Shown: positions 1 to 20,000 of the stretch, one piece after another
How the letters are laid out: every line of letters begins with the position of its first letter
Numbering within the stretch: the stretch's first letter is position 1
IMG/VR virus record: IMGVR_UViG_3300034082_000804
Location: 55,874 to 75,873 of that record
DNA length: 20,000 nt
DNA from: an uncultured virus (IMG/VR IMGVR_UViG_3300034082_000804)
Lineage: Duplodnaviria; Heunggongvirae; Uroviricota; Caudoviricetes
Reading direction: 5' to 3' (one strand)
Translations under genes and position numbers: made by a program
Notes under the pieces: generated by a model
Seen by the model: the letters and a program-made list of their open reading frames with translations, nothing else
What the model was told of the DNA's origin: nothing
Databases searched by the model: none

Positions 1-123
1 CAAAAATATATTGATGTTGAACACAGCATGGCTAAATTTATTCCAGCAGACAAATTAGTTGAATTGGACGTTGTTGGCCTACAAGGCAACATTGCTCCAA
101 ATGGCATGATGATCATCGACTAA
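1..123 (+). CDS. 3' end of an upstream hypothetical protein (partial)
   Basis: Frame 1 is open from base 1 (QKYIDVEHSMAKF...NGMMIID*). Its TAA at 121-123 overlaps the next ATG (TAATG). Confidence 0.75.
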   Translation, partial: QKYIDVEHSMAKFIPADKLVELDVVGLQGNIAPNGMMIID

Positions 124-1049
124 TGAAAAACATCCTAATCATTGGCGGTAATGGTTATGTTGGATCTAGACTAAGGCAAGTATTGGCACAGACCTACACT
201 GTAGAAAGTGTAGACTGTTGCTGGTACAACTATGATGAAACGTCTAAGAGAACTGACTACCACAAACTTGATGCTACCTATCTAGGGCAATTTGATGCTG
301 TAGTTTTACTAGCAGGCCACAGTAGTGTAGCAAGCTGTGTTGGTCCTATTGCTAGTCCGTGGTTAAACAATGTTACTAACTTTACTAACCTAGTGGCTAA
401 ACTAAGTTGGAAAGATATTCCGTTGATCTATGCTAGTTCAGCTAGTGTATACGGCAACAGCCTACCTGGGCAACTGTTTACTGAAGACAACCGTCAGTTT
501 ATTCCTGTGAACAATTATGACATTACCAAATATACCTTAGACCTAGAAGCCAAAGTTGCCATTGGCAATGGGCAACCTGTAATTGGTCTACGCTTTGGTA
601 CAGTCAACGGTTGGGCACCTAACCTACGTGCTGATGTAATGATCAATGCTATGTATGATGCGGTTAGAACACAAGGTAAAATCACAGTAACTAATAAACA
701 TATCAATCGTGCCTTGCTAGGCATTGAAGATCTGTGCCGTGGCATTGCTCGGTGTATCGAACAGCCAGTGAGTGGTATCTACAATATGGCCAGTTTCAAT
801 GCCACAGTTGACTATATTGCCGCCACTGTGGCCAATGAACTAGCTGTGCCTGTAGTTGATCGTGGTAAGACTGCTAATGCCTATGACTTTGGCCTAGACA
901 CTACATTATTTGAACAAACGTTTGGCTTTACATTTACTGAAACTCCTAGTACAATAGTTAATAGCCTAAAAGAAAAATATGCGGACGCACACATTGAACG
1001 CCGCGATAATTACATGACATATCAATGGGAAAAAGAATATGATCGATAA
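123..1049 (+). CDS. NAD-dependent epimerase/dehydratase (extended SDR, nucleotide-sugar modifying)
   Basis: N-terminal GGNGYVG Rossmann motif, YASSASVYG, catalytic YxxxK (YDITK), LRFGTVNG. Confidence 0.9.
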   Translation: MKNILIIGGNGYVGSRLRQVLAQTYTVESVDCCWYNYDETSKRTDYHKLDATYLGQFDAVVLLAGHSSVASCVGPIASPWLNNVTNFTNLVAKLSWKDIPLIYASSASVYGNSLPGQLFTEDNRQFIPVNNYDITKYTLDLEAKVAIGNGQPVIGLRFGTVNGWAPNLRADVMINAMYDAVRTQGKITVTNKHINRALLGIEDLCRGIARCIEQPVSGIYNMASFNATVDYIAATVANELAVPVVDRGKTANAYDFGLDTTLFEQTFGFTFTETPSTIVNSLKEKYADAHIERRDNYMTYQWEKEYDR

Positions 1050-2253
1050 CGCAAAAGAATTAACCGAGTGCCTGTGCTGTGGAAGCCAGCATTTAGAATT
1101 AACTCTAGACCTAGGCATACAGCCAATGGCCAATAGTTTTATTAAAACAGAAGAAGAAGCCGAGCTAACATTCCCATTGGTGTTAAATCGTTGTACAGAA
1201 TGTAGTCATTTACAATTAAGTCATGCTGTTAATCCAGACCTACTATTCCGCAACTACCTGTATGTAAGCGGTACTAGTCAAACACTTAAAGACTACTTTG
1301 ATTGGTTTGCTAACTACAGTTTAGGATTCTTTAGCGAAAAGCCTAAGTCAGTGTTGGACATTGCCTGTAATGATGGTACACAGTTAGATTCATTTAAAAA
1401 GATTGGCTTAACTACCTACGGTGTTGACCCAGCAACCAATCTACATCCAATCAGTAGCAAGAATCATGAAGTTATCCTAGATTACTTTACAGCGGCTCAC
1501 GTAGAAGGATTAAAAGCCAAGAGCATTGATATTATCAATGCGCAGAACGTATTTGCGCACAACGACTATCCTTTAGACTTTTTACTACAATGTAAAGAAA
1601 TTATGCATGATAACAGCGTCTTGTTTATTCAAACTAGTCAAGCTGACATGGTTAAGAACAATGAGTTTGACACTATCTATCACGAACACCTAAGTTTCTT
1701 CTGTGCTAACAGCATGAATGAACTAGCTCGTCGTGCTGGCTTAAATTTAATTGACATTACTAAAACACCAATCCATGGTAATAGCTATGTGTTTGTGTTT
1801 AGTAAACATCCTAGCACAGATGGCAAAGTTGAACAGGTACTAGCAGAAGAACGTGTCGCAGGGTTACAAACACCGCAAACATACATCGACTATGCTCGCA
1901 AAGCTCAACAGGTTGTTGTTGACTTAAAAGAAGCTATTGCTGAATATCGCAGTCAAGGTTATGTAGTTGCTGGCTATGGTGCGGCTGCCAAAGGTATGAC
2001 ATTACTTAACTTTGGCAACATTGACCTAGACTTTGTTATTGATGACAATCCGCTCAAACAAAGTTTATTCTGTCCAGGTGTACACACTCCTGTGGTATCA
2101 ATTGATGTATTAGATGAATGTCAGGATCTTAATGTAGCATTTGTTCCTTTAGCATGGAACTTCTTCACAGAGATAAGTACAAAGATCAAAACAAAACGTG
2201 ATAAACAAGGCGATGTGTTTATCCGTTATTTCCCAACTATAAAGGTAGAATAA
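1039..2253 (+). CDS. NDP-hexose C-methyltransferase (zinc-binding N-terminus, SAM domain, C-methyltransferase C-terminal domain)
   Basis: CLCC...LDLGIQPMANSF...CTECSHLQL zinc domain; VLDIACNDG SAM motif; FDTIYHEHLSFF; GYGAAAKG; LAWNF. Confidence 0.9.
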   Translation: MIDNAKELTECLCCGSQHLELTLDLGIQPMANSFIKTEEEAELTFPLVLNRCTECSHLQLSHAVNPDLLFRNYLYVSGTSQTLKDYFDWFANYSLGFFSEKPKSVLDIACNDGTQLDSFKKIGLTTYGVDPATNLHPISSKNHEVILDYFTAAHVEGLKAKSIDIINAQNVFAHNDYPLDFLLQCKEIMHDNSVLFIQTSQADMVKNNEFDTIYHEHLSFFCANSMNELARRAGLNLIDITKTPIHGNSYVFVFSKHPSTDGKVEQVLAEERVAGLQTPQTYIDYARKAQQVVVDLKEAIAEYRSQGYVVAGYGAAAKGMTLLNFGNIDLDFVIDDNPLKQSLFCPGVHTPVVSIDVLDECQDLNVAFVPLAWNFFTEISTKIKTKRDKQGDVFIRYFPTIKVE

Positions 2254-2255
2254 GA

Positions 2256-2918
2256 ATGACCGCAGAAGAACTAGTACAGGCACGCATTGAAGCGATTGCC
2301 AATAAAGAAATATTAGCCAACAGCCAAATGAGTGAATACATTAAACCACTAGCAGAATATGCTAAGGGCTGTGATCACATCACCGAGATGGGTGTGGCAA
2401 TTGTCTGTAGTACATGGGCATGGCTAAGTGCTAAACCTAAACGACTAGTAAGTGTAGACATTGATCACTTATGTCCAGTAGACGAAGTGCGTGGTGTAGC
2501 CAAAGACCTAGGCATTGACTTTGAGTTTGTTGCTGGTGATACCAATCATGGTGTTACAGCAGAGTTAAACAAACATTGCCCATGGCTAAACAACGAAGAA
2601 CATCGCGGTGAATGGAATGCTGGTAAACCAATTCCTTACTACAACTGCGAGCCCACTGATTTACTGTTCATCGACACTTACCATCACTATGCTAGCCTAG
2701 CACGTGAGTTTGAACTACACGCACCCAAGGCTAAGAAATACATCATTCTACATGACACAGTAACATTTGGTCGTCGTGGTGAAGGTGATGACCATAAAGG
2801 TCTAATGGCTGCTGTTGAAGAATTCTTAGCGGCTAACCCACAGTGGGCCACTGAAAAGGTATATGAGTCAGCACCTGGCTTGTATATTATGAAACGTGTA
2901 GGACCAGATCCAGTTTAA
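2256..2918 (+). CDS. Class I SAM-dependent methyltransferase (Methyltransf_24-like)
   Basis: ITEMGV...ST, VSVDID, DLLFIDTYHHY, YIILHDT motifs. Confidence 0.75.
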   Translation: MTAEELVQARIEAIANKEILANSQMSEYIKPLAEYAKGCDHITEMGVAIVCSTWAWLSAKPKRLVSVDIDHLCPVDEVRGVAKDLGIDFEFVAGDTNHGVTAELNKHCPWLNNEEHRGEWNAGKPIPYYNCEPTDLLFIDTYHHYASLAREFELHAPKAKKYIILHDTVTFGRRGEGDDHKGLMAAVEEFLAANPQWATEKVYESAPGLYIMKRVGPDPV

Positions 2919-2919
2919 C

Positions 2920-3669
2920 ATGAAGAAAACAATTCTTTGTCATTTCTATAATGAAGAGTACATGCTACCATGGTTTTTAAATCACCACAAGGAGATTTTT
3001 GATCATGGTATTATGATTGATTATCACAGCACTGATCGTAGTCGCGAGATAATTAAAGAAATATGTCCAACGTGGGACATTGTAACTAGTCGTAATCCAA
3101 ACTTCCAAGCAGACACAATTGACTACGAAGTTATGGACATTGAGCAGTCAATCGAAGGGTGGCGCATTTGTCTTAATGTAACAGAACTATTGATTGGAGA
3201 TTATTCAATCTTAGACGAACAGCCAGGGCAACACTTACTACCTAGCGTCTTTTTTGTAGATTGTGACAGAACAAGACCAGTTAGCCAAGATAGGCCTTTA
3301 TACGAGCAAAAGACAGATGGCTTCTCCTTTGACCAATATTTCCGTGAACGCCGGGCTCGTAGCATTCATAATGTTCCTGTACAGTATCCTGTACCAGGCA
3401 GACACTATGAAAATTATACCACGGACAAGTTGGTTGTATTCTATTACGGATGGTGCCCGTTTAATGATCTAGCACTAGCACGTAAGCTACAGATACAAAC
3501 ACAGATACCGTTAGTGGATCGTCAACGTAATTGGGGCTTCCACCATATTACCAATAAAGAAACACTTGAATATCGATTAGAAAATGAGTTTATGCCTAGG
3601 TGTAGAGACTTATCAGAGGAAATCAAACAGTATGTCAATAAGCACAAAGATCTTTCAAATATACTTTAA
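2920..3669 (+). CDS. Glycosyltransferase family 2-like protein
   Basis: N-terminal FYNEEYMLPWFLNHH...MIDYHSTDRS GT-A signature. The usual DxDE motif appears replaced by NVTE. Confidence 0.7.
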   Translation: MKKTILCHFYNEEYMLPWFLNHHKEIFDHGIMIDYHSTDRSREIIKEICPTWDIVTSRNPNFQADTIDYEVMDIEQSIEGWRICLNVTELLIGDYSILDEQPGQHLLPSVFFVDCDRTRPVSQDRPLYEQKTDGFSFDQYFRERRARSIHNVPVQYPVPGRHYENYTTDKLVVFYYGWCPFNDLALARKLQIQTQIPLVDRQRNWGFHHITNKETLEYRLENEFMPRCRDLSEEIKQYVNKHKDLSNIL

Positions 3670-4465
3670 GCCAGAGCTAGAGCAACATTGTGATCCGTTG
3701 TTTACTCCGTTGGATAACACTAGTAATCCGCGACCAGAACTACGTGAGTGGGATGTCTGGGATAGAGAACATGATCGTATCCTAGCTGAAAACTTGGACC
3801 ATTGGGGTTACGTCAGCTGGAAGTTTAAAGATAAAACAAACTTGACAGCGCAACAGGCCTTGGCACACATCACAGCCAATCCGGGGTTTGATGTTTATCT
3901 GTTTAACCCCTGTATCTTAAATGAAGCAGTATTTGCCAACAGTTGGGAACAAGGTGACATACATCATCCGGGTATTAGTGATATTGGTAATATGTTTTTT
4001 GCTAAACTAGGCTACGAAGATGTTGATGTTAAAAGTATTTTATTAGATCGTACTCGTACAGTGTTTGCTAACTACGTAGTTGGTAATCGTAAATTTTGGA
4101 CAGAGTTTATGGATTTTAGCCGCCAGCTGTTTACAGAAGGTGCCAAGGATCCACAGTTCCGACATTTGGTATTTGGCGAGGGATTGAGTAACTATGCTCA
4201 CGACAAGAGTCTACCAAACTTTACATTCTTAATTGAAAGATTAATTCCTACATTCTTAGAATTAGGTGAATATAGTGTTTGTCCATACACATATACACAC
4301 GATACAATACCGGCCAAATATGAACCATATTTTGCTGATATTATGGCACTTTCGGACCTGAAATCGTCAGTAAATGCCTATGAAAGTGATGTTTTATTTA
4401 ACATCTGGAACCACTATAGAGCTAAGTTCTTAAATGATAATCCAGGTATTTTAGGTTTAGAGTAG
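3632..4465 (+). CDS. Hypothetical glycosyltransferase-like / polysaccharide-associated protein
   Basis: Start moved from 3584 to ATG 3632 (GAGGA at 3616-3620; MSISTKIFQIYF). Motifs LDN...ELRE...WGYVSWKF...FLIERL resemble proteins from glycan-synthesis clusters. Confidence 0.55.
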   Translation: MSISTKIFQIYFKPELEQHCDPLFTPLDNTSNPRPELREWDVWDREHDRILAENLDHWGYVSWKFKDKTNLTAQQALAHITANPGFDVYLFNPCILNEAVFANSWEQGDIHHPGISDIGNMFFAKLGYEDVDVKSILLDRTRTVFANYVVGNRKFWTEFMDFSRQLFTEGAKDPQFRHLVFGEGLSNYAHDKSLPNFTFLIERLIPTFLELGEYSVCPYTYTHDTIPAKYEPYFADIMALSDLKSSVNAYESDVLFNIWNHYRAKFLNDNPGILGLE

Positions 4466-4545
4466 TTATCCCGATCGACTCCAAGTTTTATACGTAGTAA
4501 AAGTCAGTTTAACTGGCATACATATAATACGTTCGGAGGGATTGC

Positions 4546-4770
4546 ATGACAAAATCTAACGTGACAGTAGTACCATTAGTAAGTAGTGGTGGCGGGCTTG
4601 GATATTATTGCGCAGGAAGACATTGCGCAGTACGAGATAAATGCCACAGACACACATCAGGTATCACACAGCCCAATGCTGTATTTGACGATTATGATAT
4701 CTTGATGTTATCAGAAGGGAGTTGTAGATTTTTCGTCAATGTCAAAGAAGCAAATCGCGTAAGCGATTAG
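4546..4770 (+). CDS. Small Cys-rich hypothetical protein
   Basis: GGAGG RBS at 4535-4539 and TATAAT at 4523-4528. CAGRHCAVRDKCHRH plus a C-terminal CRFF suggest a metal-binding microprotein. Confidence 0.65.
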   Translation: MTKSNVTVVPLVSSGGGLGYYCAGRHCAVRDKCHRHTSGITQPNAVFDDYDILMLSEGSCRFFVNVKEANRVSD

Positions 4771-4816
4771 CCTATCGGTAGTAAAATCAAACGTTAAAAA
4801 CCAAGGAGGTTTATGT

Positions 4817-5335
4817 ATGAGAGTTATCTCAAAAGTAATAACCTGGGCAATAATGTCCTTATGTGTAATATCAAGTAGTATAGCGCAGGCGAATGACAAA
4901 ACAAAAGAAAGCCAGCAGGTTATGTGCCTAGCACAGAATATCTATTATGAAGCTGGACTAGAATCATTTCAAGGAAAGGTTGCTGTGGCACAGGTTACAA
5001 TCAACCGCGCTGAAAGTAGGAACTTTCCCAAAACTATCTGTGGAGTTGTACATCAACGCACAGAGATCGCAGGTCGCATGATCTGTCAATTTAGCTGGAC
5101 ATGTAACCCAGTGAGTAAGATTAAGTATGTAAGTGATAGCTGGCAGGATAGTTTGCTAGTGGCACGTGCTACACTACATCATAATCTAAAACTAGATCAA
5201 CTCGATGACGCATTGTATTTTCACAATACACATGTTAATCCAAATTGGGGTCTAGAGCGTGTTGCCCGTATAGGTGGCCACATTTTCTACAGTAACGACC
5301 CTGCTCCAAGAAAAAATAAATCAAAAAACAGTTGA
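4817..5335 (+). CDS. Cell wall hydrolase, SleB/CwlJ family (Hydrolase_2) with N-terminal signal/anchor
   Basis: CLAQNIYYEA (catalytic Glu), GKVAVAQVTINR, FPKTICGVVHQ, CQFSW, ALYFH...PNW...IGGHIFY. Strong RBS AAGGAGGT. Confidence 0.92.
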   Translation: MRVISKVITWAIMSLCVISSSIAQANDKTKESQQVMCLAQNIYYEAGLESFQGKVAVAQVTINRAESRNFPKTICGVVHQRTEIAGRMICQFSWTCNPVSKIKYVSDSWQDSLLVARATLHHNLKLDQLDDALYFHNTHVNPNWGLERVARIGGHIFYSNDPAPRKNKSKNS

Positions 5336-5360
5336 CAATCTCGTTGCGTGGCTATATAAT
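5332..5360 (+). promoter_or_regulatory. Consensus sigma70 promoter (early)
   Basis: TTGACA 5332-5337, 17-nt spacer, TATAAT 5355-5360. Confidence 0.9.
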
Positions 5361-5366
5361 TACACT

Positions 5367-5582
5367 ATGAAACTAATTTATATAGCCACAGCAATGACAC
5401 AAAACGGTGATAGCATACAAGAGAATGCCTACACTAATGCCGAACAAGCACTAGTACAAGCAACTTTAATGTGTGAAGACATCAACCGTAATACAGACCT
5501 TAACGCACAACCAGACGTAGTTCCGATGGAATTATTTGAAGATGGTGATGTAGTATCGGATACTATTTCAACTGATGAGTAA
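5367..5582 (+). CDS. Small acidic hypothetical protein, probably leaderless
   Basis: ATG 5367 (MKLIYIATAM) lies 6 nt after the -10 box. The track start at 5274 overlaps the SleB gene and the promoter. Confidence 0.65.
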   Translation: MKLIYIATAMTQNGDSIQENAYTNAEQALVQATLMCEDINRNTDLNAQPDVVPMELFEDGDVVSDTISTDE

Positions 5583-5904
5583 TTTCGAAGACTCAAACTG
5601 GGGTCGGCACGGTAATCCAAATCCTGAATGGTGGTATCGTTACCCACGAGGTAGACGCGACCTACCATCAATATTCAGTCAAGATCCAGTAGATCCTACC
5701 TGGGACTTCTTAGACGGATTTGTAGACGACACACCCAAAGTTAGCCTGTTTACTATTGTGCTGATCCTAGTGGTTATTCTACTAGCATCTGGACTTAGTA
5801 TCACTGTTCGTGAACTGCTATATCAAGGCTTTGACTTTGCTCAAATTTGGTACAGCGGCGTAGATAGTATGCTAGACACATTCAATGTTCCAAAAGCGCC
5901 GTAA
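5575..5904 (+). CDS. Hypothetical single-pass membrane protein
   Basis: Overlaps the previous stop; hydrophobic segment LFTIVLILVVILLASGLSITV. Confidence 0.65.
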   Translation: MSNFEDSNWGRHGNPNPEWWYRYPRGRRDLPSIFSQDPVDPTWDFLDGFVDDTPKVSLFTIVLILVVILLASGLSITVRELLYQGFDFAQIWYSGVDSMLDTFNVPKAP

Positions 5905-5957
5905 CCGATAAATATTGTTTTAAGCGACACAATCGCAAACTTTAGAAAGGGCACAAA

Positions 5958-6104
5958 ATGTCAATAACTACAGAAGTAAAATTACCAAAAGAATCACTAG
6001 TTGAATCCAATTTACCAACCGGTACGGAAATTCCAAATGTCTGCCAGCCAGGCGATAAAGAATGTATAGCACGATTAGTACAGGCATTTTCAGACTGCGA
6101 TTAA
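5958..6104 (+). CDS. 48-aa hypothetical protein (not in ORF track)
   Basis: GAAAGGG RBS and upstream ATAAATA at 5908-5914. Sequence MSITTEVKLPKESLVESNLPTGTEIPNVCQPGDKECIARLVQAFSDCD*. Confidence 0.6.
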   Translation: MSITTEVKLPKESLVESNLPTGTEIPNVCQPGDKECIARLVQAFSDCD

Positions 6105-6111
6105 ATAACGG

Positions 6112-6140
6112 TTGACAACCCAACCAAAATAGCGTATAAT
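6112..6140 (+). promoter_or_regulatory. Consensus sigma70 promoter (early)
   Basis: TTGACA 6112-6117, 17 nt, TATAAT 6135-6140. Confidence 0.9.
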
Positions 6141-6172
6141 AGCACTTGTTTAGTTAATAAGGAGTGCGAATT

Positions 6173-6373
6173 ATGGGCTATGTAGTTTTTCAAAACGGCA
6201 AAGAATATGGCGCTCGTAAAGGCCTAGAAGGTCCATTCCATTATCCTAACGGTCGTGTATTGTACTACGATGCTCAAGCAGGCGAGTACTATGATCCTAC
6301 AACAGACTTCTACGTACCCAGCGATGAAGTAGCAGAACTCCAGCAATCAGTTTTTACTCAATTAGCACAATAG
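6173..6373 (+). CDS. Small hypothetical phage protein
   Basis: AAGGAG 6159-6164 favours ATG 6173. GLEGPFHYPNGRVLYYD...YYDPTTDFYV aromatic-rich domain. Confidence 0.8.
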   Translation: MGYVVFQNGKEYGARKGLEGPFHYPNGRVLYYDAQAGEYYDPTTDFYVPSDEVAELQQSVFTQLAQ

Positions 6374-6382
6374 GAGCACGAC

Positions 6383-6556
6383 ATGGCAGGCAAAGCAACT
6401 TCGGTATATCTTACAGTATCAATTAAAGAAACACACAAAACAGCTTTTCATAAACAATTCTTCAACATGACTGGTCTTAATCAGTATGTTGCTACAGATG
6501 AGTTTAAGGAAAAATACCCAACTACTGAATTTTACGTTACGAAAGAAACATACTAA
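6383..6556 (+). CDS. 57-aa hypothetical protein (not in ORF track)
   Basis: TAGGAG RBS at 6371-6376. MAGKATSVYLTVS...FYVTKETY*. Stop overlaps the next ATG (TAATG). Confidence 0.8.
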   Translation: MAGKATSVYLTVSIKETHKTAFHKQFFNMTGLNQYVATDEFKEKYPTTEFYVTKETY

Positions 6557-6783
6557 TGGCCATAGAGGTCATACGTGAAGTAACAGAATGGGTAGTTGAT
6601 TTCCGACAGCCAAATCATACATATTTGATGGACGGTGAAAAGGTTATTGGCTACCAACAATGGCACGAAGGCCCGCCAATCTACTTTGCCCGCAAGGGCA
6701 AGTTTGATAAAGCCAGACGTAAATTCATCAAAATTCCCCTGAAAGAAAGTGTGTTTAAAACGGTTGACATTTTGGTTAAATGA
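6556..6783 (+). CDS. Small hypothetical phage protein
   Basis: Coupled to the previous ORF; PNHTYLMDG motif. The 3' end runs through the next promoter. Confidence 0.75.
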   Translation: MAIEVIREVTEWVVDFRQPNHTYLMDGEKVIGYQQWHEGPPIYFARKGKFDKARRKFIKIPLKESVFKTVDILVK

Positions 6784-6820
6784 CTGTATAATGCTATACA
6801 TACACTAACAACACGGAGCA
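6762..6820 (+). repeat. ~60-bp promoter+leader+RBS direct repeat, copy 1 (copy 2 at 7267-7326)
   Basis: 34-nt identical core TGACTGTATAATGCTATACATACACTAACAACAC at 6781-6814 and 7286-7319, plus shared GGTTGAC, TTTTGGTTAAAT and GGAGCA. Confidence 0.95.
6764..6792 (+). promoter_or_regulatory. Consensus sigma70 promoter (early), repeat copy A
   Basis: TTGACA 6764-6769, 17 nt, TATAAT 6787-6792. Confidence 0.9.
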
Positions 6821-6824
6821 ACTA

Positions 6825-7112
6825 ATGAAAAATCTAGCACAATACATTGAACAGAAAAATGCTTGGGCACGTATTTTCAATAATGTGATCTATGATGTTA
6901 ATAACTTATCAGAACGTGATTGTCAAAATTTGTATGATAGTTTAGACAACGATCTAAGCCCAGAGAACTTAACCTGCGACGGTGAACGTAGCGGTGGACA
7001 AGTTCGTCAATTCGCACGTTTTTACAATGCGGCAGCAAAAGAGTTAGTTACAATTATTCGTGCTAACAACTACACAATTCCATACTCAGATTTCCGCGAA
7101 CTTAGTTACTAA
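6825..7112 (+). CDS. Hypothetical early phage protein
   Basis: GGAG RBS and its own promoter; LSPENLTCDGE motif. Confidence 0.85.
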   Translation: MKNLAQYIEQKNAWARIFNNVIYDVNNLSERDCQNLYDSLDNDLSPENLTCDGERSGGQVRQFARFYNAAAKELVTIIRANNYTIPYSDFRELSY

Positions 7113-7117
7113 ATCGG

Positions 7118-7146
7118 TTGACAACCTACCCAAATGATAGTATAAT
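7118..7146 (+). promoter_or_regulatory. Consensus sigma70 promoter with no conventional downstream ORF
   Basis: TTGACA 7118-7123, 17 nt, TATAAT 7141-7146. Flanks resemble the 6112 promoter (GGTTGACAACC...GTATAATAGCA). Confidence 0.88.
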
Positions 7147-7151
7147 AGCAT

Positions 7152-7262
7152 TTGACAGTTAGGAAACGATTTCAAAGTTTTAGGGTGTTGTTACATTTTA
7201 ATTTTATTAACGTTACTACTAAGGGTTGTTCCGGTCGTAACAACATCCTAAATTCCCTTAAA
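7152..7262 (+). ncRNA. Candidate structured small RNA or long structured leader
   Basis: Dedicated promoter and no ATG-initiated ORF. 16-bp stem 7179-7194/7237-7252 (one G-U). Loop TAAGGG 7220-7225 is complementary to CCCTTA 7255-7260. Confidence 0.5.
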
Positions 7263-7266
7263 TAAT

Positions 7267-7326
7267 GGTTGACTTTTGGTTAAATTGACTGTATAATGCT
7301 ATACATACACTAACAACACAGGAGCA
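7267..7326 (+). repeat. Promoter+leader+RBS direct repeat, copy 2 (sigma70 promoter TTGACT 7269-7274 / TATAAT 7292-7297)
   Basis: Near-identical to 6762-6820; 17-nt spacer. Confidence 0.95.
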
Positions 7327-7330
7327 CAAA

Positions 7331-7651
7331 ATGGACTTTCAAGCTATTCACAACGAAGCACAAACAGCAGCAACTAACGCTCAAAACGCATTTCTTAAAC
7401 AACACGGCGAAATAGCCTACTGTGGTTTTGCCTGGGTTAATGTGTACGTAGATCGTACTAACTCAACAGAAGCTAAAGGCTTACTTGCTGTTGGTTTTAA
7501 GAAAGATTATCGTCCTAAATGTTTAAACATGTGGAGTCCAGGTAACTACCATGGTCAAAGCATGGATGTGTTAGAAGAAGGTGCTCGTGCTTACGCAGAC
7601 GTACTTACTAAACACGGGTTCCGTGCTTATGCTGGTTCACGTGCTGACTAA
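7331..7651 (+). CDS. Hypothetical early phage protein
   Basis: AGGAG RBS and its own promoter; YCGFAWV...GQSMD..E.GA.AYA..L...G..AYAGSRAD pattern. Confidence 0.85.
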   Translation: MDFQAIHNEAQTAATNAQNAFLKQHGEIAYCGFAWVNVYVDRTNSTEAKGLLAVGFKKDYRPKCLNMWSPGNYHGQSMDVLEEGARAYADVLTKHGFRAYAGSRAD

Positions 7652-7658
7652 AAAGTAC

Positions 7659-7687
7659 TTGACAAACACCCAAAGAGGTGTTATAAT
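7659..7687 (+). promoter_or_regulatory. Consensus sigma70 promoter for the AAA ATPase, with a dyad in the spacer
   Basis: TTGACA 7659-7664, 17 nt, TATAAT 7682-7687; AACACC-N6-GGTGTT at 7665-7682. Confidence 0.9.
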
Positions 7688-7750
7688 ACTACAATAATAA
7701 GAAAGCGACAAACGCTTCGATTATAAAACGAAAACTAAGGAGCATAGACA

Positions 7751-8773
7751 ATGACAGGTTTTGTTAAAATTAAAAATGGTACTTATCGTAATCAAGCGAT
7801 TACAGATGAAGTATTTCCTCTAGTAAAACAATTTCAATTAGGTAGCAAAGGTGGTTTTATCACTGTAGACGGCACTGGTCGTTTTGGCAAGGATAAAATA
7901 CGTGTTACTATCTCTAGTCCTACAGAGTACGAACTAGTAGACGCAACAGAATACACAGGCGAAGTAGCTACAGCAGGTGTAGACACACATAGCAAGCAAA
8001 CAGACGAAGAACGTATTGCTGAAATTGGCTTACGTTTTGAAATGCTAGACGAAATGACCAAAGCAGTATTGAACGGTGACATTCGTGCTATGATTGTAAG
8101 TGGCCCTCCGGGTGTTGGTAAAAGTTACACAGTAGAAAATCAAATTGACCGTGCTAACTTGTTTCAAAACATTGCCAACGCAAAACCTAAACACACTGTG
8201 GTTAAAGGTAGTGCTAGTGCTATTGGTTTGTACAAAGTATTGTACGAATACAGTGACGCTAACAGCGTTATTGTGTTTGATGACTGCGATAGCATCTTGT
8301 TTGACGACGTTAGTTTGAACTTGCTTAAAGGCGCATTGGACAGTGGTAAGTCACGTAAAATTAGTTGGTTGTCGGAGTCACGTGTATTGAAACAAGAAGA
8401 CATTCCTAACAGTTTCCAATTTAAAGGTAGTGTAATTTTTATCACTAACTTAAAGTTTGATCAAGTTAAGTCAACTCGTTTGAAAGATCACTTAGAAGCA
8501 CTACAGTCACGCTGTCACTATTTAGATTTGACGTTAGACACTATGCGTGATAAAGTATTGCGTATTAGACAAATTGCTAAAACTGGTCAATTGTTTGAAG
8601 ACATGGGCATTGGCGAAATTGGACAAGATATTATTATCGATTTCTTAGACGCTAACAAGAACAAGTTCCGTGAAATGAGTTTGCGTATGGCAATCAAAGT
8701 AGCACAGTTATACAAGAGCTTTCCTAACACTTGGGAAAACATGGCTAAGACAACTTGTATGAAGATTGCGTAA
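7751..8773 (+). CDS. AAA+ family ATPase
   Basis: Walker A GPPGVGKS, Walker B VIVFDDCD, sensor-1 IFITN, ALQSRC arginine-finger motif; AAGGAG RBS. Confidence 0.88.
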   Translation: MTGFVKIKNGTYRNQAITDEVFPLVKQFQLGSKGGFITVDGTGRFGKDKIRVTISSPTEYELVDATEYTGEVATAGVDTHSKQTDEERIAEIGLRFEMLDEMTKAVLNGDIRAMIVSGPPGVGKSYTVENQIDRANLFQNIANAKPKHTVVKGSASAIGLYKVLYEYSDANSVIVFDDCDSILFDDVSLNLLKGALDSGKSRKISWLSESRVLKQEDIPNSFQFKGSVIFITNLKFDQVKSTRLKDHLEALQSRCHYLDLTLDTMRDKVLRIRQIAKTGQLFEDMGIGEIGQDIIIDFLDANKNKFREMSLRMAIKVAQLYKSFPNTWENMAKTTCMKIA

Positions 8774-8774
8774 C

Positions 8775-8906
8775 ATGCGGTTGCTAGCGGCAATGACGTA
8801 TAATTTAATCCTACTAGGAGGTACCGTTTACCTAGTAGGTTGGCAGGAGTGGAGTGCTTGGTGGTTCCTACTTACCGTAATACTTTTAGCTAGCGGTAAA
8901 GACTAA
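8775..8906 (+). CDS. 43-aa membrane microprotein (not in ORF track)
   Basis: MRLLAAMTYNLILLGGTVYLVGWQEWSAWWFLLTVILLASGKD*; starts 1 nt after the ATPase stop. Confidence 0.65.
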   Translation: MRLLAAMTYNLILLGGTVYLVGWQEWSAWWFLLTVILLASGKD

Positions 8907-8919
8907 GAAGGAGAAGTAA

Positions 8920-9081
8920 ATGTCAGTTTATACAAAAAGAATTATATTTGCGTTGGTAAGTTTGGTAGTATTGGGAGCAGTTGGTGTTTGGGCACCAGAA
9001 GTACAACGCTTCTTAGGTATGTTTGCCCTAGGTTGGATGTTGATGGACATTGCCAGTGATGTGTTTCCGGAGGGCAAATAA
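8920..9081 (+). CDS. 53-aa membrane microprotein (not in ORF track)
   Basis: AAGGAG RBS; MSVYTKRIIFALVSLVVLGAVGVWAPEVQRFLGMFALGWMLMDIASDVFPEGK*. Confidence 0.75.
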   Translation: MSVYTKRIIFALVSLVVLGAVGVWAPEVQRFLGMFALGWMLMDIASDVFPEGK

Positions 9082-9082
9082 T

Positions 9083-9229
9083 ATGATTGATTGGCAATTT
9101 TGGCTATTGGTAGTTTGGTTATTGTTCATTGGATATTGTTTTGGTCGTGCGCATGAAGCGTGGAATCGTTTTAGTCGCAGTATTGATGAACTACAAAAAT
9201 TATCTAAAAAATTCTCCAACGAGGAGTAG
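9083..9229 (+). CDS. 48-aa membrane microprotein (not in ORF track)
   Basis: GGAGG RBS at 9069-9073; MIDWQFWLLVVWLLFIGYCFGRAHEAWNRFSRSIDELQKLSKKFSNEE*. Confidence 0.7.
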   Translation: MIDWQFWLLVVWLLFIGYCFGRAHEAWNRFSRSIDELQKLSKKFSNEE

Positions 9230-9232
9230 TAT

Positions 9233-9403
9233 ATGTGGAATAAAATTCGTTTTTGGTTGTATGAAAATGATCGACAACTAACATGGTTCTTCATTGGTTT
9301 ATTTGTTATGTGTTTCTTTGTAGATATGGGTAAACACAACTATCCAGGCGCACTAATGGATGCTATCATTGTGGCAATAAATTATATACTACGTCCTCGC
9401 TAG
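9233..9403 (+). CDS. 56-aa membrane microprotein (not in ORF track)
   Basis: GAGGAG RBS at 9221-9226; MWNKIRFWLYENDRQLTWFFIGLFVMCFFVDMGKHNYPGALMDAIIVAINYILRPR*. Confidence 0.75.
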   Translation: MWNKIRFWLYENDRQLTWFFIGLFVMCFFVDMGKHNYPGALMDAIIVAINYILRPR

Positions 9404-9421
9404 TATTAAATAGTAGTACTA

Positions 9422-11041
9422 ATGAAAACAGACATTCAAATCAATCAATCAGCAGACCTACTACCAATTACAGCCGTTGCCGGTTCTATTAATGTACGAG
9501 ACGAACAGTTAGAAGTGTATGGTAGTAGGAAAGCTAAACTAAACATAGAAGCACTTGCTGACCGTCCTGGTCGAGATAGCAAGTTAATCTTAGTAACAGC
9601 TATTACTCCGACTCCCGCAGGTGAAGGTAAAACTACCACAACTATTGGACTAGCAGATGGCCTACGTAAGTTAAACTACAAGTCAATTGTATGCCTACGT
9701 GAACCTGCGCTAGGTCCAGTGTTTGGTATGAAAGGTGGAGCAACTGGTGGCGGCTATGCGCAAGTAGCACCAATGGAAGACATTAACCTACACTTTACAG
9801 GTGACTTCCATGCTGTCGCATCAGCTCATAACCTACTAGCTAGCCTCATAGATAATCATTTACATTGGGGTAACAGGCTCAATTTAAACACTAACAACAT
9901 CACATGGAAACGTGTAAGCGACATGAACGATCGTGCGTTACGCGACGTTTGTGTAGGTCTGGGAGCCCATAACAGCGTTACACGACAGTCAGGATTTGAC
10001 ATTGTAGTGGCGTCAGAAGTAATGGCTATCCTATGTTTGGCCAACGACTTCAAGGACTTAAAAAAGCGTTTAGGTAAGATCACTGTAGGCTACACACAAG
10101 ACGGTAAGCCTGTTACAGCTAAAGATCTTAAGGCACATGGTGCTATGGCCGCATTACTAAAAGAAGCCGTTAAACCTAACCTAGTACAGACCTTAGAAGG
10201 CACTCCTGCGCTAGTACACGGTGGTCCATTTGCCAACATAGCACATGGTTGTAACAGTGTTATTGCTACTAAGCTGGCTATGAAGTTAGCTGACTACGTA
10301 GTAACTGAAGCAGGCTTTGGTGCTGACTTGGGTGCTGAGAAGTTTATTAACATTAAGTGTCGTAAAAGCGGTCTTAAACCTGACGTAGTAGTGCTTGTAG
10401 CAACAGTTAGAGCCGTTAAACATCAAGGTAACTACGACAACCTAGATAAGCATATAGCCAACATTAAGACATGGTATAACCTGCCTTGTGTAGTTGCTAT
10501 TAATCGTTTTAAAGATGATACTGACCTTGAGATTGCGGAATTAATTGAGCACATCAAAGAAACATTTGACATTGAAGCAGTTGAATGTACACACTTTGCT
10601 AATGGTGGCGATGGTGCCACAGACCTAGCACACGAAGTTGTTATTGCTATTGATCGATCAAAACATCAGATGGCGCTGACCTACGAAGATGATGATACAC
10701 TGTGCGATAAGATTGAGCAAGTAGCTCGTAAAATTTACGGTGCTTACCATATAACTATGGATGCCAAGGTCACTAAACATTTAGAAGAACTACAACGAGA
10801 TTATGGACATTATCCTGTTTGTATTGCTAAAACACAAAGCAGTTTCAGTGATGATCCCGCTAATAAATTAGCCGCAACTGAAGGACATGTCTTAACAGTG
10901 CGTGAGTTAAAACTATGTACGGGTGCTGAGTATATCGTAGCAGTCTGCGGTAACATTATGACCATGCCAGGCTTACCAGAACGACCAAACGCAGAAAAGA
11001 TCAGTATCAATTCTAAAGGTGAGATCACAGGATTAGATTAA
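9422..11041 (+). CDS. fhs: Formate--tetrahydrofolate ligase (FTHFS)
   Basis: [94 protein letters not shown]. Confidence 0.97.
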
Positions 11042-11099
11042 ATATTTTTGTAATACTCCATCATACGCTATTGTCTAGCTCCTAGTGTGATGGATCTTT

Positions 11100-11133
11100 A
11101 AGCCCAAGTGGAAACATTTGGGCTTCTTTTTCT
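11100..11133 (+). terminator. Rho-independent terminator after fhs
   Basis: AAGCCCAAGTG-GAAA-CATTTGGGCTT hairpin followed by CTTTTTCT. Confidence 0.88.
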
Positions 11134-11134
11134 C

Positions 11135-11163
11135 TTGCTATTCAGAACTAAAGAAGGTATACT
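11135..11163 (+). promoter_or_regulatory. sigma70-type promoter for the helicase operon, probably leaderless
   Basis: TTGCTA 11135-11140, 17 nt, TATACT 11158-11163; ATG at 11170 with no SD. Confidence 0.7.
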
Positions 11164-11169
11164 AATAGT

Positions 11170-12294
11170 ATGTTAAGCTATCATCATGTCGAAGACTACT
11201 TAGAATACCTAGCAGGATACGATCCCGGTAGTCAAGCCATGTGGATCACACCCGTGCGTAAAATTAGTCTTGCTCGATATGATGTACAGATTGTAGACAG
11301 CATGGCCAATAATACATTATTTGGTTCAGCGTTAACTGATCGTCAAGGCGAGCTAGTGATCAAACTGATACTTAAATATCGTAGGCAATTTACCAACAAC
11401 GGTATTGACATTACTCCTGTAGAAAACCCACAGTTCAGAATGCCAGTGCGTAAAATTGATCGTAGTAGATCAATTTGGATTGAAGACGATATTATCAAAC
11501 TAAAGTTTCCCTACAATCAAGATTACATACAACAGATACGAGAGTTTAAAGACTCAAGTCAAGGATCTGCTCGCTGGGACAATGATAAAAAATTGTGGGC
11601 TGTGGCAATTACTGAATACAATGTCAACTGGCTAGTAAGTTGGGCACAGAGTAATCAATTTGAAGTATCACAAGGCCTGCTGGCGTTAATGGATCAAATA
11701 CTAAAGGCAGAACAGAAACCATACGAAATCAAATTAGTTAAAACAGCAGATGGATACACTGTCACTAATGCTGCTAAGAGCCTATTAGAATATATTAAAC
11801 GTTATGATAACGACCCGATTAAACTAGTAGATGCTTCGGGCGTGTTGTGCTACACAGTTGATGCCGACATATTAGAACAGTGTTCGATTGATTACGGTCC
11901 GGCATTAGAATATATCGGCACCAGACACAATGTACACCTGAGCCCAGTTACTGATGCTGGGTATTGGGATTGGGTACTAGACTATGCTGAACTAACACAG
12001 CGTTATCCAATATGCGTATATGACCCAGGCATGTCCACAGAATTAGATTTGAGTAGATTTAGTCAAGACGACATTGTTTATTTTGATCATAATGGCAAAA
12101 CTAAGACTAGCAATTATAACCCATATGGTGTTAAAGTAGTATATGCTCGTAGAATTCCTAAGTGTTGGGACTTTCCGGTGCCTTTACTTGTCAGCACTGC
12201 CGAAATGATGTTTGGCGGCAAACGACTAGAATGGTTAAACAAAGCAGAGAAGATAGTGTACCTAACCAACACTATTATAAATGAGAAAAACTAA
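11170..12294 (+). CDS. Hypothetical protein with a possible HARP-like (helicase-associated) domain
   Basis: 374-aa ORF coupled to the helicase (TAATG). IKLKFPYNQDYIQQIREFK...ARWDNDKKLWAV resembles HARP-type modules. Confidence 0.6.
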   Translation: MLSYHHVEDYLEYLAGYDPGSQAMWITPVRKISLARYDVQIVDSMANNTLFGSALTDRQGELVIKLILKYRRQFTNNGIDITPVENPQFRMPVRKIDRSRSIWIEDDIIKLKFPYNQDYIQQIREFKDSSQGSARWDNDKKLWAVAITEYNVNWLVSWAQSNQFEVSQGLLALMDQILKAEQKPYEIKLVKTADGYTVTNAAKSLLEYIKRYDNDPIKLVDASGVLCYTVDADILEQCSIDYGPALEYIGTRHNVHLSPVTDAGYWDWVLDYAELTQRYPICVYDPGMSTELDLSRFSQDDIVYFDHNGKTKTSNYNPYGVKVVYARRIPKCWDFPVPLLVSTAEMMFGGKRLEWLNKAEKIVYLTNTIINEKN

Positions 12295-13751
12295 TGGCCA
12301 CAGCTAGACTATTAATTAAAGATGAAGTGAACGTAAAGATTGAAGGCTTAGATCTACACGAACGTAAAGAACTCAGTAACAAGTTCAAATATGAAATACC
12401 TGGTGCTAGATATTTGCCCGCAGTTCGTTTGGGTCGTTGGGATGGTAAGGTAGCGTACTTCCAAATGGGCGGTAGCACATACATTAATCTACTCAATGAC
12501 ATTATACCCTATTTAGACAGTCGTGGTTATAACATTGAAATTGAAGATGTTAGAGATTATCGTACACAGTTTGATTTCCAACAGGTAACAGAGAGTACAT
12601 TCGCACACAAGGTATGGCCCGAGAAACACCCAATGGTAGGACAGCCTATTACCCTACGTGACTATCAAATTGACATTGTCAATAACTTCTTAACCAATCC
12701 ACAGTGTATACAAGAAATTGCCACAGGTGCTGGTAAAACAATCATGACAGCCGCACTAAGTTATAGCTGTGAAGCCTATGGGCGTACAATCGTCATTGTA
12801 CCAAACAAAAGCCTAGTAACACAAACAGAAGCAGACTATATTAACCTAGGCCTAGACGTTGGCGTATACTTTGGTGATCGTAAAGAGTTTGGTCGTACAC
12901 ATACTATCTGTACTTGGCAGAGTCTAAACATTCTATTAAAGAATACCAAAGGTGGTGAAGCAGATGTTACTATCGGTGAGTTCATTGAGGGTGTTGTCTG
13001 TGTAATGGTTGACGAAGTACACATGGCCAAAGCAGATGCGCTTAAGACCTTGCTCACTGGAGTAATGTCACACATACCAATTCGTTGGGGCCTAACTGGT
13101 ACCATACCCAAAGAGCCATATGAGCAGGTTAGTCTACTGTGTAGTCTTGGCCCTGTGATAGGTAAACTCAGTGCTAGTGAACTACAAGAACAGGGTGTGT
13201 TGGCCAACTGTCATGTGAATATACTACAGTTAATTGATCATGTAGAGTACAAGGACTATCAAAGCGAGTTACGCTATCTATTAGAAACAGAAGGTAGACT
13301 AGACTACATCGCACAGCTGGTAGAAAGCATACGCAAGACAGGCAACACATTGGTATTAGTTGATCGTATAGCACCAGGTAAGGCATTGATTGAAAAGATT
13401 AGAGGTGCTGTGTTTGTTTCTGGGGGAACTAAAGCAGATGATAGAAAAGAAAGCTATGATGAGTTTGCCACAAGTGATGACGTGGTTGCTGTGGCCACTT
13501 ACGGTGTTGCGGCAGTGGGTATTAATATTCCTCGTATTTTTAATCTTGTACTTATCGAACCTGGTAAGAGTTTTGTCAGGGTTATTCAAAGCATTGGACG
13601 TGGTATTCGTAAAGCAGAAGATAAAGACTTTGTTCAGATCTGGGACGTAACATCAACATGTAAATTTGCCAAACGGCATATTACAACACGTAAGAAATTT
13701 TACAACGAAGCAAACTATCCGTTTGTGGTTGAAAAGGTAGATTGGCAGTGA
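12294..13751 (+). CDS. Superfamily 2 DNA helicase, UvsW-like
   Basis: Q motif LRDYQ, Walker A ATGAGKT, DEVH, GLTGT, ATYGVAAVGINIP, QSIGRGIR. Confidence 0.92.
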   Translation: MATARLLIKDEVNVKIEGLDLHERKELSNKFKYEIPGARYLPAVRLGRWDGKVAYFQMGGSTYINLLNDIIPYLDSRGYNIEIEDVRDYRTQFDFQQVTESTFAHKVWPEKHPMVGQPITLRDYQIDIVNNFLTNPQCIQEIATGAGKTIMTAALSYSCEAYGRTIVIVPNKSLVTQTEADYINLGLDVGVYFGDRKEFGRTHTICTWQSLNILLKNTKGGEADVTIGEFIEGVVCVMVDEVHMAKADALKTLLTGVMSHIPIRWGLTGTIPKEPYEQVSLLCSLGPVIGKLSASELQEQGVLANCHVNILQLIDHVEYKDYQSELRYLLETEGRLDYIAQLVESIRKTGNTLVLVDRIAPGKALIEKIRGAVFVSGGTKADDRKESYDEFATSDDVVAVATYGVAAVGINIPRIFNLVLIEPGKSFVRVIQSIGRGIRKAEDKDFVQIWDVTSTCKFAKRHITTRKKFYNEANYPFVVEKVDWQ

Positions 13752-14464
13752 CAACCTTAGTAGCCTGTGGATGTAGTTTTTTAACTACTAGTTATTTTAA
13801 GTACCGAGAGATACAGGGCAGTGACTGGCCAAAATTTGATACCTACGATTTTACTGCTAGTGTGTTAGATGAAATGGCAGAGTTTAATTACTCACACAAT
13901 GTGAATTTTGTTGATCTATATGCTGTAGATAAACAATGGGATTATATCAATTTGGCCAGTCCAGGCGCAACTAATTTTTTTATTAGACTACAAATTGAAG
14001 AAGCAGTAAAAATCAAACCTGACTATGTCGTTGTGGCTGCTACTAGTTCAGATAGATTTGAAATACCCTTAGGTCAATTTGAATATGCCAGATTAACTAA
14101 GAACTATAACGAACTTAATAATACTGTTAGTTCAAAAATGACAGACTGCTATGACCTAACCAAAGAAAAAGAAACAGCAATTAAACATTATACTAGCCAG
14201 CTGTTTGATATAGGACTATTAGAAGCAAAAAGTTATTTTTACCTTCAAAGCGGATTAGATCTATTAGAGAAAAATAATATACCCTATGTATTCATACCGG
14301 GTCCAATGAAACATAAAGATTGGCAGGGTAGAGATATTATTTGGGAAGATACTGGCCCTTGGGATTTACCTTACGGTCTTGCCAAAAACAATAACCATAA
14401 TGCGTTGGCGGCACACCAAGAGTTCTTACAGACTCTTAACGAACTTACTATTAACTGGAACTAA
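13748..14464 (+). CDS. SGNH/GDSL-like hydrolase
   Basis: Probable GTG start overlapping the helicase stop (GTGA). VACGCSF block I, INLASPGATN block II, C-terminal NHNALAAH. Confidence 0.6.
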   Translation: MTTLVACGCSFLTTSYFKYREIQGSDWPKFDTYDFTASVLDEMAEFNYSHNVNFVDLYAVDKQWDYINLASPGATNFFIRLQIEEAVKIKPDYVVVAATSSDRFEIPLGQFEYARLTKNYNELNNTVSSKMTDCYDLTKEKETAIKHYTSQLFDIGLLEAKSYFYLQSGLDLLEKNNIPYVFIPGPMKHKDWQGRDIIWEDTGPWDLPYGLAKNNNHNALAAHQEFLQTLNELTINWN

Positions 14465-14466
14465 CT

Positions 14467-14967
14467 ATGTACATACTAACATTAGAAAATCAAGCATATG
14501 AGATGAATGAAATACCAGACGAGATCGATGATCTACGTTTTGCTATATTAGATAACAGTGATCCAAAGAATCCAGACTATTTCTTTATTCCCTTGATCTT
14601 CTTAGAAAGTTTCAACAGTCCGGCATTGGTCCTAAACATTGGCGGCAACCTAATTAAAATGCCTGCGGACTGGCAGGTACTAATCGGTGAGCCAGACTTT
14701 GGGGACCTAGAAGTTATCCCATTAACATCAATTAATGACCGTGGCTTTAGTGTGTTTACATTCAATCCATTAGACAGCTTTAAACCTAAGTTTGAACCAA
14801 TTGAGATAGTGGATATCTATCAAGATGTCAAATGGTATTTCCCTAAACTTAAGCCAGGGCAGATGTTAGCAGTGCCAATTAACGAAAGTGAACACCCTAT
14901 GTGTGCTTACTTTGTCAAAGACATTAGCCGTCAAAGTGAAGTAGTAGACTACGGTAAGATATGGTAA
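14467..14967 (+). CDS. Hypothetical protein, possibly a degenerate Hint (intein-like) fold
   Basis: Clear 166-aa beta-rich ORF. The fold assignment is inference from motif spacing only. Confidence 0.6.
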   Translation: MYILTLENQAYEMNEIPDEIDDLRFAILDNSDPKNPDYFFIPLIFLESFNSPALVLNIGGNLIKMPADWQVLIGEPDFGDLEVIPLTSINDRGFSVFTFNPLDSFKPKFEPIEIVDIYQDVKWYFPKLKPGQMLAVPINESEHPMCAYFVKDISRQSEVVDYGKIW

Positions 14968-15185
14968 TCAAACTTAATCCCGCTGTGATAACGGACGACA
15001 TGATGTACGAAGGTGGCGTAGAACCCCTGGACAGCGTGCCAGAATATACCCCAATAGCACAAATAAAAGAAGATAAATTATGGGGTGAAATTCGTCGTGC
15101 GGCTCGGACAAATAAGACTTTACAAACCGCACTTGATCATGCTATAATGATATATAAGTTAAGCGAGGAATATAAAAATGTTTAA
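14961..15185 (+). CDS. Small hypothetical protein
   Basis: Overlaps both neighbours; LWGEIRRAARTNKTLQTALDHAIMIYKLS helical tail. Confidence 0.75.
   Translation: MVIKLNPAVITDDMMYEGGVEPLDSVPEYTPIAQIKEDKLWGEIRRAARTNKTLQTALDHAIMIYKLSEEYKNV
15119..15148 (+). promoter_or_regulatory. Internal sigma70-type promoter with extended -10
   Basis: TTTACA 15119-15124, 18 nt, TGcTATAAT (-10 at 15143-15148); GAGGA RBS before ATG 15178. Confidence 0.6.
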
Positions 15186-15414
15186 CCCAGAACAATTTAA
15201 AGCAAAGAAAAAGCGAGCAGTTGATCCTAATGCTCCGCCGCGTCCTAACCTATTAAGTCAGGATAAAAAGCTACGTGAGCAACAGGATGTAGTAGTACGC
15301 TTACAAATGATGATTAAAGACCAAGCGGAAGAAATTGCCAAACTAAAGAACAAGTACACTGACATGCAGGCCAGTGTTAATCAAATTTTAAATGTATTGC
15401 GCAAAGGTAGATAA
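15178..15414 (+). CDS. Small basic coiled-coil protein
   Basis: KAKKKR basic N-terminus followed by a heptad-rich helix. Confidence 0.8.
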   Translation: MFNPEQFKAKKKRAVDPNAPPRPNLLSQDKKLREQQDVVVRLQMMIKDQAEEIAKLKNKYTDMQASVNQILNVLRKGR

Positions 15415-15890
15415 TGGCCACAGATTTTAACAGTCCGCTTTACATAGGTAATGAAATGGCGGCCTTTGATCGTAAGGATCGTAAGTACTATGATAAGTTC
15501 ACTGATGAAGAACGTAAACAGTTTAGCACGTATCTAATGTTGCGCTATGGTGCTAGTGTAGAAGGTAGTAATGATCTACAGGCCTACTATCTAATGGCCA
15601 CAAATGAACGTGTAAATAAGAACTTCTTTGATCTAGGCAAACATCCTAAACTACAGTGGTTACTATGTTCTACAGTTAGTCCCGGCATGGGCAAGCAAAA
15701 GCACTACTGGCAGGCTAGTAAAAAGAAAGAAGGCGGCAATAACAAAGCAGAAAAGTTCCTAGCAGAACTTTATCCAGAACTTAAACAAGATGAAATAGAA
15801 TTGTTAGCGGCAATCAATGATAAAAGAGATATTACAGACCTGGCAAGAAAACACGGGCTCGATGACAAACAAGTCAAGTCCAAGTTATAA
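15414..15890 (+). CDS. Putative clamp-loader small subunit (T4 gp62-like)
   Basis: FSTYLMLRYGAS...NERVNKNFFDL...LQWLL...KQKHYW...KK...FLAELYP pattern and size resemble Phage_clamp_A proteins. Confidence 0.5.
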   Translation: MATDFNSPLYIGNEMAAFDRKDRKYYDKFTDEERKQFSTYLMLRYGASVEGSNDLQAYYLMATNERVNKNFFDLGKHPKLQWLLCSTVSPGMGKQKHYWQASKKKEGGNNKAEKFLAELYPELKQDEIELLAAINDKRDITDLARKHGLDDKQVKSKL

Positions 15891-16560
15891 GTGTAGATAT
15901 TGCGATAAAGAGTTTCGTAAAGAATCTACTCTTTCGGCGCATCTTTGTGAAACTAAACGTCGTTACCAACAGGAAAAAGAAATTGGTGTACAGTTTGGGC
16001 TACAGGCATATCTACGATTTTATGAAATGACACAGGGTTCAGCTAAACTCAAAGGCTATAAGGAATTTGTAGACAGTCCTTACTACAGTGCCTTTGTTAA
16101 GTTTGGTCGTCACATGGTGGCTATACGTGCTGTGAATCCGCGTATGTTCATTGAGTATGTGATTAAAGAAAATAAGAAACTTGACCATTGGTGTCATGAC
16201 AAGGTCTATGTAGAATATCTACACACATACCTTAAGAAAGAAGCAGTTCAAGATGCGATTGAACGTGCCCTAACAGAAATGCAGGAATATACAGATGAGA
16301 CTAAAATGCTTGCCAGCTTCAATGACTATTTTAGATATGGCAATGAGAATAGGATTTGCCATCATATTGCCAATGGTCGTGTTAGTCCTTGGATTGTTTT
16401 TAATTGTGATAGCGGGGTCGAATTTCTTAGTGGACTCACTGAAGAACAGATTGCTATCATTCTTCCGTGGATAGACCCGGACTTTTGGCAACGTAGGTTC
16501 CAAGACTATCTGGCAGATACAGAGTGGGTTAAACAAATTCTTAAAGAGGCAGGCTTATAA
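15862..16560 (+). CDS. Hypothetical protein with an N-terminal zinc finger
   Basis: Probable start ATG 15862; YKCRYCDKEFRKESTLSAHLC is a C2H2/C2HC-type finger. Confidence 0.75.
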   Translation: MTNKSSPSYKCRYCDKEFRKESTLSAHLCETKRRYQQEKEIGVQFGLQAYLRFYEMTQGSAKLKGYKEFVDSPYYSAFVKFGRHMVAIRAVNPRMFIEYVIKENKKLDHWCHDKVYVEYLHTYLKKEAVQDAIERALTEMQEYTDETKMLASFNDYFRYGNENRICHHIANGRVSPWIVFNCDSGVEFLSGLTEEQIAIILPWIDPDFWQRRFQDYLADTEWVKQILKEAGL

Positions 16561-16751
16561 TGGAAGAAGTTGTAGCATTATTGAATGAAATCAAGGGCGA
16601 GATAATTAGCCTACAAACTGAATTGTTGTTGGTGAAGTTTGCTATTGAAGAAGTAGAACGCCGTACAGAATATATTTCAGAGAATTTACATCTAGCACAG
16701 GACAATGCTCCTATGACAGCTCAAGGAAAGTTACGTGTTGAAAAGTTTTAA
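16560..16751 (+). CDS. Small coiled-coil hypothetical protein
   Basis: TAATG coupling to the previous gene; heptad pattern. Confidence 0.65.
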   Translation: MEEVVALLNEIKGEIISLQTELLLVKFAIEEVERRTEYISENLHLAQDNAPMTAQGKLRVEKF

Positions 16752-17325
16752 GTCCGACGTTGACATTGACTTTGCTGATCGTGAGCAGGTATTGGCAGTA
16801 TTAGATACTACATCGGCTAGTATTATTCGTGACGGCAAGTTAACCAAGCATAACACAGGTGTCTATGCTACTGATATACCTACAGATCCGTTTACAGGAT
16901 TCTCTAGTTTAGATTATAACGATGCTGAAGAGCGTGGTTATATGAAGTTAGACTTTCTTAATGTAAACTTATATAAACAGGTTAGGGATGAAGCACATCT
17001 AGTTGAACTAATGCGTGAACCTGATTGGGCTAGATTATATGATCCGGCAATATGTCAGCAGTTAATTCACATTAACAATCACTATGATACATTACTTAAA
17101 ATGCCTGAGCCTGTGGATACTATTCCTAGACTGGCTATGTTCCTAGCAGTTATTCGTCCAGCTAAAAGACATTTAATTGGTAAGACTTGGCGAGATGTTG
17201 CGGCTGATGTGTGGACTAAACCTGCGGATGATGGATACTACTTCAAACGTGCCCATGCCGTTTCCTACGCACAACTTGTAGTCGTTAATATGAATTTATT
17301 AGTAGAACAACAAACGCAATCATAG
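16735..17325 (+). CDS. Miniature DNA polymerase III alpha (DnaE, family C)-like protein
   Basis: SDVDIDFADR, KHNTGVY, GYMKLDFLNV, LAMFLAVIRPA and YYFKRAHAVSYA match DnaE palm/fingers motifs in order, in only 196 aa. Confidence 0.85.
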   Translation: MLKSFKSDVDIDFADREQVLAVLDTTSASIIRDGKLTKHNTGVYATDIPTDPFTGFSSLDYNDAEERGYMKLDFLNVNLYKQVRDEAHLVELMREPDWARLYDPAICQQLIHINNHYDTLLKMPEPVDTIPRLAMFLAVIRPAKRHLIGKTWRDVAADVWTKPADDGYYFKRAHAVSYAQLVVVNMNLLVEQQTQS

Positions 17326-17360
17326 CGTGTGCTTTTTTAATTATTATACTAAATAATAGT

Positions 17361-17981
17361 ATGATAACATATCCAAGAAAGTGTCCTGTATGTGAATACA
17401 TAGCAAATAATCCTGCTATGTATTCGTACCATAAACAAACTCATCAATCTATTCCAGCAGATACCTTATGTCATTTTGGCTGCGGTAATACAGCTACCCA
17501 TCGAAATACTGGCGGCAAGTATACTTGCAAATCAAAATATCAAGAGTGCCCTTCTTATATAGATCAATTAAGTAATCGAACAAAGAAAAGTTGGGAAGGC
17601 GCTATTAAAAGAAAAGAAGAAACAAAAAAATGTTTCTATGAGCATTGTAGCGGAAACGAAATTGCTCGCAAAAAAGCAAAACAGTCTATTAAAGAAAAAT
17701 GGGGAGATTTTACCCCAGAACAAATGAAAGATTTTAGGCAATATGCTAGACGTATTAGAGTTAGAGCACAGCGATGGGCAAAAGCACAAGGATATAGTTT
17801 AGGTCAGCGAACATATCATGTTGATCATAAGTTTAGTATATGGGATTCATGGTTGGCTAGTCTGCCAGAAAGTGTAGTAAATCATCCTGCCAATTTAAGA
17901 ATTTTAGAAGCGAATGAAAATTCATCTAAAGGTGCTAAGAGTTTATACACTCTTGAAGAACTATTAATGTTAACTAACTAA
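17361..17981 (+). CDS. HNH endonuclease with N-terminal zinc-binding motifs (putative freestanding homing endonuclease)
   Basis: YHVDHKFSI...NHPANLRILEANENSSKG HNH core; CPVC...H...H and CHFGCG...C...C motifs; upstream CTAAATA at 17349-17355. Confidence 0.8.
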   Translation: MITYPRKCPVCEYIANNPAMYSYHKQTHQSIPADTLCHFGCGNTATHRNTGGKYTCKSKYQECPSYIDQLSNRTKKSWEGAIKRKEETKKCFYEHCSGNEIARKKAKQSIKEKWGDFTPEQMKDFRQYARRIRVRAQRWAKAQGYSLGQRTYHVDHKFSIWDSWLASLPESVVNHPANLRILEANENSSKGAKSLYTLEELLMLTN

Positions 17982-18352
17982 CCTACTTTGCGAATCAGTG
18001 TAATACTACGGCGCTTACTGCGTTTCTGAGCTATTTCTTTTAGACTAACGTAAGGGCCGTGCTGTATAAGAACGTCCTTGCTGTTGAATGTTTTTAAACA
18101 GGGTCTAAACTCTACCCAATCTAATTTTAGAAATACATTGATAGGCACTAGCCTATTACTTTCCCACCACCACTGATCTGCCAGCGACAAAAAACGTTCT
18201 TTTTGATCTAGCGTGCGTAGAGCTGAAAAATCGTAGATTGTAGTGATGATCTCATCTGCGTTTTGTACAATGCCAATGTAGTCATTACCTCCGTAGGTCA
18301 GATAGCTAATAAATGGGTATTGGTCTAATAAATTCTTGTAACTATCTTCCAT
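17978..18352 (-). CDS. Hypothetical protein
   Basis: Only convincing minus-strand gene. It fills the gap between two + genes, has a WWWESNR motif and a basic tail, and has TATAAATA upstream on the minus strand. Confidence 0.8.
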   Translation of the reverse strand: MEDSYKNLLDQYPFISYLTYGGNDYIGIVQNADEIITTIYDFSALRTLDQKERFLSLADQWWWESNRLVPINVFLKLDWVEFRPCLKTFNSKDVLIQHGPYVSLKEIAQKRSKRRSITLIRKVG

Positions 18353-18362
18353 ACGACTCGCG

Positions 18363-18415
18363 ATAAATACTCTAAAGGATCAAGCAAAAGTGCCTGTAAT
18401 CACAAGTTATTTATA
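18363..18415. promoter_or_regulatory. Overlapping opposed T4-like late promoter motifs
   Basis: + strand ATAAATA at 18363-18369; - strand TATAAATA (TATTTATA on +) at 18408-18415. Confidence 0.6.
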
Positions 18416-18890
18416 TCAGAATATTTTCACTGTTCAGATTTTGGACTATAACGATCCTGCCATTTCTGACAGAAGGAACAACATCGTGTATCAAAGACCA
18501 ATCGAAATTTATCGCGGGGCAGATAACCCTATTGTTATCAAATTTAAGAACCAAGATCAAAAGACGGCTAATATTGCTGGATTGACATTTAGTGGTTACA
18601 TTATTGATTATTTGAAAGGCAATGTTGTATCAAACGTGAGTGTAACGGTTAGTAATGTCAGCACAGCTACAGCAAATTGTATGCTGACTAGTGATTTTAT
18701 TAACACACTACCGCAGAGCAGATACAAACTTGCGTTCCTAAAATACAATGGTGTACATGAAACACCTACTTATAGTGATGATAACTATGGCGTCTATGCT
18801 GAACTAAGAATTAATCCAGCATTTGAAACAGACGCATTTACATCAAGCACTACAGACTACAGTGGCAACGTTGACCTAGGTATAATATAA
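18390..18890 (+). CDS. Putative virion structural protein (beta-rich, baseplate/fibre-attachment-like)
   Basis: GTG start with AAGGA RBS after a late-promoter motif; IYRGADNPIVIKFKNQDQK; coupled to the fibre gene. Confidence 0.6.
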   Translation: MPVITSYLYQNIFTVQILDYNDPAISDRRNNIVYQRPIEIYRGADNPIVIKFKNQDQKTANIAGLTFSGYIIDYLKGNVVSNVSVTVSNVSTATANCMLTSDFINTLPQSRYKLAFLKYNGVHETPTYSDDNYGVYAELRINPAFETDAFTSSTTDYSGNVDLGII

Positions 18891-20000
18891 TGCAGGCACC
18901 AAGAAGATTACAGTTACGAAGAGGCAACACAGCGGCAATTAGTACCTACGTTGGTGCCCCTGGTGAATTGATAGTTAATACCGATACTAATACCTTATAT
19001 CTTCATAACGGAACAACGGTTGGGGGCGTCGCTACTTCAGTTAATACATCTAGTATTACAACAAATGTTTCGGCGTTACAAGGTAATGTAGCAATATTAC
19101 AAGGTAATATACTAACTTTACAATCTGGAATTACAACCTTAACTAGCAACGCAGCTGTACAATCAGGCATACTAGCAACATTGTTAGCCAATGCCGCAAC
19201 ACAAGCAGGTGACCTAGCAACCTTAACAAGTAATGCCGCAAGTCAAGCTGGTGACATAGCAACCATCTACGCAAACTTAGGTGCGGTAAGTGGAAGCATA
19301 GCAACATTAACTAGTAATGCCGCAATACAGGCAGGCCTACTAGATACATTAACAGGTAATGCAGCTAGCCAAGGCGGAGAACTAGCTACCTTAGTAGCTA
19401 ATGCCGCAACACAAGCGGGTGCGTTGGCTACTTTAACTAGCAATGCCGCTAGTCAAAGTGGAACACTTGCCGACCTAATAGCCAATGCCGCAGTTCAGGC
19501 AGGACTAATTGCTGGTAGTACAGGCACATACGGTAATGCTAATGTGGCTGCTTACTTACCAACATACTCAGGTAATATTGCAGGTAATATTGCTAAGAAT
19601 GGATACACCTGGACATTTAGCGAAGCTGGCGCCACAACATTCCCAACAGGAGTTAGATTATCAAATGCCAGGGGTGCAAACACAGTTAACTTTACTACTG
19701 ATGTTGATAAATCATTTCAGATTGAAACAGGAACTGCCATTAGTGGTAAATTATGGAGCTTTGGTCCAGATGGTAATTTGACTCTGCCGCAAAATGCCAA
19801 CATTAACTTTTCCAATGGTGTTAGCATACTAACCGGGTTAGGTAGTAGCACCTATGGCAACACACAAGTAGCCGCATACTTGCCAACATATGATGGCAAT
19901 ATTGCGGCTAATATTAGCAAAGCAGGCTACACTTGGACCTTTGGCACAGATGCTGTCCTAACTTTACCTTCGGGCGCAACTATTTTAGAAAGCGGGTATG
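18890..20000 (+). CDS. Tail/capsid fibre-like protein with Mtd_N domain (partial, runs off window; not in ORF track)
   Basis: MQAPRRLQLRRGNTAAISTYVGAPGELIVNTDTNTLYLHNGTTVGG matches the major tropism determinant N-terminal motif. It is followed by coiled-coil and YGNxxVAAYLPTY repeats, and the frame is open to 20000. Confidence 0.85.
   Translation, partial: MQAPRRLQLRRGNTAAISTYVGAPGELIVNTDTNTLYLHNGTTVGGVATSVNTSSITTNVSALQGNVAILQGNILTLQSGITTLTSNAAVQSGILATLLANAATQAGDLATLTSNAASQAGDIATIYANLGAVSGSIATLTSNAAIQAGLLDTLTGNAASQGGELATLVANAATQAGALATLTSNAASQSGTLADLIANAAVQAGLIAGSTGTYGNANVAAYLPTYSGNIAGNIAKNGYTWTFSEAGATTFPTGVRLSNARGANTVNFTTDVDKSFQIETGTAISGKLWSFGPDGNLTLPQNANINFSNGVSILTGLGSSTYGNTQVAAYLPTYDGNIAANISKAGYTWTFGTDAVLTLPSGATILESGY
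19139..19510 (+). repeat. Coding tandem repeat, about 9 x 42 bp (14 aa, consensus LTSNAAxQAGxLAT)
   Basis: Units start at 19139, 19181, 19223 ... 19475, with recurring AATGCCGC. Confidence 0.9.
19526..19942 (+). repeat. Duplicated 31-aa module in the fibre protein
   Basis: TYGNANVAAYLPTYSGNIAGNIAKNGYTWTF (19526-19618) and TYGNTQVAAYLPTYDGNIAANISKAGYTWTF (19850-19942), 324 bp apart. Confidence 0.9.

Follow-up and report, generated by a model that had tools for sequence, protein, structure and literature searches.

Introduction

Among the described systems closest to the locus studied here are the PeSL cassettes of T4-type phages, in which, by the accounts given in PMC2839356 and PMC4122927, strong sigma-70 promoters and stem-loops mediate the modular shuffling of ORFans. 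A word search of PMC2839356 returned no mention of non-coding cargo. Promoter-proximal RNAs that contain no open reading frame (ORF) are also described, for virulent and jumbo phages, in PMC10914365. Large phages have variable early regions, which are generally interpreted as sets of small proteins that serve host take-over and counter-defence.

In phage T7, RNase III processing hairpins lie between early genes, within the read-through transcripts of the host polymerase. Here we describe a jumbo phage locus at which recombination between near-identical early promoters also moves a unit without an ORF, one whose sole visible conserved feature is an RNA helix.

Results

Genomic setting of the locus

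The window (the whole stretch of DNA analysed, 20,000 nucleotides) forms the final 20 kb of a 75,873-base virus record. The record is rated 22% complete by CheckV, which puts the whole genome at roughly 340 kb. Homologues of its genes are present in related records of 299-367 kb, and one related record has terminal repeats and a 100% complete rating. The source is an uncultured freshwater jumbo phage, and the window comes from a fragment of its genome. PHROG scans identified a helicase, pieces of a DNA polymerase, an endolysin and an AAA ATPase. The AAA ATPase shares 41% identity with a protein from PA5oct-like Pseudomonas jumbo phages and has weak PHROG matches to clamp-loader and DnaC-like helicase-loader families. 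None of the 33 ORFs in the PHROG scan matched a family with a CRISPR-associated name, and the small ORFs of the array described below mostly have no PHROG family. Megablast and blastn searches of GenBank phages gave no DNA-level match to positions 6500-8000. Elsewhere, the 75.9-kb record encodes 26 tRNA genes, and tRNA clusters of the same genome sit behind consensus promoters of a type identical to those in the window.

An array of promoter-led cassettes

The region from 5300 to 7750 is a row of units, in each of which a consensus promoter and a short conserved leader precede a small ORF. The promoter-plus-leader repeats within the window share 83-89% identity. Five promoters in the window match the sigma-70 consensus at 12/12 positions, all on the plus strand, and a sixth, at 7269, scores 11/12; the array promoters span 5332 to 7687, also on the plus strand. 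The promoter at 7118-7146 is a full 12/12 match and is 83% like the promoter at 6109-6148. As the first-pass annotation had pointed out, it has no ATG ORF behind it, unlike the other array promoters. Those lead into ATG ORFs of 66, 95, 106 and 340 amino acids. At the promoter at 5332, the ATG lies 6 nt past the -10 box. The promoter at 7659 contains a 6-bp inverted repeat between its two boxes, which is one of the PeSL layouts.

Relatives for context comparison were collected via the flanking proteins. They carry the same ORFs with different neighbours, and every junction falls in a promoter region. The related loci hold 240 distinct consensus promoters, 11 of which have no ATG ORF within 110 nt. 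Three of these 11 are copies of the hairpin element described below, three have GTG starts when inspected by eye, one is ambiguous, and the remaining four lead into other ORF-less cargos. None of these four cargos has an Rfam match, and three of them fold better than shuffled sequences (z -2.3 to -2.4). These counts suggest that RNA cargo is a recurrent minority in promoter arrays of this kind. Folded cargos without ORFs stand behind like promoters in more distant relatives (L067, L100 and L105).

Layout and folding of the hairpin element

The features of the element are listed in Table 1. No ATG occurs in the 117 nt from 7147 to 7263 behind its promoter, the first being at 7264. The start site was placed by the usual distance of 7 +/- 1 nt from the -10 box and by the leaderless ATGs that lie 6-7 nt past the -10 box of other promoters. 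The first ~16 nt of the cargo resemble the leader of the coding cassettes (AGCAYTTG..AGTTA), with a shortened Shine-Dalgarno sequence and no start codon, and the element probably descends from a coding cassette.

Table 1. Coordinates of the hairpin element and adjoining features in the window
Feature	Position	Strand	Remarks
Consensus sigma-70 promoter	7118..7146	+	TTGACA at 7118, 17-nt spacer, TATAAT ending 7146; 12/12
Cargo start	7147..7178	+	predicted start site near 7153-7155, 25-nt unpaired leader
37-codon TTG frame	7152..7265	+	judged not a gene
Helix 5' arm, 16 nt	7179..7194	+	
Loop, 42 nt	7195..7236	+	AU-rich half and GC-richer half
Helix 3' arm, 16 nt	7237..7252	+	
Short tail and right boundary of mobile unit	7253..7260	+	haplotypes differ from about 7259 on
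Promoter of next cassette (106-aa gene)	7269..7297	+	outside mobile unit; replaced by AAA-ATPase-gene promoter in four haplotypes

The first-pass annotation had described a 16-bp stem around a 42-nt loop with an AU-rich tract, and we recovered exactly this arrangement, along with the shorter strings quoted there: TAAGGG at 7220-7225, CCCTTA at 7255-7260, GTTGTT at 7225-7230, AACAAC at 7239-7244 and the stretch GTTTTAG...AAC at 7177-7211. The arms are 94% complementary, with 15 Watson-Crick pairs and one G.T. A further pair is possible past a U.U mismatch, between G7177 and the variable site 7254 (T or C), and is G.U in two haplotypes and G-C in three. Folded alone (7174-7258) on the plus strand, the hairpin reaches -21.4 kcal/mol with z = -3.32, and 0/200 shuffles are as good; on the minus strand z = -1.59, with 14/200 shuffles as good. 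The full 119-nt stretch folds less exceptionally (z = -1.20, 21/200 shuffles as good). The full-stretch fold also contains a 5' mini-hairpin (7151-7155 with 7172-7176), which we rejected as it is broken by A7175C in four of five haplotypes. By raw count, the 75.9-kb record contains six stems with at least 16 consecutive pairs, this one included.

The hairpin starts 32 nt 3' of the -10 box and is followed by the tail AAAUUCCCUUAAAU, with no U-run. It is not among the 23 terminator-like sites of an intrinsic terminator scan, and the scan placed none between 7118 and 11100. A transcript from this promoter should thus enter the next cassette unless it is processed. The discrete early small RNA put forward in the first-pass annotation is accordingly not predicted, read-through being expected in its place.

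Haplotypes and mobility of the unit

Three independent probes (the 5' leader, the AU-rich loop and the GC-rich loop) recovered the same six IMG/VR contigs, and one metagenome scan contributed three further copies. The cargo occurs in six haplotypes, one of them partial, whose neighbours are given in Table 2; the window type is represented by four further identical contigs. The ORF-less cargo thus has at least four contexts on the left and two on the right.

Table 2. Neighbours of the cargo in each haplotype
Haplotype	Left neighbour	Right neighbour
Window type	95-aa gene	promoter of 106-aa gene
L034	95-aa gene	AAA-gene promoter
L217	unrelated ORF	AAA-gene promoter
L310	no plus-strand ORF; 75-aa ORF on opposite strand	AAA-gene promoter
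L314	homologue of the window's 75-aa gene (6556-6783)	promoter of 106-aa-gene type
L317 (partial)	contig end	AAA-gene promoter

Haplotypes L310 and L314 carry the -35 box and spacer of a different promoter type, fused to the cargo at the -10 box. This fusion delimits a conserved unit from about 7141-7147 to about 7258. The element is absent from four close relatives (L031, L032, L033 and L035), in which the 95-aa gene adjoins the AAA promoter directly. Cargo identity between haplotypes is 95.5-98.2%, and identity of the adjacent AAA gene is 74.7-91.0%. The two do not track one another: the most diverged AAA gene (74.7%) and the least diverged cargo (98.2%) occur in one haplotype, L310. Such a mismatch suggests lateral exchange of the unit, strong constraint, or both, and the high identity of the cargo may reflect recent lateral spread rather than constraint.

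A covariance model search of five near-complete related jumbo genomes returned no convincing homologue. Two weak matches, the best at E 0.086 and another at 0.67 per genome, fall within coding sequence without a promoter and were set aside. The 14-mer TAGGGTGTTGTTAC occurs in 101 viral stretches which, besides the true copies, are chance matches seeded by the forced 14-mer.

Coding potential of the cargo

Two very short frames overlap the cargo. The TTG frame of Table 1, named in the first-pass annotation as an alternative to an RNA, is disfavoured. Its TTG codon lies at or before the predicted first base of the transcript, with no Shine-Dalgarno sequence upstream, and reads TTA in L314; four of its six variable codons are non-synonymous and two synonymous; it has no PHROG match; and its stop lies beyond the conserved unit, so that the frame runs on in other haplotypes. 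The other is a minus-strand ATG frame of 24 codons, from 7246 down to 7172, with a purine-rich AAGGGA shortly upstream of its start. Counted by hand, this frame has two synonymous changes, one non-synonymous change and a change of the start from ATG to GTG; over the whole 112 nt, its variable codons are three synonymous and three non-synonymous. Across all frames of both strands there is no synonymous excess, and most frames are interrupted by stops. Searches with the cargo by tblastx and nhmmer, against ~0.96 Mb of related loci and the 75.9-kb record, returned only its own copies, all other matches (E 0.78 or worse) being at chance level. The analysis supports a non-coding cargo in which the long helix on the transcribed strand looks like the conserved feature.

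Conservation of the helix

There are seven variable sites in the 112 nt from 7147 to 7258, and three of them are in the stem. The 16-bp helix has 100% of its cells paired across the six haplotypes. At pair 7188-7243, two haplotypes have U-A, two have U.G and one has C-G; at pair 7185-7246, four have G.U and one has G-C. None of the three stem substitutions disrupts a pair, an outcome with a chance probability, by a simple calculation, of 0.006-0.044 depending on transition bias. Both wobble states pair on the plus strand only, which is the strand that the promoter transcribes. The first-pass annotation had called for a covariation analysis, and the result is divided: pairing survives every stem substitution, whereas in the shuffle control 304/500 shuffles reach the observed values. 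Since that control has no power at very low diversity, the covariation is anecdotal. The 42-nt loop is identical in all six haplotypes, an invariance that is partly an artefact because the search pattern fixed 18 of the 42 nt for three haplotypes. Overall, the data weakly suggest that selection maintains an RNA helix on the plus strand.

A pseudoknot between the loop (7220-7225) and the tail (7255-7260), also proposed earlier, was rejected as unsupported. Of its cells, 88.9% are paired; among its six pairs, 7221-7259 is broken in 3/6 haplotypes and 7220-7260 in 1/6, and its 3' strand falls on the recombination boundary of the cassette.

Comparison with catalogued RNAs and possible targets

An Rfam search gave no match in the window at the gathering threshold; a search allowing E up to 10 yielded a single match, the plant miRNA MIR478 (E = 7.3, 14.5 bits against a threshold of 50). 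ARAGORN found no tRNA or tmRNA gene. ToxI-type antitoxins consist of ~36-nt tandem repeats, and the hairpin element differs from them in having no tandem repeat: Tandem Repeats Finder returned 0 rows for 7000-7400 at a minimum score of 30, and no direct repeat was found inside the element. Together with the lack of an Rfam match, this speaks against the likeness to type III antitoxins raised in the first-pass annotation.

To examine the likeness to CRISPR repeats, 185,579 species, each represented by one genome, were scanned for GTTTTAGGGTG occurring twice at array spacing, a narrow scan that excludes only repeats sharing those 11 bases. The 31 prokaryotic loci obtained are identical to the element at 14-22 of 36 positions, the 11 forced positions included, and none is alike beyond the first 11 nt. 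Two of them (L346 and L348) have regular spacing, with periods of 66 and 70, like real arrays, and reach 22/36.

A k-mer scan of the 75.9-kb record for targets of the RNA found no complementarity above chance. The longest complementarity to the record's plus strand is 13 nt, lies inside a long ORF and is reached or exceeded by 42/200 shuffles. Two shorter matches do not exceed chance either: the 5' arm matches the conserved cassette leader over 9 nt (6806 and 7311), and the loop matches codons 5-8 of the AAA gene (7765) over 11 nt of A/T.

Of the structured-RNA cargo envisaged in the first-pass annotation, the non-coding character and the helix kept on the transcribed strand are supported, while the pseudoknot, the resemblance to antitoxins, the discrete small RNA and, within the narrow 11-base scan, the resemblance to CRISPR repeats find no support.

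Expression

RNA-library contigs of two studies, of freshwater and lake water, cover the element. The X2 contig spans 7165-7315 with 0 differences and reaches into the next cassette, which fits the absence of a terminator between 7118 and 11100. The X4 contig spans 7132-7258 with four differences and begins upstream of the predicted start site. The depths of these contigs are only 2 and 3.7; the strand and ends of a transcript cannot be read from contigs, and libraries of this sort can contain DNA. The richest RNA run, X1, has no cover at 7164-7260, and one contig joins 7124 to 7750, the join seen in the four close relatives, representing a variant without the hairpin cassette and the next cassette. 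The missing cover in X1 and X3 is no evidence against expression, and expression of the element is plausible.

Discussion

The reading we favour, to which we give about an even chance, is that the element is an ORF-less mobile cassette of a PeSL-like array and yields a non-coding hairpin RNA of about 105 nt. The host sigma-70 RNA polymerase would initiate near 7153-7155 and transcribe the hairpin. With no terminator in its path, it would be expected from the sequence to continue into the next cassette, and the X2 contig (7165-7315) is consistent with this. The predicted RNA is close to a single long hairpin, with 16 bp, one additional pair past the U.U mismatch and the 42-nt loop. Its contexts show that the unit spreads among phages by recombination inside conserved promoters, as the neighbouring ORFan cassettes do.

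Two roles can be envisaged for an RNA of this kind. An RNase III-type cut at the long helix might free it from the early transcript to act in trans, possibly as a decoy, a role that we consider possible but doubtful. Alternatively, the hairpin might act in cis, as a processing or stability signal for the early polycistronic RNA or as a leader, which we put forward equally tentatively. We favour a self-contained accessory RNA module because the unit is context-independent and strain-variable, like accessory early genes; what such a module does is a guess. In a more specific and rather improbable version, the element would be an 'RNA ORFan', an accessory RNA gene swapped among jumbo phages whose product acts early in infection as a decoy, titrating a host defence or nuclease that recognises RNA. 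If that were true, the folded cargos of L067, L100 and L105 would be further members of a hidden mobile pool of phage RNA genes.

The most serious rival, although we think it unlikely, is that the unit is a neutral relic or passenger, a former ORF cassette moved by promoter recombination whose inverted repeat is incidental, arising for example by inverted duplication. A cassette of that origin is suggested by the first ~16 nt, which match the leader family of the coding cassettes with the Shine-Dalgarno sequence and ATG gone. Close relatives do without the unit, its high identity fits recent spread, and another promoter of the same genome (G000 32543) has just 43 nt behind it. Three substitutions underlie the covariation, which does not pass the shuffle control; yet all three keep pairing (P 0.006-0.044), and both wobbles fit the transcribed strand. 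Past the ~16-nt leader, moreover, the cargo has no homology detectable by tblastx or nhmmer to genes in ~0.96 Mb of related loci, and the unit is intact in at least five contexts although the neighbouring gene has diverged by up to 25% among those phages.

Three further readings carry less weight still. One is a protein-binding site, recombination hotspot or transcription-primed replication origin acting at the DNA level, which we regard as very unlikely. Promoter-dependent replication origins are known in T4 and T7, the element places an AT-rich loop between 16-bp inverted repeats, and in four of the six haplotypes it immediately precedes the AAA ATPase gene and a replication module (helicase and polymerase). 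In the window, however, another cassette sits between the unit and the AAA gene, close relatives with the same replication genes lack the unit, and the intermediate G.T mismatches break the symmetry of the DNA while keeping RNA pairing on one strand only. There is also a very slim prospect that the element is an RNA mimic directed at host defence, as the first-pass annotation suggested: an RNA anti-CRISPR copying a CRISPR repeat or a repeat:anti-repeat duplex, or an antitoxin mimic, made early to soak up a host nuclease. Its accessory, strain-variable and mobile distribution resembles that of anti-defence genes, its 5' arm starts GTTTTAG and pairs with a downstream arm resembling an anti-repeat, and the strong promoter immediately upstream with no cas genes nearby recalls the viral solitary repeat units as presented in PMC10651486. 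The 31 loci with two GTTTTAGGGTG copies nevertheless match it at only 14-22/36 nt, and it has neither a tandem repeat, nor an Rfam match, nor a conserved pseudoknot. Least probable of all is a very small protein encoded by the 37-codon TTG frame or the 24-codon minus-strand ATG frame. Both frames exist, and the latter is tolerably conserved by hand count. Against the TTG frame stand a start at or before the first transcript base, the missing Shine-Dalgarno sequence, the TTA in L314 and a stop outside the unit. The minus-strand frame lacks a dedicated promoter and is preceded by different sequences in different haplotypes, and the neighbouring genes and strong promoters are all on the plus strand.

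Should the RNA prove functional, annotation centred on genes overlooks part of what phage accessory regions carry, and RNA modules would need to be screened for anti-defence and regulatory roles beside ORFans. If the unit is a relic, it documents cassette decay without purging. Whichever reading holds, the mapped cassette boundaries provide a clean construct for testing.

Comparison with known systems

In its behaviour the array parallels the PeSL regions described in PMC2839356: strong sigma-70 consensus promoters are repeated across a hyperplastic region of small ORFans, and shuffling has left close relatives with different cassette orders, the breakpoints falling in conserved promoter sequence. 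The phage itself, unlike the PeSL-bearing T4-type phages, is a jumbo phage whose proteins are only distantly similar to those of named phages. As PeSLs are described, their 3' end provides the Shine-Dalgarno sequence and start codon of the ORF, neither of which is intact in the hairpin element, and the stem-loop, short and G+C-rich, serves as a terminator or attenuator in or beside the promoter, in contrast to the ORF-less 74-nt hairpin without a U-tract found here. Because the terminator-type stem-loop and the ORF start are missing, we treat the element as a relative of PeSLs in behaviour and not as a member.

Racr RNAs and viral solitary repeat units, as characterised in PMC10651486, are likewise small and non-coding and sit right behind a strong phage promoter with no cas genes nearby. 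The hairpin element does have a promoter within 250 bp upstream and no cas genes in its vicinity; the Racr hallmark, likeness to a CRISPR repeat, was not found for it in one limited scan with an 11-nt seed. Pseudo-ToxI of phage PhiTE is a precedent, on the account in PMC3475682, for a phage non-coding RNA that neutralises host defence by mimicry.

The processing hairpins of T7 and the element are alike in being long, imperfectly extended double-stranded hairpins in read-through early transcripts, which for the element are predicted. The T7 sites are fixed parts of their operon and have no promoter of their own, whereas the element is optional and mobile, has a 42-nt loop and would be cleaved only hypothetically.

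Given the ORF-less phage RNAs already reported and the tRNA clusters behind like promoters, the element belongs to a known kind, although the RNA itself falls in no catalogued family. The RNAs of PMC10914365 are, as presented there, likewise short, promoter-proximal, ORF-less and outside catalogued families. Those candidates were defined by mapped 5' and 3' ends, and the hairpin cassette is defined by comparative genomics and by its mobility.

Complementarity between the element and its neighbours

Two stretches of the ORF-less element are complementary to sequences in the cassettes around it. Nine nucleotides of its 5' arm (7185-7193) can pair with UAACAACAC at 6806-6814 and 7311-7319; in two of the adjacent cassettes this sequence is part of the conserved leader and lies just 5' of the Shine-Dalgarno sequence. 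The 3' arm of the element therefore resembles the leader. An 11-nt match, consisting of A and T only, is present between the AU-rich loop (7196-7206) and codons 5-8 of the AAA ATPase gene (7765-7775), which is located directly 3' of the element in four of the six haplotypes. In shuffle tests, neither the match between the 5' arm and the cassette leaders nor that between the loop and the AAA gene was beyond chance.

A variant lacking the element is also present. A 428-nt contig from a metatranscriptome (run X1) joins window position 7124 directly to 7750, and derives from a co-occurring variant without the element cassette and without the cassette of the 106-aa gene.

ORF-less cargos and consensus promoters elsewhere

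Consensus promoters followed by cargo without an ORF also occur at four loci of more distant relatives (table below). Folding of these cargos beats that of shuffled sequences in three of the four (z = -2.44, -2.34 and -2.31; the remaining one, -0.78), and Rfam searches matched none of the four.

Loci of more distant relatives where a consensus promoter precedes an ORF-less cargo
Locus	Positions	Strand
L067	4148-4297	
L100	2221-2370	
L105	4526-4597	
L097	1024-1173	minus

The 75.9-kb record that holds the window (G000:C1) carries 26 clustered tRNA genes at 33237-37841 (1238-5842 of L353, a stretch of this record), and at least two tRNA clusters lie directly 3' of consensus promoters of the array type (33581 and 37450). 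Shortly upstream of the tRNA cluster, and outside the window, a second long hairpin, of similar build to the element, begins at a TGTTATAAT box (32991-33073; L353:992-1074). Its stem is 21 bp long and its loop 41 nt, and its folding energy of -37.2 kcal/mol (z = -4.07) was equalled or bettered by 1 of 200 shuffles. An Rfam search with this hairpin gave no match, and it has no likeness in sequence to the element. A tandem pair of consensus promoters at 32543-32643 is separated by just 43 nt, leaving one promoter with almost no cargo.

At several consensus promoters (window 5332-5370; G000:C1 915, 1219 and 36035), an ATG follows the -10 box by 6-9 nt and a Shine-Dalgarno sequence is absent, an arrangement which suggests that the early mRNAs from these promoters are leaderless.

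In the promoter of the AAA gene (window 7659-7687), the stretch separating the -35 box from the -10 box holds an inverted repeat of 6 bp (AACACC / GGTGTT), which overlaps the -10 box. An inverted repeat between the promoter boxes is one of the layouts given for the promoter-early stem-loop (PeSL) mobile cassettes of T4-type phages (PMC2839356, PMC4122927), and the AAA gene promoter is arranged likewise.

Follow-up and report, generated by a model that had tools for sequence, protein, structure and literature searches.

A 196-residue protein encoded on a T4-like jumbo phage contig as the probable C-terminal unit of a split, minimal DNA polymerase III alpha subunit

The stretch of DNA analysed here (the window, 20,000 nucleotides) forms the final 20 kb of a 75.9-kb IMG/VR contig whose completeness, 22% by CheckV, points to a full genome of about 345 kb. 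The contig is T4-like in content and encodes a tail sheath, a tail tube, TerL, a gp32-type SSB, UvsX, UvsY, and UvsW. The gene under study (16735..17325, + strand) codes for a protein of 196 aa, hereafter the C unit, that is identified by its match to the PHROG family phrog_11778, by its predicted fold, and by profile comparisons. The initial annotation had described an intact ORF with a ribosome-binding site, and this holds: the ORF is uninterrupted and opens with a GTG codon, and a Shine-Dalgarno-like AAGGA (16723..16727, +), read directly in the sequence, lies 7 nt upstream of it, while a TTG one codon after the GTG is an equally possible start. On the 5' side and on the same strand lie a 63-aa ORF (16560..16751, +) and a 247-aa gene of phrog_11058 (15817..16560, +; E 1.3e-56), whose product carries an N-terminal C2H2-like zinc finger with a weak zf-C2H2 match below the Pfam cut-off. 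On the 3' side, a 206-aa ORF (17361..17981, +) is followed by a convergent 124-aa gene of phrog_11637 (17978..18352, - strand; E 1.1e-32).

The arrangement of these genes is partly conserved and partly peculiar to the lineage of the window. Specifically, among 80 loci sharing 73% identity or more with the window, phrog_11058 lies upstream on the same strand in all 77 with at least 800 nt of room, and phrog_11637 lies downstream on the opposite strand in all 65 with room, adjacent to or overlapping the C-unit gene in 57. The same gene order is found in RaK2, PA5oct, and Phosso, where it continues into a virion protein, a primase, and a DnaB-type helicase. Since the loci compared are close relatives and gene order is widely kept among T4-like phages, synteny by itself is not enough to make the products of phrog_11058 and phrog_11637 partners of the C unit. 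The 63-aa and 206-aa ORFs are confined to five near-identical loci of the window's lineage (5/77 and 5/58 loci with room, respectively). The former has no family match in PHROG or Pfam; the latter is Cys-rich, matches phrog_23051 (E 1.1e-5), has no Pfam match at E<=1, and is absent at the same site in the closest near-complete relative, G014. In our own reading, the C-terminal His/Asn pattern of the 206-aa product resembles an HNH nuclease, and the ORF would appear to be a mobile nuclease gene that entered between the C-unit gene and the convergent phrog_11637 gene. Near the C-unit gene, promoter-like and terminator-like sites are no commoner than in shuffled sequences, the motif TATAAATA, which we take to be the T4 late-promoter consensus, occurs once, no more than expected by chance, and the window contains no tRNA genes.

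Other genes of the window give a broader picture of the phage. A full-length formate-tetrahydrofolate ligase gene (9422-11041, +; Pfam FTHFS, E 3.3e-235) has relatives by tblastn in only 40 of 50,697 phage records; none of them reaches 80% identity, and they include Prevotella megaphages and gut-sample records named 'Bacteriophage sp.'; it is a rare auxiliary gene of one-carbon metabolism or nucleotide supply. A cluster at 123-4465 (+) codes for an NAD-dependent epimerase/dehydratase, a C-methyltransferase with a zinc-binding N-domain, a methyltransferase-like ORF, and a family 2 glycosyltransferase-like ORF, with further epimerase, methyltransferase, and radical-SAM genes upstream of it on the contig, and may serve the modification of DNA or of virion glycans. 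A fibre-like protein (18890-19999, +), open at the contig end, starts with an Mtd_N domain (E 5.4e-13) and continues with many near-repeats of the 'LTSNAA.QAG' type. Lastly, a 340-aa AAA+ protein (7751-8773, +) matches phrog_1250 (E 8.2e-85), with weak matches to clamp loaders and DnaC-like proteins, and is possibly a replication loader of the same module as the C unit.

The C unit belongs to a large and well-conserved family. It matches the 197-position profile of phrog_11778, annotated 'DNA polymerase', with E 2.5e-63, residues 4-193 aligning to positions 4-195. Its homologues fall into 6533 clusters at 90% identity, with lengths of 107-343 aa, and those at E<=0.001 form 415 clusters at 50% identity. 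By tblastn the C unit is matched in 96 phage records, and the phages among the matches listed are large and of the RaK2, 121Q, PA5oct, Atu_ph07, and Phosso kind; identity is 41-52% to members from cultured phages and 65-68% to members on two near-complete IMG/VR genomes. In one IMG/VR genome of 357.6 kb rated 100% complete (G015, locus L178), the C-unit match carries one in-frame TAA, which may reflect a sequencing error, a damaged copy, or recoding. The Pfam search of the C unit returned no family even at E<=10, so that no DnaE model was matched, and a six-frame search of the contig gave no match to PF07733 or PF17657. The link to the replicative polymerases emerges instead from the family profile, which, when compared with the PDB, reaches E. 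coli DnaE (2hnh) with E 6.9e-6, family positions 54-139 aligning to residues 539-641 of the chain and positions 151-179 to residues 740-769.

All five motifs named in the initial annotation are present in the order given there, namely DVDIDF, K38-HNTGVY, K71-L-D73-F-L, L137-AVIRPA, and Y168-YFKRAHAVSYA, the last containing F170, K171, R172, and H174, and their co-occurrence is far above chance in view of the phrog_11778 match. Across an alignment of 81 diverse homologues, D8, D10, K71, D73, R141, and P142 are invariant (81/81), D12, H39, and H174 are each present in 80, G42 in 79, and K171 in 74, while position 172 is K or R in 78. The aspartate triad D8, D10, and D73 is thus conserved in every homologue aligned. 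The assignment of these residues to those of E. coli DnaE, whose catalytic aspartates we take to be D401, D403, and D555, depends in part on a naturally fused homologue, P0161, described below. Through the alignment of P0161 to 2hnh, the DVDIDF motif (16756..16773, +) places D8 and D10 at the metal ligands D401 and D403, and D12 at D405. The initial annotation had proposed D10, D12, and D73 as the catalytic residues; D73 stands as the third catalytic aspartate, and the first two must be moved to D8 and D10, because the alignment via the fused form equates these with D401 and D403. With this pair, the distance from the second to the third aspartate becomes 63 residues, not the 61 counted earlier, as compared with 152 in E. 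coli DnaE. The profile alignment to residues 539-641 equates K71 and D73 of the KLDFL motif (16945..16959, +) with K553 and D555, and R141 and P142 of the IRPA motif (17152..17163, +) with R639 and P640 of the fingers. The alignment to residues 740-769 equates F170, R172, and H174 of the FKRAH motif (17242..17256, +) with F756, K758, and H760, also in the fingers.

Structure prediction, which the initial annotation had called for as a comparison with DnaE, points in the same direction. The AlphaFold (AF2) model of the C unit is highly confident (mean pLDDT 96.8, pTM 0.89), and the best 10 PDB rows returned by Foldseek are all Pol III alpha chains, with weak E-values (best 3.2e-3). In the VIA re-alignment, the top 12 rows are all C-family polymerases, and the next, unrelated row has a Z of 4.0. 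The model superposes over its whole length (1-196) on residues 395-784 of E. coli DnaE 2hnh (Z 8.4, rmsd 4.2, 190 residues aligned), and it fits PolC 3f2b (Z 9.6, rmsd 3.6, 191 residues) and Taq Pol III alpha 3e0d (Z 9.5). The C unit is predicted to fold like the latter half of the DnaE palm, joined to cut-down fingers. In the superposition nothing corresponds to DnaE before residue 395 or after residue 784, nor to the thumb and part of the fingers. That the PHP domain, thumb, clamp-binding region, and OB domain are absent, as already noted from the ORF, is borne out by Pfam, by the PHP search, and by the placement of the model on DnaE 395-784. The small size of the C unit may reflect the multiple internal deletions first proposed for it, or it may be ancestral.

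To our knowledge, every Pol-beta-like nucleotidyltransferase has a GRGS nucleotide-binding element ahead of its aspartate strand. In E. coli DnaE the corresponding nucleotide-binding residues are R362-G363-S364, and the C unit starts at the equivalent of residue 395, just past them. Since just seven residues precede D8, the element cannot be on the C unit. The initial annotation had put forward, as its headline, a self-sufficient miniature DnaE that retains all the catalytic motifs, and the absence of the GRGS element speaks against this. A 196-aa C unit acting alone as a complete, minimal family-C nucleotidyltransferase would account for the presence on one chain of the three catalytic aspartates and the fingers motifs, all invariant, and for the confident fold predicted for the isolated protein. 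It is nonetheless a very improbable reading, given that the model begins at E. coli residue 395 with the GRGS element missing, and that this element is found on a separate, co-occurring protein that is joined to the C unit in natural fusions. The fallback offered alongside that headline, one piece of a split enzyme, proves to be the right one.

The separate protein, hereafter the N unit, is a product of about 170 aa belonging to phrog_11127. Its best-characterised example here is ORF162 of RaK2 (172 aa), which has a six-frame Pfam match to PF07733 at positions 19-95 (E 3.4e-9) and whose C-terminal stretch reads '...GLGRGSSVSS...DVNEFLKY'. The invariant residues of the N units include W-G-x-G-R-G-S-S-V, and most of 68 distinct N-unit ORFs from IMG/VR end no more than about 3 residues from an EFL[KR]-type tail; the C-terminus of the N unit corresponds to E. 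coli N393. The distribution of the two units is closely matched: the N unit occurs in 93 phage records against 96 for the C unit, the host tallies being nearly the same, and the pair is present in all three complete cultured genomes considered, where the genes are separated by 33.7 kb (RaK2), 44 kb (PA5oct), and 224 kb (Phosso). Of 12 large IMG/VR contigs selected for the presence of an N unit, 9 also carry a C unit, as do 6/8 of those rated at least 90% complete. Protein, PHROG, and family-profile searches found no C unit on the other three of the 12, two of which (G007 and G013) are rated at least 90% complete. G007 and G013 also lack phrog_11058, phrog_11637, and UvsW, and the whole block from UvsW to the C unit is probably off-contig in both; with this entire block absent, the two genomes are poor evidence for an N unit existing alone. 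On the 75.9-kb source contig of the window, 22% complete, no N unit was found, nor was one found on five related contigs, of which one is near-identical and 122 kb long. The surroundings of the N unit show some conservation of their own. At the N-unit loci L089, L090, L091, L098, L122, and L123, which come from RaK2, PA5oct, and Phosso and from three genomes of IMG/VR, a protein of 113-174 aa with a motif around 'N-A-[RKN]-G-D-x-[LI]-G-x-G-G' is encoded downstream, and a small helical ORF upstream of the N unit is common to RaK2 and G014.

The two units are found joined in nature. Three fused clusters, P0161, P0271, and P0272 (375-376 aa), match phrog_11127 with their residues 8-180 and phrog_11778 with residues 190-374; they were recovered by exhaustive search, a word-index search for longer homologues having given none. 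P0161 is colinear with residues 319-417 of E. coli DnaE across the junction of the N and C halves, and its alignment sets the split point between E. coli N393 and about P394-P400, that is, where the N unit ends and the C unit begins. At the level of sequence, these natural fusions confirm the relationship of both units to DnaE. The predicted fold of P0161 (mean pLDDT 60.0) is confident in the N half and falls below a pLDDT of 50 over residues 183-282, only 3 sequences covering the C half. The position of the fused forms relative to the split ones was addressed through separate trees of the two halves; alignments that combined the fused forms with both units placed the N units wrongly onto the C half and were discarded. 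The N-half tree was rooted on two bacterial-type fragments and carries a long-branch warning, and its sample lacks the split-size proteins that lie closest to the C half of the fused form. In this tree, the fused forms branch outside the whole set of 47 split N units sampled (SH-aLRT 94). In the C-half tree, which holds one of the three fused rows, the rows nearest to the fused form are split-size proteins, and no grouping is strongly supported.

Moreover, the C-unit gene bears the signature of purifying constraint that the initial annotation had anticipated in suggesting selection over decay. Pairwise dN/dS values were computed by the Nei-Gojobori method for the window together with 80 homologues from IMG/VR (3240 pairs, of which 1165 were left out because of saturated synonymous sites), and the median is 0.07-0.15 in every dS bin. 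From these substitution patterns, the gene is judged to be actively maintained and not a decaying fragment. The same values bear on the notion that the C unit is what is left of a bacterial dnaE, once captured and now in decay, or that it serves the replisome as a scaffold without catalysis. The C unit is indeed far shorter than DnaE, and the N unit is termed 'truncated' in the relevant passage of a 2017 phage paper (PMC5259590), yet the low dN/dS, the fact that intact homologues of this length number in the thousands, and the invariance of the catalytic residues leave this notion with next to no probability, the lowest of the alternatives weighed here.

The enzyme does not appear to be the sole polymerase of these phages. 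The search for another replicative polymerase and for PHP partners, proposed in the initial annotation, found a family B polymerase (PF00136) in all the relatives checked (3/3 cultured and 5/5 from IMG/VR), and no PHP domain (PF02811) in any of the five relatives' genomes searched for it, the control being positive in 14/14 genomes. On the rest of the 22%-complete contig, the PHROG matches of 47 ORFs include no family B polymerase. The presence of the family B polymerase and the absence of PHP in relatives agree with what the pertinent sections of Iyer et al. 2021 (PMC7824862) report.

Taken together, these observations very probably mean that the gene of the window codes, in a T4-like jumbo phage of group 2.2, for the C-terminal unit of a two-gene, minimal, DnaE-like Pol III alpha, which docks with the N unit to work as a templated polymerase beside the family B replicase. 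The N unit, ending exactly where the C unit begins, would be encoded elsewhere in the genome, beyond the limits of the contig, and would supply the triphosphate-binding GRGS loop. The C unit would in turn contribute the Mg2+ ligands and the fingers contacts to the template and the incoming nucleotide, so that docking of the two chains would create one active site. The resulting heterodimer may be a distributive, template-dependent DNA polymerase of low processivity that operates alongside the family B replicase, its most likely task being to fill gaps, to repair DNA, or to extend primers. The last of these roles is our addition, by analogy with Bacillus, in which DnaE hands over to PolC.

A two-chain enzyme could also be imagined to perform non-replicative chemistry, such as untemplated tailing, the synthesis of a signalling nucleotide, priming, or protein-primed synthesis. 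An enzyme without thumb, clamp-binding region, and OB domain in phages that already own a family B replicase would fit such an activity, and the literature searched yielded no bench test or other biochemistry of the split minimal Pol III alpha. Nonetheless, the residues matching R639/P640 and K758/H760 of DnaE are invariant or nearly so, the C-unit model superposes whole on polymerases solved with DNA (3f2b, 3e0d, 4iqj), and the corresponding gene of RaK2, PA5oct, and Phosso lies in a replication module, a few genes before the primase and helicase. Non-replicative chemistry is on this account improbable, and the new roles first suggested for the protein (protein priming, tailing, signalling nucleotides) find no support in this analysis.

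Within the preferred interpretation of a templated, two-chain polymerase, a bolder proposal can be formulated, namely that the mini Pol III alpha, with its two chains, serves the replisome as a genuine second polymerase, extending primers or filling gaps and handing over to the family B replicase, and that the 375-aa fused form is the smallest natural C-family polymerase and near ancestral. This proposal is speculative and rather unlikely as a whole. If it were true, T4-like jumbo phages would run a mixed fork with two polymerases, one of bacterial type and one of archaeo-eukaryotic type. The family is the most compact form known of the bacterial replicase core, with about 370 residues in two chains, as compared with 1160 in one, and it is widespread at the level of the 90%-identity clusters counted above. 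An account of how two chains share an active site, and of the work done by a second polymerase beside a T4-type replicase, would inform both the evolution of replisomes and the engineering of minimal polymerases.

The family of the C unit is already known, and the gene of the window is one more member of it. The relevant passages of Iyer et al. 2021 (Viruses 13:63, PMC7824862) describe, from sequence, a minimal and split DNA polymerase III alpha in the group 2.2 (RaK2-like) jumbo phages and propose for it the synthesis of one strand, or repair; pieces of it had been noted earlier as small or truncated Pol III alpha in sections of two other papers (PMC6102473, PMC5259590). In comparison with the C-terminal unit described by Iyer and co-workers (RaK2 ORF124, PA5oct gp264, and Phosso '437'), the window gene shares family, length, motifs, and gene neighbourhood. 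It differs from the C units of RaK2, PA5oct, and Phosso in being bracketed by the lineage-specific 63-aa and 206-aa ORFs and in lying on a contig without a partner N-unit gene. In comparison with the bacterial DnaE and PolC enzymes (2hnh, 3e0d, 3f2b), the predicted C unit has in common the fold of the second half of the palm and of the core of the fingers, and it keeps the equivalents of the aspartate triad, K553, R639-P640, and K758/H760. Conversely, only about 190 of the roughly 390 residues of bacterial DnaE in the span 395-784 have counterparts in the C unit, which is also devoid of the beta-clamp site and the tau-binding region in addition to the PHP, thumb, and OB domains. A further difference from bacterial DnaE concerns the palm itself, which in the phage enzyme is split over two polypeptides, such that the GS motif and the aspartate triad are not carried by one chain and the GRGS element resides on the separate N unit.
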